DNA of 63,480 bases, counting the filler, from an uncultured Methanosarcinales archaeon (GTDB lineage Archaea > Nanobdellota > Nanobdellia > Woesearchaeales > CAZKBD01), in NCBI GenBank assembly GCA_964550945.1. It is 6 parts of 6 records of this genome, joined end to end, with 100 filler letters (N's around TTAATTAATTAA, not from the genome) between each part and the next. Parts side by side here need not be neighbours in the genome. Positions count along the whole stretch, not along the records: positions 33,877 to 44,903 come from CAZKBD010000063.1; 5 more parts are not named here. The stretch is one strand, 5' to 3'. The first letter of the stretch is position 1. Every line of letters begins with the position of its first letter. The notes under the pieces were generated by a model. That model made no database searches. It saw nothing but the letters and a program-made list of their open reading frames with translations, and was not told the DNA's origin. The position numbers and the translations under genes are program-made. This document shows positions 1 through 63,480 of this stretch, one piece after another.

Positions 1-79
1 TATTCAACTTCTATAAGAAACAGCATAGAAATTAGCTAATCCTGTCCCACATCCAGAAATAGGGATTGGTTTTTAAATG

Positions 80-772
80 TTATTGGTATCTGACTCTATT
101 TAACCCATCTAAATAGGGTGGGCTGCCCAATATTACTGCCAGTGGCTCAGTGTTGGATGGAGGCAAAGTCCCTTTTCCAGCTAAATCTGCAGTTATCCTC
201 TTTCTTAGATCAGTAACTTGATTCACACAGTCCACATGAGGCATTTGATATAAGCCGCCATGAATAGACGGTTCTCCAATATCGGGCATGAATCTTACTC
301 CAATAACACATTCAGAGCTTGGGCCATCGCGGTAATATTCTAACAAGGCAACGCAAATCCTGAGGTGATATCCTTTATGAGCAACACTACCTAACTCATA
401 ATAGCCCCAAAATGTATCTTTTTCTGAGGTGACATCTACGAAGCATGAAAGATGGGATGGGCTACCATTTTTGGCGGCTACATATTTGAGAATAATCTTG
501 CCTAAATCATCAACCCCCTCTAATTTGTGGTCTTCTCCTCTTGCCTCTCCAGTAATAGATTTTACAAAAGTTAATAAATCTGGATCATGCTCTATGACAT
601 CCAAATAATGTGCCATCAATCTTAGGAGATCATCTTCACTAAATCGCTTTTGTTTCCTTGACTGCTCATCTGGCCAAGTGGGGTATTTTGGAAAGTTAAG
701 GGCACTAAGAATAGAATCCAAATTAATCCCGAGTTCTGCTGTTGCTGCATGCTCTGCTGTCAGTGTATCCAT
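80..772 (-). CDS. hypothetical protein (ORFan)
   Basis: 230-aa ORF with a TATA-like element ~25 nt upstream; no recognisable motif. Confidence 0.6.
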   Translation of the reverse strand: MDTLTAEHAATAELGINLDSILSALNFPKYPTWPDEQSRKQKRFSEDDLLRLMAHYLDVIEHDPDLLTFVKSITGEARGEDHKLEGVDDLGKIILKYVAAKNGSPSHLSCFVDVTSEKDTFWGYYELGSVAHKGYHLRICVALLEYYRDGPSSECVIGVRFMPDIGEPSIHGGLYQMPHVDCVNQVTDLRKRITADLAGKGTLPPSNTEPLAVILGSPPYLDGLNRVRYQ

Positions 773-885
773 ATAATATGGGTGTTATGAATTGATTTAT
801 ATACTTATTTATCTAGATTAATTATCAATGTAGGCATATCATGATTATTACGTTATCAAGCTAATACAACTTTAGGATTAAACAA

Positions 886-2439
886 TCAAATCTCCTTGGT
901 AAATCCAAATAGCTGTGGGAAATGCAAACTAAGCCTGTGATGGTAATCTGGATATTCTATAGGAGATATTAAGCAGGCTTTATGATAACCTACAACTCGG
1001 GTATAATCGCCAAACAGCCTCTTAGCGTCAGAAGATTCTTCTTGTTCAGCTTGCCTTAATGGCCTTAAGAAAGTGTCCTGCAATAATTCTAATTCGCTTC
1101 TTGTGTATAATCCGCTTCTTGCAAGCGATGATAAAGAGAAGAATGCGGCCTTATATGCGCCTTCTGTTTCCATAGAGGGATTATCCCAAAATGTAGCGCA
1201 GCTTGTATGCATGAATTGCACAAAAGTCACAGCATCAAGCAAACACAATGCCTTATCCAAATTTTCTTCAGTTGGCTCTGCTCTCAATTCCTCCTTTAAC
1301 AGCTCATAATCACCTGGGTTAAGAATTAGTTTTATATAGTTCTTTGCAGCCCTCAATGGATCTTTAAAAATTTTGCTCCCTTTATTATAAAAGACCTTCC
1401 AAAATTCTTCATCATACGCTTGAATAGCGCTGTAAACATAGTGCTTCCAGTTTCCAGAGCCTCCTTGTTTCCAGCTTCTCACATGATGATCAAGCTGGCT
1501 CCAAGCAGTGTCTTCATTTAACCTTACATGTCTACTTGGCGTAGAGAGTCTTAGGTAATCATCGATACTGGTAAATAATCTGATAGGGCTATCATCTGTT
1601 TTGACCCTTTCGAAATACCTCTCTGCAAATAAATGCCTATCTGGCTTATGGTGGCTGTATAACTCAAAATCAGAGCCAAGTAGCATCAGCCTAGGTGAAG
1701 GGCCATGGCCAAACCACCCTAACTGAGTTTCAATAAAGTTATCTGCGTTCTGAGTAACCCAATCTTCAAAAGATAACTGCTGAGAATGATGATTATAGAT
1801 TATTACATTCATTGATTTTCCATCCGCTAATTCAACAAAGCAAGGCTCAAAACTATCTGGTGCTCCATCAACCTGCCAAGGAGACAAAATAGTATTCTCA
1901 ATGCCCCTGTCAGCAGCTGCCTTTAGAACTCTGAGGTTAACAGCTGCTTCAGCAAACCACATGCTTTTTGGTGAAGTGCCAAACATCCATTCATAAAACC
2001 CAATTCCCCAGTCCAACTGCAGTGAAAGAGTTTGATCAGAAATATTTGGGCCAATCGGATGCGAGAACATCTCTGCCAAGAAATGATTTTTTTTTCTGTG
2101 AGCAATATTCTTAAGTCCATCAAAAACCTGCCTATTATGCATAACAGAATGATCTCCAAGCTGCATCAATAAAGAAGGAGTCCATCCAGTAACCATATAC
2201 TCTAGATTGAAAAGATTAGGCAGATAACACTCCCCAGATACTTGGTCTGTGTGATTAGCGACAACCCTGCCTTGATGCTTTCCATACCTAATTGTGATAG
2301 GGCCATACTGGCCATCTCCTGCAGATTCGCCTGGTTCAGTAGGAGGCAATTCATAAGGCCACAATCCCCTCATAGGAGGTTGATGAGCATGCCCAAATAT
2401 AATTGTATTCCTCTCACGTAACCTAATATCATTCTCCAT
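886..2439 (-). CDS. glycoside hydrolase family 57 (DUF3536-type)
   Basis: HAHQPP, WFAE (nucleophile region), DFELYSHH, AWS and MHTSCATFW motifs of GH57; start moved to MENDIRL. Confidence 0.75.
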   Translation of the reverse strand: MENDIRLRERNTIIFGHAHQPPMRGLWPYELPPTEPGESAGDGQYGPITIRYGKHQGRVVANHTDQVSGECYLPNLFNLEYMVTGWTPSLLMQLGDHSVMHNRQVFDGLKNIAHRKKNHFLAEMFSHPIGPNISDQTLSLQLDWGIGFYEWMFGTSPKSMWFAEAAVNLRVLKAAADRGIENTILSPWQVDGAPDSFEPCFVELADGKSMNVIIYNHHSQQLSFEDWVTQNADNFIETQLGWFGHGPSPRLMLLGSDFELYSHHKPDRHLFAERYFERVKTDDSPIRLFTSIDDYLRLSTPSRHVRLNEDTAWSQLDHHVRSWKQGGSGNWKHYVYSAIQAYDEEFWKVFYNKGSKIFKDPLRAAKNYIKLILNPGDYELLKEELRAEPTEENLDKALCLLDAVTFVQFMHTSCATFWDNPSMETEGAYKAAFFSLSSLARSGLYTRSELELLQDTFLRPLRQAEQEESSDAKRLFGDYTRVVGYHKACLISPIEYPDYHHRLSLHFPQLFGFTKEI

Positions 2440-2508
2440 TATGGAAATACCAACAAAGAGACCCATATATAATCTTATTGTAACCACCAGTTGTGACAAA
2501 AAAATATC

Positions 2509-2522
2509 AAAACGTTTAAATA
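2509..2522 (+). promoter_or_regulatory. BRE-TATA promoter of serS
   Basis: AAAACGTTTAAATA ~24 nt before the ATG (leaderless spacing). Confidence 0.55.
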
Positions 2523-2545
2523 GAAATATAAATTAAGCTCATGTT

Positions 2546-3823
2546 ATGCTGGACATAAAATTTGTAAGGGAAAATCCTGATGCTGTCAGAGAAGACCTAA
2601 GGAAAAGGAATGATCAGGAAAAGCTTTCTTGGGTAGATGATATGCTGGAAAAAGACAAAGAATATAGAAGACTTTTGCAGGAATCTGAGGAGCTAAGGCA
2701 CAGGAGGAATGTGATAACTGACGACATAAACGAGCTGAAAAAACAGGGCAAGGACATTTCTAAAAGAATTCAGGAGGCGAAGGAGCTTCCTAAAAAGATT
2801 GCAGATATGGAAAGAACCATTGATGAGTTGAGAGCGAAGATCCAGTTCTATCTTATGAGGATCCCAAATATTCTCCATAAATCTGTTCCAGTTGGGAAGG
2901 ATGATACTGAAAACAAGACTGTAAGGTTGTCTGGGGAGAAAAAGAAATTCCCTTTCGAGCTAAAAAGCCACGGCGAGCTTATAGAGCAGCTCGGAATAGG
3001 TGATTTTGATAATGCTGCAAAGATCTCTGGAAATGGGTTTTATTACCTGTTTGGAGATCTGGCTTTATTGGAGCATTCATTGCAGAGGTTTGCTATTGAT
3101 ATTTTAGCAAAAAAAGGTTACAAGCTTGTAGCGCCTCCTTTAATGATGAGAAGAAAACCCTATGAAGGCGTAACAGATTTAGCTGATTTCGAAACAATGA
3201 TGTACAAGATAGAAAATGAAGACCTTTATCTGATAGCGACCTCAGAGCACCCTATTGCAGCGCTTAATATGAACAAGACATTTAATGATGATGAGCTGCC
3301 ATTAAAATACTGCGGAATTTCTTCATGCTTCAGGAAGGAGATAGGTTCTCATGGAATAGATACAAAAGGCCTTTTTAGGGTTCACCAGTTCAACAAGATA
3401 GAGCAATTTATTTTCTGCAGGCCAGAAGACTCCTGGAAATTTCACGAAGAGCTGATAAATAATGCAGAGATAATATTCAAGAAGCTAAAATTGCCATACA
3501 TGATAGTTAACATTTGCACTGGAGATATAGGGATAGTAGCAGCGAAAAAATATGACCTTGAGGTCTGGATGCCCCGGGAAAATAAATATAGGGAAGCAGT
3601 ATCTTGCTCAAACTGCACTTCTTACCAGGCAGTAAGATTGAATATAAGGTATAGAAAAGGCGAAGAAAAAGAGTACATCCATACATTAAACAGCACAGCA
3701 ATCGCAACAGGAAGGGCTTTAAGGGCAATCATTGAAAATTACCAGCAAAAAGACGGCACAATTAAGATTCCTGCTGCATTAGTTCCTTATATGAACGGGA
3801 AGAAGAAAATAGAAAAGCAGTAA
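2546..3823 (+). CDS. serS: seryl-tRNA synthetase
   Basis: MLDIKFVREN N-terminus, ATSEHP, FRKEIG..GLFRVHQF.KIEQF, SCSNCT, HTLNST. Confidence 0.98.
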   Translation: MLDIKFVRENPDAVREDLRKRNDQEKLSWVDDMLEKDKEYRRLLQESEELRHRRNVITDDINELKKQGKDISKRIQEAKELPKKIADMERTIDELRAKIQFYLMRIPNILHKSVPVGKDDTENKTVRLSGEKKKFPFELKSHGELIEQLGIGDFDNAAKISGNGFYYLFGDLALLEHSLQRFAIDILAKKGYKLVAPPLMMRRKPYEGVTDLADFETMMYKIENEDLYLIATSEHPIAALNMNKTFNDDELPLKYCGISSCFRKEIGSHGIDTKGLFRVHQFNKIEQFIFCRPEDSWKFHEELINNAEIIFKKLKLPYMIVNICTGDIGIVAAKKYDLEVWMPRENKYREAVSCSNCTSYQAVRLNIRYRKGEEKEYIHTLNSTAIATGRALRAIIENYQQKDGTIKIPAALVPYMNGKKKIEKQ

Positions 3824-3847
3824 ACGTACATTTCTTAAACAGGTAGT

Positions 3848-4072
3848 TTATCCTAATCTCTCAAAATCTTCTAAGGTTAAACCAGCATCTTTGATAATCC
3901 TATGTAATGTTCCTTTCTTCATTTCTGGATGAAGAGGAACCGTAATCTTTATCGTTTTTTCACCATCAAATTTCTCAAGCCTTACATGAGAGCCTTTCTG
4001 TCTTGTGGCTATAAATCCTGCTTTTTTTAAGCGTTTAATAAGATCAATCCCAGAAATCACTGGAAGCTTCAT
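3848..4072 (-). CDS. hicA: HicA-family toxin
   Basis: RQKGSHVRL...ITVPLH..GTL..II. Confidence 0.92.
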   Translation of the reverse strand: MKLPVISGIDLIKRLKKAGFIATRQKGSHVRLEKFDGEKTIKITVPLHPEMKKGTLHRIIKDAGLTLEDFERLG

Positions 4073-4269
4073 ATTGCAACAATAACCTTTTCACCACTGT
4101 GCTCAACGAGTTCATTTGTATCTGCTTCAAGATATAACTCAATAGCCTCTTTAATATTATTTATTGCTTCTTCTTTAGTTTCACCCTGTGAAATACATCC
4201 TGGCAAGGAAGGTACATAAACGGTAAACCCTCCTTCCTTTTGCGGTTCTAGTACAATTGTAAGTTTCAT
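4069..4269 (-). CDS. hicB: HicB-family antitoxin (short form)
   Basis: EGGFTVYVPSLPGCISQGETKEEAINNIKEAIELYL; start at MKLTIV; overlaps hicA start. Confidence 0.92.
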   Translation of the reverse strand: MKLTIVLEPQKEGGFTVYVPSLPGCISQGETKEEAINNIKEAIELYLEADTNELVEHSGEKVIVAI

Positions 4270-4316
4270 TGTAAAAATAGAGAAGATAAATGCGTATATA
4301 AAAGTGTCGTTTTTAG

Positions 4317-4439
<123 letters not shown>

Positions 4440-5420
4440 TTATTTCCAATCAACCTCAACATCATCAGTCCTTTCATAAGGCATTATGTCAATTTCATAA
4501 TTTTTATTAGCTTTTTTCTTTTGAAGAATCCCTTGCCAAGCAATCATCGCTGCATTGTCGACTAAAACAGCTGCTGGCGGAATAAAGCATTTTGCATTTC
4601 TCTCTTCACACATTTTAATGCACATCTCTTGTAATCTTTTATTGCAGGCAACTCCCCCGCCTAAGAGTAATTCATTTTTCTCGCAGTGAGCCATTGCTCT
4701 CTCAGCTACTTCCAAAAGCATAGCAAAAACAGTCTCCTGGCAGGAATATGCCAGATCTTCATTACTGTACTTGCCAATCTTCTGCTTAAGGTTGGTCAAT
4801 ATACCGCTAACACTTATGTCCATTCCCTTTACAACATAGGGCAGCTCAACATAATTCTTACCTTTTAAGGCTAACTCATAAATTTTAGGCCCGCCAGGAA
4901 ATCCCAATCCCAAAGCCCGGGCAAAACCATCTAAAAAGTTTCCAACCCCATTATCCAAGGTCTCGCCAAATATTCTATACTTGCCGCCATCATAAGCAAT
5001 GACTTGAGTATTTGCTCCGGAAACATAAAGCAGAACAGGGTCTTTTGTTTTTGTTAACAATTTCCCAATCTCAAGATGACAAATACAATGATTAACGCCC
5101 ACAATAGGTAAATCATTTTCTTTAGCCAATTCAACTGCCTTATCTCTTCCAACAATTAAGCATGGCGCTAGGCCAGGACCTTGTGAAAACGAGATCAACT
5201 CAACATCATTAAGAGAGATTCCTGCTTTTTCTAAAGCAGAATCAACAACCTTATCCTTGACTTTTAGATGATGCTCTTTTGCTTCGCTTGGATGAATGCC
5301 CCCCTTTTCAGTCGTATAACTATCTTTTTCATTTGCTAATATCTTTCCTTTACTGTCTACAATTCCTGCACCAAATGTGTGTGCAGTGCTTTCAATTCCT
5401 AAGCATATCAGTTTTTCCAT
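4440..5420 (-). CDS. kae1: tRNA t6A37 threonylcarbamoyltransferase Kae1
   Basis: LGIESTAHT, GGIHP, GPGL, VNHCICHLEIG, VSGANTQ, DNAAMIA; alternative start at 5432. Confidence 0.96.
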   Translation of the reverse strand: MEKLICLGIESTAHTFGAGIVDSKGKILANEKDSYTTEKGGIHPSEAKEHHLKVKDKVVDSALEKAGISLNDVELISFSQGPGLAPCLIVGRDKAVELAKENDLPIVGVNHCICHLEIGKLLTKTKDPVLLYVSGANTQVIAYDGGKYRIFGETLDNGVGNFLDGFARALGLGFPGGPKIYELALKGKNYVELPYVVKGMDISVSGILTNLKQKIGKYSNEDLAYSCQETVFAMLLEVAERAMAHCEKNELLLGGGVACNKRLQEMCIKMCEERNAKCFIPPAAVLVDNAAMIAWQGILQKKKANKNYEIDIMPYERTDDVEVDWK

Positions 5421-5440
5421 TTTGATAAGCATACAAAGTA

Positions 5441-5670
5441 TTGTTCGCTTTGGAGAGTAGTTGGTAATTTATTATTTTATTTTTTATTATTTTATTAAAA
5501 ATTATCTTTTAAGATCATTTGTTGGATTTATTTCTTCACCTCTGATTTTGAATTTAATGGCTAATAATCCACCATTAATTTTAAAATTATGCATACTTTC
5601 TTTATTATATCTTATTTGTTGTTGTTTTGACTTTAACTTTTAATGGTTATAATACTATTTTTATTATTAT
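5441..5670. repeat. AT-rich dispersed ~240-bp element, copy A
   Basis: Shares TTGG(A)GAGTAGTTGGTAAT, ATGGCTAATAATC.ACCATT.ATTT and TTTTGACTTTAA blocks with 37506..37745 (reverse) and 57680..57923. Confidence 0.8.
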
Positions 5671-5675
5671 CAAAT

Positions 5676-5888
5676 CTACTCCAATTTAACTATCTTTTCC
5701 CTGCTTGTAAGGCCTGAGATGATTGTGACTTTTTTCTTAGTCAATTTGTGAAGAAATTTGATAAGCTCTTTGTTTGCCTTGCCTTTCTCTGGATGAGCTT
5801 TTATTGCGATCTTATAGCAATTATCCTCTTGCTCTAACATCTCGTTCTTCTTAGAATTAGGCTTCACTATTACTTTTATCAGGCTCAT
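5676..5888 (-). CDS. DUF167/YggU family protein
   Basis: VKPNSKKNE...PEKGKANKELIKFL...IISGLTSREK; start at MSLIKV. Confidence 0.88.
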   Translation of the reverse strand: MSLIKVIVKPNSKKNEMLEQEDNCYKIAIKAHPEKGKANKELIKFLHKLTKKKVTIISGLTSREKIVKLE

Positions 5889-7224
5889 TTTGTAGGAACT
5901 CGTCAATTGCCTTAGCTGCTTTTTTCGCATCTCCCATTGCTTTTATCACAGTATCGGCGCCAGAAACAATATCACCAGCTGCGAATATTTTAGGGTTAGA
6001 TGTTTGGAATATATCATTCACAATCAAATTATTTTTTGGCCCATGCTGCAAGCCAGTTAATTTAGCGATTAAAGGATTTGGGTTTTGGCCAATTGCAACA
6101 ATAACCTGGTCGCATTCTATGATAAACTCAGTATTCTCTATAGGTATAGGCGATCTTCTTCCGCCATCATCAGGTTCACCAAGCATCATCTGCACGCACT
6201 CAACACCTTTGACATTAGCTTCCCCTAATATCCTGGTAGGAACTGTCATCAACATGAAATGGATCCCTTCTTCCTGCGCATGATTTATCTCCTCTGCTCT
6301 GGCTGGCATCTCAACAAATGAGCGCCTGTAAACAACAGTTACGTCTGCGCCAAGCCTTTTTGCTGCCCTTGCAGAATCCATAGCAACATTGCCTCCGCCA
6401 ACAACAACTGTTTTTTGCGCTTTTTTTATTGGTGTAGCATACTCTGGAAATTTATACCCATACATAAGATTGATTCTGGTCAAGAATTCATTTGCACTAT
6501 AAACTCCCACCAGGTTTTCTCCGGGTATTTTCATAAAATTAGGAAGCCCTGCTCCGGCGCCAATAAAAATAGCGTCAAACTTTTTTTCCAAGTCTTCAAT
6601 TGTTTCTGTTCTGCCAATGACAATGTTTGTTTTAATTACTACATCTAATCTCTGGATAAACTCAACTTCTTTGTCCACAATATGGTTAGGCATCCTGAAT
6701 TCAGGAATTCCATAAACAAGGACTCCGCCAAGCTTGTGCAACCCTTCAAAAATAGTCACTTTGTAGCCCATCAAAGCAAGATCAGCAGCACACGTCAAGC
6801 CAGCTGGCCCTGCTCCAACAACTGCCACCTTTTTATTATTGGATTGGATCTTTGCCTGCTCGACTATGCCATTATCAGCTGCAAACCTCTCCAGATAACC
6901 TATATTTATAGGGTCTTTTTTTGCATTAAGGATGCATTCTTTTTCGCATTGCTCTTCTTGAGGACATACTCTTCCACAAACGCCAGGCAAATTATTGGTC
7001 TTTTTTATAGTCTTTAAAGCCATATCAAATCTTTCTTCTTTTAGATATCCGATGAATCTAGGGATATTCACATTAACGGGGCAACCATAAACACATTTTG
7101 GAGCTTTGCATTGCAAGCATCTTGAAGCTTCAGCCAATGCCTGTTCTTTAGTGTAACCTAAATTAACCTCTTCAAAATTGGTTATTCTCTTCCCTGCATC
7201 CTGTTCAGGCATCTTTTGGCTCAT
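5857..7224 (-). CDS. sudA: NfnB/SudA (GltD-like) large subunit of NADH-dependent ferredoxin:NADP+ oxidoreductase
   Basis: EASRCLQC..P.C..GCP, CGRVCPQEEQCE, two GxGxxG Rossmann motifs, FAAGDIV. Confidence 0.9.
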   Translation of the reverse strand: MSQKMPEQDAGKRITNFEEVNLGYTKEQALAEASRCLQCKAPKCVYGCPVNVNIPRFIGYLKEERFDMALKTIKKTNNLPGVCGRVCPQEEQCEKECILNAKKDPINIGYLERFAADNGIVEQAKIQSNNKKVAVVGAGPAGLTCAADLALMGYKVTIFEGLHKLGGVLVYGIPEFRMPNHIVDKEVEFIQRLDVVIKTNIVIGRTETIEDLEKKFDAIFIGAGAGLPNFMKIPGENLVGVYSANEFLTRINLMYGYKFPEYATPIKKAQKTVVVGGGNVAMDSARAAKRLGADVTVVYRRSFVEMPARAEEINHAQEEGIHFMLMTVPTRILGEANVKGVECVQMMLGEPDDGGRRSPIPIENTEFIIECDQVIVAIGQNPNPLIAKLTGLQHGPKNNLIVNDIFQTSNPKIFAAGDIVSGADTVIKAMGDAKKAAKAIDEFLQNEPDKSNSEA

Positions 7225-8021
7225 TTTGCGCTTTTACAGGATTGTTCCTCACAAACATAGCTCCTGTTCCTGTCCATCAATTCTTTCCAATCAACCTTAT
7301 GGCCGTCGAATTCAGGCCCATCAACGCAAGCAAATTTAATCTTATCGTCAACAACGACCCTGCAACATCCACACATCCCCATACCATCAACCATGATTGG
7401 ATTTAAGCTTACGATAGTTGTTATCCTATCTCTTGTCAAATCAGAAACAGCCTTCATCATTATTGGCGGGCCGATTGCAATGACCCTATTGATTATTTTT
7501 TTTTCCATCAGCTCTTTCAATGCAGTTGTAACGAACCCTTTTTTTCCATAGCTTCCATCGTCAGTACAGATGATAAGCTCATCGCTTATTTTTTTGAACC
7601 TATCCTGCCAAAACAAGAATTTTTTTGTTTTTGCCCCTAGTATAGTGATTATGTGGCTTTTCTTTTTTAATGCAGATGCTATCGGATAAATCGGAGCTAT
7701 GCCTAATCCTCCACCCACCAAACAAACTGTTTCAAACTCTTCTATCTCGGTGTTATTGCCTAAAGGGCCAACAAAATCCAGCAAAGAATCCCCTTTCCTT
7801 AGCTTTGAGAGCTGTTCAGTTGTTTTTCCTACAACCAGAAATACTATTGTCACTGTTTTTTTATCAAAATCTGCTATGGTTAATGGGATTCTTTCTCCCT
7901 TCTCATCTATCCTAAGAATAACAAAATTGCCAGCACTGGCTCTTTTTGCAATCTCTGGGGCCAGGATACTCATCGAGTAAGTATCCTCTGCAAGCTTTTC
8001 TTTCTTTAGAATCTCATACAT
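7221..8021 (-). CDS. sudB: NfnA/SudB small subunit (FAD/NAD-binding, 2Fe-2S)
   Basis: GERIPLTIAD, GPLG, GGGLG, MVDGMGMCGCCRV...FACVDGPEF; start at MYEILK. Confidence 0.9.
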   Translation of the reverse strand: MYEILKKEKLAEDTYSMSILAPEIAKRASAGNFVILRIDEKGERIPLTIADFDKKTVTIVFLVVGKTTEQLSKLRKGDSLLDFVGPLGNNTEIEEFETVCLVGGGLGIAPIYPIASALKKKSHIITILGAKTKKFLFWQDRFKKISDELIICTDDGSYGKKGFVTTALKELMEKKIINRVIAIGPPIMMKAVSDLTRDRITTIVSLNPIMVDGMGMCGCCRVVVDDKIKFACVDGPEFDGHKVDWKELMDRNRSYVCEEQSCKSAK

Positions 8022-8022
8022 T

Positions 8023-8154
8023 TTATATCGGACCAAGGCATTGCAATTTTTCATAACCGCAGTCTTTGCATTTCCACACCACATATCTGGAATTACCGCT
8101 TGTTATAACTCCTTTATTGGCAATTTCTCCATCACATCTTTCGCATTTTTTCAT
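8023..8154 (-). CDS. small Zn-ribbon protein (43 aa, below ORF-track cutoff)
   Basis: MKKCERCDGEIANKGVITSGNSRYVVWKCKDCGYEKLQCLGPI*; two CxxC; fills the gap between NYN and sudB; GAGGT RBS upstream. Confidence 0.7.
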   Translation of the reverse strand: MKKCERCDGEIANKGVITSGNSRYVVWKCKDCGYEKLQCLGPI

Positions 8155-8159
8155 AAAAC

Positions 8160-8672
8160 CTATCTCATAACCCTTTTGATTAAATATAGTTGAGCATTTC
8201 TGTCCAAGTCTGTAAAAGAATCCGCTTCTTCCTTTAGCTTTGAAGAGCTTGATTTGCCAAAAGCAACAACTTCTACTCTACATCCCATTGCTCTTTTAAG
8301 ATGATGCAATAAATCAATAAAATCGCCGTCACCAGAAACTAAGACGATTGTGTCGAGTTTTTGAGCCAGCTCTATAGTATCCATAGCAATGCCAATATCC
8401 CAGTCGCCTTTTTTATTTCCGCCATAGAATATTTGGAGATCCTTTGATTTTACTTCATAACCGATCATCTCTAATGCATCAAAAAAATTCTTTTCGTCTT
8501 TTACATCTGCCTTTATAACATACGCTATCGCCCTTATCAAGCTCCTGCCTGCGACTGCTGTTTTTAATAACTGGGCGAAATTTACTTTTGCGCCATATAA
8601 ATTCTTGGCAGAATAATACATATTTTGCACATCTACAAAAACACCCACTCTTTGCTGTTTTGGTTGTCTCAT
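8160..8672 (-). CDS. NYN domain (LabA/DUF88) protein
   Basis: VFVDVQNMY, KGDWDIGIAMD, LVSGDGDF. Confidence 0.92.
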   Translation of the reverse strand: MRQPKQQRVGVFVDVQNMYYSAKNLYGAKVNFAQLLKTAVAGRSLIRAIAYVIKADVKDEKNFFDALEMIGYEVKSKDLQIFYGGNKKGDWDIGIAMDTIELAQKLDTIVLVSGDGDFIDLLHHLKRAMGCRVEVVAFGKSSSSKLKEEADSFTDLDRNAQLYLIKRVMR

Positions 8673-8730
8673 TTTTACCTCTTAAAAATGAGACTTAAAA
8701 TCTTTATTTTTTTGTCTCATTTTTTACCTC
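8666..8730 (-). promoter_or_regulatory. duplicated RBS/start with alternative hairpins and a 12-codon uORF upstream of the NYN gene
   Basis: GAGGTAAAAA(A)TGAGACAA occurs twice; the intervening GTCTCATTTTT is complementary to both copies. Confidence 0.5.
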
Positions 8731-8792
8731 GTAAAAAACCACCCACTAAAATGGGCGGCATGTTTTGGTTAGCTATCATACAATTAAAGTGA

Positions 8793-8862
8793 TTTTTGAC
8801 ACCAGAAAATGCCACCAACAATATCTAACCACCAAACAAAACTTGGTGGCATTTTCGCTGCG
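8793..8862 (-). repeat. ~70-bp hairpin repeat, copy 1
   Basis: 14-bp inverted repeat GAAAATGCCACCAA/TTGGTGGCATTTTC; homologous to 63039..63106. Confidence 0.8.
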
Positions 8863-8900
8863 TGAAAAATGAGGCTCAAAAATAAAATATTTTTTTTGCC

Positions 8901-9818
8901 TCATTTTAAAGCCTCTTTAATCGAGCCTTTTATGGCTTGAGCAGACTTATCAAGCTGCTCCTTAACATCTTTACTCAATTTTAATTCGTATATATTCTCA
9001 ATACCCCCGCTTCCTAATTTAGCAGGAACGCCTATATATAAATCTTTGTAACCATACTCTCCATTCAGATAGGCTGAAACTGGAAATATCCTTTTGCTGT
9101 CAGTAACTATTGCTTCTACCATCTCAACAATGGCTGCGCTTGGAGCATAATAAGCCGAGCCTGTTTTAAGATAATTAACTATTTCCGCTCCTCCATCCCT
9201 TGTTCTTTTGATAAGCTCATCAATCTTTTTCTTGCTTAGAAGCTCAGTTACCGGGATTCCAGAAACAGTTGTGTATTCAGGAATTGGCACCATGCTATCG
9301 CCATGAGAGCCAAGAACTAAAGCATGTATATCCCTTTTTGAAACATCTAACTCTTCTGCAATAAATGTCCTGAATCTGGCAGAATCTAATATGCCTGCCA
9401 TCCCCATTACTTTGCTTGGCTCAAATCCAGTTGTTTTTAGTACAATATAAGACATTACATCTAAAGGGTTTGTGACAACAATAACTATTGAATTCGGAGC
9501 AAATTTTTTTATATTCTCTGCTGCTTGCTTGACAATCTCTTTATTCTTTTTTAGCAAATCTTCTCTGGACATGCCTGGCTGTCTAGGCAAGCCTGCTGTG
9601 ATTATCACGATATTGGCTCCCTTAATCTCTTCGTAATCAGTGGAACCAATAATACTACAGTCGTGGCACTCTATCGGAGCTGATTCTAACAGGTCTAAAG
9701 CTTTTCCCTTAACAGAATCAACAATATCCATTAATACAATATCGCCCAAACCTTTTTCAGCAATCCTATGAGCAGTTGTAGCACCAACCTGGCCGGCGCC
9801 AATAATGGCTATTTTCAT
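8901..9818 (-). CDS. mdh: malate dehydrogenase (LDH-like)
   Basis: GAGQVG, ITAGLPRQPGMSREDLL, VTNPLD, LDSARF, LGSHGD. Confidence 0.95.
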   Translation of the reverse strand: MKIAIIGAGQVGATTAHRIAEKGLGDIVLMDIVDSVKGKALDLLESAPIECHDCSIIGSTDYEEIKGANIVIITAGLPRQPGMSREDLLKKNKEIVKQAAENIKKFAPNSIVIVVTNPLDVMSYIVLKTTGFEPSKVMGMAGILDSARFRTFIAEELDVSKRDIHALVLGSHGDSMVPIPEYTTVSGIPVTELLSKKKIDELIKRTRDGGAEIVNYLKTGSAYYAPSAAIVEMVEAIVTDSKRIFPVSAYLNGEYGYKDLYIGVPAKLGSGGIENIYELKLSKDVKEQLDKSAQAIKGSIKEALK

Positions 9819-10387
9819 AGTATCCCCTCTTTTATTTGTACAAGGTTTTGTTCAACCTTTTTATGGTTTTCGATAAATAAGTTTTGGTTATGCACTATTC
9901 CAACAATCATTGGGCCGAATTTTTCAACTTCTAAATGCCAAACAGCTTCTGGAATGCTTAAATCAAGCCAATAGACTCTTAACACCTTTTTGATAGCTGA
10001 GGCTGCTAATTGAGCAGCACCGCCTGTAAAAGCCAGATAAACAGCATCATTATCGTTTAGCGCTTTTGTTACAATTTCATCCATCCCTCCTTTTCCAATA
10101 ATCGCTTTTATTCTTGTTTTTTTTATAAAATCAGATTCCATAGAATTCATTCTTGAGCTTGTGGTTGGGCCTGCTGCCAGTATTTTATAATCATTGCCTT
10201 CTTTTTTCACAACAGGGCCACAATGATAAACAGCAAGGCCTTCTGCATTAAACGGCAGTTTTTCTTTTAATGCCCTCATATGAGCTTTATCCCTTGCTGT
10301 AAATATCTCTCCAGTTAAGACTACTTCGTCTCCTACTTTCAGATTTTTGATTTGTTCGCCTGTTATTGGTGTTTTTAATTCAATCAT
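9815..10387 (-). CDS. Fe-S fumarate/tartrate hydro-lyase beta subunit
   Basis: TARDKAH, YHCGPV, AGPTTSSRM, IGKGGM. Confidence 0.92.
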   Translation of the reverse strand: MIELKTPITGEQIKNLKVGDEVVLTGEIFTARDKAHMRALKEKLPFNAEGLAVYHCGPVVKKEGNDYKILAAGPTTSSRMNSMESDFIKKTRIKAIIGKGGMDEIVTKALNDNDAVYLAFTGGAAQLAASAIKKVLRVYWLDLSIPEAVWHLEVEKFGPMIVGIVHNQNLFIENHKKVEQNLVQIKEGIL

Positions 10388-10410
10388 TTTTAATAATCAG
10401 TTTTTCTTAT

Positions 10411-11241
10411 TTAATGGCTTGTGATTTTAAACTTTCCGTCCTTAATCTCTCCAACAGCTCTTCTGGCTGCCCAGCATTGAATGTTTACTGCTACAGGTAA
10501 TGATGCGGTATGGCAGCCCATAGTTTCTATGTTCACCCCTAAAACTGTTGTTTTTCCGCCAAGCCCCATCGGGCCTATCCCTAGCTTATTTATTTTTTCC
10601 TTTAGTTCTAACTCTAGCTCTGTTTTCTCTTGATTTAATGGTTGGAGTATTGCTTTTTTGGCAATATCCATGGCTAAATCTGCGCTCCCTCCGATTCCTA
10701 TACCAATCACTAAAGGAGGACAGGGATTAGCGCCAGCTTCAACTATTGTGTTTAAAACAAATTCTTCTATTCCTTTCAGGCCTTGGCTTGGTTTGAGCAT
10801 TGCCAGCTTGCTCATATTTTCAGAACCTCCACCTTTAGGGCAGAAAGTAATAATTGTCTTGTTTGTGTTTTTAGGAAAATATTTTATGTAAGGAAAGCCC
10901 AACGATATATTGCCTTTGTTTTCTCTTGTGATTGGGTCAACAATATTGGGCCTAAGCGGGATTTCATCAGTAGCTTCCTGCACTGCTTTTCTTGCGTCCT
11001 CTTCAAAATCATCTGGGATTTTTCCTTCAACATAGAATAATGGAATGCCTGTATCCTGGCAAAGTGGTTTATTATTTTTTTCTGCAATCTGGATGTTATC
11101 AATTATCTGTTTCAGAATCTTCTTGCCTGTGCTGGATGTTTCATCATGATAAGCAGATTTTATCTCATCAAGAACATCTTTTGGCAGCCTAACAACTGCT
11201 AACCTGATAATATCTTTTAGAAATTCCTTTAATTCCTGCAT
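10411..11241 (-). CDS. Fe-S fumarate/tartrate hydro-lyase alpha subunit
   Basis: PLCQDTG, PKGGGSEN, NPCPP, GIGPMGLGG, QCWAAR. Confidence 0.93.
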   Translation of the reverse strand: MQELKEFLKDIIRLAVVRLPKDVLDEIKSAYHDETSSTGKKILKQIIDNIQIAEKNNKPLCQDTGIPLFYVEGKIPDDFEEDARKAVQEATDEIPLRPNIVDPITRENKGNISLGFPYIKYFPKNTNKTIITFCPKGGGSENMSKLAMLKPSQGLKGIEEFVLNTIVEAGANPCPPLVIGIGIGGSADLAMDIAKKAILQPLNQEKTELELELKEKINKLGIGPMGLGGKTTVLGVNIETMGCHTASLPVAVNIQCWAARRAVGEIKDGKFKITSH

Positions 11242-11347
11242 ACAAAAGTAAAAAATTAAAGATTATATAAATATTGCTCTATTTTGTCAATTTTGAATAA
11301 TTCGGTAATTAGTTGACACTTCTGCAGTATACAGGTGCTTTTTAAAC

Positions 11348-11447
11348 NNNNNNNNNNNNNNNNNNNNNNNNNNNNNNNNNNNNNNNNNNNNTTAATTAAT
11401 TAANNNNNNNNNNNNNNNNNNNNNNNNNNNNNNNNNNNNNNNNNNNN
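11348..11447. other. artificial contig spacer
   Basis: N44-TTAATTAATTAA-N44 (stop codons in all six frames). Confidence 0.98.
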
Positions 11448-11494
11448 ATAGGCATAAATAGATACGCCTATTTAAATAAACTGTGAAAGTTTAG

Positions 11495-12709
11495 TTATTT
11501 AATCTCAATAATCCTACCTATATCAGCTTTTATCCTTCTCTCGAAGTCAGCTACTTTTTCTCCTTCCTCTTTTTCTTTATCTAACAGCTTGATAAGCTCT
11601 TTTACAAGCCTCGCCTCTTTTTCTAGATCCAGGCCCTCAACCTTTATCTTTCCAAGGTGCTCTTTTATCAGCCTTTCTTCAGTGTCCTCTGTTGAAGCAG
11701 TATCTATCTTTATCTCTTCAAATTCCTTTGTTGTCAAGGCATTTGTATTCTTCATGACAAAATAAGCGCTTTTCTCATACAACAAGTCAAAAACTCTTTT
11801 GAAATCAATATCAGATATCTTTCCAGATTCAAGCGTTCCTTCAAATCTTAAAGTTACAATGGTATTATTAAATTCTTTATTTTGGATACCCCTTAAAACC
11901 TCTTCTTCAGCCTCTTTTGGGGTTCTGTGGTTGCAATCTACAAATATTTTATAGACATTATAAATCTGTATAGGCATCCACTCCACTTTGTTATTGTCAA
12001 AAATGTAAAAACCGCCTCTTTCAAGCTTCTCAAGCTCTGCAAAATTGTTAGGGAATAATGGCCCTGGATAAGCTATCACTCCATAATCCTCAACTTCTTT
12101 AGCAAATACAAAATGAGGATGCCCTCCAGCATAATAATTGAAGTTTTTTGGCAGCAATGATAAAGGCTGTGAATCCACTTTCTCAAATTCCTTTGGCTTT
12201 AGCTCGCTAAGCAGCGAATGGAACATAAATATCTTGTACCCCTCTTCTTTTTCAAGCTCTTCCCTTAACAAATCCTCATAATAGCTTTTCTCTAATCCTC
12301 CTTTCTTGCCGATTATGCCAGTTATCTTAACTCCTGTTTTCTTGTCAACTGTAAAGTTCAATTTTAGCTTCTCGCTGACAATCTCGCCTTTTGCCACATT
12401 AATGCATAACCCAGCATTCTCCAAAACATCCAGCATAGTTTTTCCTGATGGAGAAAAATCATGGCTTCCAGCAATAATATAAACCGCTATATTCTTATCA
12501 TTCAGCTCCTTTAGTTTTTTGGTAGCCTCTTTCAATCCATCTATTGACGGCAAAGAAGTATTGAACAAATCCCCTGAGATAAGCACAAAGTCAACTCCCT
12601 TGTCAATAGAAATATCAACAGCCCTGACAAAAGCCCTTAAGCTTATATCTTTTAGCTTAGGGTCTCGCCAGCTTCCAATATGGCAATCAGCCAGATGTGC
12701 AAATTTCAT
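11495..12709 (-). CDS. mre11: DNA double-strand break repair nuclease Mre11
   Basis: HLADCHIG, ISGDLF, AGSHD, GGHPH, YPGPL metallophosphoesterase motifs. Confidence 0.9.
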   Translation of the reverse strand: MKFAHLADCHIGSWRDPKLKDISLRAFVRAVDISIDKGVDFVLISGDLFNTSLPSIDGLKEATKKLKELNDKNIAVYIIAGSHDFSPSGKTMLDVLENAGLCINVAKGEIVSEKLKLNFTVDKKTGVKITGIIGKKGGLEKSYYEDLLREELEKEEGYKIFMFHSLLSELKPKEFEKVDSQPLSLLPKNFNYYAGGHPHFVFAKEVEDYGVIAYPGPLFPNNFAELEKLERGGFYIFDNNKVEWMPIQIYNVYKIFVDCNHRTPKEAEEEVLRGIQNKEFNNTIVTLRFEGTLESGKISDIDFKRVFDLLYEKSAYFVMKNTNALTTKEFEEIKIDTASTEDTEERLIKEHLGKIKVEGLDLEKEARLVKELIKLLDKEKEEGEKVADFERRIKADIGRIIEIK

Positions 12710-12766
12710 GATTGAGAACGGTAACCCAGAAGATTATTTAAATATATCCTTGCTGCATATTTTTTA

Positions 12767-13099
12767 TCAGTACATCAATATGCCTACAACAATGGCTGTA
12801 TCAATAACTATCCACAGAGAATAAGATATTATTATTGGCTTCTCTTTATGCACTATCCCATAAATCAGCCATGGAATTGCAAAAAAAGCAAACAAGAACC
12901 AAGTTAGAAATGAAACATCCCCTGCAGACTTGTCCCTGTATATCTTGAACAATTGAGGCAGGTCAAACATAGGTCCAATAACTGCCAATGAGAGGACTAA
13001 TCTATCAAGATATCTCACAAATTTGGTTGGATGAGGATACTTCTCATGCTTCTGGTGGATCCTTTTTCTCGCATACAAATGATACATGCCTTTGCTCAT
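12767..13099 (-). CDS. SemiSWEET/PQ-loop membrane protein
   Basis: LPQLFKIY..KSAGDVS..W...WLIYG; three TM helices. Confidence 0.82.
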   Translation of the reverse strand: MSKGMYHLYARKRIHQKHEKYPHPTKFVRYLDRLVLSLAVIGPMFDLPQLFKIYRDKSAGDVSFLTWFLFAFFAIPWLIYGIVHKEKPIIISYSLWIVIDTAIVVGILMY

Positions 13100-13169
13100 A
13101 AGGAGTTTATTTTAAATGTCCTATAAATAGGTTTTGGTTGAATTGTTAGAATATAGTGAACTCTGTTTA

Positions 13170-13973
13170 TTACGATTTAGATATCATCATTGGTTTAACT
13201 ACTGTTTTTGCATACCTTACTTCTCTTTGGTCTATAATATCATGTCCTCTGATAGAATCACGCAAATGCCTGATATATTGATGACCATTAGTTAATCCAT
13301 AAACATCCTGATAAAATGCTGCGATAAATGTTATGAATTCTCCAGCAGAAATGCCGCTTTTTCCATCCAGGTTGACTAATACAGGGTGAAGGGAAACAGG
13401 ATTCTGTTCAGGGCCATAAGCTGGCTGTGTATAATCTGCAAATAATGGAAATCCACCTAATTTTTCATAAAGTTTAAGTCTCGTCTCAACTTTTTTTCTT
13501 TGGTCAGGAGAAGAAAAGTCAACTTCTCTTTCCACTTCTCCAAATACTCTGGTTACTCCAGCAGGCCTAAGAATATTATCCAAAGTATGCTTAACTATCC
13601 TTATTCCGTCACCCTTATTTCTGTGATTTATTGGTACAAAAAGGTATTCAATAAAAGCAAAGTTAGTAGCTGGAAAACTATAAGCTAGCATTCCTGCCCT
13701 GAATGTTTCATCTGGATTAATAGATATGTCATATTTTGCATCAGGAACTTGGAATCTGCATACTAAACTAACCTGACTATTCTCTAAGTTAGGTTCTCTT
13801 ATTAGGCTTTCAATTCCCCTTATTCTTCTTGGGCCATCTGCATCTGTAAATGTGAGATCATCTCTGCTCCTTCTTTCATCTGCTGGAAAAGCCTCTTCAA
13901 AATGAGGCATAACTGCATCCAGCACACCATTTGTGATATCTTCTCTGGTGAGTATCTTGTTTATCAATGCCAT
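13170..13973 (-). CDS. GNAT-family acetyltransferase
   Basis: AFPADERR, FIEYLFV...RNKGDG, LYEKLG, YTQP; start placed by TATA spacing (alternative TTG at 13991). Confidence 0.72.
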   Translation of the reverse strand: MALINKILTREDITNGVLDAVMPHFEEAFPADERRSRDDLTFTDADGPRRIRGIESLIREPNLENSQVSLVCRFQVPDAKYDISINPDETFRAGMLAYSFPATNFAFIEYLFVPINHRNKGDGIRIVKHTLDNILRPAGVTRVFGEVEREVDFSSPDQRKKVETRLKLYEKLGGFPLFADYTQPAYGPEQNPVSLHPVLVNLDGKSGISAGEFITFIAAFYQDVYGLTNGHQYIRHLRDSIRGHDIIDQREVRYAKTVVKPMMISKS

Positions 13974-14071
13974 TAGGATATCACTTTTCAAAGAGTATTT
14001 AAATCTTTCGATTTATAACTACTATACAATAACAAAAAGATTTATAAATCCGCAGCCATTCCAATATAGCT

Positions 14072-14542
14072 ATGGGGGATGAAGCTTATTTGGATTGGAT
14101 TAATGGATACTGTGTTAGATTTCTTCAGGAAAATGGGCGTACTGAAGAACGAGTTGCAGGAGAAGAGAAATTCTGCGAAACATTTGGAGGTTATACTGTA
14201 AACCTAATCAGGGGAACAGGTATTGCAACTGCAGAAAAAAGAATCCATCTAATTCATGAAACAGTTCTTACAGCAGACTATGTTGATGATAGGATAACTA
14301 AGCAACCGATGGAATCAATAAACCCGCTCGATAGAAAAGTGCTCCATCTGTACAGGCTCACACCATACTCAGATTTGAGATGTGAACTAGGCTGGCAAAT
14401 GGACCCGCATATAGAGCTATTCGAAAGCGGTTTAACATTAAGATTAGAACCTTATCATCTAGCTAATGGGGAGTTCCGTAATCCTCAATACAGATTTCTT
14501 AGGGATTTTATTGAATGTGTTCTGAGAAGTCCTGAGTCCTAA
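14072..14542 (+). CDS. hypothetical protein (ORFan)
   Basis: 156-aa ORF with AAAAGATTTATAAAT promoter ~22 nt upstream. Confidence 0.65.
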   Translation: MGDEAYLDWINGYCVRFLQENGRTEERVAGEEKFCETFGGYTVNLIRGTGIATAEKRIHLIHETVLTADYVDDRITKQPMESINPLDRKVLHLYRLTPYSDLRCELGWQMDPHIELFESGLTLRLEPYHLANGEFRNPQYRFLRDFIECVLRSPES

Positions 14543-15126
14543 CCCTCTGCTCTTAAAGCCTTCACATCTAAGCCCAACCATTCTAATGCAATCACATTTA
14601 CATATTCTTCTTTGTGTATAATACTGTCTACTACGCTAATCACTCTTGTATTATTAAATCGTTTGGAGAACCACCCAGTTGATAACCCTTTTGTCCTCAC
14701 TCTTTCCCACTTTGCTATATATCTATCAATTCTTTTCTTAATCCTCTCACGGTTAGTATTTAAATACCCTGCCAAAGTTTGTTTCCCTACAGGCAAGCGC
14801 CCTATCCTGCCAAAAGGGTCATCTCTTCCTTGTATAGATTCATCAGTTATCCTCATAGAAGCAAGGGCTGTTCTTATCCTTGTAAAAGCTCTTATGACCT
14901 CATTAGCAACAATTCCCAAAGTTAGTTCCCTTTTAAATTGTTTTGACATAAATCCTAAGTTTAACGCAATCTCATTAGGAGTTCGGCCACCAATCAAATC
15001 TACAAGGTCTCGCTTCGCTTGTAATATCATATTTGTTTCTTGCCTTCGGTGAGAGTCCACTTGCCTCATCAATCTACCTAGATCATCCTTTGCAGTTTCC
15101 TCCCAACCAGTTCTTCTTGGACTCAT
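14539..15126 (-). CDS. hypothetical protein (ORFan)
   Basis: 195-aa ORF whose start overlaps the herA stop. Confidence 0.65.
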
Positions 15127-16649
15127 TATCTTAAACCTATCCCCCCAAACTCTTTCTTAACATTCTCTCTATTTATACTTTTCGCAAACTCCTCAAACAA
15201 AGGAACTTTAATTGGAGTCGCAAACTTAGCAAAATTTGAAGTTATGATTGCTTCTCCAATATCCAGCGAAGCGATATTCCTATTATCCTGGCTTAAATCC
15301 TGTGAAGCGCTTTCAATTATTGCCTGCCTCTCAGGAGCCATCTCTACTCCTAATATTATTTTAGTGTTCATATTAGCTAATATCTCGCGAGGAATAAGAG
15401 AAGGAAGCTGCGTGATAGCAATTAATCCAACCTTAAACTTTCTTCCCTCTCTGGCAATTGTAGAGAATATGTTTGGGCCTTTCTCCATTATCTCCCTGCC
15501 AAGCACTCTTGGAGCTTCTTCTAATATTATTGAGATCACTGGCTTGTCTTTTAGCTCGCCTTTAAGCTTGTAACCTTTATATTTGTTAAATACCTCAGTT
15601 GCTACCAGGCTTCCAATCAAAATCTCAACTGCTCCAGAAAAGCTTGAAGTGTCAATAATAATTGTTTTTGAGTTTTCAAGCTCACTGCAAATATCGCTTA
15701 TTGTAGTTTCTCCAGAAATTGCATCAAAAATCCCATTGCAGTAAATCTTCTCATTATGCCATTCCAGATCAAGCAAAGATAAGATTCTTCTTCTAATAAC
15801 TGCTATCGTTCCTTCTTGAAAAACAACAGCCAATGGTTTCTCTTGAACCAATGCTTCAATCCAATGCTGGCCATATTCTTTATGATAATAGTTTAAAGCC
15901 TGCCTTTGCGGATCAGAAAAATCCACAACTCCATTAAAATGCGATGGCCTTATATTTTTTAGGTTAATCCTAAGCGTTTTTGTTCCTGCTGGCGGATTGT
16001 CTGGAGTATAATATACAACCCTATCTCTCCTAGAATGATCCTTTAACCCTAATTTATTCCTGCCATAATATTCATCATGAGGGTCTAAGACCAATATTCC
16101 GCAATAATCCTTGTCAATAGTATCCCATAATATACAGCTTGTTAGATTGCTCTTGCCTCTGCCAGTTGTTGCTGGAATCAGGATATGGTGTGTAAAAACC
16201 TTTTCCCCATCAAGGCAGATATCAACATCCATCATCTTAGAGCCTGACCTTAATTTTCCAATAAACAAAGGATTTTTTGGTTTTGTTAAAAACTTTAGGT
16301 CATCATTTGTCACTTCTCTCACTTCTGAGAAAAAGCTAGGCAATGTTTTGCATACAGCTGCATTATTACCCCTAATTGAGATAAGATTCTTAGCTGCTAT
16401 CAGATTATAATTCCTTAGCTTAGGATCCATAAACTCTAAGCTGGAATTCTCCTCTAACTTCAAGCCAGACAAGAGCTCTAAATTCTGTTGTGAGATCTGC
16501 GAACCATAAAGCAAATCAAATACCTGCAATAGAATCTTTCCATCTGTAGTATCTGCTATTAGCAGTTCACCAAGCTCAATATCCTTGTCAGACTTCTGCC
16601 TTACTAAAATCTTCCCGTATTCTCCAGAAATCACCTGCCCTTTTATCAT
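15126..16649 (-). CDS. herA: HerA-type DNA helicase/ATPase (HAS barrel + DUF87)
   Basis: [13 protein letters not shown]alker [22 protein letters not shown]...ITQ.P. Confidence 0.85.
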
Positions 16650-16681
16650 GAACTAAAGAATTGGAATTGCTTATATAAACT

Positions 16682-17083
16682 TTACTTAAAAATAATTTTA
16701 TCTGCCGCCACTATTATTAAAGATACAATAACTAAAATAGTGGGAATCACAGTTAAGTATTTGAAAGATTCAATAAATACAGAAGACAACAATATTAAAG
16801 GCATTAAAATTGCCCCATACATCATGCAATTGGAGCCTAGTCTCTTGTATCTTTCCTTTAATTTAACCTTGTCTATCTCATAACCATATAAGATGTTTAT
16901 AATAGCTAACGCAATAAATGCAATATGGGAAAGCCTTAGCATCCTTCTTGGAAGAGATACATAATCTCCAACTGGAGAAATAAATGGGCCATTAAAAGAC
17001 CACATCCCCATCACTGCTCCCAAGATTATTCCTACTAATATCCATATCCAGCCAAAAGAAATATTTTTTTTGCCAATTTTCAT
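16682..17083 (-). CDS. membrane protein (4 TM)
   Basis: Hydrophobic helices, RRMLRLSH motif; ATGA overlap with the upstream gene. Confidence 0.75.
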   Translation of the reverse strand: MKIGKKNISFGWIWILVGIILGAVMGMWSFNGPFISPVGDYVSLPRRMLRLSHIAFIALAIINILYGYEIDKVKLKERYKRLGSNCMMYGAILMPLILLSSVFIESFKYLTVIPTILVIVSLIIVAADKIIFK

Positions 17084-17487
17084 TTCCATTTTAGATATCT
17101 GCCATCTTTCTTAGCATAAGCCAAGAACCAAACAAACAAGGCCAAGAATATTACATCAAATATTGCAAACCAAAAGAAGACTATATCAGCAAGATTTGCA
17201 AAATAAAAATAGCTTGTTAGCCCGCTATACACCAATTTATAGACAATTCCCAATTTTACTAAATCAATATTTCTATAAAGATTCCTGTAAATAAAATAGT
17301 ATCCTATGCCCATAGCTATCACAAATGCAGCAGACATTTGAAGGTACATAGGATAGGGTGGTAACGTAATATCAAAGTACGAATAGATGGGTTTGTAGAA
17401 AAAGAAGAACAATAGCCCTAAGATAAGATCGTATGCTGCTGCAACTAAGAATAGTCCCCTGAAAAATCCCTCCCTATTATCTGTCAT
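17080..17487 (-). CDS. membrane protein (4 TM)
   Basis: Hydrophobic helices; co-oriented with the radical SAM gene. Confidence 0.75.
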   Translation of the reverse strand: MTDNREGFFRGLFLVAAAYDLILGLLFFFFYKPIYSYFDITLPPYPMYLQMSAAFVIAMGIGYYFIYRNLYRNIDLVKLGIVYKLVYSGLTSYFYFANLADIVFFWFAIFDVIFLALFVWFLAYAKKDGRYLKWK

Positions 17488-17512
17488 GTAACTAATATAG
17501 GAGCCCTATTAT

Positions 17513-18883
17513 TTAAATGTTGTCAAACGATTTCGGAAAAGTTCCATCTTTTGAAAGGTCCTTAATCCTTTTTCTAAAGCCTAAACTGATAGCCAATAAT
17601 CCTACAATAACCAATAGCCTCCTTATTGATGGCCGAATCAAAAAATTGCCCAGCTTAAGAAAAAACCTTTTGGCAATCAATCTCTTTGAATAAAATTCCT
17701 TGGTTATCCAGCTCACTCCATCATAAATCTCGTTTGCAGTCATCTTGGCAGGTTTAAACACTATATGCCTGAAATCATAGCTCTTATAATCATCAGTAAG
17801 AAGCCTTTTCTGTTTTTTGAGCTGATTATAAAAATCTGTGCCAGGGATTGGAGTTAAGTAAATTGCAAGAAATGAATCCAAATTTGTTTCTCTCAAGAAT
17901 TCAAAGGTTTGTTTAAAGATCAAAGGATCATCCTTCTCAAAGCCAAAAATAAAGCCTCCCTCAATCCCTATGCCATATCTATGAAGAAGTTCGATGGTTT
18001 TTTTGTATTTGTCCACATGGTTGTGTTTTTTATTCATGTCGCATAAACTTGATTTAGATATAGACTCAAAGCCTAAAAACAAGCCAAAACAGCCGCTTTT
18101 TGCAGCCAGCTTAACAAGCTCTTCATCCTCGCCTATATCAGTTGTGGCCTGGCTGATCCAGTATATATGCAAAGGCATCAATGCCTTAAACAATTTTTTT
18201 GCATACTCATTATCTCCAATAATATTATCATCTACAAAGAAAATAAACTTTCTTGGAAATGATTTCACACTCTTAATATCCCGAATAACATGCTCAATAG
18301 GCCTGGCTCTATGTTTGTGGTGATAAAATGGAGAGGTAGAGCAAAATTTGCAGTTATGCGAGCAACCCCTGGTAGCTTCTACAAAATTAGTATTGATATA
18401 GCCTAACCCTTTGAATATTTCCCATTTTGGGATAGGCAAATCGTTTAAATCGCTGCTTTGATTATTCACATACCTTTTCTTTAATTTACCCCTTTTAAAG
18501 TCCTCGAGCAATTTTTCCCATACACTATCAGCATCTCCAATTATTATCGAATCAGAATGTTTCAGGGCTTCTTCAGGCATCAGGCTTGGGTGCAATCCTC
18601 CCATAACTACTTTAACGCCTTTATTCCTGAATATATCTGCAATCTCATAAGCTCTTGGTGCAACTGATGTATTGACTGAAATTGCCACAAGGTCTGCATC
18701 TAAGTTATAATCAATCGGAGAGATTTGCTCGTCAATTATGATTATCTTGTCTTCTTCTGGAGTAAGCGCAGCAAGATTAGCTAAAGCTAAAGAAGGAAAC
18801 CTTAGAAAGATAGTGCCCTTAGGATTATTAGGCTTGTCTGCTCTTAAAAACTCCTTTGTCAGCGCTACAAGTAATATTTTCAT
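17513..18883 (-). CDS. B12-binding domain radical SAM protein
   Basis: PSLALANLAA, GGLHPS, TRGCSHNCKFC (CxxxCxxC), FVDDN, GFES, TPIPGT. Confidence 0.9.
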   Translation of the reverse strand: MKILLVALTKEFLRADKPNNPKGTIFLRFPSLALANLAALTPEEDKIIIIDEQISPIDYNLDADLVAISVNTSVAPRAYEIADIFRNKGVKVVMGGLHPSLMPEEALKHSDSIIIGDADSVWEKLLEDFKRGKLKKRYVNNQSSDLNDLPIPKWEIFKGLGYINTNFVEATRGCSHNCKFCSTSPFYHHKHRARPIEHVIRDIKSVKSFPRKFIFFVDDNIIGDNEYAKKLFKALMPLHIYWISQATTDIGEDEELVKLAAKSGCFGLFLGFESISKSSLCDMNKKHNHVDKYKKTIELLHRYGIGIEGGFIFGFEKDDPLIFKQTFEFLRETNLDSFLAIYLTPIPGTDFYNQLKKQKRLLTDDYKSYDFRHIVFKPAKMTANEIYDGVSWITKEFYSKRLIAKRFFLKLGNFLIRPSIRRLLVIVGLLAISLGFRKRIKDLSKDGTFPKSFDNI

Positions 18884-18909
18884 TACTATTGATACCAAAT
18901 AATTGATGT

Positions 18910-19605
18910 TTATATCTTTTTTGTTTCAATCTTGATTATCTCATCAATTTCATCTTCAGAAACCGCACATCCACTTATCTTAACCCCCCATAGCACAGAG
19001 TCAAGCAATATTTTCTTGGAATCAGGGATATCTGCTAAATACTGGTCTAACAGCCCAAGCTCATAAGCAATAGTTACAAGCTCAACAGACCTTATTAGCT
19101 TAATATTCTTTGTTTGCTCTGCAAAGGTTCTTAATTTATCTCTGTCCATTGAAACGCTTGTATGCAGCTTGCTTTGCAAAATATTCCTAAGCTCCAAAGG
19201 ACTTTCAATCAAGAGCCTTGTTGTTCTCTCATCTATCACAAGGATATCAGATCCAAGATAGGTGCAAGACACAATGCCGCTTATTTCAGCATAATGGCAG
19301 ACATTGATAAAATTACCTTTTGCTTTAAATGAGGTATTCACTAAATCCAATAGCTCAATGGTCTTGGCTTTTAATTTACTATTGTCAATTACCTTTAAAA
19401 TTCCTTTTTTTATATACCTCATAACCTGAAGCGCCTCAAATTCAAACCTTTTGGTCATTAATGGCTTGTCAACAAGCTCCCTCTTTGTTGCCTCGCTTAA
19501 ATAGAACTCCCCTTCAAATCTTTTTTTAAGCTCCTTCAAGAGCCAGAGCAGGTTATTTGTCGTTAACGATATTACTGGCCCTGTATCAAACACTATGGCT
19601 TTCAT
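18910..19605 (-). CDS. PIN-like (DUF3368-related) protein
   Basis: IVFDTGPVISL N-terminus, AEI, LVIDERTTR. Confidence 0.65.
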   Translation of the reverse strand: MKAIVFDTGPVISLTTNNLLWLLKELKKRFEGEFYLSEATKRELVDKPLMTKRFEFEALQVMRYIKKGILKVIDNSKLKAKTIELLDLVNTSFKAKGNFINVCHYAEISGIVSCTYLGSDILVIDERTTRLLIESPLELRNILQSKLHTSVSMDRDKLRTFAEQTKNIKLIRSVELVTIAYELGLLDQYLADIPDSKKILLDSVLWGVKISGCAVSEDEIDEIIKIETKKI

Positions 19606-20156
19606 CTGAACAAGCCCCTTGCCAATTCTAATCTTGATTTCACATTAACTGTTTCTGTACGAATTTCAGCAGCTGTTGTTTTGCCTATATAACTCATCAG
19701 CTCCCATTGTGAAATGTTCAGCATCTCAGCTGATCTCGCTAATGATATCCCATGCTCATAAAGCTTGCTTCCCTTTTTTATCTGCGCTTGTTTAAGCACT
19801 TCTTCAATATACAGCTCAAGCTTTGTATCAACTGTAGCTACAAACTTGAACAGTTTCTGTATTTTTTCTCTGTATTTGTCAGTGTTATCATCCTGCGCAT
19901 AATCAACAGCATCCTCTAAGATTTCTAGTATTGCAGAATAATTCAGCTCTCCCTGCTTTCTTTCTATTATTTTTGACAAAGCATAAATAAAGATAGCGAC
20001 AGAGATGCTGTCTTCATCCTGGAAGATGCTTGCATTATGCATTGTATGGTTGCTAATTTCTTTTATCTCCATAACATCCTTTGCTTCCTTAACTTTTAGT
20101 ATCTCAATTAGCTCTTTTAAAATAGCAAGAATATCTTTTTTGATTATTTCGTTCAT
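19602..20156 (-). CDS. hypothetical protein with C-terminal UPF0175-like HTH
   Basis: GISLARSAEMLNISQWELM resembles the UPF0175 HTH; overlaps the PIN-like gene. Confidence 0.6.
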   Translation of the reverse strand: MNEIIKKDILAILKELIEILKVKEAKDVMEIKEISNHTMHNASIFQDEDSISVAIFIYALSKIIERKQGELNYSAILEILEDAVDYAQDDNTDKYREKIQKLFKFVATVDTKLELYIEEVLKQAQIKKGSKLYEHGISLARSAEMLNISQWELMSYIGKTTAAEIRTETVNVKSRLELARGLFR

Positions 20157-20268
20157 AATCCTATTTCAGATTATTATTTTATTTAAAGGTTTTGGAAATT
20201 GGAAATTTTCAAAACGAAAACTATATAAATAACTCAATTACTAACCAAATTAAAAATGGTGCAAAGAT

Positions 20269-20898
20269 ATGGCTTTTTTAAAGGATTTTATCAATAAAGT
20301 TCTTAGGAATATATTCAGGAAGAAAAAGAATATCAAGCTTGGACTATATGGCCCTCCAAACGGTGGAAAAACAACTCTAGCAAACAGGATCTGCCAGGAC
20401 TGGCTTGGCGAAGATATGGGCAAGGTAAGCAATATTGCTCATGAAACAAGGGAAATCCAGATTAAGGAGCAGATAACCATAAAATCAAAAGGCAAAGAGC
20501 TTTCTTTCAGTCTTGTTGACACACCAGGAATAGCCACAAAAATAGATTACGAAGACTTCATAAAATCAGGAATGAAAGAAAAAGAGGCAAAGAAGAGAGC
20601 AAAAGAAGCAACTAAGGGAGTTATAGATTCTATTAAATGGCTTGATGATATGGACACAGTTATAGTTGTTTTAGATTCCACAAAAGACCCGTATAGCCAG
20701 GTAAACATCACGATAATCGGAAATCTGGCTGCTCGTAATATACCTGTTTTGATTGTTGCTAATAAGACAGACCTGAAAAAAGGGGACATCAAAAAGATTC
20801 AAGCAGCATTCCCGCAATATAGCATTATTGGTATTTCAGCAAAATACGGCAATAATGTGGATGAATTTTATGAAGCTTTATTTGCGATAGCTGGCTAA
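20269..20898 (+). CDS. oapA: Era-like GTP-binding protein OapA
   Basis: GPPNGGKTTLANRI..DW, HETR, DTPG, DPYSQVN, NKTD; first gene of a three-gene operon. Confidence 0.88.
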   Translation: MAFLKDFINKVLRNIFRKKKNIKLGLYGPPNGGKTTLANRICQDWLGEDMGKVSNIAHETREIQIKEQITIKSKGKELSFSLVDTPGIATKIDYEDFIKSGMKEKEAKKRAKEATKGVIDSIKWLDDMDTVIVVLDSTKDPYSQVNITIIGNLAARNIPVLIVANKTDLKKGDIKKIQAAFPQYSIIGISAKYGNNVDEFYEALFAIAG

Positions 20899-20913
20899 AA
20901 AGAGGTTAAAAAG

Positions 20914-21327
20914 ATGCTAACACTGCAGTTTGTGCCTTATACTGAAATTGAGAATTTGGGTTCAGCAAGAAGAGTCAAAAGACTTCTGGATTTAGTCAAA
21001 GACGACAAGATAGTTTTGCTTGAAGGCAGGCTTAAAAAAGAAGAGGAAACAGACCTGATTGAGATAACAATGGAAGAGATTGATGAAAAATTTAAGGGTA
21101 TAGAGCTTGCAGTTATCAATCCAGACAATAAAGAAGGCCCATTCTTTAGCAATATAAAGAGAGGGGTTTTAAGCATGCTTTTAGGCAACAGGATAGGATT
21201 CACAATAATAGGCCCGGCTACTGTTGTAAAGCAGATAAAAAAAGACCCTGACAAAATACAATTATACACCCAGGATAATAATAAGAGCAAAAAAAAGAAA
21301 AAAAATAATAACAATCATAAAAGGTAA
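20914..21327 (+). CDS. oapB: DUF2073 protein OapB
   Basis: IVLLEGRL..EEE..LIE.TM.EI...F.GIE...G.TIIGPA. Confidence 0.85.
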   Translation: MLTLQFVPYTEIENLGSARRVKRLLDLVKDDKIVLLEGRLKKEEETDLIEITMEEIDEKFKGIELAVINPDNKEGPFFSNIKRGVLSMLLGNRIGFTIIGPATVVKQIKKDPDKIQLYTQDNNKSKKKKKNNNNHKR

Positions 21328-21386
21328 AACTTTTCGAACACTATGCATTCGTAAAGGTTTAAACAAACAGGAGGTTTTTTAAAACA

Positions 21387-21767
21387 ATGCCCCATCAATG
21401 CGTCAGATGCAATACATTCTATGATGATGGCGCTACAGAGATTCTTAAAGGCTGCAAATGCGGTGCAAAATTATTCTTTTTTATAAAAAAAGAGAAATTA
21501 GAAGAAGCTAAAAAAGTCACAGAAAGCATCCATTTATCGCAAGAGGACAAAGAGCAGATCGAAAAAGATGTTTTTGACTTGGTTGGCTCAGAGATAGATA
21601 GGGATGAGCCAGTGGTTCTTGACATAGAAAGCATTCGAATTCTTCAGCCAGGAAAATACGAGCTGGATTTAGTCCATTTATTCAAAGGCGAGCCTTTGAT
21701 CTTTAAGTTAGATGAAGGAAAATACATGATTGACTTGGCTAAGAGCTTTAAGCAGTTGAAAAAATAA
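21387..21767 (+). CDS. oapC: Zn-ribbon protein OapC (DUF2072)
   Basis: MPHQCVRC...ILKGCKCG, ESIRI..PGKYELD, EGKY.I. Confidence 0.88.
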   Translation: MPHQCVRCNTFYDDGATEILKGCKCGAKLFFFIKKEKLEEAKKVTESIHLSQEDKEQIEKDVFDLVGSEIDRDEPVVLDIESIRILQPGKYELDLVHLFKGEPLIFKLDEGKYMIDLAKSFKQLKK

Positions 21768-21802
21768 AAAACATTATAAACTCTTATTCTAAATAGTGAA
21801 CT

Positions 21803-22565
21803 ATGGCAAACTCCGAAATAACCGGTATATTCTTCAAAATAGCAGACATTTTAGAGCTCCAGGATGTACAATGGAAGCCTCAGGCATACAGGAAAGCTGC
21901 CCAATCCATCTCCAGCTTAAGTAAAGATGTAAACGATATCTACAAAAAAGGCGGCATTAAGGCATTAGAAGAAATCCCTGGTGTTGGTGTAGGCTTAGCG
22001 AAAAAAATCATCCAATTCATCGAACAAGGAAAAATAAATGAATATGAAAGATTAAAAAAAGAGCTTCCAAAAGGGCTTGAAGAGATAATGCAGATACCTG
22101 GAATGGGTCCAAAGAGGGCAAAGCTGTTATACAAAAAACTGGGAATAACATCGGTAGATGAGCTAAAAAAAGCAGCCCAGGAGCATAAAATAAAAAATAT
22201 CCCTACCTTCAAGGAAAAAAGCGAAGAAAACATCCTTAAATCAATTGAGCTTGGAAAAAAAGACCAAAGAAAGCCACTTAATCTAGTCCTGCCGATAGCA
22301 GAAGAAATAGAAAAAAGCATAAGGCAATTAAAAGAAGTGGACCAAGTTGTGACAGCAGGTTCAGTCAGAAGAAAAAAAGATACTGTCCATGATGTGGATA
22401 TGCTGGTAACAACCAAAAACCCTGAAAAAGTAGCGGATTATTTTACAAAACTTCCTGTTGTAAAAAGAGTCCTTGCAAAAGGAAAGACTAGGTCATCAAT
22501 AATAACAAAGCAAGGCATACAAGTTGATCTAAGAGTAGTTGAAAAAGCGCGCTTTGGGTCAGCTC
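21803..22565 (+). CDS. polX: family X DNA polymerase, 3'-truncated by the contig end
   Basis: AYRKAA, HhH IPGVG and IPGMGPK, AGSVRR, DVDML, QVDLRVV. Confidence 0.92.
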
Positions 22566-22665
22566 NNNNNNNNNNNNNNNNNNNNNNNNNNNNNNNNNNN
22601 NNNNNNNNNTTAATTAATTAANNNNNNNNNNNNNNNNNNNNNNNNNNNNNNNNNNNNNNNNNNNN
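22566..22665. other. artificial contig spacer
   Basis: N44-TTAATTAATTAA-N44. Confidence 0.98.
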
Positions 22666-23090
22666 TATTTCATGAAACTACTAGTATATAAATGTTAGCA
22701 ATTATCAACCGCGTCTACTAGAAGAATTCAAAAAGCACCTAAACAAATGCAGCAATGTTAATCCTTTTTTTGACAAGTGCAAAAGAATTTTGGATAGGGA
22801 TTATTTTTATTCTTTGCCTAAAAAGCTTATTACCAACCAGAGATTTGATTTGATGCAATACAAGGCAATATCCAAAAAGGTTGATGAGATAAAGAAAATA
22901 TGTTGATTTCACCTTTTGTACAGGACAAAGGACAACAGTTATAAATACATAATTTACTGTGTTATAACAATCAAATTCTTCATTTTTGTTCACAATAATA
23001 CTTATATATAAACTGCCTTTCATTCATTGAAAAAGAGTAGCAAACTCTTTTAGTTATCGTATAAAAGTAAAAATAATTTGGGGGATTAAA

Positions 23091-24209
23091 ATGAAAAAGT
23101 TGTTTAGTGCTGTATTTGTTATATGTACATTCTCTTTGTTTGGAGCTTTTGTTAGCAGTTTAGGCGGCTCTATAGATAGCGGAGGACTGATGAACCTTAC
23201 GATAGCACCTGGCCAGCATCCGCCTTTAGTGTTTGTTGATTTTGCTTCCACATTATGGTTGAACAGCACTCCGACGTCAAACACAGCAGGGATTTATGGG
23301 ATTGCAAGGACAAATGTTCATGGAGATACAAGCGTGGATATACCTCAGAGATATAATTACGCATTCGAAGGAGAAATATTCAGGTATTATATTGTAGTAG
23401 AAGATGGTGATGGCATAGCGGATATAAGTTCGGTTAATAAACTAATCTTAAAAAGCGCTAATGAGACAGGCGCCGGCGCATGCGCACCAGTTGCAGACTT
23501 TTTGGACTTCACTGGTTTTGGCATAGTAGACTATCATGGAGATCCTTTAGCTTATGATAATGCCACTATGGGCTCATATATATGCGAGCTTATTATTGCA
23601 CCTTCATGGACAGGCCAATACGAAGTTTTTGTCAGGGCTACTGATCAAACCGGATTGACTGGAGATAGCAATATGATACACAGCATATACCTTAATCCAA
23701 CTATAGAGTTGACTCTTGACGGCTCAATAAATTTTGGCAGTGTTAAGCAAGGCACAACTTCAATATCCAACAGCGTTTACATAAGGAATGATGCAGCGCC
23801 TGAAGAGTCTGCGGTGGTTCTGGATATGTACATATCATCTGATAATTTTTTTACAGACCCAATAAATGCAAGCGCAACATGCGGCACATCTACAGGAATT
23901 CCACATACTTCATTTGGTTATTATGCGACAAAAGGCTATCTAAATTCAGGAGGCAATGACAACGGCTTTCCTGGCGTAGGAAATTATTCAACCGATGTTT
24001 GTGTAGCAGGGCTGGATGGATTTACGAATATGACTGTTGAATCTCTGCCTAGCGTATCTAATATGTGCAGGATTATCAATTCAGGATTTGAAGACTCGCT
24101 GCTGACGCAAGATTCGGAAATGTCGCTTACTTTCCAGCTGGATGTGCCAACGCCTTGTGAAGGCACTTTTACTGATGGCAAATTTTATTTTGTTGGAGAA
24201 GTGGTCTGA
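23091..24209 (+). CDS. secreted/cell-surface protein
   Basis: Signal peptide, beta-rich S/T/G/N composition, paired Cys. Confidence 0.78.
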   Translation: MKKLFSAVFVICTFSLFGAFVSSLGGSIDSGGLMNLTIAPGQHPPLVFVDFASTLWLNSTPTSNTAGIYGIARTNVHGDTSVDIPQRYNYAFEGEIFRYYIVVEDGDGIADISSVNKLILKSANETGAGACAPVADFLDFTGFGIVDYHGDPLAYDNATMGSYICELIIAPSWTGQYEVFVRATDQTGLTGDSNMIHSIYLNPTIELTLDGSINFGSVKQGTTSISNSVYIRNDAAPEESAVVLDMYISSDNFFTDPINASATCGTSTGIPHTSFGYYATKGYLNSGGNDNGFPGVGNYSTDVCVAGLDGFTNMTVESLPSVSNMCRIINSGFEDSLLTQDSEMSLTFQLDVPTPCEGTFTDGKFYFVGEVV

Positions 24210-24259
24210 TTCGTCCATAAGTTGGGGTGAAAATTTCATTTAAAAAGATATATGTGATG

Positions 24260-24286
24260 AAAATAGCTAATCAAATTAGCTATTTT
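24260..24286. promoter_or_regulatory. 12-bp inverted repeat (operator or terminator candidate)
   Basis: AAAATAGCTAAT-CAA-ATTAGCTATTTT in the intergenic region. Confidence 0.35.
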
Positions 24287-24392
24287 ATACTACAATAATA
24301 CATTTAAATTAAAACAGGCTAACTTTCATTTTTAGCTAGTAACAAGTCAGTTTTAGCATTAAAAGGTAAAAAACATTTGGGGGGCATGAACT

Positions 24393-25061
24393 TTGAAAAA
24401 AATAGTTTGGTATTTGGTATATCTAATGATAGTCCTATTAGCCACAGCATCTGTAACTGCTTTAGTGGCATCTATAGACAAGCCTAAGATGGTTCTATAC
24501 AAAAACGTGACTCCGGAGAAACCTTTAGTTTTCACAGAAAGCGTTATAGTGAACAATAACAATAAATATGATGTGAAGATAAGATTAGAGCCAATCGGAG
24601 ATTTGAAAGATATGGCTGAAATTAAAGATGTTGAGTTTATCATGAAGCCTGATGAAAGGAAAGAGGTTTTTTATGACGTCACAATAACCAAGCCAGGAAA
24701 TTATAAAGGAGATATACTTGTGAAATTTTCTCAGCTGGATGCAAATGTTGGCGCAGCTTTAGCCCAGACATTAGTAATCATCGTAAAGGGCAATGGAGAT
24801 TTTGACGCTCTTGAGGCAGAAGAGCAGCAAGATCAACTAACGCCTGAATCAAACGAATCAGCAGAGCCAGAAGCAGAGGAAACGCAAATAATAGAACAAG
24901 AAGCTGAAGAAGATGGATTAGGAGACCCTGCCGAAGGTTCTGAAGGCGATAAATCAGAAAGAGGGCCAAAACTATTAACCGGCATTTTGATAATATTGGG
25001 CATTATTTTAGCGGGTGTTCTTGTGTATACCCTAATATTTATACGAGGTGGAAAAAAATGA
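24393..25061 (+). CDS. membrane-anchored Ig-like surface protein
   Basis: Signal peptide, one beta-sandwich-sized domain, acidic linker, C-terminal TM helix. Confidence 0.75.
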   Translation: MKKIVWYLVYLMIVLLATASVTALVASIDKPKMVLYKNVTPEKPLVFTESVIVNNNNKYDVKIRLEPIGDLKDMAEIKDVEFIMKPDERKEVFYDVTITKPGNYKGDILVKFSQLDANVGAALAQTLVIIVKGNGDFDALEAEEQQDQLTPESNESAEPEAEETQIIEQEAEEDGLGDPAEGSEGDKSERGPKLLTGILIILGIILAGVLVYTLIFIRGGKK

Positions 25062-26611
25062 AATTCTTTGTAGCAGGCATGGTGTTTATCTTACTTTTTG
25101 CAGCTTTTGTTGATGCAACAGATGTAGCTTACATAGTAAATGACGGCTCATCGTTGAATAGCGAGTTTATATCAACTTTAGGAGAGCTTGGCCTAAGTTA
25201 TACTGTAATAAGGAACACAGAAGTCAGCAATTATGATTTTTCTGAGTTTAAGATGATATTGTTGAATAATGAGGATTTTCCTAATCCAGAGGAGATTCCG
25301 GTAAATGATTACCCGGCAGTCCTTGTTGACGGAAAGAACATGGATGCATGGGGGTGGACTCAGGAAGTCTCAAAATCAAAGCAGAATGTGCCATTCCATA
25401 TAGATCTTGTTGACCTAAACCACACAATCACTAATGGATTCACTGAAACTGATGTTCAAGTTTATACAAGCAAAAATGCTGAGCTGTTCTACATGAATCA
25501 ATATAACATCTACAGCGGAATTACTATAGTAGGATCCAGAAAAGACAGGCCAACTGATGTTGTGATTGGAACGGTTCCTGCTGGAACTGTCCTGAGCAAA
25601 GACGGGCAGACCACATTAGTCAACGCTAATACAGTATTTTTCGGCATATCTGATACGAGCTACTGGACAGATGAAACAAGACAACTGTTTAAGAATTCTA
25701 TAGCGTGGATTATAGATGGAGACGGAGACGGGTATATTGGCGCAGAGGATTGCGATGAAACAAACCCAAATGTCAATTCAGGGCAAATTGAAATACAATA
25801 TGATGGCATAGACAATGACTGCAACCCAGCAACAGTAGATGATCCGGTTCCTCCTGTATTCACTATAAACCCTTATACAGATCCAGCATTGCCATCTCAG
25901 GGAGTAGACATAACGGTCTATATACAAATAGATGAGCCATTTGCTGATACTGTTCTGTTAAGATATACGGTTAACGGCGGAATAGAGATAGTAGAAGAGA
26001 TGGAAGATTCAGGAAATGGGTTATTTGGCGCAAATATCGGAAGCTATACTGAAGGAGATGTTATCAGTTATTACATATGGGCTAATGATACATCAGGGAA
26101 CGAGGCTCAGACAGATGTTTTCGGATTTACTGTTGCAGCTGAGGTTATTGAATTTGATCTTCAATTGGCTGAGGGGTATAACCTAATATCTATCCCTCTT
26201 TTAGTTGGAACAACAAACGCAAATGACATATTCAGCTCACATATAAGCCAAGTTAAAACTTATAGCGGCGGCTCTATGGCTGTTACTTCAACTGTCGTGA
26301 ATAATCAAGGGTATTTTGTCTATTCAGATTCAGTGCATACAGAAACAATTGAGGGCATTGAAGCAATAGGGCAGCAATCTGTGGCTTTATCAGAGGGCCT
26401 TAATCTAATAGGTATAACTTCTGGATCAAATATAGAGCTCACTGATCTGCCAGCAGAAGTGATAGAGGTTTCCAAAAGAAATTCAGATGGCAGCTATACA
26501 ATTGCAACTTATTATGATGGTTATGGATGGTTTAATCCATTTGAACTAGAGCCAGGCAAAGGCTATTGGTTCAAAGCAGATAGCGCTGCAACTTGGATCT
26601 ACAATCCATGA
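25058..26611 (+). CDS. secreted protein with MopE-related putative metal-binding motif
   Basis: Signal peptide; DGDGDGY..EDCDETNP...DGIDNDC; C-terminal GYNLISIP / EPGKGYW repeats. Confidence 0.78.
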   Translation: MKFFVAGMVFILLFAAFVDATDVAYIVNDGSSLNSEFISTLGELGLSYTVIRNTEVSNYDFSEFKMILLNNEDFPNPEEIPVNDYPAVLVDGKNMDAWGWTQEVSKSKQNVPFHIDLVDLNHTITNGFTETDVQVYTSKNAELFYMNQYNIYSGITIVGSRKDRPTDVVIGTVPAGTVLSKDGQTTLVNANTVFFGISDTSYWTDETRQLFKNSIAWIIDGDGDGYIGAEDCDETNPNVNSGQIEIQYDGIDNDCNPATVDDPVPPVFTINPYTDPALPSQGVDITVYIQIDEPFADTVLLRYTVNGGIEIVEEMEDSGNGLFGANIGSYTEGDVISYYIWANDTSGNEAQTDVFGFTVAAEVIEFDLQLAEGYNLISIPLLVGTTNANDIFSSHISQVKTYSGGSMAVTSTVVNNQGYFVYSDSVHTETIEGIEAIGQQSVALSEGLNLIGITSGSNIELTDLPAEVIEVSKRNSDGSYTIATYYDGYGWFNPFELEPGKGYWFKADSAATWIYNP

Positions 26612-26621
26612 ATGAACATGA

Positions 26622-27773
26622 ATGAAAATGAAAAAATTAGTTTGGGGGTTGATGGTAATCATGATGATGCCGGTTGTATTTGGCGGGAATATTAAGTTGT
26701 TTCCTATAGCAGATGTCTACATAGATAGCTCTAGCCCAAGCACTAACCTAAACAATGGCAATCTAAGGGCAGGCTATGATGACAACCATGGAAAGCACAG
26801 GAGCTATCTGAGGTTTGACCTTTCTTCATTAGACTCTTATGCAGTTACAGGAGCAAATTTTAATGTAGATGCAATTGGCGGTGAAGGAAGCTTGACAGTC
26901 AATCTGCATTATGTCACCAATGATGGCTGGGCTGAATCCAGCACCACATGGAATAACAAGCCATCACATGGCCAAATAGTTGATAGTGTAAGTATGACTG
27001 GCGGTACATTTGGATGGCAGGTATTTGATGTAGGTTCAATAATCAATGAGCCTGACAATACATTATCAATTGCGCTAGTTAGCGCAGAGGAAGAAACAAC
27101 AAGGAAATATGTCGGATTTTATTCAAGAGATAATGATTATCCACTAAGGCCTTATTTGAATGTTACTGTAATGGAAGATGTCCAGAATATAATTATCAAT
27201 GAATTCATGCCTTATCCAAACACAGGGGATAGTGAATGGATCGAGGTCTATAATCCTGGCACTGCAGCTTATGACACATCTGGATGCGTAATAAGGAATA
27301 AGCTTGAAGGAGTTATAGCAGAACTGAATGGAGCGATTCCTGCAGGTGGATTTGCAGCATATGATATCAACTCATTTGATGAGTTAAGAAATAGCGCATA
27401 CATGATGAAACTAGAGTGTTTTGGCCTGGTTGTTGACCAAGTTGTCTATGGCCCAACATCTACATGGGATACTGACGGAAATTCTGCTAACAATGCTCCT
27501 GTTGGCGATCAAGGCGAGTCTGTAGGAAGGAGCCCTAATGGCCGCGATACAAATGCAGACAATAATGATTTTGCAGTGTTCTCAACACCCACTAAAGGAA
27601 CTAGCAATGTGGCAAGCTGCAATACAGATGCTGATGCTAATTGCGATGGTTGCGTTAGCTTAGTTGAGATAGTGGGTTTAATGCTAGACTACAAGACAGG
27701 CGGAACAAGCCTTAGCTTGCTTGAAATGGTAAACTTAATGTTAAGATACAAAGGAGGGGAAATCTCATGTTAA
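26622..27773 (+). CDS. secreted DNRLRE (CBM96-like) + lamin-tail + dockerin-like protein
   Basis: ADVYI...RSYLRFDLS...TTWNN.P; IINEFMP..SEWIEVYN; C-terminal DADANCDGCVSLVE. Confidence 0.78.
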   Translation: MKMKKLVWGLMVIMMMPVVFGGNIKLFPIADVYIDSSSPSTNLNNGNLRAGYDDNHGKHRSYLRFDLSSLDSYAVTGANFNVDAIGGEGSLTVNLHYVTNDGWAESSTTWNNKPSHGQIVDSVSMTGGTFGWQVFDVGSIINEPDNTLSIALVSAEEETTRKYVGFYSRDNDYPLRPYLNVTVMEDVQNIIINEFMPYPNTGDSEWIEVYNPGTAAYDTSGCVIRNKLEGVIAELNGAIPAGGFAAYDINSFDELRNSAYMMKLECFGLVVDQVVYGPTSTWDTDGNSANNAPVGDQGESVGRSPNGRDTNADNNDFAVFSTPTKGTSNVASCNTDADANCDGCVSLVEIVGLMLDYKTGGTSLSLLEMVNLMLRYKGGEISC

Positions 27774-30700
27774 GAAAAATATTTGTGTTGATTTTGGTAG
27801 TTGCGTTATTGGCTAGCAGCGTGTCTGCTCTGTCAGCAACAAGAAGCTTTTCAGACAACAGTGCTGATCCCTCTCAAATTTTAGAGGTATCTATAAGCGT
27901 TGATGGAAGTGGAGCAACAGTCTATGGGGTTGATGAGTATGTGCCAGCTGGCTGGACAGTATCTGGGATAAGCGATACAGGAAGCCTTGTTGGAAATAAG
28001 GTATCATGGTTATTTTTGGATAACACTAATAGGGTTTTGAAATACAATGCGACTGCTCCAGTTTCAAGCGGCCCTTACCTATTTGCAGGCAATTATACTG
28101 ACGGCGTTAGCTTATTCCCTATTACAGGAGATAACACAGTTGCAGTTGCAATTGCTTCTTCCCCAACAATAAAGGTAAATGAATTTGAATCAAATCCCTC
28201 TTTAGGAAATGAATGGATTGAATTATACAATCCAAATGCTTTTGCAGTAAATATAACTGGATGGAAGCTTTATGATGGATTAACAACTCCAAGTTTGATT
28301 TATACAATTTCAGAAACAATTATACCCAGCCACGGGTATTATGTTGCTGAATTAAGCTCTTCTAAATTAAATAATGGTGATGAGTTTGTAACCTTGAAAG
28401 ACCCAAGTGATGCACAGGTTGACCAAACACCAACAAAAGCAGATAGTGCAGGAGATGACAGAACATGGCAGCGAGTTCCTGATGGAACAGATAACTGGGT
28501 TTTCACAACACAAACAAGGGATGCAACAAACGGAGCAGCAGCTGATACAACAGCTCCAACCATATCTAACATCAATGTTGCCCCTTCTGGCAACTCTGCA
28601 ACTGTTAGCTGGGCTACAGACGAATCTTCTAATTCAACAGTCTATTATGGAGAAACATTGAGCTTAGGCAGCGAGAGATCAAGCAGCTCTTCTGTCACAT
28701 TACATTCAGTTAGTTTGACTGGCCTTGATGCAAGCACATCGTATTACTACAAAGTTAAGTCTTGCGATTCAAGCGGCAATTGCGCAGAATCAAGCACCAG
28801 TAATTTCATGACCCCTATAACTACAAGCTGCATTGATGATCTGATGCCTAATTATGTTAGAGGAAAGATAATTATAGCTGGAATAGATGCTCCTGCTGAT
28901 ACACCTTACATAATAACAGTAACAAGCGGCGCAAACTCAGGATATGTTTACAACACAGGAGAAGTTGATGACAGCAAAGTACCTAACTTCTTATATGGAA
29001 ACGGGTATTTTGATACAGCAGACAATATATGCTTCTCAACAGGCGCTACATTTACATTAACTGTTCCAGGCCATAGCGGCTCAATAACAGGAACTTTTGA
29101 GAATGGAGGAAATGGAGACTTCAACGATGCAATAAACTTGCCAACAGAAGACTTTACCCCAATACCCCAGCATGCACCAACAATAAATACCTTTTCACCA
29201 ACTGATTTAACTCCTGACATTGCTGAGAATGGCATGTTATCGTTTAGCCATACTGCAGGTGATATTGATGGAGATACATTGAGCTACCAATATAAGCTTG
29301 ATTCAGTTGTTGTTGCTAGCGGATCAGGCAATTCTGGAGTCTATAACTACAACCCAGATTACTTGGCAGCAGGAACTCATGATATGGATCTGGTTGTAGA
29401 GGATCCTACTCATAGGACAGCGACAAAGCAATGGGATGTTACTGTTACAAATGTAAACAGGAATCCAACTATAACCTCAATACCTTCAGCAGACGCAACC
29501 GAAGATACTCAATATACTTATACCCTGGTTGCTACTGATACCGATACAGATGATATATTAACATATTCTGTCAATAGTACGAGGTTCACGCAAAATGGAA
29601 ACCAGTTTAGGTGGACTCCAGACCAGGAAGAGGTAGGTGAACATAGCTTTAAATTTAGAGTACAAGACGATAAGAGCGGTTATGATGAGCAGGTTGCTGT
29701 CATAACTGTCTCTAACGTTGATGATGCAGCTGTATGGCAGGTTTTATCCAGTAAACAGATAAATGAAGACAGCCCAGATGGAACTGTTGTTTATGAAGAC
29801 CTTTTGCTGAAATGCAGCGATGTAGACAGCTCAATAAGCATGTCAGTAAACTCAACACCTACACATTATGATCTAGTGTTTAGTGGAGATAACTTAATAA
29901 TAAATAATCTAGAAGCTGATTGGGCAGGAACAGAAACCGTTAATCTAGATTGCAATGGTGTTGCAAAATCTTTTGCTCTTACTGTAAATGAAGTTAATGA
30001 TGCTGCTGTATGGAGCACATTAGATGATAAGACAGTTGGAGAAGACAGCCCAGATGGAACAACTGTTTATAGCAATTTAAAGCCATTGTGCAATGACCCG
30101 GATGATGCGGAAAACGTGACAGTACTTGGGCCTGGAGCGCATTACAGGCTTTATTTTGGCGGCAATGACCTGAAAATTGAGAGCATGGAGCCTAATTTTA
30201 ATGATGGCGAAGAGACTGTAACGCTTGACTGCAACGGAATCCACGGAACATTTAGCCTAACAGTAACACCTACAAATGACGCTCCAATAATCAACAGCTA
30301 TTATCCAACTATCAATCCAATAATCGCAGAAGATGGAAGCGAGGAGTTTGGCATAACTTATGGGGATATTGATGCTGGAGATGCCCATACACTGACATGG
30401 ACAGTTGATGGAGCAGTAAAAGGGCATGGAGCTAATTTCATCTATAATGGAAGCAATTTTGTCGGCAGATACACCAAGGATGTTTTAATAGAAGTCAGCG
30501 ATTCTAGCGCGGCAGCAAGCCATAGCTGGATCTTGACAGAGACAAGCTGCCCAATTGCTGATACCTTTACAACAACACCTTCAGATTTGTGCTCACTGAC
30601 TGAATGGGAGCTTGCAAGCGTTTTCCCATTAATAATTGAAAACGCATACGGAAGGATAGAATGGCTAGAGCCTGTTGACTTAAGGAATGTGGTTGATTTG

Positions 30701-32194
30701 GACAGAAATGTTGGCATAGAGCCTTACATGGCTGGTGTTAATGCAGACACATATCCACAGCTGAACAAAAGAGTAAACATAACATTGTTCGACTTGTCTT
30801 ATACAGACATTCCAGCGATAAAATACAGCAACGAGTTTAAATTTGACGAATCTGAAATCACAGAATTATGTGATTTCTGCAATATGATCAGCTATACAGC
30901 ACCACCAACTACTAATGGGGATGTTGTATTTGAGGCAGGTCAATTTAATGGTGTTTTCCTTGTGATATCAAACAGAGCTCCTGAGATAACCTCAGGCCCA
31001 GTTGTAACAGCTTATGTTGGCGAGCCATATAGGTATGATGTTGATGCAATTGACTTAGATGGAAATACCTTAGCATATTCGTTAACGACAAAGCCAACTG
31101 GCATGACAATAAACAGCAATGGAATGATAAGCTGGACACCAGATGCAATCGGCGATTATAATGTGGAAAGCTTAGTTGAGGATGGCAATGGTGGCAGTGA
31201 TACACAAGAATTTACCATTACTGTAACAGAATCACCAAAGCTTAGAATAAAGAATGTAGAGGCAAAGGTAGATGATGAGAAAGACAAGAATGTTGGCAAC
31301 GGAGACACAATAAACAAAGAAGCAAAGCCGTTATCTAATGTTGAATTCACTGTTGAAGTTGAAAACAAATATGCTAAAGACATGAAAATCGAGGATGTTG
31401 AAGCAACAGTAACCATTGATGGAATAGATGACGGAGAGGAGCTGGAAGAAGATGCAGAGATAGGCGATATCAGCGCAGGCAAGGACAAATCAGAGAAAAT
31501 AAAGTTCACAATGCCTTTAAAAGTTGATGAAGACACTTATGATGTTAAAATTTTGGTTGAAGGCGATGATGAAAATGGTACAAGGCATTCTGATGAGTGG
31601 ACTGTTTATCTGGAATTGAAGAAAGACAAGCACAGCGTTATATTGAGGGATGTTGAATTGTCACCATCAATAGTAAAGTGCCAGAAGAGCGCCAATCTAG
31701 GATTTACAGCAACCAACATTGGATCAGAAGATGAAGACAAGGTAAGTGTAAGCATATACAACAAAGATTTGGATGTGAGCAAGACATTTAGCAGCAGAGA
31801 GCTTGCTGAAGGGACTGATGATGATAGCGATTATGCAGATAGCTTATCAATAAAATTGGAAAACGCCAAAGAAGGAGCATATCCTATCACAGTAAAAGCT
31901 TATTACGACGGCAAATTGGCAGATGAGGAAACAGTAGAGCTGACAAAAGAAAAATGCGATGCGCCAATAACAACAAAAAAAACAGAGGAAAAAGTGACAG
32001 TCCAGAAACAAAAGCCAATAGAAATCCCTATGTATTATGCGCCTAGAGGAGCAGGACAAGGGATACAACCAACAACAATAACCTTTACAGACTCATCAAC
32101 TTATGTGTTCTTAGTGGCAATATTGATCATATTGCTGGCAGGAGCCACTTTGTTTGCTTTTGGAGTGCTTATATCAGGGGCTAAGAAAAGGTAA
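27767..32194 (+). CDS. large multidomain surface protein (lamin-tail, FN3, cadherin/Ig repeats, S-layer-like C-terminus, TM anchor)
   Basis: Signal peptide; NEFE..EWIELYN; DTTAP..W.TDE..Y..H...L.GL...YYY; NRAP.I/DIDGD Ig repeats; C-terminal TM + KKR. Confidence 0.85.
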   Translation: MLRKIFVLILVVALLASSVSALSATRSFSDNSADPSQILEVSISVDGSGATVYGVDEYVPAGWTVSGISDTGSLVGNKVSWLFLDNTNRVLKYNATAPVSSGPYLFAGNYTDGVSLFPITGDNTVAVAIASSPTIKVNEFESNPSLGNEWIELYNPNAFAVNITGWKLYDGLTTPSLIYTISETIIPSHGYYVAELSSSKLNNGDEFVTLKDPSDAQVDQTPTKADSAGDDRTWQRVPDGTDNWVFTTQTRDATNGAAADTTAPTISNINVAPSGNSATVSWATDESSNSTVYYGETLSLGSERSSSSSVTLHSVSLTGLDASTSYYYKVKSCDSSGNCAESSTSNFMTPITTSCIDDLMPNYVRGKIIIAGIDAPADTPYIITVTSGANSGYVYNTGEVDDSKVPNFLYGNGYFDTADNICFSTGATFTLTVPGHSGSITGTFENGGNGDFNDAINLPTEDFTPIPQHAPTINTFSPTDLTPDIAENGMLSFSHTAGDIDGDTLSYQYKLDSVVVASGSGNSGVYNYNPDYLAAGTHDMDLVVEDPTHRTATKQWDVTVTNVNRNPTITSIPSADATEDTQYTYTLVATDTDTDDILTYSVNSTRFTQNGNQFRWTPDQEEVGEHSFKFRVQDDKSGYDEQVAVITVSNVDDAAVWQVLSSKQINEDSPDGTVVYEDLLLKCSDVDSSISMSVNSTPTHYDLVFSGDNLIINNLEADWAGTETVNLDCNGVAKSFALTVNEVNDAAVWSTLDDKTVGEDSPDGTTVYSNLKPLCNDPDDAENVTVLGPGAHYRLYFGGNDLKIESMEPNFNDGEETVTLDCNGIHGTFSLTVTPTNDAPIINSYYPTINPIIAEDGSEEFGITYGDIDAGDAHTLTWTVDGAVKGHGANFIYNGSNFVGRYTKDVLIEVSDSSAAASHSWILTETSCPIADTFTTTPSDLCSLTEWELASVFPLIIENAYGRIEWLEPVDLRNVVDLDRNVGIEPYMAGVNADTYPQLNKRVNITLFDLSYTDIPAIKYSNEFKFDESEITELCDFCNMISYTAPPTTNGDVVFEAGQFNGVFLVISNRAPEITSGPVVTAYVGEPYRYDVDAIDLDGNTLAYSLTTKPTGMTINSNGMISWTPDAIGDYNVESLVEDGNGGSDTQEFTITVTESPKLRIKNVEAKVDDEKDKNVGNGDTINKEAKPLSNVEFTVEVENKYAKDMKIEDVEATVTIDGIDDGEELEEDAEIGDISAGKDKSEKIKFTMPLKVDEDTYDVKILVEGDDENGTRHSDEWTVYLELKKDKHSVILRDVELSPSIVKCQKSANLGFTATNIGSEDEDKVSVSIYNKDLDVSKTFSSRELAEGTDDDSDYADSLSIKLENAKEGAYPITVKAYYDGKLADEETVELTKEKCDAPITTKKTEEKVTVQKQKPIEIPMYYAPRGAGQGIQPTTITFTDSSTYVFLVAILIILLAGATLFAFGVLISGAKKR

Positions 32195-32264
32195 TCTTTT
32201 CTTTATTTTTTATTAATTTTTTATTATTTTGTTCTGATATTATATATCTTGATTCAGCAGCTGC

Positions 32265-32810
32265 TTAACTGCATATCTCACATTCTTCCTCAAAGCACAT
32301 GCACTCTGGCTCATAATACTCTCGCGCATGCTTGCATGAGGGGCATTTTGCTGGAGGCTCAGTTCCGACATGGATATAGCCGCATTTAGAGCATTTCCAC
32401 CTTATTGGATTGTCTCTTTTGTAAACAGCTCCTTTTTCAATCATCTCAAGAAGCTTTTTGTATCTTTTTTCATGGTGTGATTCAACTTCTCCGACCTCTT
32501 TGAATAATCTAGCAGCCTCTTTGTTGCCTTCTTTCTCTGCAATCTTCTGGAATTCAGGATACATCTTTGTTGTTTCATAATGCTCGCCAGAAATTGCCTC
32601 TTTCAGGTTATCTTTTGTGCTTCCAATGCCATTTAGAAGCTTAAACTCGTCCTTTGCGTGCTGCATTTCGTTCAATGCAGTCTCTTCAAAGATTTTTGCA
32701 ATATAATGATATCCTTCGTTTGTTGCAACCTTTGCAAAATAAGTATATTTGTTTCTTGCCTGGCTTTCTCCTGCAAAAGCAGCCTTTAAATTTTCTTCTG
32801 TTTTTCCCAT
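32265..32810 (-). CDS. rbr: rubrerythrin
   Basis: AFAGESQARNKY, ExxH motifs, C-terminal CSKCGY..CPSC. Confidence 0.95.
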   Translation of the reverse strand: MGKTEENLKAAFAGESQARNKYTYFAKVATNEGYHYIAKIFEETALNEMQHAKDEFKLLNGIGSTKDNLKEAISGEHYETTKMYPEFQKIAEKEGNKEAARLFKEVGEVESHHEKRYKKLLEMIEKGAVYKRDNPIRWKCSKCGYIHVGTEPPAKCPSCKHAREYYEPECMCFEEECEICS

Positions 32811-32823
32811 CTTTATTACCTCA

Positions 32824-33093
32824 TCAATCTTTTTTTACAAATAATCCGCACCAGCACATGTTCTTTTGCACCCATACATCCTGGGATTTGAAATTGCATG
32901 GGCATATAAGCTCTAGGTCTCTTTCTCTTGAACCGTCTCTTAACCTGCATGGGCATAGCTTAAGGCCAAATTTTTTTTCATTTTTTAAAAGGCCGTCAAT
33001 TATTATATTGATATGCTCTTGGTCGGGATTTAGCTTGAAGTCATTCTTCTCGCTGAATTTTTCCCATATCCTCATAAGGTCTTCTTTTTTCAA
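32824..33093 (-). CDS. ferredoxin-thioredoxin reductase catalytic subunit-like protein
   Basis: CPC...CPC...CWCGLF. Confidence 0.9.
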   Translation of the reverse strand: MKKEDLMRIWEKFSEKNDFKLNPDQEHINIIIDGLLKNEKKFGLKLCPCRLRDGSRERDLELICPCNFKSQDVWVQKNMCWCGLFVKKD

Positions 33094-33233
33094 AGCTCCA
33101 TCACATTCTTAGCTTCTTCATTACTAATTTCAACATAGGCATTCTTTGCCTGGCAAGTTGGGCATATCTCTGGGCAGCCCGTCCCATAGTGTATATCATT
33201 GCACACATTGCATCTCCAAAATGTTTTAGGCAT
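33090..33233 (-). CDS. rubredoxin-like small protein (47 aa, below ORF-track cutoff)
   Basis: MPKTFWRCNVCNDIHYGTGCPEICPTCQAKNAYVEISNEEAKNVMEL*; stop overlaps the FTR start; GGTGA RBS. Confidence 0.82.
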   Translation of the reverse strand: MPKTFWRCNVCNDIHYGTGCPEICPTCQAKNAYVEISNEEAKNVMEL

Positions 33234-33295
33234 CTTCTCATCACCCAATTAGATGGATGTTTTCATAATCGCCAGTTTCTTCCATCTTTGGCTGT

Positions 33296-33742
33296 TTACT
33301 CTACAACGACTTCTCCTTTCATGTAAGGGTGAGGTGTGCAATAATAACTGAATGTGCCTATATCATCAAATGTATAATTCCACGACTGGTCTTTTGACAA
33401 AAGGCCGGAATCAAACAGATTATCATCAGATGTTACAGTATGCCTAACAGAATCCCTCTGAGTCCATGTGACTGTTGTTCCTTTTTTTACTGTAATGGAT
33501 TGTGGGTCAAACGCGAATCCTTTAATCTCCACTTCCTCAGTTTTTGCTGCCTCTGGCTCCTGCTTTATAGGTTCAGCAATTATTTCTTCAGTTGGTTTTT
33601 GAGCAGGCTCTTGACTAGGCTCTTCTACTACTGCCCTCTCAGGCGTTTCTGTATTATCGATTGCAGGCATTGCTGATAATGGGTTCTCAGCTTGCTTTGC
33701 ACAGCCAACTAACAACACTAATGCAGCTAGAAAAAAAGCCAT
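33296..33742 (-). CDS. plastocyanin/amicyanin-type blue copper lipoprotein
   Basis: LVGC lipobox-like, FAFDP, HTVT, YYCTPHPYM; the frame stays open to the contig end so the start may lie upstream. Confidence 0.88.
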   Translation of the reverse strand: MAFFLAALVLLVGCAKQAENPLSAMPAIDNTETPERAVVEEPSQEPAQKPTEEIIAEPIKQEPEAAKTEEVEIKGFAFDPQSITVKKGTTVTWTQRDSVRHTVTSDDNLFDSGLLSKDQSWNYTFDDIGTFSYYCTPHPYMKGEVVVE

Positions 33743-33776
33743 ATTTATTCTCCAATTATTCCATCTAATTCCATCC

Positions 33777-33876
33777 NNNNNNNNNNNNNNNNNNNNNNNN
33801 NNNNNNNNNNNNNNNNNNNNTTAATTAATTAANNNNNNNNNNNNNNNNNNNNNNNNNNNNNNNNNNNNNNNNNNNN
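33777..33876. other. artificial contig spacer
   Basis: N44-TTAATTAATTAA-N44. Confidence 0.98.
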
Positions 33877-34098
33877 TAATATCAAGAAATCATATTCATT
33901 TTCAAATGCAGCTTGGATATACTTAAGCATGCTACTTTGTGTAACACTAAAAGGGAGATGGCACCACGCTAGAGTATGAATGTGGCCCGCAAATCTGGCA
34001 AAATCATCCTTTTTGCTTAGATCATCACCTAACAAAACATGCGTATCGTGCGCATATCTGTCTACCCTTTCCAGTCTTGAAGTATATCTTGGTTCCAT
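33877..34098 (-). CDS. hypothetical protein, 3'-truncated
   Basis: ORF runs into the spacer; upstream GAAAGGTTTATAAA promoter. Confidence 0.5.
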
Positions 34099-34350
34099 TT
34101 AACAAGCATTTAGGTAATTGTACAATAGGACTAAGAGAATATTACTTCTTTATAAACCTTTCCTTTTTAACTATCAATAAGTAGTTAATAATCAACAGAT
34201 ATTTGTTTACAAAACCTTTAAAAACAGTTTATCTTTTCCAATTAAGAACTCCAGAAACAAGACCTATGCTAACGGCAAAACAATTAGACTAGTTTGACAG
34301 AAAGGTTTATATATATGGTTATACTACCATAATTTTATGGTGTTATTAAC

Positions 34351-34932
34351 ATGAGACCTAAGGAATCCACTATTGTCAGGTTTCTTATAGAGCATAAACA
34401 TGAAGAGTTGAATATCCTTAATATCTCCAAAGCCCTGAAAATGGACTATAAGAATGTGTATTCTATTATTAAGCGGCTAGAAAAGACATATTTGGTAAAG
34501 ATTGAGACTTTTGGTCAGTCAAGCAGGGTTAAGCTTAATGGTTTAGTTCATCCGCTTATTTTTGAAGCAGAATTCGAGCGCAGAAAAGAGATTTTAAAGG
34601 ATAAAAACTTTGCAGTCATATTAAGCAGCTTCAAAAGGGGAATAAAATCAAAGCTCTATGTTTTGCTGCTGTTTGGCTCGTATGCAAAAAGAACGCAGAC
34701 CAAGAGTTCTGATATCGACTTAATGTTTATATGCCCTGATGGGCTTGAAAATATTTTTGAAAAAGAGGTTAATAGAGTTGCACGTTCCATGCCTTTACCC
34801 ATGCATTCCTTGGTATTTTCAGAGAGTCAGTTTCTTGAGATGATTAATGCGAGAGATTCTAATGTTGGACAGGAAGCTTTAAAACATAACGTGATTCTAT
34901 ATGGTGTAGAACCATATTATGAGTTGATTTGA
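34351..34932 (+). CDS. HTH + minimal nucleotidyltransferase (MNT antitoxin)
   Basis: N-terminal HTH; LFGSYAK....SDIDL. Confidence 0.88.
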   Translation: MRPKESTIVRFLIEHKHEELNILNISKALKMDYKNVYSIIKRLEKTYLVKIETFGQSSRVKLNGLVHPLIFEAEFERRKEILKDKNFAVILSSFKRGIKSKLYVLLLFGSYAKRTQTKSSDIDLMFICPDGLENIFEKEVNRVARSMPLPMHSLVFSESQFLEMINARDSNVGQEALKHNVILYGVEPYYELI

Positions 34933-35484
34933 ATGATTGACGCAAACCAGAAAAAAGAAGCCAAGCAGAATTTTGACAGATATTTGCAGGATGGACTTAT
35001 AAAAAAGGAAAAGAATGAAACAGCCAGAGCCACGTATCTGAAAAATACTGAATTGTCGCTTAATCTTGCAGAGGAGTGCATGAACAGCGCATTAAGGCCT
35101 TATCTTTGGGTTGTTGTCATCTCTTATTATTCGATGTTTTATATTGCAAATGCAGTTCTGCTTAACTTGGGATATAAAACTGGAGATAAAATAGTCCATA
35201 AAGTTACAAGTGACGCTTTGATTGTCTTGGTTATAGACAAGCTCAGGAAAGGGCTTTTGGAAGAGTATGAGGATGCAAAAGAAGATGCTTTGGAAATCGC
35301 TTCCATCAGGTCAGAAGAGCTTATGGTTTTTTATTCGCTGGAGATGGACAAGCGCTCAAGATTTCAATATGACATGACTGAAAGCATTCAGGAGAAGAAG
35401 GCAAGGACTTCTCTCACAAGAGCAAGAGAGTTTATACTTGAGATGAAGAAATTATTGCCTGAGTTTAAATTGGTGAGATCGTAA
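34933..35484 (+). CDS. HEPN domain protein
   Basis: SYYSMFY.A.AVL...HK and RSRFQY; abuts the MNT gene. Confidence 0.82.
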   Translation: MIDANQKKEAKQNFDRYLQDGLIKKEKNETARATYLKNTELSLNLAEECMNSALRPYLWVVVISYYSMFYIANAVLLNLGYKTGDKIVHKVTSDALIVLVIDKLRKGLLEEYEDAKEDALEIASIRSEELMVFYSLEMDKRSRFQYDMTESIQEKKARTSLTRAREFILEMKKLLPEFKLVRS

Positions 35485-35579
35485 CTGAACTGGTTCTAGT
35501 GGGTTTTTTAACAAAATCAGCCAGCACTCCTCAAACCACTTTCAAAACCTTTAAAAATAATTTAGGGTTCTTATGCTCT

Positions 35580-37337
35580 ATGGCAGAGATTAGAAGGATA
35601 TTAGTAACGTTTGTAGGCCATGTTGACCATGGGAAATCGAGTATATTGGATAAGATTAGGGGCACCACTATTGTTGAAAGGGAAGCAGGAAAAATAACCC
35701 AGGCAATTGGGGCTTCAATAATACCTATTGACACGATCAAAAGGGTATGCGGAGAGTTATTGAACGCAATAAAGACAGATGTTGCAATGCCAGGCATCTT
35801 AGCTATTGATACTCCTGGGCATGCGGCTTTTACCAACCTAAGAAAAAGAGGAGGTAACCTGGCTGATATTGCGGTTGTTGTTATTGACGTTAATGAAGGG
35901 CTTATGCCCCAAACCTTGGAAGCGATAGACATCTTAAAGCAATACAAGACTCCGTTTATAATAGCGTTAAATAAAATTGATTTACTGTCAGGATGGCAGT
36001 CTAAAGGCAAATTCCTGCTGCAGAATATCAGCCAGCTGAATGAAAATGCGCAGCTTTTATTGGACAAAAAGCTTTACGAGATTGTTGGCAAGCTTAGCCA
36101 GCTTGGCTTTGAGAGCGAAAGATTTGACAGAATCGAAGATTATACAAAACAGCTTGCAATTGTGCCAACATCAGCAAGAACAGGAGATGGAATCCCTGAG
36201 CTGCTTATGGTGCTGACTGGATTAGCCCAGAAATATCTTGAAAATTCCCTGAAGTGCAATATTAAAGGAGCTGCAAAAGGAACTGTCCTTGAAGTGAAGG
36301 AAGAGAAGGGCATTGGAAAATGCCTTGATGTGATCATCTATGATGGCAGTTTGAAGATCAAGGATACCATTGTTATTGGAGGGCTAGAGAAGCCAATTGT
36401 AACTAAGGTTAAAACATTATTTGAGCCAGCGCCTTTGGCAGAGATGAGGGACAAAAAAGCGAAATTCAAGTCAGTTAATAGTGTAGCGGCTGCAACTGGC
36501 GTAAAAATATCTGCTCATGATATCGACGAGGTTGTTGCGGGGATGCCATTAAGGTCTTGCTCAGAATCTGAACTAGATAATGTTAAAGAAGAAATACAAA
36601 AAGAGGTTGAAGAGGTTTTACTTGAAACAGACAATGAGGGGATTGTCATCAAGGCTGATTCTTTGGGAAGCCTGGAAGCTTTGTCTAAGCTTCTAAGGGA
36701 AAAAAATATCTCAATAAGCAGGGCTTCTGTCGGCAATATCAATAAAAAAGACATCTCAGATGCTGAAGCCAATCTTGAAAGAAACCACCTGTTTGCAGTT
36801 ATCTTAGGATTTAATGTCACAAATGAAACAGAGGAAGGCAAAGTAAAAATAATCACCAATGAAGTGATCTACAACCTGATTGAAGATTATGAAAAATGGC
36901 AAAAAAGTGAAATAAAGCGCATGGAGGCGGAAAAATTAGAGAATGTGATAAGGCCATGCAAGATACAGCTATTAAAAGGCTATGTTTTCAGGCAGAGCAA
37001 TCCTGCTATTGTAGGAGTGGATGTATTGGCAGGGACATTGACAACAAATATGCCTTTGATGAAAGAGGATGGCAATGAGCTGACAACAGCCAAATCAATG
37101 CAGATGGATAAGGAGAATGTTGAAAAGGCAGAAAGAAACAAGCAAGTGGCTGTTTCGCTGCCAGGGGTTGTTGTTGGAAGGCAGATAAATGAAGGAGACA
37201 TACTTTATTCAGCAATACCTGAAGAGGATTTTAAGAAGATGAAAGACCTAAAAAGCTATTTAAGCAAGGATGAGATTGCGGTCATCAAAGAGGTTGCGCA
37301 GATAAAAAGAAAGAATAATCCTGTCTGGGGAGTTTGA
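35580..37337 (+). CDS. infB: translation initiation factor aIF5B (IF-2)
   Basis: GHVDHGKS, ITQAIGA, DTPGHAAF.NLR.RGG, NKID, KADSLGSLEAL; start at MAEIRR. Confidence 0.97.
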   Translation: MAEIRRILVTFVGHVDHGKSSILDKIRGTTIVEREAGKITQAIGASIIPIDTIKRVCGELLNAIKTDVAMPGILAIDTPGHAAFTNLRKRGGNLADIAVVVIDVNEGLMPQTLEAIDILKQYKTPFIIALNKIDLLSGWQSKGKFLLQNISQLNENAQLLLDKKLYEIVGKLSQLGFESERFDRIEDYTKQLAIVPTSARTGDGIPELLMVLTGLAQKYLENSLKCNIKGAAKGTVLEVKEEKGIGKCLDVIIYDGSLKIKDTIVIGGLEKPIVTKVKTLFEPAPLAEMRDKKAKFKSVNSVAAATGVKISAHDIDEVVAGMPLRSCSESELDNVKEEIQKEVEEVLLETDNEGIVIKADSLGSLEALSKLLREKNISISRASVGNINKKDISDAEANLERNHLFAVILGFNVTNETEEGKVKIITNEVIYNLIEDYEKWQKSEIKRMEAEKLENVIRPCKIQLLKGYVFRQSNPAIVGVDVLAGTLTTNMPLMKEDGNELTTAKSMQMDKENVEKAERNKQVAVSLPGVVVGRQINEGDILYSAIPEEDFKKMKDLKSYLSKDEIAVIKEVAQIKRKNNPVWGV

Positions 37338-37344
37338 TTAAAAT

Positions 37345-37497
37345 ATGTTAACTAGAATAATAGGTAAAAATCATTTAATTGATCCTGATACTATTATGAC
37401 TGATGATGAGTATCGCTTATTTAAGCAAAGTATGAGGGAACAAAAAGAGGGAAAGTCTATCCCTATCTCTGAAATGAAGAAGAATTTAAGACTGTAG
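37345..37497 (+). CDS. small orphan antitoxin-like protein (50 aa)
   Basis: MLTRIIGKNHLIDPDTIMTDDEYRLFKQSMREQKEGKSIPISEMKKNLRL*; the C-terminal pattern resembles archaeal RelB-type antitoxins. Confidence 0.5.
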   Translation: MLTRIIGKNHLIDPDTIMTDDEYRLFKQSMREQKEGKSIPISEMKKNLRL

Positions 37498-37505
37498 ATG
37501 ACGTA

Positions 37506-37745
37506 GTGATTTTAAGTTAATAATAAAAAAAAATAATATTAATATCAATAAAAAATTTTAAAGTCAAAAGGTGAAGAAATAATTTTAAAATAAAATCAAT
37601 CACCCGTAATTATTAAATCAATGGTTGATTATTAGCCATTAAGAATAAAAATCAATAAGAAATAAAATTAATTAAAATAAAAAATTAAAACTAATAATAA
37701 AAAAAATAAATAATTATTACCAACTACTGTCCAAGGGAGCACAAC
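37506..37745. repeat. AT-rich dispersed ~240-bp element, copy B (inverted)
   Basis: GTGATTTTAAGTTAATAATAAAAA, TTAAAGTCAAAA, AATGGTTGATTATTAGCCATT, ATTACCAACTACTGTCCAA are reverse complements of blocks in copies A and C. Confidence 0.8.
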
Positions 37746-37749
37746 GTTA

Positions 37750-38199
37750 ATGCAAAACCTAAAAATTCTTAACAAAAAGGAAACCAAGCAAATTCTGTCT
37801 ATAATAAGCAAGCAGTTTGGCTGTGATGTTGAATTGGATTATGTTTTTATGAAAAATGAGAAAAACAAGATTTTCATAACAAACAGGCAAATCAGCGAAA
37901 TAGACCTCTCGAAACTAAGGGTAAACTCTGTCGGGCTTTACATTGCCGAGCAGAAAGACAATCAAATAAGGCTGAGCATAGAAGGATCTCAGCTGATAGG
38001 GCCTTATGCCAAAAAGAATGTTGTTGAGCTGAATGAAGAGCAGGCCAGCAAATGGATGAAAGGAGAAGACCTTGAGATTGAGGGAGATTACTCTGGATTC
38101 GTGATTATAAAATACAAAAAAGATTTCTTAGGCTGCGGTAAATATTCTAATGGAAGAATATGGAATTATGTGAACAAGATTAGAAGGATTAATGCTTAG
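37750..38199 (+). CDS. NIP7/RsmF-C-terminal-like PUA RNA-binding protein
   Basis: GLYIAE...IRLSIEGSQLIG..AKKNVVEL...W.KG.D...LGCGK. Confidence 0.72.
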   Translation: MQNLKILNKKETKQILSIISKQFGCDVELDYVFMKNEKNKIFITNRQISEIDLSKLRVNSVGLYIAEQKDNQIRLSIEGSQLIGPYAKKNVVELNEEQASKWMKGEDLEIEGDYSGFVIIKYKKDFLGCGKYSNGRIWNYVNKIRRINA

Positions 38200-38854
38200 A
38201 TAGAAAAACATAGCAATTCTGAACTCTGGTCTCTTCTCGCGCTACATATACTCTTGAAAAAGACAATCCATTCTGGAGCGCGTCTTCTCTAAACTCTATT
38301 ACCCCCGGCCCACCTATAAGGACTAAATTGGCTCCTTGCTTTGATTGCTCTGCAAATTTGGCAATAAGGTCGAATACAGTCAAAGAGTTTAGTCTATGAA
38401 GAAAGTAATCTACATCCTGAAAATCTATACCTAATTGCCTATAAGATTGATCAGCAAGATAATTGCCTTGTGCAACCTTGAATTGACTGGGGATTATCCT
38501 TTGTTGATAAAGCGTTTCAGAAGCATCTCTAGAAACACTTATTAGATACTCTTCTAAATCTAGCCCGTAGCAATCAAAGCCAAACAGGGATCCTATTGCA
38601 AGCGATCTTGAATCGCCACATCCAGCATCCATAATCTTTAGCCCTTCTAAATCTGAAAGTTCCCTAGTCTTTCTTTGGCGCATAATGCCCGCGGTTATTA
38701 TATCCACAAAAATATCTACACTATTAGCTAAAAAAACACCAGTAGCATCTTTGCTGCCTGTAATAAATATATGCTTTCCATCTCTAGCTAGCTGCCTATC
38801 AAGATCTGCATAATACTTCCTTATCCTTTGTACATCCTCAAATAAGTCTTTCAT
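38189..38854 (-). CDS. class I SAM-dependent methyltransferase (DOT1-like)
   Basis: IMDAGCGDSR, YGLD, QGNY, DVDYF; start 2 nt after the synthetase-like stop. Confidence 0.72.
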   Translation of the reverse strand: MKDLFEDVQRIRKYYADLDRQLARDGKHIFITGSKDATGVFLANSVDIFVDIITAGIMRQRKTRELSDLEGLKIMDAGCGDSRSLAIGSLFGFDCYGLDLEEYLISVSRDASETLYQQRIIPSQFKVAQGNYLADQSYRQLGIDFQDVDYFLHRLNSLTVFDLIAKFAEQSKQGANLVLIGGPGVIEFREDALQNGLSFSRVYVAREETRVQNCYVFLSKH

Positions 38855-38856
38855 TA

Positions 38857-40275
38857 TTATTTTCTTGCCAGCACTAGCTCTAATAATCTAACATAATGCT
38901 GAGGCAATTCTCCCACAGCCCTTTCAATCTCATCTGTTAATCCGTTATGAGCTTGAGCAGGATCTCTTTCAGCATTAAGGTCCATTGGATGATCTCTAAT
39001 CTGAAGGCTTGCCTTTCTTCCGTCCTTAAAATGCACAACATGATGCAAAGACCTGTAACCCGTATCTTTAGGATTCATGATATAATCTGGTTTTGTGACC
39101 TCTATTGACTCAACCCCTGCATAGCCTCTTTTAGCATCACTAGCAACATCAGACATCCTATAACACTCTTTATCATCGTTACTTGGCATTACAACCATCC
39201 TAAACCTATAAAAATCATTAATGTAATCACCTTCTTTTCTTTCTCCAAGCACAATCTGGCTAACCTTTTGTAACAGCCTTTCTAAATCCTTTGTTCCATA
39301 CCTAATTACCACCAGAGGTGTAAAATGATCCGCATACTGAAAAACCACATCCTTTACTGCTGTATAAACATTTGTCGGCATCCTTTTATTGGTAAACAGC
39401 CTAGCCTCATTAAATCGAGAGATGTTATACCTAGCGATTCCAGAAAATATGTCCTCTAAAACATTGTAGTCGCTGGTTGATCTAGAAAACGGCAGTTGAT
39501 TCAAGCGGCTTACCAGATAACCTAGTAATTGTCGCTGAGGAGAGGGGTTATCCACTATTGTTTTTATCTGGCTTAAAGAACCATGATCTCTTCCATTAGC
39601 TTGTATAATAAGCTCTAACCTTGCTAAGATATCAGTTAGAACACTGTCCATAACGCTCCTAACTGCTTCTTCACCGATATTTTTTTGCCTGAATATTATT
39701 CTTGCATCTTCTTTAAGGCTTATATCAGCTCCATTACATTTGTCGCATCTTATCTGCCCATTTACAAGTTCAGTTAATGTGGGATATACAAAATCAGAAT
39801 AGCTCAGCCCTTCGTTTTTTGGCGTAACTCCGTCTGGAACATACAATCTTGCAACCTGCTTCTTTCTTCCACTGCCACTAGTACAAGGATCGCATATTGC
39901 TTCAAACTCAAGAGATTCTTTAGAAGGGAATGCACGAGGTTGATGCCCATTTTCCTTAATATACTCTGCTGAGATTCCTAACGCTACTCCCCTGATATTA
40001 TGCAGCCTTGCTGTTTGCGCATCTAGTTCGCGAGCAAACCAATCTTCAGGTACATTTAGCGCAATCCTAACAGCATTAACAAGTTCGCTTAAAGTTCCAC
40101 CTATCTCATGTTCACTTTGGTCATACAAAATTTGTGCATGATAGCGCTTCTCTATCTCATTCTCTCCATGATTTTCAAGTATATTTGTAAGAATAGCTTG
40201 AGCAGCTTCTTGATCAAATACCCCCCCTAAAAGGCGCGCGATTCTTCTATGGGTATCCCTTTGTTTTGCCTGCAT
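38857..40275 (-). CDS. RelA/SpoT synthetase-domain protein with N-terminal Zn-ribbon (divergent)
   Basis: TKDLERLLQK, INDFYRFRMVV, DYIMNPKDTGYRSLH, SLQIRD..M...AE....AH; CDPC/CDKC. Confidence 0.78.
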   Translation of the reverse strand: MQAKQRDTHRRIARLLGGVFDQEAAQAILTNILENHGENEIEKRYHAQILYDQSEHEIGGTLSELVNAVRIALNVPEDWFARELDAQTARLHNIRGVALGISAEYIKENGHQPRAFPSKESLEFEAICDPCTSGSGRKKQVARLYVPDGVTPKNEGLSYSDFVYPTLTELVNGQIRCDKCNGADISLKEDARIIFRQKNIGEEAVRSVMDSVLTDILARLELIIQANGRDHGSLSQIKTIVDNPSPQRQLLGYLVSRLNQLPFSRSTSDYNVLEDIFSGIARYNISRFNEARLFTNKRMPTNVYTAVKDVVFQYADHFTPLVVIRYGTKDLERLLQKVSQIVLGERKEGDYINDFYRFRMVVMPSNDDKECYRMSDVASDAKRGYAGVESIEVTKPDYIMNPKDTGYRSLHHVVHFKDGRKASLQIRDHPMDLNAERDPAQAHNGLTDEIERAVGELPQHYVRLLELVLARK

Positions 40276-40296
40276 ATAGCTATATTTATTGGTAGA

Positions 40297-40311
40297 ATTT
40301 ATAAATCTTTC
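40297..40311 (-). promoter_or_regulatory. BRE-TATA promoter of the synthetase-like gene
   Basis: GAAAGATTTATAAAT ~22 nt before the ATG. Confidence 0.55.
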
Positions 40312-40349
40312 TATTTTTACTACTAATTAATAACAAATAATAAAAGAAT

Positions 40350-41582
40350 CTACTCAGGAAGCTCGCTTGCAAGCCTAACTAACTCCATTTCATTCGCTCT
40401 TATTATCTCTTTGTATGTCAGCCCTTTTATCGGCTCTACATGGCTTGGAACATCTCTGAATCTAGAACAGCCTTCAGGCAAGTATAGATTTTTAATTGCA
40501 GCGCTGCCAATCCTGCAATCCATATATAGCGTTTCAGGTAGAGTCTTAGAATCATGTTCTTCTGCCAAGGCAGCTACATACCTTTTTATTGTTGCCCTAA
40601 AACTGGAAGGGTCTTCACTGCTCTCATAAGTCATCTTTCTCATCAGTGGAGTATCTACATATCGCTCAAGCTCGCCATCAATTTGAGCAGCCAATTCAGG
40701 ATTAATGTGCGCTGCAAATTCCTTAGCCAGCCTCTCAAATTCAGATCGGACAGTATTGCATAATCTTGCATATCCATTGAATAGGCTTTCTCCTGTTTTA
40801 TCTCTAGTGGAATTAGCATATCTTTTCATATGATTAGCGCTGCTGTGGATATTGAAAAAACCCTTGAACTGGTTTGCAACAGCTATTGCTCCACTATAAT
40901 CTGTGCTGCCAGACCATCCAGCTATTGGACGAGTATCCCTGCAATTATCTGCGCTATCTCCCATTTTAATGCCTCTTGCTTCAGCGCTTCTAATAGACTC
41001 AAGATATGCTAAATAATGAACATCTTTTACGTGAGTCAGTTCCCAGACTGAAGTATAGTATGATTGGAGTTCTTCTTCAGTTAATCTTTGTTCATATTGA
41101 GCCAAATGGTCTGTTATACTCCTGCAAAATCTATCCTTAAAACCATTAGGAATGCCATCATAAATCAAAACAGGCCGATCGCCTCTAGGCAGCCTTATTG
41201 CCTCATTTACAAGGTTTTTGCCCCTTCTTTCAGGAGCATCGTGAACAGCAGCAGCAGCAATCGTAACTGCATCCCATCCGTCTTCAGCTACATTCATCAT
41301 TACATTATAGCAATGCCTGAAATACAGCCCTCCAGTTACTCTTCTTTGGTTTCTATGAGTCAAGAGCGCGTAAGCTGTTGAAAATGTTATTGCTGCTATT
41401 CCTTTCGGCGTTTTTTCTATTCTTGATGTATCAATTATTGGATCTGTAAACTTATGGAAACTTGGAGTAGCGACAATAGAATCTATATACTCGTTCCTTC
41501 TATGGCCTGGTTGTATAACTAAGGGAATTTTGCCTTCAGCTATAATCTTCTCTGCTAAATCAGATATTTCTGCATCGTCCAT
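40350..41582 (-). CDS. RelA/SpoT-type HD hydrolase domain protein (SAH/Mesh1-like, extended)
   Basis: HRNQRRVTGGLYFRH, AAAAVHDAPE, VWELTH, IKMGDSADN. Confidence 0.8.
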   Translation of the reverse strand: MDDAEISDLAEKIIAEGKIPLVIQPGHRRNEYIDSIVATPSFHKFTDPIIDTSRIEKTPKGIAAITFSTAYALLTHRNQRRVTGGLYFRHCYNVMMNVAEDGWDAVTIAAAAVHDAPERRGKNLVNEAIRLPRGDRPVLIYDGIPNGFKDRFCRSITDHLAQYEQRLTEEELQSYYTSVWELTHVKDVHYLAYLESIRSAEARGIKMGDSADNCRDTRPIAGWSGSTDYSGAIAVANQFKGFFNIHSSANHMKRYANSTRDKTGESLFNGYARLCNTVRSEFERLAKEFAAHINPELAAQIDGELERYVDTPLMRKMTYESSEDPSSFRATIKRYVAALAEEHDSKTLPETLYMDCRIGSAAIKNLYLPEGCSRFRDVPSHVEPIKGLTYKEIIRANEMELVRLASELPE

Positions 41583-41610
41583 CTTTCACAGTTATGCAAC
41601 TAACTCCTCA

Positions 41611-41625
41611 TTTTTAAATCTTTCG
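41611..41625 (-). promoter_or_regulatory. BRE-TATA promoter of the HD gene
   Basis: CGAAAGATTTAAAAA ~29 nt before the ATG. Confidence 0.5.
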
Positions 41626-41716
41626 CTTTTCATTACTATAAAGTAAAAACATTACCACTTAAACACATTTAAACCAAGAAAGACCGCTCTTTTATATGGG
41701 TAAATATTAGGAATAT

Positions 41717-42112
41717 TTATGCTTTTTGTATACTAATTGATATCTCGATGTCTTTTTGCTGGATATGCCTTATTAATTTCCTATTTAAATCACAGGAAGC
41801 CTTATCCGCATTTATCCCAAATGTCCTTTTAGAAATAAACTCGGTTTTTCTGATTACAATCTCTTTTTCATCAGAAAACTCAGTGTTTGCCTCACATATG
41901 ACCTCTTCGATTAAGCTACCAGCTTTAATCGTTACCTTTATTTTCTTGTTGTTTTTTACTATCTCAATCAGCTTATTCAAATCAAAATCAGCATTTACGC
42001 CAATAATGCAGTCAGCGTTCTTAGAAATATCCTCATCTTTAGTGAACTCTAATGTGGTTTTGTGGGCTCCGGTGATGTTAGGATGACTGTAAGCTGTGAA
42101 AGAATAAGACAT
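41717..42112 (-). CDS. DUF371 family protein
   Basis: HPNI...HKTTLEFTKD......DCIIGV.A, VIRK..F...RT..I.ADKAS.DL; start at MSYSF. Confidence 0.88.
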   Translation of the reverse strand: MSYSFTAYSHPNITGAHKTTLEFTKDEDISKNADCIIGVNADFDLNKLIEIVKNNKKIKVTIKAGSLIEEVICEANTEFSDEKEIVIRKTEFISKRTFGINADKASCDLNRKLIRHIQQKDIEISISIQKA

Positions 42113-42113
42113 C

Positions 42114-42335
42114 TTATCTCTTGACAATATCCTCGATAGGCTTTTTCTTTTTTGCTTCTGCAGCCATCTTCTCCAAATCAACGCCCAAGTCCTTAAGGCC
42201 TTTCACATGCATCTGCATCAGCTGCTCAACTATCTGCAATATCTTCATCATCTCTTCCCTTTCTTTTGCCAATGTGCTCAGGGCCCCTTTATGGAATCCA
42301 ATCTGCTCTTCGTTGCTTGATTTGTTTTTTGCCAT
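42114..42335 (-). CDS. small helical hypothetical protein
   Basis: 73 aa, coupled to DUF371, host-like composition. Confidence 0.7.
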   Translation of the reverse strand: MAKNKSSNEEQIGFHKGALSTLAKEREEMMKILQIVEQLMQMHVKGLKDLGVDLEKMAAEAKKKKPIEDIVKR

Positions 42336-42390
42336 ATTGCAATTAAAAAGAATAATCTATTTAAATAGTTTGTCATTTAATATAGTATAA

Positions 42391-42927
42391 ATGGAGAATC
42401 TAGCCAGGATAAAGCAGGAGTATGACCAGTTTTATGCATCTTTGATGAATAACGGCCTTTTGCCTATGAGGGATACATCTATAGGATTCTGGTTCTCTTC
42501 TTTGACAAGCGATATTATCGAGCTTTTTAAGAAAATAAGATTAGGGCAGTACAACTATTTTCTTGATATAGGCTCCGGAGATGGCAAAGTAACATTAATA
42601 GCATCAACATTCTGCAGTAAATGTTTTGGTGTTGAATATGATCCAATACTTATCGAGAAAAGCAGGGAGATGCAGAATAAGTTCGGGATAAAAAATGCAA
42701 GATTTCTGCATAAAAACCTTCATGATGTTGATTTTAGGGGATTTGATATTTTATTCTGCTATCCAGACCAGCCAATGGAAAGAGGTTTAGAGCAGAAGCT
42801 TCTTAACGAGCTAAATGGAAAATTAATCGTTTATGGCCCGCATTTCCATCCGACAAGGTTAAAGAAAATAGACTCGTTTTATGCTGGAACTACTTTTGTT
42901 GCGGTTTATGTCAGAGAAAAACCATAA
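42391..42927 (+). CDS. class I SAM-dependent methyltransferase (DOT1-like)
   Basis: FLDIGSGDG, GVEYD, DILF. Confidence 0.82.
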   Translation: MENLARIKQEYDQFYASLMNNGLLPMRDTSIGFWFSSLTSDIIELFKKIRLGQYNYFLDIGSGDGKVTLIASTFCSKCFGVEYDPILIEKSREMQNKFGIKNARFLHKNLHDVDFRGFDILFCYPDQPMERGLEQKLLNELNGKLIVYGPHFHPTRLKKIDSFYAGTTFVAVYVREKP

Positions 42928-43741
42928 TTCCGATATTTTTCATCTTATCATTATGGATATTTATTGTGTTTTTATCGATTATCTCTATCTTTTCTGCTTG
43001 TTTTAATTTTTTATACGTTTCATTGTTCGCTTCTGACATGATGGAATTATAGGACAAATAATCATTTTCTAATTTAAACTCTCTCAGCACAAATATGCCC
43101 TCATCTTCTGTATACAAGACAGCGCTCCTTAACATCCCTTCAAATATCCGGGAAATATCTTTTGAATGCTTTTCAATAATCTTTAGGTTGTTTTTTGCTA
43201 TCTTTATTGACTCCTCGCAATTGAGGCTGCAGGGAAAATGGCTTAACAAGCTTAAGTCAAGATGCCTTATAGCAACATTATTGTAAAATGGAAAAATAAA
43301 TCCTTTTGAATTTTTCAAGCTAGCTAGAACATAATCATTCTTTTTTTTGGATTCTATCGGGAAGTTTTTTTCAAAAAAATTGATGCAGCAGTCTGGATAG
43401 CCCAGCAGCTTACCTAGCTCCTTATGGTTGCTTTCTGCCTCTGCTTTTTTGGCTTGCTCTGCTTTTTCCTTTGATTTTGAGATGTAAACAAAATAGCTGC
43501 CTTTTTCATTGATAGGCAATCTTATTCCTTTGTTTGAGAATCTGTTTTCATCAATCTCTTTGCTTATTTTGAAATCAGAAACAGCAAAAGATAGGTTGTT
43601 TTTATTGAAAAAAGTTTTATAATCATCTAATTGGCTTTCATCAGCCATTATCCTGGAAACATCTTTAACGCCCTCAATAACATAAAGAACATCCAATGCC
43701 TTAGTCATCGATTTGAATAAATCAGTCAGAGCATCAATCAT
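42911..43741 (-). CDS. DUF483-like protein
   Basis: LGKLLGYPDCCINFF and HFPCS..C..S motifs; start at MIDAL. Confidence 0.7.
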   Translation of the reverse strand: MIDALTDLFKSMTKALDVLYVIEGVKDVSRIMADESQLDDYKTFFNKNNLSFAVSDFKISKEIDENRFSNKGIRLPINEKGSYFVYISKSKEKAEQAKKAEAESNHKELGKLLGYPDCCINFFEKNFPIESKKKNDYVLASLKNSKGFIFPFYNNVAIRHLDLSLLSHFPCSLNCEESIKIAKNNLKIIEKHSKDISRIFEGMLRSAVLYTEDEGIFVLREFKLENDYLSYNSIMSEANNETYKKLKQAEKIEIIDKNTINIHNDKMKNIGIMVFL

Positions 43742-43831
43742 AAGAACGGTTAGAATTTGTTTGTATAAAATTGTTTCGATTGATGATACTGGGTATATTG
43801 TTAGCAAGTAGGCTTTTTGAAGAAAGTTTGA

Positions 43832-44047
43832 ATGAAACTAATCCTAAACAGATTAGTGGAGGTTAAAATGACAGCACCATGCGTTAGTTTATCGGCAATA
43901 AATATACTTATCTCTTTAGCTATTTTAGTTGGTTTTTTGTCTCAACAAAAAGTAAGACAATTTTTTAAGGATAATAGTTGGATTTGGTTGTTGATAGGAC
44001 TCTTAATAATTAGTGGATCAATACAATTTAAACTAACTTGTCCTTGA
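43832..44047 (+). CDS. small membrane protein (hypothetical)
   Basis: Two hydrophobic segments; GGAGGT RBS suggests an internal start at 43868. Confidence 0.45.
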   Translation: MKLILNRLVEVKMTAPCVSLSAINILISLAILVGFLSQQKVRQFFKDNSWIWLLIGLLIISGSIQFKLTCP

Positions 44048-44337
44048 TACATAAAATTGTATAATCCATCGGTATTATACTAAGAATGGTTGGCTGCTAT
44101 TTACTTCTGCGGTTATGGTGTCATTGGGGATCTTTAGGCAACAAACGGGTGATGTATGGTAACAAAGCTCTGAAAAGGGCTAAAACTCCCAAATATGCCC
44201 TGTAATATAGACTATTTAATTAGGCTAATTCTAGGTGTTAACCTAACTAATTAGCCGCAAGTTCTCTGTGTGCAACGGAACGCAAAACCCAAAAGTTTAT
44301 ATATGTGTACCCACATACTTCACATAGGTGATAAAAT

Positions 44338-44556
44338 ATGCCAAACATGACATTATCGATACCAACGGAACTGCATGATATTGTAAAACAGCACACTGAA
44401 ATAAAGTGGAGTGAAGTAGCTAGAAGAGCAATGTGGATTCAAGCCAGAAAGCTTAGTCTGATGGACAGGCTGGCAGGAAAAAGCAAGCTCAGTGAAAAAG
44501 ATATTGAAGAACTTGACCACAAGATTAAGGCAGGGCTGTTCAAAAGGTTTGCATGA
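44338..44556 (+). CDS. RHH-type antitoxin (VapB-like)
   Basis: NMTLSIP.EL...[14 protein letters not shown] overlap with the PIN gene. Confidence 0.78.
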
Positions 44557-44903
44557 TGAGGATTATTGTAGATTCAAACATGATATTATCCGCTTTGCTG
44601 AAACAAGGTCTGAGCAGGAAAATAATATCCTCTCAAAACATAGAGTTCTATACCCTAGATTATGTTCTTAAGGAGATTGGAAAGTATATGGGCTATATTA
44701 TTCAAAAGTCAGGCATGCAAAAGGACGAGATAGAGGCGTTGCTTAGCTATTTTATGGAAAATATTGTAGTATTATCTGATGAAGAAGTTAATTCAAAAAT
44801 GGGTGAAGCAAAAAAGATCATGGAGAAGATCGATATTCGCGATTCTCCAATATTGGCATGTGCATTAGCAATCTCTAATGATGGAATATGGACAGAAGAC
44901 AAA
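44553..44903 (+). CDS. PIN-domain toxin (VapC-like), 3'-truncated
   Basis: [26 protein letters not shown]. Confidence 0.88.
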
Positions 44904-45003
44904 NNNNNNNNNNNNNNNNNNNNNNNNNNNNNNNNNNNNNNNNNNNNTTAATTAATTAANNNNNNNNNNNNNNNNNNNNNNNNNNNNNNNNNNNNNNNNN
45001 NNN
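44904..45003. other. artificial contig spacer
   Basis: N44-TTAATTAATTAA-N44. Confidence 0.98.
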
Positions 45004-45038
45004 ATTGACAAAACAAATTTTATGCTAAAATCTAGCAA

Positions 45039-46439
45039 CTATCTATCGCGTTGACTATAACTTAAGAATCCTGTCCCATTTTTTAATAATAACTCGCTTT
45101 CCTTTTCTGATTTAGAATCCGCAATGACCCTTACAATATTATGCTCTGTCTTTGATTGCCTGAACCAGATAAAAGAATCTCCTTTTACTGCTTTTATGCT
45201 TGTTTTTTGTTTTTTAATTTTGAAATTATCTTTTTTATAATGGTTTATTATCTTATCTTTTATTTTATCATTGAAAATAGCATCTTTTAATCTTTCAGTG
45301 AGGGTGTAATATTTTGGTAAACAACCAATCAGCTCTTTTAATGATTTATTTTTTTTAATTATTAGTTTAATTATCAGCAACAATGTAAGAATCCCATCCC
45401 TGCATTTTGAAGGCGGCACTATAACTCCTCCATTAGAGCCTTCTCCGCCAATTGCTGCCTTTTTCTTATACATTTCATCCACAACATTTATCTCTCCAAC
45501 CTCTGTTTCTATTACCTTTGCGTTCAGCCCATCTGCAATTTCAATTATCAGGCCAGAAGTTGCATCATTAACAACTATTGTCTGATTCTTTTTATTCAAA
45601 ACTTCATAAATGCACAAAGCTAAGGCATAATTTCCATCAACTAAGCTCCCATCAGGCAAAATAAGTTCAACTCTGTCTGCATCACAGTCAAAGCCAGCTC
45701 CAAAATCTGCTTTTTTCTCTGCAATAACCCCTTTAAGATATGACAGAGATTCGCCATTCGGCTCTATTAAGCGAGCGAATTTTCCAGGCTCATCATTGAT
45801 AGAAGCAACATTAATTCCAAATCTCTTGAGAATGCCTTTCGCAACTATTCCAGCGCCGCCATTAGGGTCAATCAGGATTTTTATATCTCTCAGTTTTTTA
45901 TTATTTCTTTTAAAAAAATTGTTTTTATTAACTAGTTTATTGAGAAAATGGAAGTATATATCAAGAGCATCTTTATGTTTCTTGGTTATCTTCTTGATTT
46001 TTAGGTCATTACCCTTATACAAATGCCTGTCAAAAAAATCTATTCCATTTAATCCTTTGATCTCAAAAAATCTTTTTATAACGGCATTCATATCCTTAGG
46101 CCTTAGAATTGCTCCATCCTTGCCAAGAAATTTGAATCCGTTATATCTTGGCTCATTGTGGCTGGCAGTGATTATAACCCCGCCATCTGCCTTGTACTCC
46201 CGAACAGCTAACTCTACTGCTGGAGTGGGCATTACTCCAACATCAACAAACTCAGCATCAATAGAATCAAAAACAGCTTGCTTTAATCTCTCGCTGCTCT
46301 CTCTTGTGTCAGTCCCAACAACCACTTTCAAATTCTTCCCAAGAAACTGGCCATAACAATAGCAGAATTTTCTTGCGACATCATCTGTCAATTCTTTTCC
46401 ATATATTCCTCTTATCCCTGAAAATGAAGCTATGAGCAT
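45039..46439 (-). CDS. phosphohexomutase (PMM/PGM/GlmM family)
   Basis: SGIRG, ITASHN..YNG.K, FDCDADR, GGEGSNGG, RDG. Confidence 0.92.
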   Translation of the reverse strand: MLIASFSGIRGIYGKELTDDVARKFCYCYGQFLGKNLKVVVGTDTRESSERLKQAVFDSIDAEFVDVGVMPTPAVELAVREYKADGGVIITASHNEPRYNGFKFLGKDGAILRPKDMNAVIKRFFEIKGLNGIDFFDRHLYKGNDLKIKKITKKHKDALDIYFHFLNKLVNKNNFFKRNNKKLRDIKILIDPNGGAGIVAKGILKRFGINVASINDEPGKFARLIEPNGESLSYLKGVIAEKKADFGAGFDCDADRVELILPDGSLVDGNYALALCIYEVLNKKNQTIVVNDATSGLIIEIADGLNAKVIETEVGEINVVDEMYKKKAAIGGEGSNGGVIVPPSKCRDGILTLLLIIKLIIKKNKSLKELIGCLPKYYTLTERLKDAIFNDKIKDKIINHYKKDNFKIKKQKTSIKAVKGDSFIWFRQSKTEHNIVRVIADSKSEKESELLLKNGTGFLSYSQRDR

Positions 46440-46477
46440 AAAAACAACTAAGTCTAGATTTATTTATAAACTTTTAG

Positions 46478-47701
46478 CTACAAAACTGCGAAAGCAGCCC
46501 ATAAAGCCAGAAGTATGATAATAACCACAATTGCCCACGTAATTATATTATAAGACCAATGGTTTGTATACTCGCCCATTATCTTTTTATTGTTGATCAG
46601 CAGGATCATAGGTATTAATGTAAATGGAAGTATTATGCCGTTAATGACCTGTGATGCAAGCATTACCTTTACAAGAGGGATGTTGGGAATCAAAATGACC
46701 AAAGCAGATATTATCAGTATCAACGCCAAGATATTATAGAATGTTCTTGCATGCTTATACTTGCGGTTTATTCCAGATTCCCAGCCAAATGCCTCGCAGA
46801 TATAGTAAGCAGTGGACAAGGGCAGGATAAAAGCCCCAAACAAAGCAGCCCCAAAAAAGCCAATTGCAAATATTGATTGAGCCATATTTCCTAATAAAGG
46901 CTGCAAAGCCATAGCAGCATCAGATGCGCTGTTTATTGATACCTTATTCATAAACAAAGTAGCTCCGCATGCAACAATAATGAAAAATGAGACAATATCA
47001 GTCATCAGGCTGCCCAAAATGACCTCTATGCGTGAATATGCATAGTTCTTCAGTTTTACGCCTTTCTCAGCAATCGAGCTTTGGAGATAGAATTGCATCC
47101 ATGGCGTGATTGTAGTTCCAATGACTCCTATCAGCACAACAAGATACAAAGGGCTGTATGCTATTTGAGGATGAAAAGTTGCCTTTGCAACCTCACCCCA
47201 GTCAGGCTTTGCCATAAATCCAGAAACAACATACGAAACATAAAACAAAATCATAAACAGGAACACTTTTTCCAGATTTTTATAGCTGGATTTCAGTATA
47301 AGGAACCAGATAGCAATCGCGCATATAGGGACTAAAAGGTATTTGTTCATCCCAAAAATTGCCCCAGCTGATGCAATGCCGGCAAATTCTGATATGGTTG
47401 TAGCGATATTAGCTATCAGCAATCCGACCATTATAAAAAAGGTTATCTTAACGCCAAAATTCTCCCTGATAAGGTCTGCAAGTCCTTTTCCGGTTACAAC
47501 TCCCATCCTTGCCGCCATTTCCTGGATGATCACTAGTGCCAAAGTAATTGGGATTAATGCCCATAGCATAGAATACCCGAAGTGGGCTCCTGCAACAGAA
47601 TAAGTTGTTATGCCTCCAGCATCATTATCGACATTAGCAGTGATTATACCCGGACCGACCACAGCCAAGAAGATCAAGATGTTTTTATAGCTGATTCTCA
47701 T
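46478..47701 (-). CDS. Nramp-family divalent metal transporter (Mg-type subfamily)
   Basis: GPGIITANVDNDAGGI, QEMAARMG.VTG.GL, GTTITPW. Confidence 0.9.
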   Translation of the reverse strand: MRISYKNILIFLAVVGPGIITANVDNDAGGITTYSVAGAHFGYSMLWALIPITLALVIIQEMAARMGVVTGKGLADLIRENFGVKITFFIMVGLLIANIATTISEFAGIASAGAIFGMNKYLLVPICAIAIWFLILKSSYKNLEKVFLFMILFYVSYVVSGFMAKPDWGEVAKATFHPQIAYSPLYLVVLIGVIGTTITPWMQFYLQSSIAEKGVKLKNYAYSRIEVILGSLMTDIVSFFIIVACGATLFMNKVSINSASDAAMALQPLLGNMAQSIFAIGFFGAALFGAFILPLSTAYYICEAFGWESGINRKYKHARTFYNILALILIISALVILIPNIPLVKVMLASQVINGIILPFTLIPMILLINNKKIMGEYTNHWSYNIITWAIVVIIILLALWAAFAVL

Positions 47702-48954
47702 TTCTTATATCCTTTAGCCATGAATATCCTCTTTTTCCAGGATTCTGGCATTATTTCAGTGAGCACATCATCAGCTTTGACTATTCCTTTTAATATGTTA
47801 TTTTGGTCCACAACAGGCAAAGTATAAAGCCCATATTTGGCCAGAGCATTTGCAATCTCATCTTTTTTTGCATCAATCTTTACCTTAACAACCTGTTTTT
47901 TCATGATCTTTGTAACACTTATCTTCGGATCTGCAGTAAGCAACGACCTTATCGAGAGCACTCCAGATAAGCGATTTTTCTCATCAATTATATACAGATG
48001 ATAGCTTTCTTCAGAGCTCGGCTTCAATTTTCTCAATAAGTTGATTGTTAGCTGCGCAGTAAAATCCTTTGGTATTGCGATAACCTTTGTATGCATTATC
48101 GCTCCTGCAGATTCTTCTGGATAATTCAGGATTTCTTTGATCTTTTTGGCATACTCAGGATGGATCAGCATCAGAAGATTGTCTGCTTTTTTCTTTGGCA
48201 TCAGGCTTAATATATCAGCAGCATGGTTAGGTGATATTGTCTCTAAAATTTCCATTATCCTGTTGGCTTTGAGGTTTTTGAAGAACGAGCTTTGGACATT
48301 TGGCTCAGCCTCAACAAATGTCTTTGCTGCCTTCTCTTTGTCGAGAGAGTTAAAGATTAAAACCCTCTCTTCATGCGTGAGGTCTTCCATGATATCAGCA
48401 ATATCGCTGGGATGCAGATCACCAATCTTGTCTTTCTGGTATTTTATGTGGATATTGTGCAGCCCTTCCTGCAACGGCTCAACTGACTGCCATGGTATGA
48501 TGTGCTCTTCAATTTTAGGGGTAAATGAAGTTAATCTCTCTATTCCAAGCCTTCTGGCCAGGCTTTTTGCGCCAACGCCTACAGCAACAACACAAAATTT
48601 GCCATCCAACTTCCCAAGAACAACGTCATTTACTCTCACAACTTTAAGCCCGTGAAGGTCCACAATCTGCTTGTCAACCAGATCTCCGACTAAAAATTCA
48701 TTTCCATGCACAAAAGAAGGATTCAAATCAGCAAGGCAATCATTCAGCTCGATTATGATCTCTTTGTCTCTCTTTAATTCTTTTACAAATCTCCATGAGA
48801 TCTTTTTTTTGTATTTGTCTTCTCCGGCATATATGAGGTGGGTTATTTCAGCGTAATCCTCTCCGTCAATAAAAACCAGGTCCTTAACTACCCCTATCTT
48901 CTTTCCATCACAGTCTATTATCGGCTTGTTTTTTAATTCACTAAAGTCCACCAT
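47698..48954 (-). CDS. PRC-barrel + MgtE intracellular N + CBS domain protein
   Basis: DKQIVD..G.KVVRVND, LHPSDIADI, YPEESAG..M, LPVVD; coupled to the Nramp gene. Confidence 0.85.
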   Translation of the reverse strand: MVDFSELKNKPIIDCDGKKIGVVKDLVFIDGEDYAEITHLIYAGEDKYKKKISWRFVKELKRDKEIIIELNDCLADLNPSFVHGNEFLVGDLVDKQIVDLHGLKVVRVNDVVLGKLDGKFCVVAVGVGAKSLARRLGIERLTSFTPKIEEHIIPWQSVEPLQEGLHNIHIKYQKDKIGDLHPSDIADIMEDLTHEERVLIFNSLDKEKAAKTFVEAEPNVQSSFFKNLKANRIMEILETISPNHAADILSLMPKKKADNLLMLIHPEYAKKIKEILNYPEESAGAIMHTKVIAIPKDFTAQLTINLLRKLKPSSEESYHLYIIDEKNRLSGVLSIRSLLTADPKISVTKIMKKQVVKVKIDAKKDEIANALAKYGLYTLPVVDQNNILKGIVKADDVLTEIMPESWKKRIFMAKGYKK

Positions 48955-49009
48955 CGCAAATACCTGAAACTTACTATCATAAAAAGCTTTCTATTTTGGA
49001 TTACGCCTG

Positions 49010-49352
49010 TCAAGAACCGCCCCACTAAAGTAGGGGGCGTGTTCTTGAGCACACTCAGAAACCACCCTCTTACCTTGAGCTGAAGCAAAGGGATTGCGAG
49101 TGGCGGTTTCTGATGTTTCAAAAAACCAAAAGATTTACAAATGTCAGAAACTTTCCACTAGTCTTTGACTACTGGTTTAAAGCCAATCTCCTTTGTGATG
49201 GGGAAAGTTTCTGAGCATGCTCAAAAACCGCCCATTCATCAAAAGCAGATTGACGCTGATGATTCATACTACCCCTCTCTGATGTGTCGGAAATCGAAGA
49301 GTTCTGAGCACATTGAAAACCAGAGCTGTTTTCAATGGGCGGTTTTTGACAT
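49010..49352. repeat. REP/BIME-like array of hairpins
   Basis: Four consecutive inverted repeats with TCA(R)(R)AAC...GTT(Y)(Y)TGA ends, joined in pairs by GCACAC and GCATGC. Confidence 0.75.
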
Positions 49353-49373
49353 ATCTGGATATTGCTTATTTAC

Positions 49374-49511
49374 ATGAAGAAGATAAAACTAAACAAGAGT
49401 GCAGAAAAGAAGCTCCACGATTTACTTATGGACACAAGCAATTGCGTACCTATTGAAGAAGCACTAGGAAGAGCCAAACTGAAGTATAAGAATCAATTAC
49501 TTAAATTCTGA
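49374..49511 (+). CDS. small hypothetical protein (possible antitoxin remnant)
   Basis: MKKIKLNKSAEKKLHDLLMDTSNCVPIEEALGRAKLKYKNQLLKF*. Confidence 0.3.
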   Translation: MKKIKLNKSAEKKLHDLLMDTSNCVPIEEALGRAKLKYKNQLLKF

Positions 49512-49559
49512 AAACATAATGAAAATCTTTATATACCACGCAATTATTATGGACATAAA

Positions 49560-50834
49560 ATGGAAGTGAATATTGGATTGATCGGGCTTGGAACAATCGG
49601 CTCTGGAGTAGTTAGCATTCTAAAAAAGAACTCCAGCCTTATAGAGAAAAGGTCAGGGATTAGGATAAACCTAAAAAAAGCCTGCGATCGTGACGAAAAG
49701 GCATTTAGCAAGCTAAAATTAGATAAAAAGGTTTACACAAAAAACGCAGACGATGTGCTTAATGATCCTGACATCAGCATTGTGATAGAGCTTATTGGCG
49801 GCTATGAGCCTGCTAGAACATTTATACTAAAGGCATTAAAAAATGGAAAAAGTGTTGTAACAGCTAACAAAGCAGTTATTGCCAAATATGGCCCAGAATT
49901 GTTTAATGCAGCAAAGGAAAACAACGCCAATATAATGTTTGAGGCTGCTGTTGGCGGCTGTATCCCTATAATAAGGTCATTGCAAAGAAGCTATGTCTCT
50001 GAAAACTTCAAGTCTATATACGGCATACTTAACGGAACAACCAACTACATACTGACAAAATTAAATGAAGGCCTGTCCTATAAGGAAGCGCTGGAGCAAG
50101 CCCAAAAGCTGGGTTTTGCAGAGGCTGATCCAAGCTTTGATGTTGAAGGAAAGGATACAGCTCAGAAATTGATAATCTTATCTTCGTTAGCTTTCAATTC
50201 AAAGATTAAGGATGAAATCTATACAGAAGGCATAACAAAATTAGAAAAAACTGACATAAAATATGCCTCAGAGCTAGGCTATGTTGTGAAATTGCTGGCA
50301 ATGGCTAAAATTGTGGATAATAAGCTGGAGCTAAAAGTACACCCGACAATGATACCAAAAAGCCATGGCTTGGCTTCTGTCAACAATGAATTGAATGCTG
50401 TTTATGTTGTAGGCGATAATATCAGCGAGGTTATGCTTTATGGCAGGGGCGCAGGCCAGCTGCCGACTGCAACAGTCATACTTGGAGATGTTGTATCCAT
50501 TGCAAGAAGGTTAGAGAATAAGGTAGTTATCGAGCCGCTGAACTATTTTAATGATATTCCTGTAAAAAAGATTGATGACACATTATCAAGGTATTATCTG
50601 AGGTATTATGCTGCTAATAAGCCAGGCGTATTGGCAAAGATAGCGCATATTCTTGGAAAAAATAACATCAGCATCTCTGGCGTATGGCAAAAAGAGGAAA
50701 ACAAGGATGTTGTTCCATTAATAATGACTGTCCATAAAGCCATGGAAAAAGACATGAAAAATGCGATTGATGAGATAAACAAGCTTGACGTGATTAAAGG
50801 CAAGACTGTCATGATCAGGATAGAAGATTTGTAG
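49560..50834 (+). CDS. hom: homoserine dehydrogenase with C-terminal ACT domain
   Basis: GLGTIG, VVTANKA, FEAAVGGCIP, GILNGTTNYIL, GFAEADP..DVEG.D...K, NKPGVLA. Confidence 0.96.
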   Translation: MEVNIGLIGLGTIGSGVVSILKKNSSLIEKRSGIRINLKKACDRDEKAFSKLKLDKKVYTKNADDVLNDPDISIVIELIGGYEPARTFILKALKNGKSVVTANKAVIAKYGPELFNAAKENNANIMFEAAVGGCIPIIRSLQRSYVSENFKSIYGILNGTTNYILTKLNEGLSYKEALEQAQKLGFAEADPSFDVEGKDTAQKLIILSSLAFNSKIKDEIYTEGITKLEKTDIKYASELGYVVKLLAMAKIVDNKLELKVHPTMIPKSHGLASVNNELNAVYVVGDNISEVMLYGRGAGQLPTATVILGDVVSIARRLENKVVIEPLNYFNDIPVKKIDDTLSRYYLRYYAANKPGVLAKIAHILGKNNISISGVWQKEENKDVVPLIMTVHKAMEKDMKNAIDEINKLDVIKGKTVMIRIEDL

Positions 50835-50842
50835 CTTATTCT

Positions 50843-51226
50843 ATGAAAAAATTAACTTTAAAGCAGATAAAAAACAAGATCAAAAAAACAAAGTTTGAGA
50901 AATTTGATTTGATTATTGCAATAGGAAGAGGAGGAGTTGAGCCAGGCAGGTTAGTTTCAGCTCATTTGAAGATACCTCTAAAAATAATAAACATCAGGTA
51001 TCGCGGCAAAGATAACAATCCATTATACAAAAAACCAATAATAAAAAACAAATTAAGGATTAACAATAAAAAAATACTTGTTGTGGATGATGTTTCAAGG
51101 ACAGGAGCAACATTAAAAAAAGCAAAACAAATCCTAAAAAACAACAAGGCAAAAACATTTGTTATAAACGGAAAAGCTGACTATTCCCTATACAGCTTCA
51201 AAGAATGCATCAAATGGCCTTGGTAA
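50843..51226 (+). CDS. type I phosphoribosyltransferase
   Basis: AIGRGG, ILVVDDVSRTGATL. Confidence 0.85.
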   Translation: MKKLTLKQIKNKIKKTKFEKFDLIIAIGRGGVEPGRLVSAHLKIPLKIINIRYRGKDNNPLYKKPIIKNKLRINNKKILVVDDVSRTGATLKKAKQILKNNKAKTFVINGKADYSLYSFKECIKWPW

Positions 51227-51275
51227 ACAACTAGGATGGATACTCTTTAAATAAGCGTACAAAGTCTCCTATAGC

Positions 51276-51497
51276 ATGAGAATGTTATTTGTGCTTAAGA
51301 ATTACATCCTCATATTGGAGAGGTTGAATTTGGCAAACAAGGTTGTTTGTTTAAACTATGGGGACCAGGTATATCACAAAAAATACAATCAAACAAAGCT
51401 AAAAAGATTCAGTATCAATGAGAACGTAACTGCTTACTTAAGATCTTATAAAAGATTAAGGCAGAAATCATTTTTCAAGCCTGGCCTAGATATCTAG
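51276..51497 (+). CDS. hypothetical protein
   Basis: 73-aa ORF with TTTAAATA ~22 nt upstream. Confidence 0.35.
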   Translation: MRMLFVLKNYILILERLNLANKVVCLNYGDQVYHKKYNQTKLKRFSINENVTAYLRSYKRLRQKSFFKPGLDI

Positions 51498-51499
51498 TT

Positions 51500-52141
51500 T
51501 CAATTCCCTGATCCATGATGCTTTTCAAATGTAACCCACCTATGTGCGATCTTATTTTCGAGAGTATTGTAAATCCTTCCGCGGCAATACCTGTAAGCCA
51601 TTGAAACATAAGAGTTAGCGACAAATAAAGCTAAATCTAACGTAGCTAAACCCAGGATAGTTTTATGATCCATACCAGTTTCGTAATTAACGCCAGTTAA
51701 GTAAATGCTCATTGCGACTCCCATTAAAGAACCAACAGCACATACAGTACTAATCGTTTCAACACATCTAGTCATACATTCATATGCTATTAACCCACAA
51801 AAAGAACGATCCCATAATAAATCAGTACTATAATATCCCGGTTTGGGTGATCCGGTTGTTTTTACAAGTCTTTTTCTGCGCGAACTTACACATGCTTTTT
51901 GGAGCTTTCTGACACCAAGCATTTCATAAACTGTTCCTTCTCTTTCAAATCTTCTTGGCTTAAAATACCCATTAGTGGCTTGTCTTAACAAAGCGGCTCT
52001 TATTGGCACACCCCTACGGTAACTCATGTTGATTGTCGCATCTAAAGTGGCAGAAGCATATGCCCTACTTTCTTTGAGCGTGGTATCACTAATTATCTTT
52101 GGCCGCCCACTCTCCTCAGATAGATTATCTTCCAATCCCAT
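51500..52141 (-). CDS. hypothetical membrane protein (ORFan)
   Basis: 213 aa, two TM segments, GGTGA RBS. Confidence 0.6.
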   Translation of the reverse strand: MGLEDNLSEESGRPKIISDTTLKESRAYASATLDATINMSYRRGVPIRAALLRQATNGYFKPRRFEREGTVYEMLGVRKLQKACVSSRRKRLVKTTGSPKPGYYSTDLLWDRSFCGLIAYECMTRCVETISTVCAVGSLMGVAMSIYLTGVNYETGMDHKTILGLATLDLALFVANSYVSMAYRYCRGRIYNTLENKIAHRWVTFEKHHGSGN

Positions 52142-52168
52142 TATGAACTCACCTAATTATCCACATTG

Positions 52169-52891
52169 TTATCTAGGATACCTTATACAGCTCTCTCCTC
52201 TAATTAAAGGTGTGCTATTGCCAGCTCCAACACCTAAGCCTACAATAAACATAAAAGCACTCAAACCGTATGCACTATCCGGAGGAGTGGACATATCATT
52301 TAAGCAATATAAGCTTGCTAATGTTAATGCTGAAGAAACTACTCCTGTAGCTAACGCCCTAACATAATTCATTGAGATCCTATGATTGTTCGCTACTCGA
52401 ATGCCATCAAAATCCCGTTTTGGATTGCTTGTCTTTAACTTGCCTATTGCCTTATCTAATACTGCCTCAAGATGGGAATAAGTTGTATTGTTGGTTTCAT
52501 TATCTCCATTTAATGATCTAGCAATTGATCCTCCAATATGGGGAAACACATATCTGGTAACTGATTCAAGAGATTCTTGGTCTCCACGAAAGACAGATGT
52601 CTCATATGAATCAGAATAACTGAGATTTATTGCTAGTAGATAATCAAGTGCTCCTTTTGATCCTGTTTCTCCAAGTGCTTCAATAGCAATTAGCTGTCCA
52701 GTCAAGCTGCTTCTGGGTATGCCCAAAATTATGCCTCCTTCAGCTTGTCTGATCAATTTTTTAACCGCTTTTTTTGTGCTTGTTTTAGCTAGTCTTATGG
52801 CTGCCTCTCTTCTCTTTTTTGATCTAGCACCATTAAAAATATAGTTATCCCTGGGGATATCATTATTCATAAGTTCAGGATTTATTGTCAA
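52169..52891 (-). CDS. hypothetical membrane protein with a HEAT-like segment
   Basis: AIEALGETGSKGALDYL; two C-terminal TM segments; start uncertain (TTG 52891 or ATG 52870). Confidence 0.55.
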   Translation of the reverse strand: MTINPELMNNDIPRDNYIFNGARSKKRREAAIRLAKTSTKKAVKKLIRQAEGGIILGIPRSSLTGQLIAIEALGETGSKGALDYLLAINLSYSDSYETSVFRGDQESLESVTRYVFPHIGGSIARSLNGDNETNNTTYSHLEAVLDKAIGKLKTSNPKRDFDGIRVANNHRISMNYVRALATGVVSSALTLASLYCLNDMSTPPDSAYGLSAFMFIVGLGVGAGNSTPLIRGESCIRYPR

Positions 52892-52951
52892 TTATATAAA
52901 ATTTTTGTAAAAATACAGACGAAAAAGTGTCCCATGTTAGATACGAAAATT

Positions 52952-54280
52952 CTAAACACCAAAAAACTCTTTATGAAGCACTTTAACAGCTTCATCCGCA
53001 TCTTTATCATCAACAACAAAGCTGATATTTATCTCAGAAGCTCCTTGTGATATCATCTCTATATTAACCTTGCCTTTTCCTAATGCTGTGAATGTTCTTC
53101 CGGCAATGCCAGGCACATGGAACATGCCAGCGCCAACAACTGAAACTATCGCCTTGTCCCTTTCAAGGTTAACATCAGCTATCTCTTTTAGCTCTTTCAT
53201 TATCCTTTCCATATTGTCTTCTTTGTCAAGAGTCAATGAAACATTAACCTCAGATGTTGATATCATATCTACACTTTGCCTGTATTCATCCAGTATATCA
53301 AACACTCTTGCTAAAAAGCCATGCGCTCCAAGCATCCTGGTGGAGTTTATGCTAACTAGCAGATTGTGCTTCTTGCACGCGATAGCCTTCACAACAGTGC
53401 TTGTTTTGCTCATTTCCTTTAGGATTATTGTTCCTTTTCCCTTTGGGTTATAGGTGTTTAGGACACTAACAGGGATATTCTTCCTCATTGCAGGCAGGAT
53501 TGTCTTTGGGTGCAGCACTTTAGCCCCAAAAAATGCCAATTCAGAGCTTTCTTCAAAGCTGATTTGGGGAATTGTCTTTGCTTCTTTCACAACCTTTGGA
53601 TCTGCAGTCATTATTCCGTCAACATCAGTCCATATCTGTATATCTTCTACTTTCAGGGCTGCTCCTATTATTGCAGCAGTATAATCAGAGCCGCCTCTTC
53701 CTAATGTTGTTACAATCCCGTTCTGGTTTTTGCCGATAAACCCGGTTATAACGGGCACGAATTTTAAATTAGATAATTTTTGCCTTATCATCAGCTCTGA
53801 TTCATCAATCGGCTCTGCTTTTCCAAAATCACTATTTGTGATCATGCCAATATCCCATGCATCAAAAGCTTCTGCTTTAATTCCCATGTTGTTTAACTCA
53901 GCAGCTACAATCCTGCAGCTGATTCTTTCTCCGAAAGACTGGACCAGATCCATAATAACAACATCAGCTGCTTTTGCAACACTTATCTTTTTTATTGTCT
54001 CCTCAAACTCGAACAATAGCCCTGAAACCAGCTCTTTATCAAATTTCAGCTTTTCAATGATCCCAAAATGCCTGCTCTTGATATTCTCAACAACATCCTC
54101 AAAATTATCTCCTTTGGCAGCTTTTGAAGCAGCATCTATAAGCATATCTGTTATGCCGCCGCAAGCAGAGCAGACAACAACTGGTTTTTTATCTAGATTA
54201 AGCTCGATTATATCGCAAACATTCCTTATTCGCTCATCATCCTTCACAGAGCTGCCGCCAAACTTCATCACAATTGCCAT
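52952..54280 (-). CDS. lysC: aspartate kinase
   Basis: KFGGSSV, TLGRGGSDYTA, WTDVDG..TADP, GAKVLHP, two ACT domains. Confidence 0.96.
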   Translation of the reverse strand: MAIVMKFGGSSVKDDERIRNVCDIIELNLDKKPVVVCSACGGITDMLIDAASKAAKGDNFEDVVENIKSRHFGIIEKLKFDKELVSGLLFEFEETIKKISVAKAADVVIMDLVQSFGERISCRIVAAELNNMGIKAEAFDAWDIGMITNSDFGKAEPIDESELMIRQKLSNLKFVPVITGFIGKNQNGIVTTLGRGGSDYTAAIIGAALKVEDIQIWTDVDGIMTADPKVVKEAKTIPQISFEESSELAFFGAKVLHPKTILPAMRKNIPVSVLNTYNPKGKGTIILKEMSKTSTVVKAIACKKHNLLVSINSTRMLGAHGFLARVFDILDEYRQSVDMISTSEVNVSLTLDKEDNMERIMKELKEIADVNLERDKAIVSVVGAGMFHVPGIAGRTFTALGKGKVNIEMISQGASEINISFVVDDKDADEAVKVLHKEFFGV

Positions 54281-54333
54281 TTTATAGTTCGGTTAGAGAG
54301 AATATTTAAAAAGTTTTTGTTATTTTAGTAACA

Positions 54334-55902
54334 TTACACGCCGTCTAATAGCTTGATAACCCTTTCTTTCCCCAAAGCCAGTATAAAAGGCGCTAATTTT
54401 GGCCCTTTTTCCTTGCTAATCAGGACTGTATAAGCTAATTTGAAGAAATCTTTATTATCGATCTCCTTTTCTTTGCAGATAGCATAAAACTCCTGGAATA
54501 AATTTTCCTCATTGTAATCCTTTTCTTTTAATCTGTTTTTTAGTGACTCTATCACTTCTTTTTCTTTATCGCTTAATTCCAATCTTTTAACATCTTCTTC
54601 TTTGTTGACTTTAAATTTAAAATCATCTGTAGCATACTTCTCTAGCCAGTTCTTGGCTCTTATTGATCTCTCTTTTAATTTCTCAATATCTTTCTTATTT
54701 TTTAATTTGTAATGCTCCTTTATCTGCTCAAGATCATTCTCAAAAATCTGCACAATATTGGTCAAATGCCTGAAACTTGGCTGGTAAGGCAGCTTTTTTG
54801 GTATCTCTACACAGCTTAATTCATAAATCCTTTTTAGTTTGGTGTATTTCTCTTCATTTACCTCTTCTTCCTTGAAGTAAACCCTTTCCAGCCTGTCAAA
54901 ATCCTCGTAATTCTTTAAAGTGTCCAGGTCAAAAGAGATGAAAAATTCTGTGTTTGGCCTTGTGCCTGCAAACAGGTATCTTATCATCTCAGGCTCATAA
55001 ATGTCCAGAGCATCTTTCAAAGTGATGACATTGCCTAAAGAGCTGGACATCTTGCCACCCTGCCCTTTTATAATTATGAAGTCATATGGCTGGTAGACAG
55101 GAGATTCTTCATTATATACCTCTTTGATTATCTCTCTGGCTGTTGTCAATGATCCTCCTGGAGTGCTATGCTCTTTTCCTCCTGGCTCAAAATCCACCTT
55201 TTCAAAATGCCATCTCATACTCCAATCGATTCTCCAGCGCAACTTTACAATGCCCTCTTTCTCAAAGTTGATCGTATCTTTATAACCACATCCACATTTG
55301 TAAGAAAGATTATAATCACCAAGATAATTTATGTCATCAGTAACCTGCTTGTTACATTTTTTACAATAAACAACTATTGGGAGCCAATTATCAGATAACT
55401 TTTCTTTCCTGTATTTATTTAAAATACTCCTAATTTGAGGTGTTTTTTCTAAAGCTGTTTTGATTTCTTTAGCATATTCACACGTCTTGTATCTCTTGTT
55501 TTGATAAATAAATTCAGGTTTGATACCTACTATAGGCAATACTTCCTCTACTTCTTTCTCATTATGTTCTGCATAACTTTTGTGGCAGCCATGGGTGTCA
55601 GGCACATCTGATATGGGGGTTCCAAGATAGTTTTTTAACAAATCCTGGTTGGGCATATTCTTTGGTACTTTCCTAAGGACATCATAATCATCCCAACTAT
55701 AAATGAATCTTGCTCTTTTGTCTGCACTTTCTAAAGCTCTACGCACCAAATCAACAGTTATTATCTCCCTAAAATTACCTATATGCACTGTTCCACTGGG
55801 TGATATGCCTGCGGCTATTGTATAGGAATCCTTGGATCCTTTCTCGTTTATAATCTTCTTGGCTATGTTATCAGCCCAGTGCGAAATCTCTTTCTCTGCC
55901 AT
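54334..55902 (-). CDS. lysS: class I lysyl-tRNA synthetase
   Basis: HWAD, PSGTVHIGN.RE, WRIDW.MRW, GKEH, KMSSS.GN. Confidence 0.97.
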   Translation of the reverse strand: MAEKEISHWADNIAKKIINEKGSKDSYTIAAGISPSGTVHIGNFREIITVDLVRRALESADKRARFIYSWDDYDVLRKVPKNMPNQDLLKNYLGTPISDVPDTHGCHKSYAEHNEKEVEEVLPIVGIKPEFIYQNKRYKTCEYAKEIKTALEKTPQIRSILNKYRKEKLSDNWLPIVVYCKKCNKQVTDDINYLGDYNLSYKCGCGYKDTINFEKEGIVKLRWRIDWSMRWHFEKVDFEPGGKEHSTPGGSLTTAREIIKEVYNEESPVYQPYDFIIIKGQGGKMSSSLGNVITLKDALDIYEPEMIRYLFAGTRPNTEFFISFDLDTLKNYEDFDRLERVYFKEEEVNEEKYTKLKRIYELSCVEIPKKLPYQPSFRHLTNIVQIFENDLEQIKEHYKLKNKKDIEKLKERSIRAKNWLEKYATDDFKFKVNKEEDVKRLELSDKEKEVIESLKNRLKEKDYNEENLFQEFYAICKEKEIDNKDFFKLAYTVLISKEKGPKLAPFILALGKERVIKLLDGV

Positions 55903-55993
55903 ATTCTCTTGTTAAAAGGGAAGCTTTTATAAATTTTCCTAAAAACAGACATTGTCATCTTAGTGAATGATGCGTATTCTTAGCATATTTTTT

Positions 55994-56093
55994 NNNNNNN
56001 NNNNNNNNNNNNNNNNNNNNNNNNNNNNNNNNNNNNNTTAATTAATTAANNNNNNNNNNNNNNNNNNNNNNNNNNNNNNNNNNNNNNNNNNNN
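55994..56093. other. artificial contig spacer
   Basis: N44-TTAATTAATTAA-N44. Confidence 0.98.
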
Positions 56094-56147
56094 AATATAC
56101 ATCAAAAATCAGGGGGTGCTTACAGAGGAGAAACGCAAAAGTTTACG
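56094..56147 (+). repeat. 54-bp repeat at the contig start; exact reverse complement of 63168..63221
   Basis: AATATACATCAAAAATCAGGGGGTGCTTACAGAGGAGAAACGCAAAAGTTTACG. Confidence 0.95.
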
Positions 56148-56169
56148 GTTTTTTGAGAAGAAAAGAGAT

Positions 56170-56403
56170 TTATTTGACGAGTTCTTTTTCTATGTATTTT
56201 TCAACCAAAGCAGACATATTCAATGAATTTTTTTTGCAGTAATTCCTGAATTTTATGAATAGCTCTTCATCTATTGTAAAATTCACCCTTTTTTTGTATG
56301 TCCTTTTTTTGAATTTGCCTGTTCTGTCCAGCTCTTCAAGTACAGTCAGCATATCCTGGTTTTCTTTTATTACTTTTTTTGCTTTATCATAAAATGAAGG
56401 CAT
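56170..56403 (-). CDS. RHH/CopG-like putative antitoxin
   Basis: KRVNFTIDEEL...FR.YC.....NMS.LVE..I; overlaps the Fic gene. Confidence 0.7.
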   Translation of the reverse strand: MPSFYDKAKKVIKENQDMLTVLEELDRTGKFKKRTYKKRVNFTIDEELFIKFRNYCKKNSLNMSALVEKYIEKELVK

Positions 56404-56731
56404 TTTTTACCATCCTCTGTATTTTGTTTATATCTGCTACATTTTTCTTCGCAATATCCCATATTAGTTTTATAAGCGCATCTTTATCAAATTTTATATC
56501 CTCATCCTCAAAATAGGTTATTGTGATAACCAAGGCTGTCCTTTTATTTCCATCCCGAAAGCAATGATCCACTAAAAGGCTTCTTATCAGGTAGCTCAAC
56601 TCGTAGAGCCAGCTTTTTTTGTGTTTTATAGTGTGCAAAGCGAATTCTAAGCTGGATTCATTTTGAAATTCTCCTGACTCGCCAATTTCCTGGTTAATCC
56701 TGATGATGTCTTTTTTGTTGATGTATAGCAT
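56387..56731 (-). CDS. Fic/Doc family toxin
   Basis: HCFRDGNKRTA (Doc-type motif). Confidence 0.88.
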   Translation of the reverse strand: MLYINKKDIIRINQEIGESGEFQNESSLEFALHTIKHKKSWLYELSYLIRSLLVDHCFRDGNKRTALVITITYFEDEDIKFDKDALIKLIWDIAKKNVADINKIQRMVKNAFIL

Positions 56732-56844
56732 TTTTGTACTTATTTATACACACTAATAAGTATAATGTATATATAAACCTTTCGGTTTTTTGAGAGGAAA
56801 CGCAATGGTTTTTGATAAGATAGAACAAACAAGAAAAAGACTGA

Positions 56845-57552
56845 TTATTTTTTCTTTTCTTTTTTGTATGTTGCTTCGTGGGTTTCTGGCTGTAGCGGAT
56901 TGTATTGCCTAGGCATACTACCCACCCATTGACTGAAAGGCTCATAAATATCCTGAACTGAGGCAATTTTTTTAGGTACTGCTGCTCCTTTGTAAGTCTC
57001 TGGATTGTGCTTTTTAACCATAGCCATATACTTTAAAGCATTTTGAGCATCTTCTGTAGTTCTAATAGTTTTATGCATGCGTTGGCTTTGTCTAACACCT
57101 ACATGGTGGCTATAAATAGGTTTTACCAATTGGTCATAAAGACTATGGGGATTTATCTCTTCAAGATTAGCAACCTGGTCTTGGAATGCATCCCTATCTA
57201 CACCTATATATGACCTCATAAAGGTTTCCCACATATTATTTCCGTCTTGGTCCTTTTGTTTCTTTAGCTTATCAATATCTTTCTTATCCATCCCCAGATA
57301 CGTCTGTGCAATATGGTCTGCTGATTTGTCCCACAAATTTCCAGCAAACGTTCTAGCCTCTTCATCACTCTTGAATTTTAAGTGACCTTTTTCTTTATCA
57401 CTATTTTTCATATAATAAGTCTGGACCTCTGAATTAACCAAATCATGAAGAGTTTTTGCAGAAGTTGATTCAGGAATTTTTCTTAGCTCTTCGCCAAGTT
57501 TGTAGAATTGATCAATCACTTTTTCGTCAAGATCGGTTTTGGGTTTAGCCAT
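56845..57552 (-). CDS. hypothetical protein
   Basis: 235 aa; GGTGA RBS and GAAAGGTTTATAT promoter upstream. Confidence 0.7.
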   Translation of the reverse strand: MAKPKTDLDEKVIDQFYKLGEELRKIPESTSAKTLHDLVNSEVQTYYMKNSDKEKGHLKFKSDEEARTFAGNLWDKSADHIAQTYLGMDKKDIDKLKKQKDQDGNNMWETFMRSYIGVDRDAFQDQVANLEEINPHSLYDQLVKPIYSHHVGVRQSQRMHKTIRTTEDAQNALKYMAMVKKHNPETYKGAAVPKKIASVQDIYEPFSQWVGSMPRQYNPLQPETHEATYKKEKKK

Positions 57553-57679
57553 TAATCATCACCTATAATTGTTATTTTATTATTACTTATTCTAATTATT
57601 TGATTTATATTTGCCCTAATATAAACCTTTCGGTTTTTACTATGCTGGAATAGAGATACAAGAGGGTAATCTACTAGGT

Positions 57680-57923
57680 GTTGTTCACTTTGGAGAGTAG
57701 CTGGTAATAATTTATTATTTTTATTACTATTTATTCATAAATTGTTTATACTCTAAGATTCAAAATATGTTTTTAACCTTTGATTTTAACTGCAGTGGTT
57801 AATAATCAACCATTGATTTTAAAATTACAGAATATTTGATTTATTTTAAAATTGTTTTTTATCTTTTAACTTTAATTTTTTATTGACAATCTTTTTAATT
57901 TTTTATTATTAACTGAAAATCAC
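57680..57923. repeat. AT-rich dispersed ~240-bp element, copy C
   Basis: TTGTTCACTTTGGAGAGTAGCTGGTAAT, GTGGTTAATAATCAACCATTGATTTTAAAATTA, TTATTATTAACTGAAAATCAC. Confidence 0.8.
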
Positions 57924-57965
57924 GATTGCACATACTTTGTAGGTTTATGTTGAAATTGATTAATC

Positions 57966-57981
57966 AAAAGGTTTATAAATA
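57966..57981 (+). promoter_or_regulatory. BRE-TATA promoter
   Basis: AAAAGGTTTATAAATA ~25 nt before ATG 58006. Confidence 0.6.
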
Positions 57982-58005
57982 ATATAGCAACTATGTCACT
58001 GTAAG

Positions 58006-59907
58006 ATGGCTAAACAGTACAAAAAGGAAGACAAGGAAAATAAGGACAATAAAGAAACTAAAGAATTGGCTCAGATACCTAAAGTTGAGGATTTTTCTGC
58101 AGGACAAATGGGTAATATGCCTATGCCTAATCTGCCTAAGGAGCTCCCAAAAGAAGTTCAGGAAAAGCTGCAGCAGATAAAAGCAAAATTAGATAAATTC
58201 CAAAAAAAGATAATTGAGAAGTTTGATAAATACATTATAGGGGTTGCTTTATTACCTCCTCCAAAGCCAAGGGAAGGAGAAAAGATTGATAAGGATATAA
58301 TCAGCGTTTTAGTTCTGGTTGATGATTCTGACAGCAAAAAGATGTCTAAGTTTGAATTAAAGGATAAATTAACTTCAATAATCCTTAGCATTGGCAAAGA
58401 GATTGATAAGAATATTGCACCTGAAACTGTAATACTCTCTGAATTATGGCAGAATTGCTATGATGCAAAATATGAAGTACTGCAGTTAATCGCATTGTCT
58501 GCGCCTATCTATGACACGGGAATGCTAAGCGCAATCAAAATAGCAGAGATCCATAAAAATATGGTCCTGAAGAAGTTTGAGAAATATATTGTCAGCTATG
58601 TCTTGGCTGGCTCTTTGGTTCAAGGAAGGGCAACTAAAACAAGCGACATAGATGTATGGATCGTTATTGATGATACTGATGTTAAAAAGATGACAAGGGC
58701 GGAGTTAAAAGACAAATTAAGGGCTATAATCATTGGAATGGGGATTGAAGCTGGCGAGATAACTCAGATAAGGAACAAGCTGAATATCCAGGTTTACATA
58801 TTGACGGATTTCTGGGAGAGCCTAAAAGAAGCTAACCCCATCATATTCACTTTGCTTAGAGATGGTGTTCCTTTTTATGATCGCGGCGTTTTTATGCCAT
58901 GGAAATTGCTGTTGAGGATGGGCAAGATCAAGCCAAGTGTTGAAGCAATTGATATGTTCATGCAAAGCGGAGAGCAGATGATAAGAAGAGCAGAAAGCAC
59001 TATCAAGGCAATAGGCATGGAAGATACTTATTATGCAATATTAACACCAAGCCAGGCAGCTCTGATGATGTTTGGTGTCCCGCCGCCTGCGCCAAAGGAA
59101 ACAGCAGAATTGATGCGGGAGATATTTGTCAAAAAAGAAGGGTTGTTAGAAGAAAAATATGTGGAGATACTGGAAAGGAATATTGAAGTCAGGAAAGAGC
59201 TTGAGCATGGCACAAGAAAAGAGCTGGCAGGAAAAGACCTTGATAAGCTTGTGGATGACGCAAAGAAATACCTAAGCAGGATAAAAAGATTATTCACGCA
59301 GATAGAAAAGATAAAAGAAGAGCAGGATATGGTGCATATATATGATACTGTCGTTACGATCATAAGGGATGTTTTAAAGCTTGAGGGGATTGAAAGAGTA
59401 AGCGACATTGAGATTGTAAAGATATTTGAGGATAAGATGATCAGTGAAGGTAAAATACCAGCAAAGTATTTGAGAGTATTAAACGAGATACTAAAAGCCA
59501 AGAAAGATTATGATGATAAAAAATTAACTAAAACTGAAGTTGAAAATGTAAAGAAAAATTCCAATGATTTTGTTAAGTTCTTAGTTGAATATATACAAAG
59601 GAAGAGAGGCAGAGAATTGGAGAGAGCAAAAATCAGGGTAAAGCACGGAAATAAGTATGGCGAGGTTATGCTGCTAGGAGATGAAGCTTACATAATCCAT
59701 GACATAGACCACGAGGAAAAAGAGCTGTCAAAAGCTAAGATAAAGCCTAATGGAGGGTTAGGCACTGTAGAGGCAAGCTCTCTGGAGGAATTAGAAAAGG
59801 CTTTGTCAAAAGTAGAGATTCCTCCTAAGGTTTTCATCAAAGAGCCTATTTTTGAGGATTTGAAAAGGATATTCGGGAAAGATGTTGAAGTTTTGGTGAA
59901 TTACTGA
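58006..59907 (+). CDS. tandem nucleotidyltransferase-domain + HEPN-like fusion protein
   Basis: Internally duplicated KF(D/E)KYI...DD(S/T)D..KM...ELKDKL; second copy has GSLVQG...SDIDV; YYA...QAALM and RKELEH. Confidence 0.78.
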   Translation: MAKQYKKEDKENKDNKETKELAQIPKVEDFSAGQMGNMPMPNLPKELPKEVQEKLQQIKAKLDKFQKKIIEKFDKYIIGVALLPPPKPREGEKIDKDIISVLVLVDDSDSKKMSKFELKDKLTSIILSIGKEIDKNIAPETVILSELWQNCYDAKYEVLQLIALSAPIYDTGMLSAIKIAEIHKNMVLKKFEKYIVSYVLAGSLVQGRATKTSDIDVWIVIDDTDVKKMTRAELKDKLRAIIIGMGIEAGEITQIRNKLNIQVYILTDFWESLKEANPIIFTLLRDGVPFYDRGVFMPWKLLLRMGKIKPSVEAIDMFMQSGEQMIRRAESTIKAIGMEDTYYAILTPSQAALMMFGVPPPAPKETAELMREIFVKKEGLLEEKYVEILERNIEVRKELEHGTRKELAGKDLDKLVDDAKKYLSRIKRLFTQIEKIKEEQDMVHIYDTVVTIIRDVLKLEGIERVSDIEIVKIFEDKMISEGKIPAKYLRVLNEILKAKKDYDDKKLTKTEVENVKKNSNDFVKFLVEYIQRKRGRELERAKIRVKHGNKYGEVMLLGDEAYIIHDIDHEEKELSKAKIKPNGGLGTVEASSLEELEKALSKVEIPPKVFIKEPIFEDLKRIFGKDVEVLVNY

Positions 59908-59953
59908 TTTCTTTAAGATTTTTGGTTAGTTTCGTGAAAATTTCAGACAAGCT

Positions 59954-60307
59954 TCATTTTTCTTCTTGTTCCATGTTTGAAAGTAAGTTCTTTAGCTTGG
60001 GCTTAAGGTTTGGAATTTCATTTTTTATCGCTGGCCAGACCAGATTGTAGTCTATCCCAAAATATGCATGAATGAGCCTATCCCTCATTCCTGCCATTGA
60101 TGTCCACTGGATATCCTTATACTCGCCCCTTATTTTAGGTGGGATATGCTTTGAAGCTTCACCAATTATCTCAAATTTCCTAATCACTGCGCTTGATGTC
60201 TTTTCATCTGCCTGAAGTTCCTCAAGAGTCATATCACCTACAAACTCTTCAATGGATTCCATTGCAGCAATGATATCCTTAACAAATAATTGGTAATCCC
60301 TCTTCAT
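59954..60307 (-). CDS. DUF86/HepT HEPN ribonuclease toxin
   Basis: EIIGEASK, GMRDRLIHAYFGID (Rx4H). Confidence 0.92.
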   Translation of the reverse strand: MKRDYQLFVKDIIAAMESIEEFVGDMTLEELQADEKTSSAVIRKFEIIGEASKHIPPKIRGEYKDIQWTSMAGMRDRLIHAYFGIDYNLVWPAIKNEIPNLKPKLKNLLSNMEQEEK

Positions 60308-60597
60308 ACCTTAACCACCTCTTTGATGATGTTGTTTTTTAATTCGGGTCTTATTCCTCCTTCAGAAACAACATCCACCTTTATCTTTAGCTTTTCCTCA
60401 AGGTAATTTCCCACTCCGACAAAATCAAAGAGCGTTGCATTAGGATTAAATTTTACGAGGATGTCAATATCACTAGACTTTTTTTGCTTACCCCTTGCGT
60501 AAGAGCCAAAAATACCAAGCTCCCTGACTTTGTATCTTTTTCTTAATTCATTTTTACTTGAAGCCAGGATGGTTTGAATTTGTTTTAACTTTTTCAT
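60304..60597 (-). CDS. minimal nucleotidyltransferase (MntA-type antitoxin)
   Basis: IFGSYARG....SDIDILV, KVDVV. Confidence 0.92.
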   Translation of the reverse strand: MKKLKQIQTILASSKNELRKRYKVRELGIFGSYARGKQKKSSDIDILVKFNPNATLFDFVGVGNYLEEKLKIKVDVVSEGGIRPELKNNIIKEVVKV

Positions 60598-60666
60598 TAT
60601 ATTCGCCTATGTATATTAGGGGGTTTAACTTCTTATTATTTAATCTTTTTGTTTCTGGAACCAATA

Positions 60667-60728
60667 GTTGAAGTTTTGGTAAACTACTAAGTTCTTTAAG
60701 TGTTTTGGTTAATTTATGAAGTTTTCAG
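60667..60728 (+). repeat. second copy of the 3' end and downstream flank of gene 58006..59907 (direct repeat of 59884..59946)
   Basis: GTTGAAGTTTTGGT(G/A)AA(T/C)TACT(G/A)A.TTCTTTAAG...TTTTGGTTA...TTTCAG; both copies read VEVLVNY*. Confidence 0.85.
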
Positions 60729-60747
60729 TGTTTGTATAAGAGGCTAA

Positions 60748-61095
60748 TCATGTAAACGGAAGTACTGCCTGCCTGCTCTCATCCATCTTGTGTAATTGCT
60801 TTAATTGTGTGCATATAATGGCTCTAAACTTGCTTATGCCCACCACTGAAACAAAAGAACCCACTTCCAGTCGCTCAGCAAGAGCAAAGTTTTCCTTATG
60901 CGCCTTAATAACAACAAAATTGTATTTGTCATCAGCTTTCTGAACAATCAGCTTAATGCTTCCTTTCTTTGTTTTTCCTTTCTTAACGATTTTCCCTTTA
61001 ACCCTTATCCGACTTTTAAATTCATTTATCTTTTTCTCTTTGCGAGCTAATTCGGAAATCGTGTTAATGAGTGTCCTGTCCATCTGATTTTTCAT
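60748..61095 (-). CDS. hypothetical protein (possible OB fold)
   Basis: IRVKGKIV...LEVGSFVSVVG beta pattern. Confidence 0.55.
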   Translation of the reverse strand: MKNQMDRTLINTISELARKEKKINEFKSRIRVKGKIVKKGKTKKGSIKLIVQKADDKYNFVVIKAHKENFALAERLEVGSFVSVVGISKFRAIICTQLKQLHKMDESRQAVLPFT

Positions 61096-61324
61096 CTTCT
61101 GCTGAAAGTTTCAACCGGTGACAATTTGTCACCACTTCGCTTCCCTCTTCTCTTAGCCTTTGGCTTAGCTTGTTCCAATATTTCCTTGCTGTAAGCGAAT
61201 CTTCCTGTTCTGTTAAAATAGCTACAATGTCTATTACAGAGAAAAACCACTGGTTTTGATGCCAAACTCTCCTAATCTTTCTATCCTGAAAAACTACCAA
61301 TGACTCATCTTCATCCATTTTCAA
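61064..61324 (-). pseudogene. truncated Bro-N domain gene
   Basis: FQDRKIRRVW..WFFSVIDIV..LT...RKYWNKL..RL..EGSE.VT.C..LKL.A.D, which stops before the usual DGK.R.TD. Confidence 0.75.
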
Positions 61325-62106
61325 TCCTCTGGAAAAAACTCCTTGTTAAAACAAGCATCGCACATCCCATTATGCCAATCCTTGTTATGTGCTGAGATTT
61401 TTGCATTGCAATTTTTGCAATTGAAACGCATGTCTTCGTCATGATTCATATGAATAGTTTTTTCCTTTTCTTTTATTTCTTTTGGACTCAATGATTCTGC
61501 AAAATACCCTTCTTCCCATAATGAGTCAACTTTCACAGCTTTTCCAGTCTCTTTAATATCTTTATCAAGACAACACTTCTTGTATTTTTTTCCAGAGCCG
61601 CAATGACAAGGGTCATTTCTTCCTAACTTTCTAGGCTTTTCCTTTGTGATTTCTATGCTTTTGTCAATGTCAGATATCTTTTTAGGTTCGTGATATTCAA
61701 TACTATTCTCAGTTAGGATATTGGCAAAAGTTTTGACATATTCCTCTTTTCCTGAAAAGAATATTATGCCCGGCATTATTTCGGCGTGGTAGTCATCGCA
61801 TAAAAAACCATAACATGTTGCAAGTTCGTCATCCGAGTTGTCATAAAACATTCCTTTATTTTTGGATAAGAGTATAAGATTATTCTTTATTTCAGTCAAG
61901 TCCATTTCTTTGATATATTGTATTACGCCATCATATAATTTTACCACCTTCAATTCTTTTTCTTTATTGAACTCTATGAAGGAATCAATTAGTTTCCTGC
62001 AATCTATTTTTTTACCCAATAGAAAGTTATCTTTTGTTTCTAAATAGAAATCAAAGCCATATTTTTCTTCAAGCTCTTTGTGGGATTGCCCGACTAAGTC
62101 GCTCAT
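61321..62106 (-). CDS. SEC-C motif protein with C-terminal Zn finger
   Basis: GRNDPCHCGSGKKYKKCC; CKNC...CDAC. Confidence 0.8.
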   Translation of the reverse strand: MSDLVGQSHKELEEKYGFDFYLETKDNFLLGKKIDCRKLIDSFIEFNKEKELKVVKLYDGVIQYIKEMDLTEIKNNLILLSKNKGMFYDNSDDELATCYGFLCDDYHAEIMPGIIFFSGKEEYVKTFANILTENSIEYHEPKKISDIDKSIEITKEKPRKLGRNDPCHCGSGKKYKKCCLDKDIKETGKAVKVDSLWEEGYFAESLSPKEIKEKEKTIHMNHDEDMRFNCKNCNAKISAHNKDWHNGMCDACFNKEFFPED

Positions 62107-62354
62107 TTTAAAGAATCCTCGATAATCTTCTTTTCTTCTTCAGTTATCCCGTATAATTTATAGACTAATTCATCAATGTTGATATTCCTTACATCCCACC
62201 CCAATGCTTCAAATAAGGGCTCGATAAATTCTGCTTTTGTATCTTCTTCTTTGTATCGTTTTATAGAGCCAGATTCGAGAATTCTATTATATTTATCAAC
62301 GAGTTTCTTAACTTCCTCTTTCGCTTGTTCCTTAGTTAAGTGTCTTAAAACCAT
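62103..62354 (-). pseudogene. internally deleted type IIG-like restriction-modification gene
   Basis: N-terminal EEDTKAEFIEPLFEALGWDV fused in frame to C-terminal IDELVYKLYGITEEEKKIIE. Confidence 0.75.
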
Positions 62355-62486
62355 CCAGATATTAAAAGAGAGATTTAGTATATAAATATTCTTTCTTTTT
62401 GTGAGGAGCATGCCATTTTTTGTTTTTCTTAAAATATATTTTGAAGAACAGATATGTTTATAAAGATAGTTAGATTCATTATTTGT

Positions 62487-63038
62487 ATGAAAACAGGAAT
62501 AAAAGTCATTGATGCGATGACTGAAAAACCAATAACTGTTTTTTCTGACATTATTCTGAAAGACTGCGCAAGGATTATGGCAGATAATCATGTTGGCGCT
62601 CTGATGGTAAAGGATGATGGCAAATTACAAGGAGTTATAACAGAGCAGGATATTGTGAGGAAAGGGGTTTCTGCTGGATTGGACCCAAAAAAAACAAAAG
62701 TCAGCGATATAATGGCTAAAGAGCTGATAACGATAGCCCCCGACAGCGACATCTATGAAGCATTAATCAAAATGAGGGACTTAAACATAAGGCATTTGCC
62801 TGTCATGGATGGCAGCAAGATGATTGGCCTGTTAACACTGAAAGATGTTCTCAAGATAGAGCCGCAATTGTTTGATATTATGGTAGAGAAGTTTGAGCTA
62901 AGGGAAGAAAGCAGAAAACCAATCCACCATATTTCTCCAAATGAGGGGATATGCGAAAGCTGCGGCGAATATTTTGAAAAATTGAATAAAGTAGATAGTT
63001 CTTTATTGTGCGATAATTGCAAAGCTGAGCAAAGTTAA
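62487..63038 (+). CDS. CBS-pair protein with C-terminal Zn ribbon
   Basis: Two CBS domains (VGAL.V, GVITEQDI, IRHLPV); GICESCG...CDNC; start at MKTGIK. Confidence 0.9.
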   Translation: MKTGIKVIDAMTEKPITVFSDIILKDCARIMADNHVGALMVKDDGKLQGVITEQDIVRKGVSAGLDPKKTKVSDIMAKELITIAPDSDIYEALIKMRDLNIRHLPVMDGSKMIGLLTLKDVLKIEPQLFDIMVEKFELREESRKPIHHISPNEGICESCGEYFEKLNKVDSSLLCDNCKAEQS

Positions 63039-63106
63039 CGCAGCGAAAATGCCACCAAATTCTATTTATGAATTGATAGGGTGATGTCATTTTCTGGCGT
63101 TAAAAA
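63039..63106 (+). repeat. ~70-bp hairpin repeat, copy 2
   Basis: CGCAGCGAAAATGCCACCAA...TGTCATTTTCTGGCGTTAAAAA; first 20 nt identical to the reverse complement of 8843..8862. Confidence 0.8.
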
Positions 63107-63167
63107 CTAAGTGATATAAAATGTATAATTTCAATATATCTGATTTCTGCAGAGAGCTAGTTTTTAA

Positions 63168-63221
63168 CGTAAACTTTTGCGTTTCTCCTCTGTAAGCACC
63201 CCCTGATTTTTGATGTATATT
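63168..63221 (-). repeat. 54-bp repeat, copy 2
   Basis: Exact reverse complement of 56094..56147. Confidence 0.95.
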
Positions 63222-63245
63222 CTGTAGCACCGAAAAACATATAAA

Positions 63246-63271
63246 CTTAAGTTATCTATAGATAACTTAAG
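63246..63271. promoter_or_regulatory. perfect 26-bp palindrome (operator candidate)
   Basis: CTTAAGTTATCTA|TAGATAACTTAAG between a TATA-like element and the ATG at 63272. Confidence 0.7.
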
Positions 63272-63442
63272 ATGAGAATTGTGAACCTTGACGAGGGAAA
63301 ACTTACCTTAAAGGATGACAAAATAGAAGGATTCCTTGAGAGAAAAGTGAACCCCATTGGAACAAGCGCTAAGGTCGATGTGCCTAGGCGTTATCTTGGT
63401 AGGCGGGCTTATGTCATTATTTGTAAAAAAATAAACGATTAA
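63272..63442 (+). CDS. DUF2080 family transposon-associated protein (56 aa, below ORF-track cutoff)
   Basis: MRIVNLDEGKLTLKDDKIEGFLERKVNPIGTSAKVDVPRRYLGRRAYVIICKKIND*. Confidence 0.82.
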   Translation: MRIVNLDEGKLTLKDDKIEGFLERKVNPIGTSAKVDVPRRYLGRRAYVIICKKIND

Positions 63443-63480
63443 TATAGGCATCGCCTATCCCAATCGCAGCAAGCTGCGGG

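Follow-up and report, generated by a model that had tools for sequence, protein, structure and literature searches.

Predicted RSH synthetase and hydrolase genes occupy a fixed, fast-evolving slot beside translation genes in Woesearchaeales

Paired stand-alone RSH synthetases and hydrolases are described for the toxSAS FaRel and its PbcSpo-type SAH antitoxin ATfaRel from Cellulomonas marina, where the antitoxin is reported to be encoded beside FaRel in a three-gene arrangement and could act on the product without binding (PMC7229694). SAH enzymes are reported to reverse tRNA pyrophosphorylation (10.1101/2021.04.30.441581), and CapRel-SJ46 is described as an RSH synthetase joined to a variable, zinc-finger-like sensor domain, often with no hydrolase alongside (PMC9712102). 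The long Rel of DPANN and Woesearchaeota belongs to the same superfamily, and to the same archaeal order as the genes reported here, but is one conserved polypeptide of 620-700 aa (PMC8407392). One account describes (p)ppGpp as undetected in archaea so far and RSH enzymes as rare there (PMC10249747). The original prediction likewise took RSH proteins to be rare in archaea, which fails for this order: we found an RSH gene in 183 of its 401 genomes, and 41.7% of Woesearchaeota are reported to have one (PMC8407392). Our literature search on a hydrolase-synthetase-methyltransferase arrangement found nothing beyond the statement that RSH is present in DPANN.

Here we analyzed a window of 63,480 nucleotides in which six contigs of the source genome (G000) are joined via N spacers. 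As originally predicted, three co-oriented genes share one contig, and all three ORFs were confirmed on the minus strand of this 11,027-bp contig (G000:C63, window positions 33877-44903). The locus and its flanks comprise the following features:

35499..37337 (+): translation initiation GTPase, probably aIF5B/IF2 by its motifs; conserved flank (gene call; neighbour cluster c2)
37750..38199 (+): PUA-domain protein (RsmF-type PUA), conserved slot anchor (PF13636, E 4.6e-13)
38189..38854 (-): class I methyltransferase of 221 aa, SAM-dependent, its gene coupled to that of the synthetase (weak Pfam matches; profile matches)
38857..40275 (-): stand-alone RSH synthetase (SAS-like), activity predicted, 472 aa (PF04607 at 39.4 bits, AF2 model, Foldseek, VIA)
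38947..39312 (-): predicted synthetase catalytic core, residues 322-443 (PF04607 and motif table)
39688..39924 (-): beta-ribbon C128xxC131 and C177xxC180, residues 118-196, probable zinc ribbon (model secondary structure)
40298..40312 (-): BRE/TATA-like promoter motif, located 22 nt upstream of the synthetase start codon (motif scan)
40350..41582 (-): RSH-type HD hydrolase (SAH-like), activity predicted, 410 aa (HD_4 and family profile)
41611..41625 (-): BRE/TATA-like promoter motif, located 28 nt upstream of the hydrolase start codon (motif scan)
41717..42181 (-): DUF371 protein, conserved flank on the opposite side (PF04027, E 1.5e-31)
42114..42335 (-): conserved 73-aa flank protein, no family (gene call; conserved neighbour)

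The methyltransferase ATG lies 2 nt past the synthetase stop, as had been noted before, and the convergent PUA gene overlaps the methyltransferase 3' end by 11 nt. Hydrolase and synthetase each carry a genome-typical TATA motif, in line with the earlier claim that both have their own BRE-TATA. A loose BRE-TATA pattern showed no enrichment by count (40 matches vs 38.5 expected); for a tighter motif, GAAAG[AG]TTTA[AT]A[AT]A, defined once these sites had been inspected, 32 of 69 genome matches had an ORF starting no more than 80 nt downstream (3.4% expected), in 22 cases at a distance of 20-29 nt. Recent horizontal arrival was rejected, since the three genes rank between the 22nd and 93rd percentiles of 1,068 ORFs in GC3 and codon likelihood. 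An Rfam scan of the contig gave no match.

We tentatively read the pair, with confidence somewhat below even, as a regulated toxSAS-like pyrophosphate writer and eraser that would form a dormancy or defence switch. This agrees with the earlier proposal of an alarmone or toxSAS-like module, which overlooked both the order-wide slot and the lost active-site residues described below. The locus resembles FaRel/ATfaRel in its adjacent stand-alone synthetase and hydrolase genes and its three-gene arrangement. Unlike in that pair, both G000 proteins reach 400-470 aa and include large unassigned regions, their genes each have a promoter motif and lie at a fixed translation-linked slot, and the third gene is a methyltransferase.

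The 472-aa protein is an RSH synthetase by family and fold, with predicted activity. PF04607 matches residues 329-436 at 39.4 bits (cut-off 27; E 8.4e-10) and is the only family for which the chain passes the Pfam cut-off; HD, TGS and ACT domains are absent. The same family matches 12/12 members of the synthetase family. With the AF2 model (pLDDT 81.3, pTM 0.80), the best Foldseek matches were RelP, and the best eight VIA rows were all RSH (Z 8.6-10.6, rmsd 2.9-3.9, 119-144 aligned), with Z 10.6, rmsd 3.1 and 131 aligned residues for B. subtilis Rel; the structure comparison proposed earlier thus recovered the RSH synthetase fold. The match to CapRel-SJ46 (PDB 7ztb; Z 9.3, rmsd 3.3, 138 aligned) covers the core only and is tied with Rel and RelP. 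The housekeeping SAS RelP/RelQ (PDB 6ewz, 6fgk, 5dec) also gave the best profile matches to the catalytic core (E 4e-17), but the G000 protein is twice as long and lacks equivalents of RelP R78 and E174.

In the model, structural matches extend over residues ~80-445 but align only 130-145 of them, and the first and last matched residues suggest that the synthetase fold is interrupted behind its first helix by a ~210-aa region holding the beta-ribbon. Two CxxC pairs had been predicted N-terminal to the core, and we confirm that they start at residues 128 and 177; both are kept in 8 of 12 aligned family members (one CxC variant counted) and lost in 4. The modelled beta-ribbon is probably a zinc ribbon. 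It precedes the core and mostly keeps its cysteines across the family, whereas the CapRel domain is described as C-terminal and cysteine-less (PMC9712102). About 30 residues follow the G000 core, where no CapRel-type C-terminal pseudo-zinc finger was found. A sensor role for the ribbon would be an analogy, as we found no sequence or fold link to the CapRel domain. An Atlas search with residues 105-320 gave no usable match.

The Glu of the ExQ motif is catalytically essential in RelQ and RelP. The G000 synthetase keeps K329, K337, D354, R359, Y398 and Q425 (the Lys pair, Mg-binding Asp, second Arg, G-loop Tyr and Gln), while G327 replaces the RxK Arg and S423 this Glu. The motif series listed in the original prediction skipped both losses, as well as a third in the hydrolase. 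Contigs from runs X1 and X3, which may be the source sample itself, span the lost-residue codons with no alternative letters. The equivalents in FaRel2, R64 and E145, are reported to contact the donor ATP adenine (PMC11782079), so donor choice in G000 may be altered or activity low. Our search for literature on catalytic-Glu mutants found nothing.

By sequence comparison, the 410-aa protein is probably an RSH hydrolase of the HD type, with predicted activity. Of the two profile searches suggested for the locus, PF04607 passed its cut-off, but HD_4 reached 25 bits, under the cut-off of 27.2 (E 1.8e-5, residues 70-122). A profile built from 15 slot and related hydrolases matched SpoT/Rel HD domains (E 7e-17) and SAH/MESH1 (PDB 3nr1, 4yf1, 7qoe; E 4e-10 to 2e-9, with MESH1 at 4e-10). 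With SAH/MESH1 the protein has the R-x-x-G..F/Y-x-H, HD and K-x-x-D-x-x-x-N motifs in common, keeping R81, Y87, H90, H114-D115, K206, D209 and N213, of which H90, H114, D115 and D209 are metal ligands. It differs from them in length (410 aa against about 180-200 aa), with ~200 aa of C-terminal sequence carrying no assignment, and in having E118-R119 in place of the E-D catalytic motif. Substitution of the equivalent Asp (D83) inactivates SpoT (PMC9974481), and several slot homologues carry E, S or K at that position. The single-sequence model reached a pLDDT of 34.4, and the synthetase-hydrolase complex prediction (score 0.00) gave no verdict and was counted neither way.

The loss of two conserved synthetase residues and of the hydrolase ED Asp speaks against a switch. 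These losses could instead mean that the G000 pair are pseudo-enzymes with at most slight catalysis, acting as regulators that bind nucleotides or RNA, or forming a module in decay. RSH pseudo-domains are known (PMC9974481), and the missing Arg and Glu are present in 10/10 long Rel. We nevertheless consider this distinctly unlikely: the reading frames are intact, the hydrolase metal ligands are kept, and the catalytic Asp and Gln (PMC9974481), G-loop Tyr and second Arg of the synthetase are retained, unlike in the A. baumannii pseudo-synthetase. Since Glu and Arg are each replaced in 5 of 17 synthetase-family rows, both look like tolerated variants.

In relatives, the locus corresponds to a fixed place downstream of aIF5B-PUA. 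The PUA gene is present in 56/61 genomes, and among 67 short or diverged RSH loci, 21, in 17 families, place the synthetase within two ORFs of the single PUA gene (L138 and L140, with no synthetase call, lie outside the 67). Searching from the PUA gene, we detected an RSH gene at the slot in 18/55 relatives (13/50 newly fetched loci at E<1e-3, plus 5/5 fetched earlier), with the best reversed-sequence decoys at E 0.79 and 0.41. On visual inspection, six more slot genes resemble RSH (L159, L169, L173, L181, L183, L193); they are not counted as synthetases, and L169 is among the 13 via its hydrolase. Hydrolase-then-synthetase order recurs in G015, G018, G022, G037, G060, G130, G263 and G389. Both RSH assignments are supported and homologues do occur as neighbours, the two points on which the original prediction had staked itself.

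Sequence divergence at the slot is pronounced. Flanking aIF5B and PUA proteins of relatives are 49-57% identical to those of G000, compared with 19-29% for synthetases and 19-21% for hydrolases (shuffled control 20%), and the G000 and G048 hydrolases do not align to each other by BLASTP. Core residues persist in most slot synthetases (n=21: Asp 21, Lys 19, Gln/His 20, Arg 17, Glu 17). In a quick tree built from 84 rows and 172 columns, from which L142 and L105 were omitted, the terminal branches of slot synthetases are long. These synthetases form no supported clade (4 changes on the tree) and may still share one origin, while the ten long Rel have short branches and form their own clade (SH-aLRT 98) with the G000 synthetase outside it. 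Together, these findings identify the slot as fast-evolving and occupied by very diverged RSH genes. The description of the locus as a split RelA/SpoT was misleading, and we rejected the idea that the genes are halves of a long Rel, given the lack of TGS/ACT domains and the position outside the long-Rel clade.

This setting could also reflect a housekeeping alarmone system, in which the pair would make and clear (p)ppGpp or a related nucleotide for stringent-like translation control in place of the absent long Rel. The slot is the only RSH locus found in G000, a 92.5%-complete genome in which long Rel was not found, and this absence suits a housekeeping role just as well as a switch; its place is a fixed one beside aIF5B, PUA and DUF371, with KsgA-like and second PUA genes as further neighbours in relatives, and codon use is native and promoter motifs are its own. 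Even so, we judge this unlikely. Divergence lies far above that of the flanking genes and the order's long Rel, no RSH gene was detected at the slot in 37/55 relatives, the ribosome-sensing TGS/ACT domain is absent, and the product has yet to be detected in archaea by the account above. A long Rel-sized match also coexists with the slot synthetase in 8/21 genomes, which argues that the latter is not merely a replacement.

The preferred switch reading would work as follows. The synthetase would use a nucleotide as donor and place its pyrophosphate on the 3'-OH of either a purine nucleotide or a tRNA CCA end, slowing translation or growth, and the HD protein would take the pyrophosphate off again. 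The large non-catalytic region (zinc ribbon and helices) may normally keep the synthetase off and sense as the CapRel pseudo-zinc finger does, and the methyltransferase would be an optional third gene. Such a stand-alone writer/eraser pair at this slot of the order would probably serve under conflict. An adjacent HD gene occurs in 8/21 slot loci and in 3/8 genomes of the full-length synthetase family, although some loci without one stop at contig edges; in 8/21 slot genomes both an adjacent HD gene and a long Rel match are missing, which suggests synthetase self-inhibition. The conserved operon with a constant antitoxin that characterizes toxSAS was not seen here, and the separate promoter motifs, partial HD adjacency, native codons, housekeeping address and lack of a viral relative are at odds with a classic mobile toxin-antitoxin bicistron. 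We found no relative among viral contigs, and a viral fold search matched the core only. PADLOC matched PDC-S33 over just 31 residues of the core. No member of the synthetase family turned up among 180 genomes drawn class-wide, word-index homology searches went no further than proteins from the window itself or a single family member, and pattern scans gave bacterial matches to the core only, or none.

A broader version, which we hold to be quite improbable, is an order-wide, virus- or host-driven Woesearchaeales RSH switch: in the G000 lineage, a synthetase gated by the inserted zinc ribbon and with a remodelled donor pocket would pyrophosphorylate a tRNA/RNA 3' end or use a non-ATP donor, the hydrolase would reverse this, and the co-transcribed methyltransferase would mark or protect a component. 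If true, it would add a so far undescribed archaeal signal or modification.

Long Rel is conserved in many genomes of the order, and about a third of sampled genomes add a fast-changing RSH gene or pair at one address, whose proteins mostly escape Pfam cut-offs. They can be cloned to find out whether alarmone or tRNA-pyrophosphorylation chemistry is in use in archaea, and whether it serves dormancy or defence in small symbiotic archaea; the paired donor-pocket loss in the G000 copy offers a sharp test of changed specificity versus a dead enzyme.

It is also conceivable, but in our view very improbable, that the slot is an insertion hotspot where unrelated genes, including RSH genes of multiple origins and the methyltransferase, landed independently without joint function. 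Sigma-70, IS200, GNAT-like and unknown genes sit at or beside it, the slot synthetases form no supported clade in the tree, the G000 synthetase family lies elsewhere in G048, G097, G272 and G278, and in G042 and G068 the methyltransferase occupies the slot with no synthetase detected. However, RSH genes dominate the slot, the hydrolase-then-synthetase order is repeated in eight genomes, and of the 12 closest methyltransferases, 6 lie next to a synthetase, compared with 0 of the other 18 loci examined.

The predicted three-gene synteny recurs in G018 and G145, of one other genus, and synthetase and methyltransferase are also adjacent in G012, G170 and G284. The methyltransferase is not core: of the 8 genomes that carry this full-length synthetase family, G000 alone has the methyltransferase beside the synthetase, and it is accessory because the closest synthetase relatives lack it. 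By sequence, the 221-aa protein is assigned as a class I SAM methyltransferase: the Methyltransf_11 match is weak (E 0.044), its profile matches SAM methyltransferases in PDB at E 1e-5, and the D-A-G-C-G of glycine-rich motif I and D99 of acidic motif II are conserved. Pfam gave no match to PF08123 (DOT1); Atlas look-alikes are unnamed and DOT1-like methyltransferase clusters, and the protein matched a DOT1-like gene within the window at E 0.006.

The three genes that the original prediction had described on one contig are present as open reading frames, and they lie at a chromosomal site downstream of aIF5B (named from its motifs) and at a single PUA gene, hereafter the slot:

38189..38854, minus strand, methyltransferase (221 aa)
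38857..40275, minus strand, RelA/SpoT homologue (RSH) synthetase (472 aa)
40350..41582, minus strand, HD-domain hydrolase (410 aa)

The contig (C63) belongs to a 1.97-Mb genome (G000; completeness 92.5%), and codon use across the locus is native. The methyltransferase indeed starts 2 nt past the synthetase stop, and a BRE-TATA-type promoter motif was found before both the hydrolase and the synthetase, in agreement with the suggestion that each has its own. This motif, drawn up only after the candidate sites had been seen, is strongly placed ahead of genes in G000 (32 of 69 genome matches versus 3.4% expected).

The synthetase matched PF04607 above the cut-off, at 39.4 bits, as had been anticipated, and a search of 1.84 billion representatives returned 22 matches, the closest (P0002) from a Candidatus Woesearchaeota archaeon. 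On the strength of that source name, the order of G000 is probably Woesearchaeales. Aligning it with 11 of these (438-475 aa; relatives 17-28% identical to it) gave a model (pLDDT 81.3, pTM 0.80) whose top matches by Foldseek and VIA were RelP, Rel, SpoT, CapRel, RelA, and RelQ, which upholds the proposed RSH fold. Because these matches span residues ~80-445, yet only 130-145 residues align, the first helix of the synthetase fold is probably followed by an insertion (~109-318) made up of a CxxC-CxxC beta-ribbon and a helical bundle; the ribbon cysteines are lost in 4 of the 12 aligned members. Compared with RelP, G327 stands in place of R78 and S423 in place of E174, while D354, K329, K337, R359, Y398, and Q425 are kept. 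In FaRel2, the equivalents of the two replaced positions, R64 and E145, are reported to touch the adenine of donor ATP, and D90 to hold magnesium (PMC11782079). Judged by its model, the synthetase is an RSH-family member by fold but fails one active-site feature. In RelQ and RelP, the glutamate at the S423-equivalent position is probably also essential for catalysis.

The hydrolase scored 25 bits against HD_4, close to the expected match but just below the cut-off of 27.2, and homology searches returned no full-length relative of it. A profile from 15 slot and related hydrolases matches SpoT, Rel, and MESH1. The metal ligands are kept, and the E-D motif reads E-R, its Asp position also varying in several slot homologues; A. 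baumannii SpoT is reported to be inactive once this Asp is substituted (PMC9974481). From its sequence, the hydrolase too appears to be an RSH-family member by fold that fails one active-site feature. Since residues are lost from both active sites, we retain the reading that the pair are pseudo-enzymes, which we consider unlikely.

We sampled 60 short or diverged PF04607 loci from relatives, the window, and 8 earlier loci; in 21 of the 67 with a synthetase call, the synthetase lies at most two ORFs from the single PUA gene, and these 21 represent 17 families. Starting instead from the PUA gene to avoid an RSH-first bias, we located it in 55 of 60 relatives and found an RSH synthetase or hydrolase at the slot in 18 of the 55, and both in 6. 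The slot profiles were iterated on the same loci, with first-pass E of 2e-3 or better, already far from decoys. One relative (G015) has exactly the window's gene order without the methyltransferase. The G000 synthetase family, searched with a profile that included G000, G015, and G048, sits away from the slot in G048, G097, G272, and G278. Between families, flanking genes are 49-57% identical versus 19-29% for the synthetases, and hydrolase identity is at shuffle level. In a quick tree, slot synthetases sit on long branches and form no supported clade; they may or may not share a single origin. The locus fails a split-Rel test, and its description as a split RelA/SpoT is therefore dropped.

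Other slot passengers (L101, L105, L136, L143, and L103) are an IS200 transposase, a GNAT with a weak match, and three genes of 185-272 aa without assignment, one of which looks like a methyltransferase on inspection. In one archaeal genome (G070), a sigma-70-family gene (L084:4086-4880; regions 2, 3, and 4 above cut-off) lies between aIF5B and PUA. Three further features were seen in the window:

34351-35484, plus strand, HTH and polymerase-beta nucleotidyltransferase with a HEPN gene after it, together resembling an MNT-HEPN toxin-antitoxin pair, directly upstream of aIF5B (similar genes upstream of aIF5B in G001 and G092)
42391-42927, plus strand, second, DOT1-like methyltransferase (PF08123 above cut-off), distantly similar to the slot methyltransferase (E 0.006)
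44338-44903, plus strand, small antitoxin-like gene, then a PIN-domain gene truncated where the contig stops

Pfam matches of the slot methyltransferase are weak, and a four-sequence profile of it matches 33 of the order's 401 genomes. Neighborhoods were read at 30 loci: among the 12 best, four of which had built the profile, 8 adjoin PUA or aIF5B and 6 have a synthetase next to them (in one case with a weak E of 8e-3); none of the other 18 does. The predicted hydrolase-synthetase-methyltransferase synteny recurs in G018 and G145, although both are of one genus. Since the G012 methyltransferase is 49% identical to that of G000, whereas the G012 synthetase, which is truncated at the edge of its contig, is only 21% identical to its G000 counterpart, the methyltransferase tracks the slot rather than G000's synthetase family.

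Long Rel, the one-chain 620-700-aa Rel of this order, coexists with the slot synthetase in 8 of 21, and no hydrolase gene adjoins in 13 of 21 slot loci, some loci stopping at contig edges. Because of these counts, together with a conserved catalytic core in a hypervariable body and patchy presence, we lean, at somewhat under an even chance, toward a self-inhibited, trigger-gated enzyme, in which the synthetase would inhibit itself until a trigger releases its activity. FaRel/ATfaRel (PMC7229694) and CapRel (PMC9712102) are described precedents; the locus itself fails a toxSAS operon test. Small alarmone hydrolases are reported to undo tRNA pyrophosphorylation, and, according to the same source, tRNA-targeting enzymes cannot be told apart by any clear sequence signature (10.1101/2021.04.30.441581). 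A housekeeping role for the RSH pair is possible if doubtful: we keep it because the address is fixed and linked to translation genes, hydrolase and synthetase have separate promoters, and long Rel had no match in the 92.5%-complete G000, but the features that favor trigger gating fit it less well.

New with this locus are the putative zinc-ribbon synthetase family, a donor pocket that has lost two residues together, and the counts for slot and methyltransferase. No published description of the slot or of G000's synthetase family was found in a search of mainly open-access papers; some members may already be present in the Jimmy et al. datasets.

RSH genes had been called rare in archaea, which fails for this order: PF04607 matches 183 of 401 genomes (including the unpublished G244 and G182, which no other result here depends on), 178 above cut-off, and RelA/SpoT has already been reported in 41.7% of Woesearchaeota (PMC8407392). 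Most of the 150 matches listed sit in ~620-700-aa frames, and the long Rel (L032-L061) is widespread and well conserved. A separate clade (SH-aLRT 99) holds 13 conserved small synthetases of 340-440 aa (L087-L095, L097, L114, L117, and L120) in varied neighborhoods with no HD gene adjoining. A ~475-aa family (L104, L133, L134, L137, and L139; SH-aLRT 97) has an altered G-loop region, and a DRG-like GTPase gene adjoins in two cases. L100 and L121 carry a compact hydrolase-synthetase pair of one family (265-278 and 256 aa), beside a gene that, judged by a motif, resembles SAM synthetase. At L233:4144-7940, away from the slot, the P0002 synthetase comes after two HD paralogues in tandem (36% identical), which are adjoined by a 1,005-aa gene without assignment.
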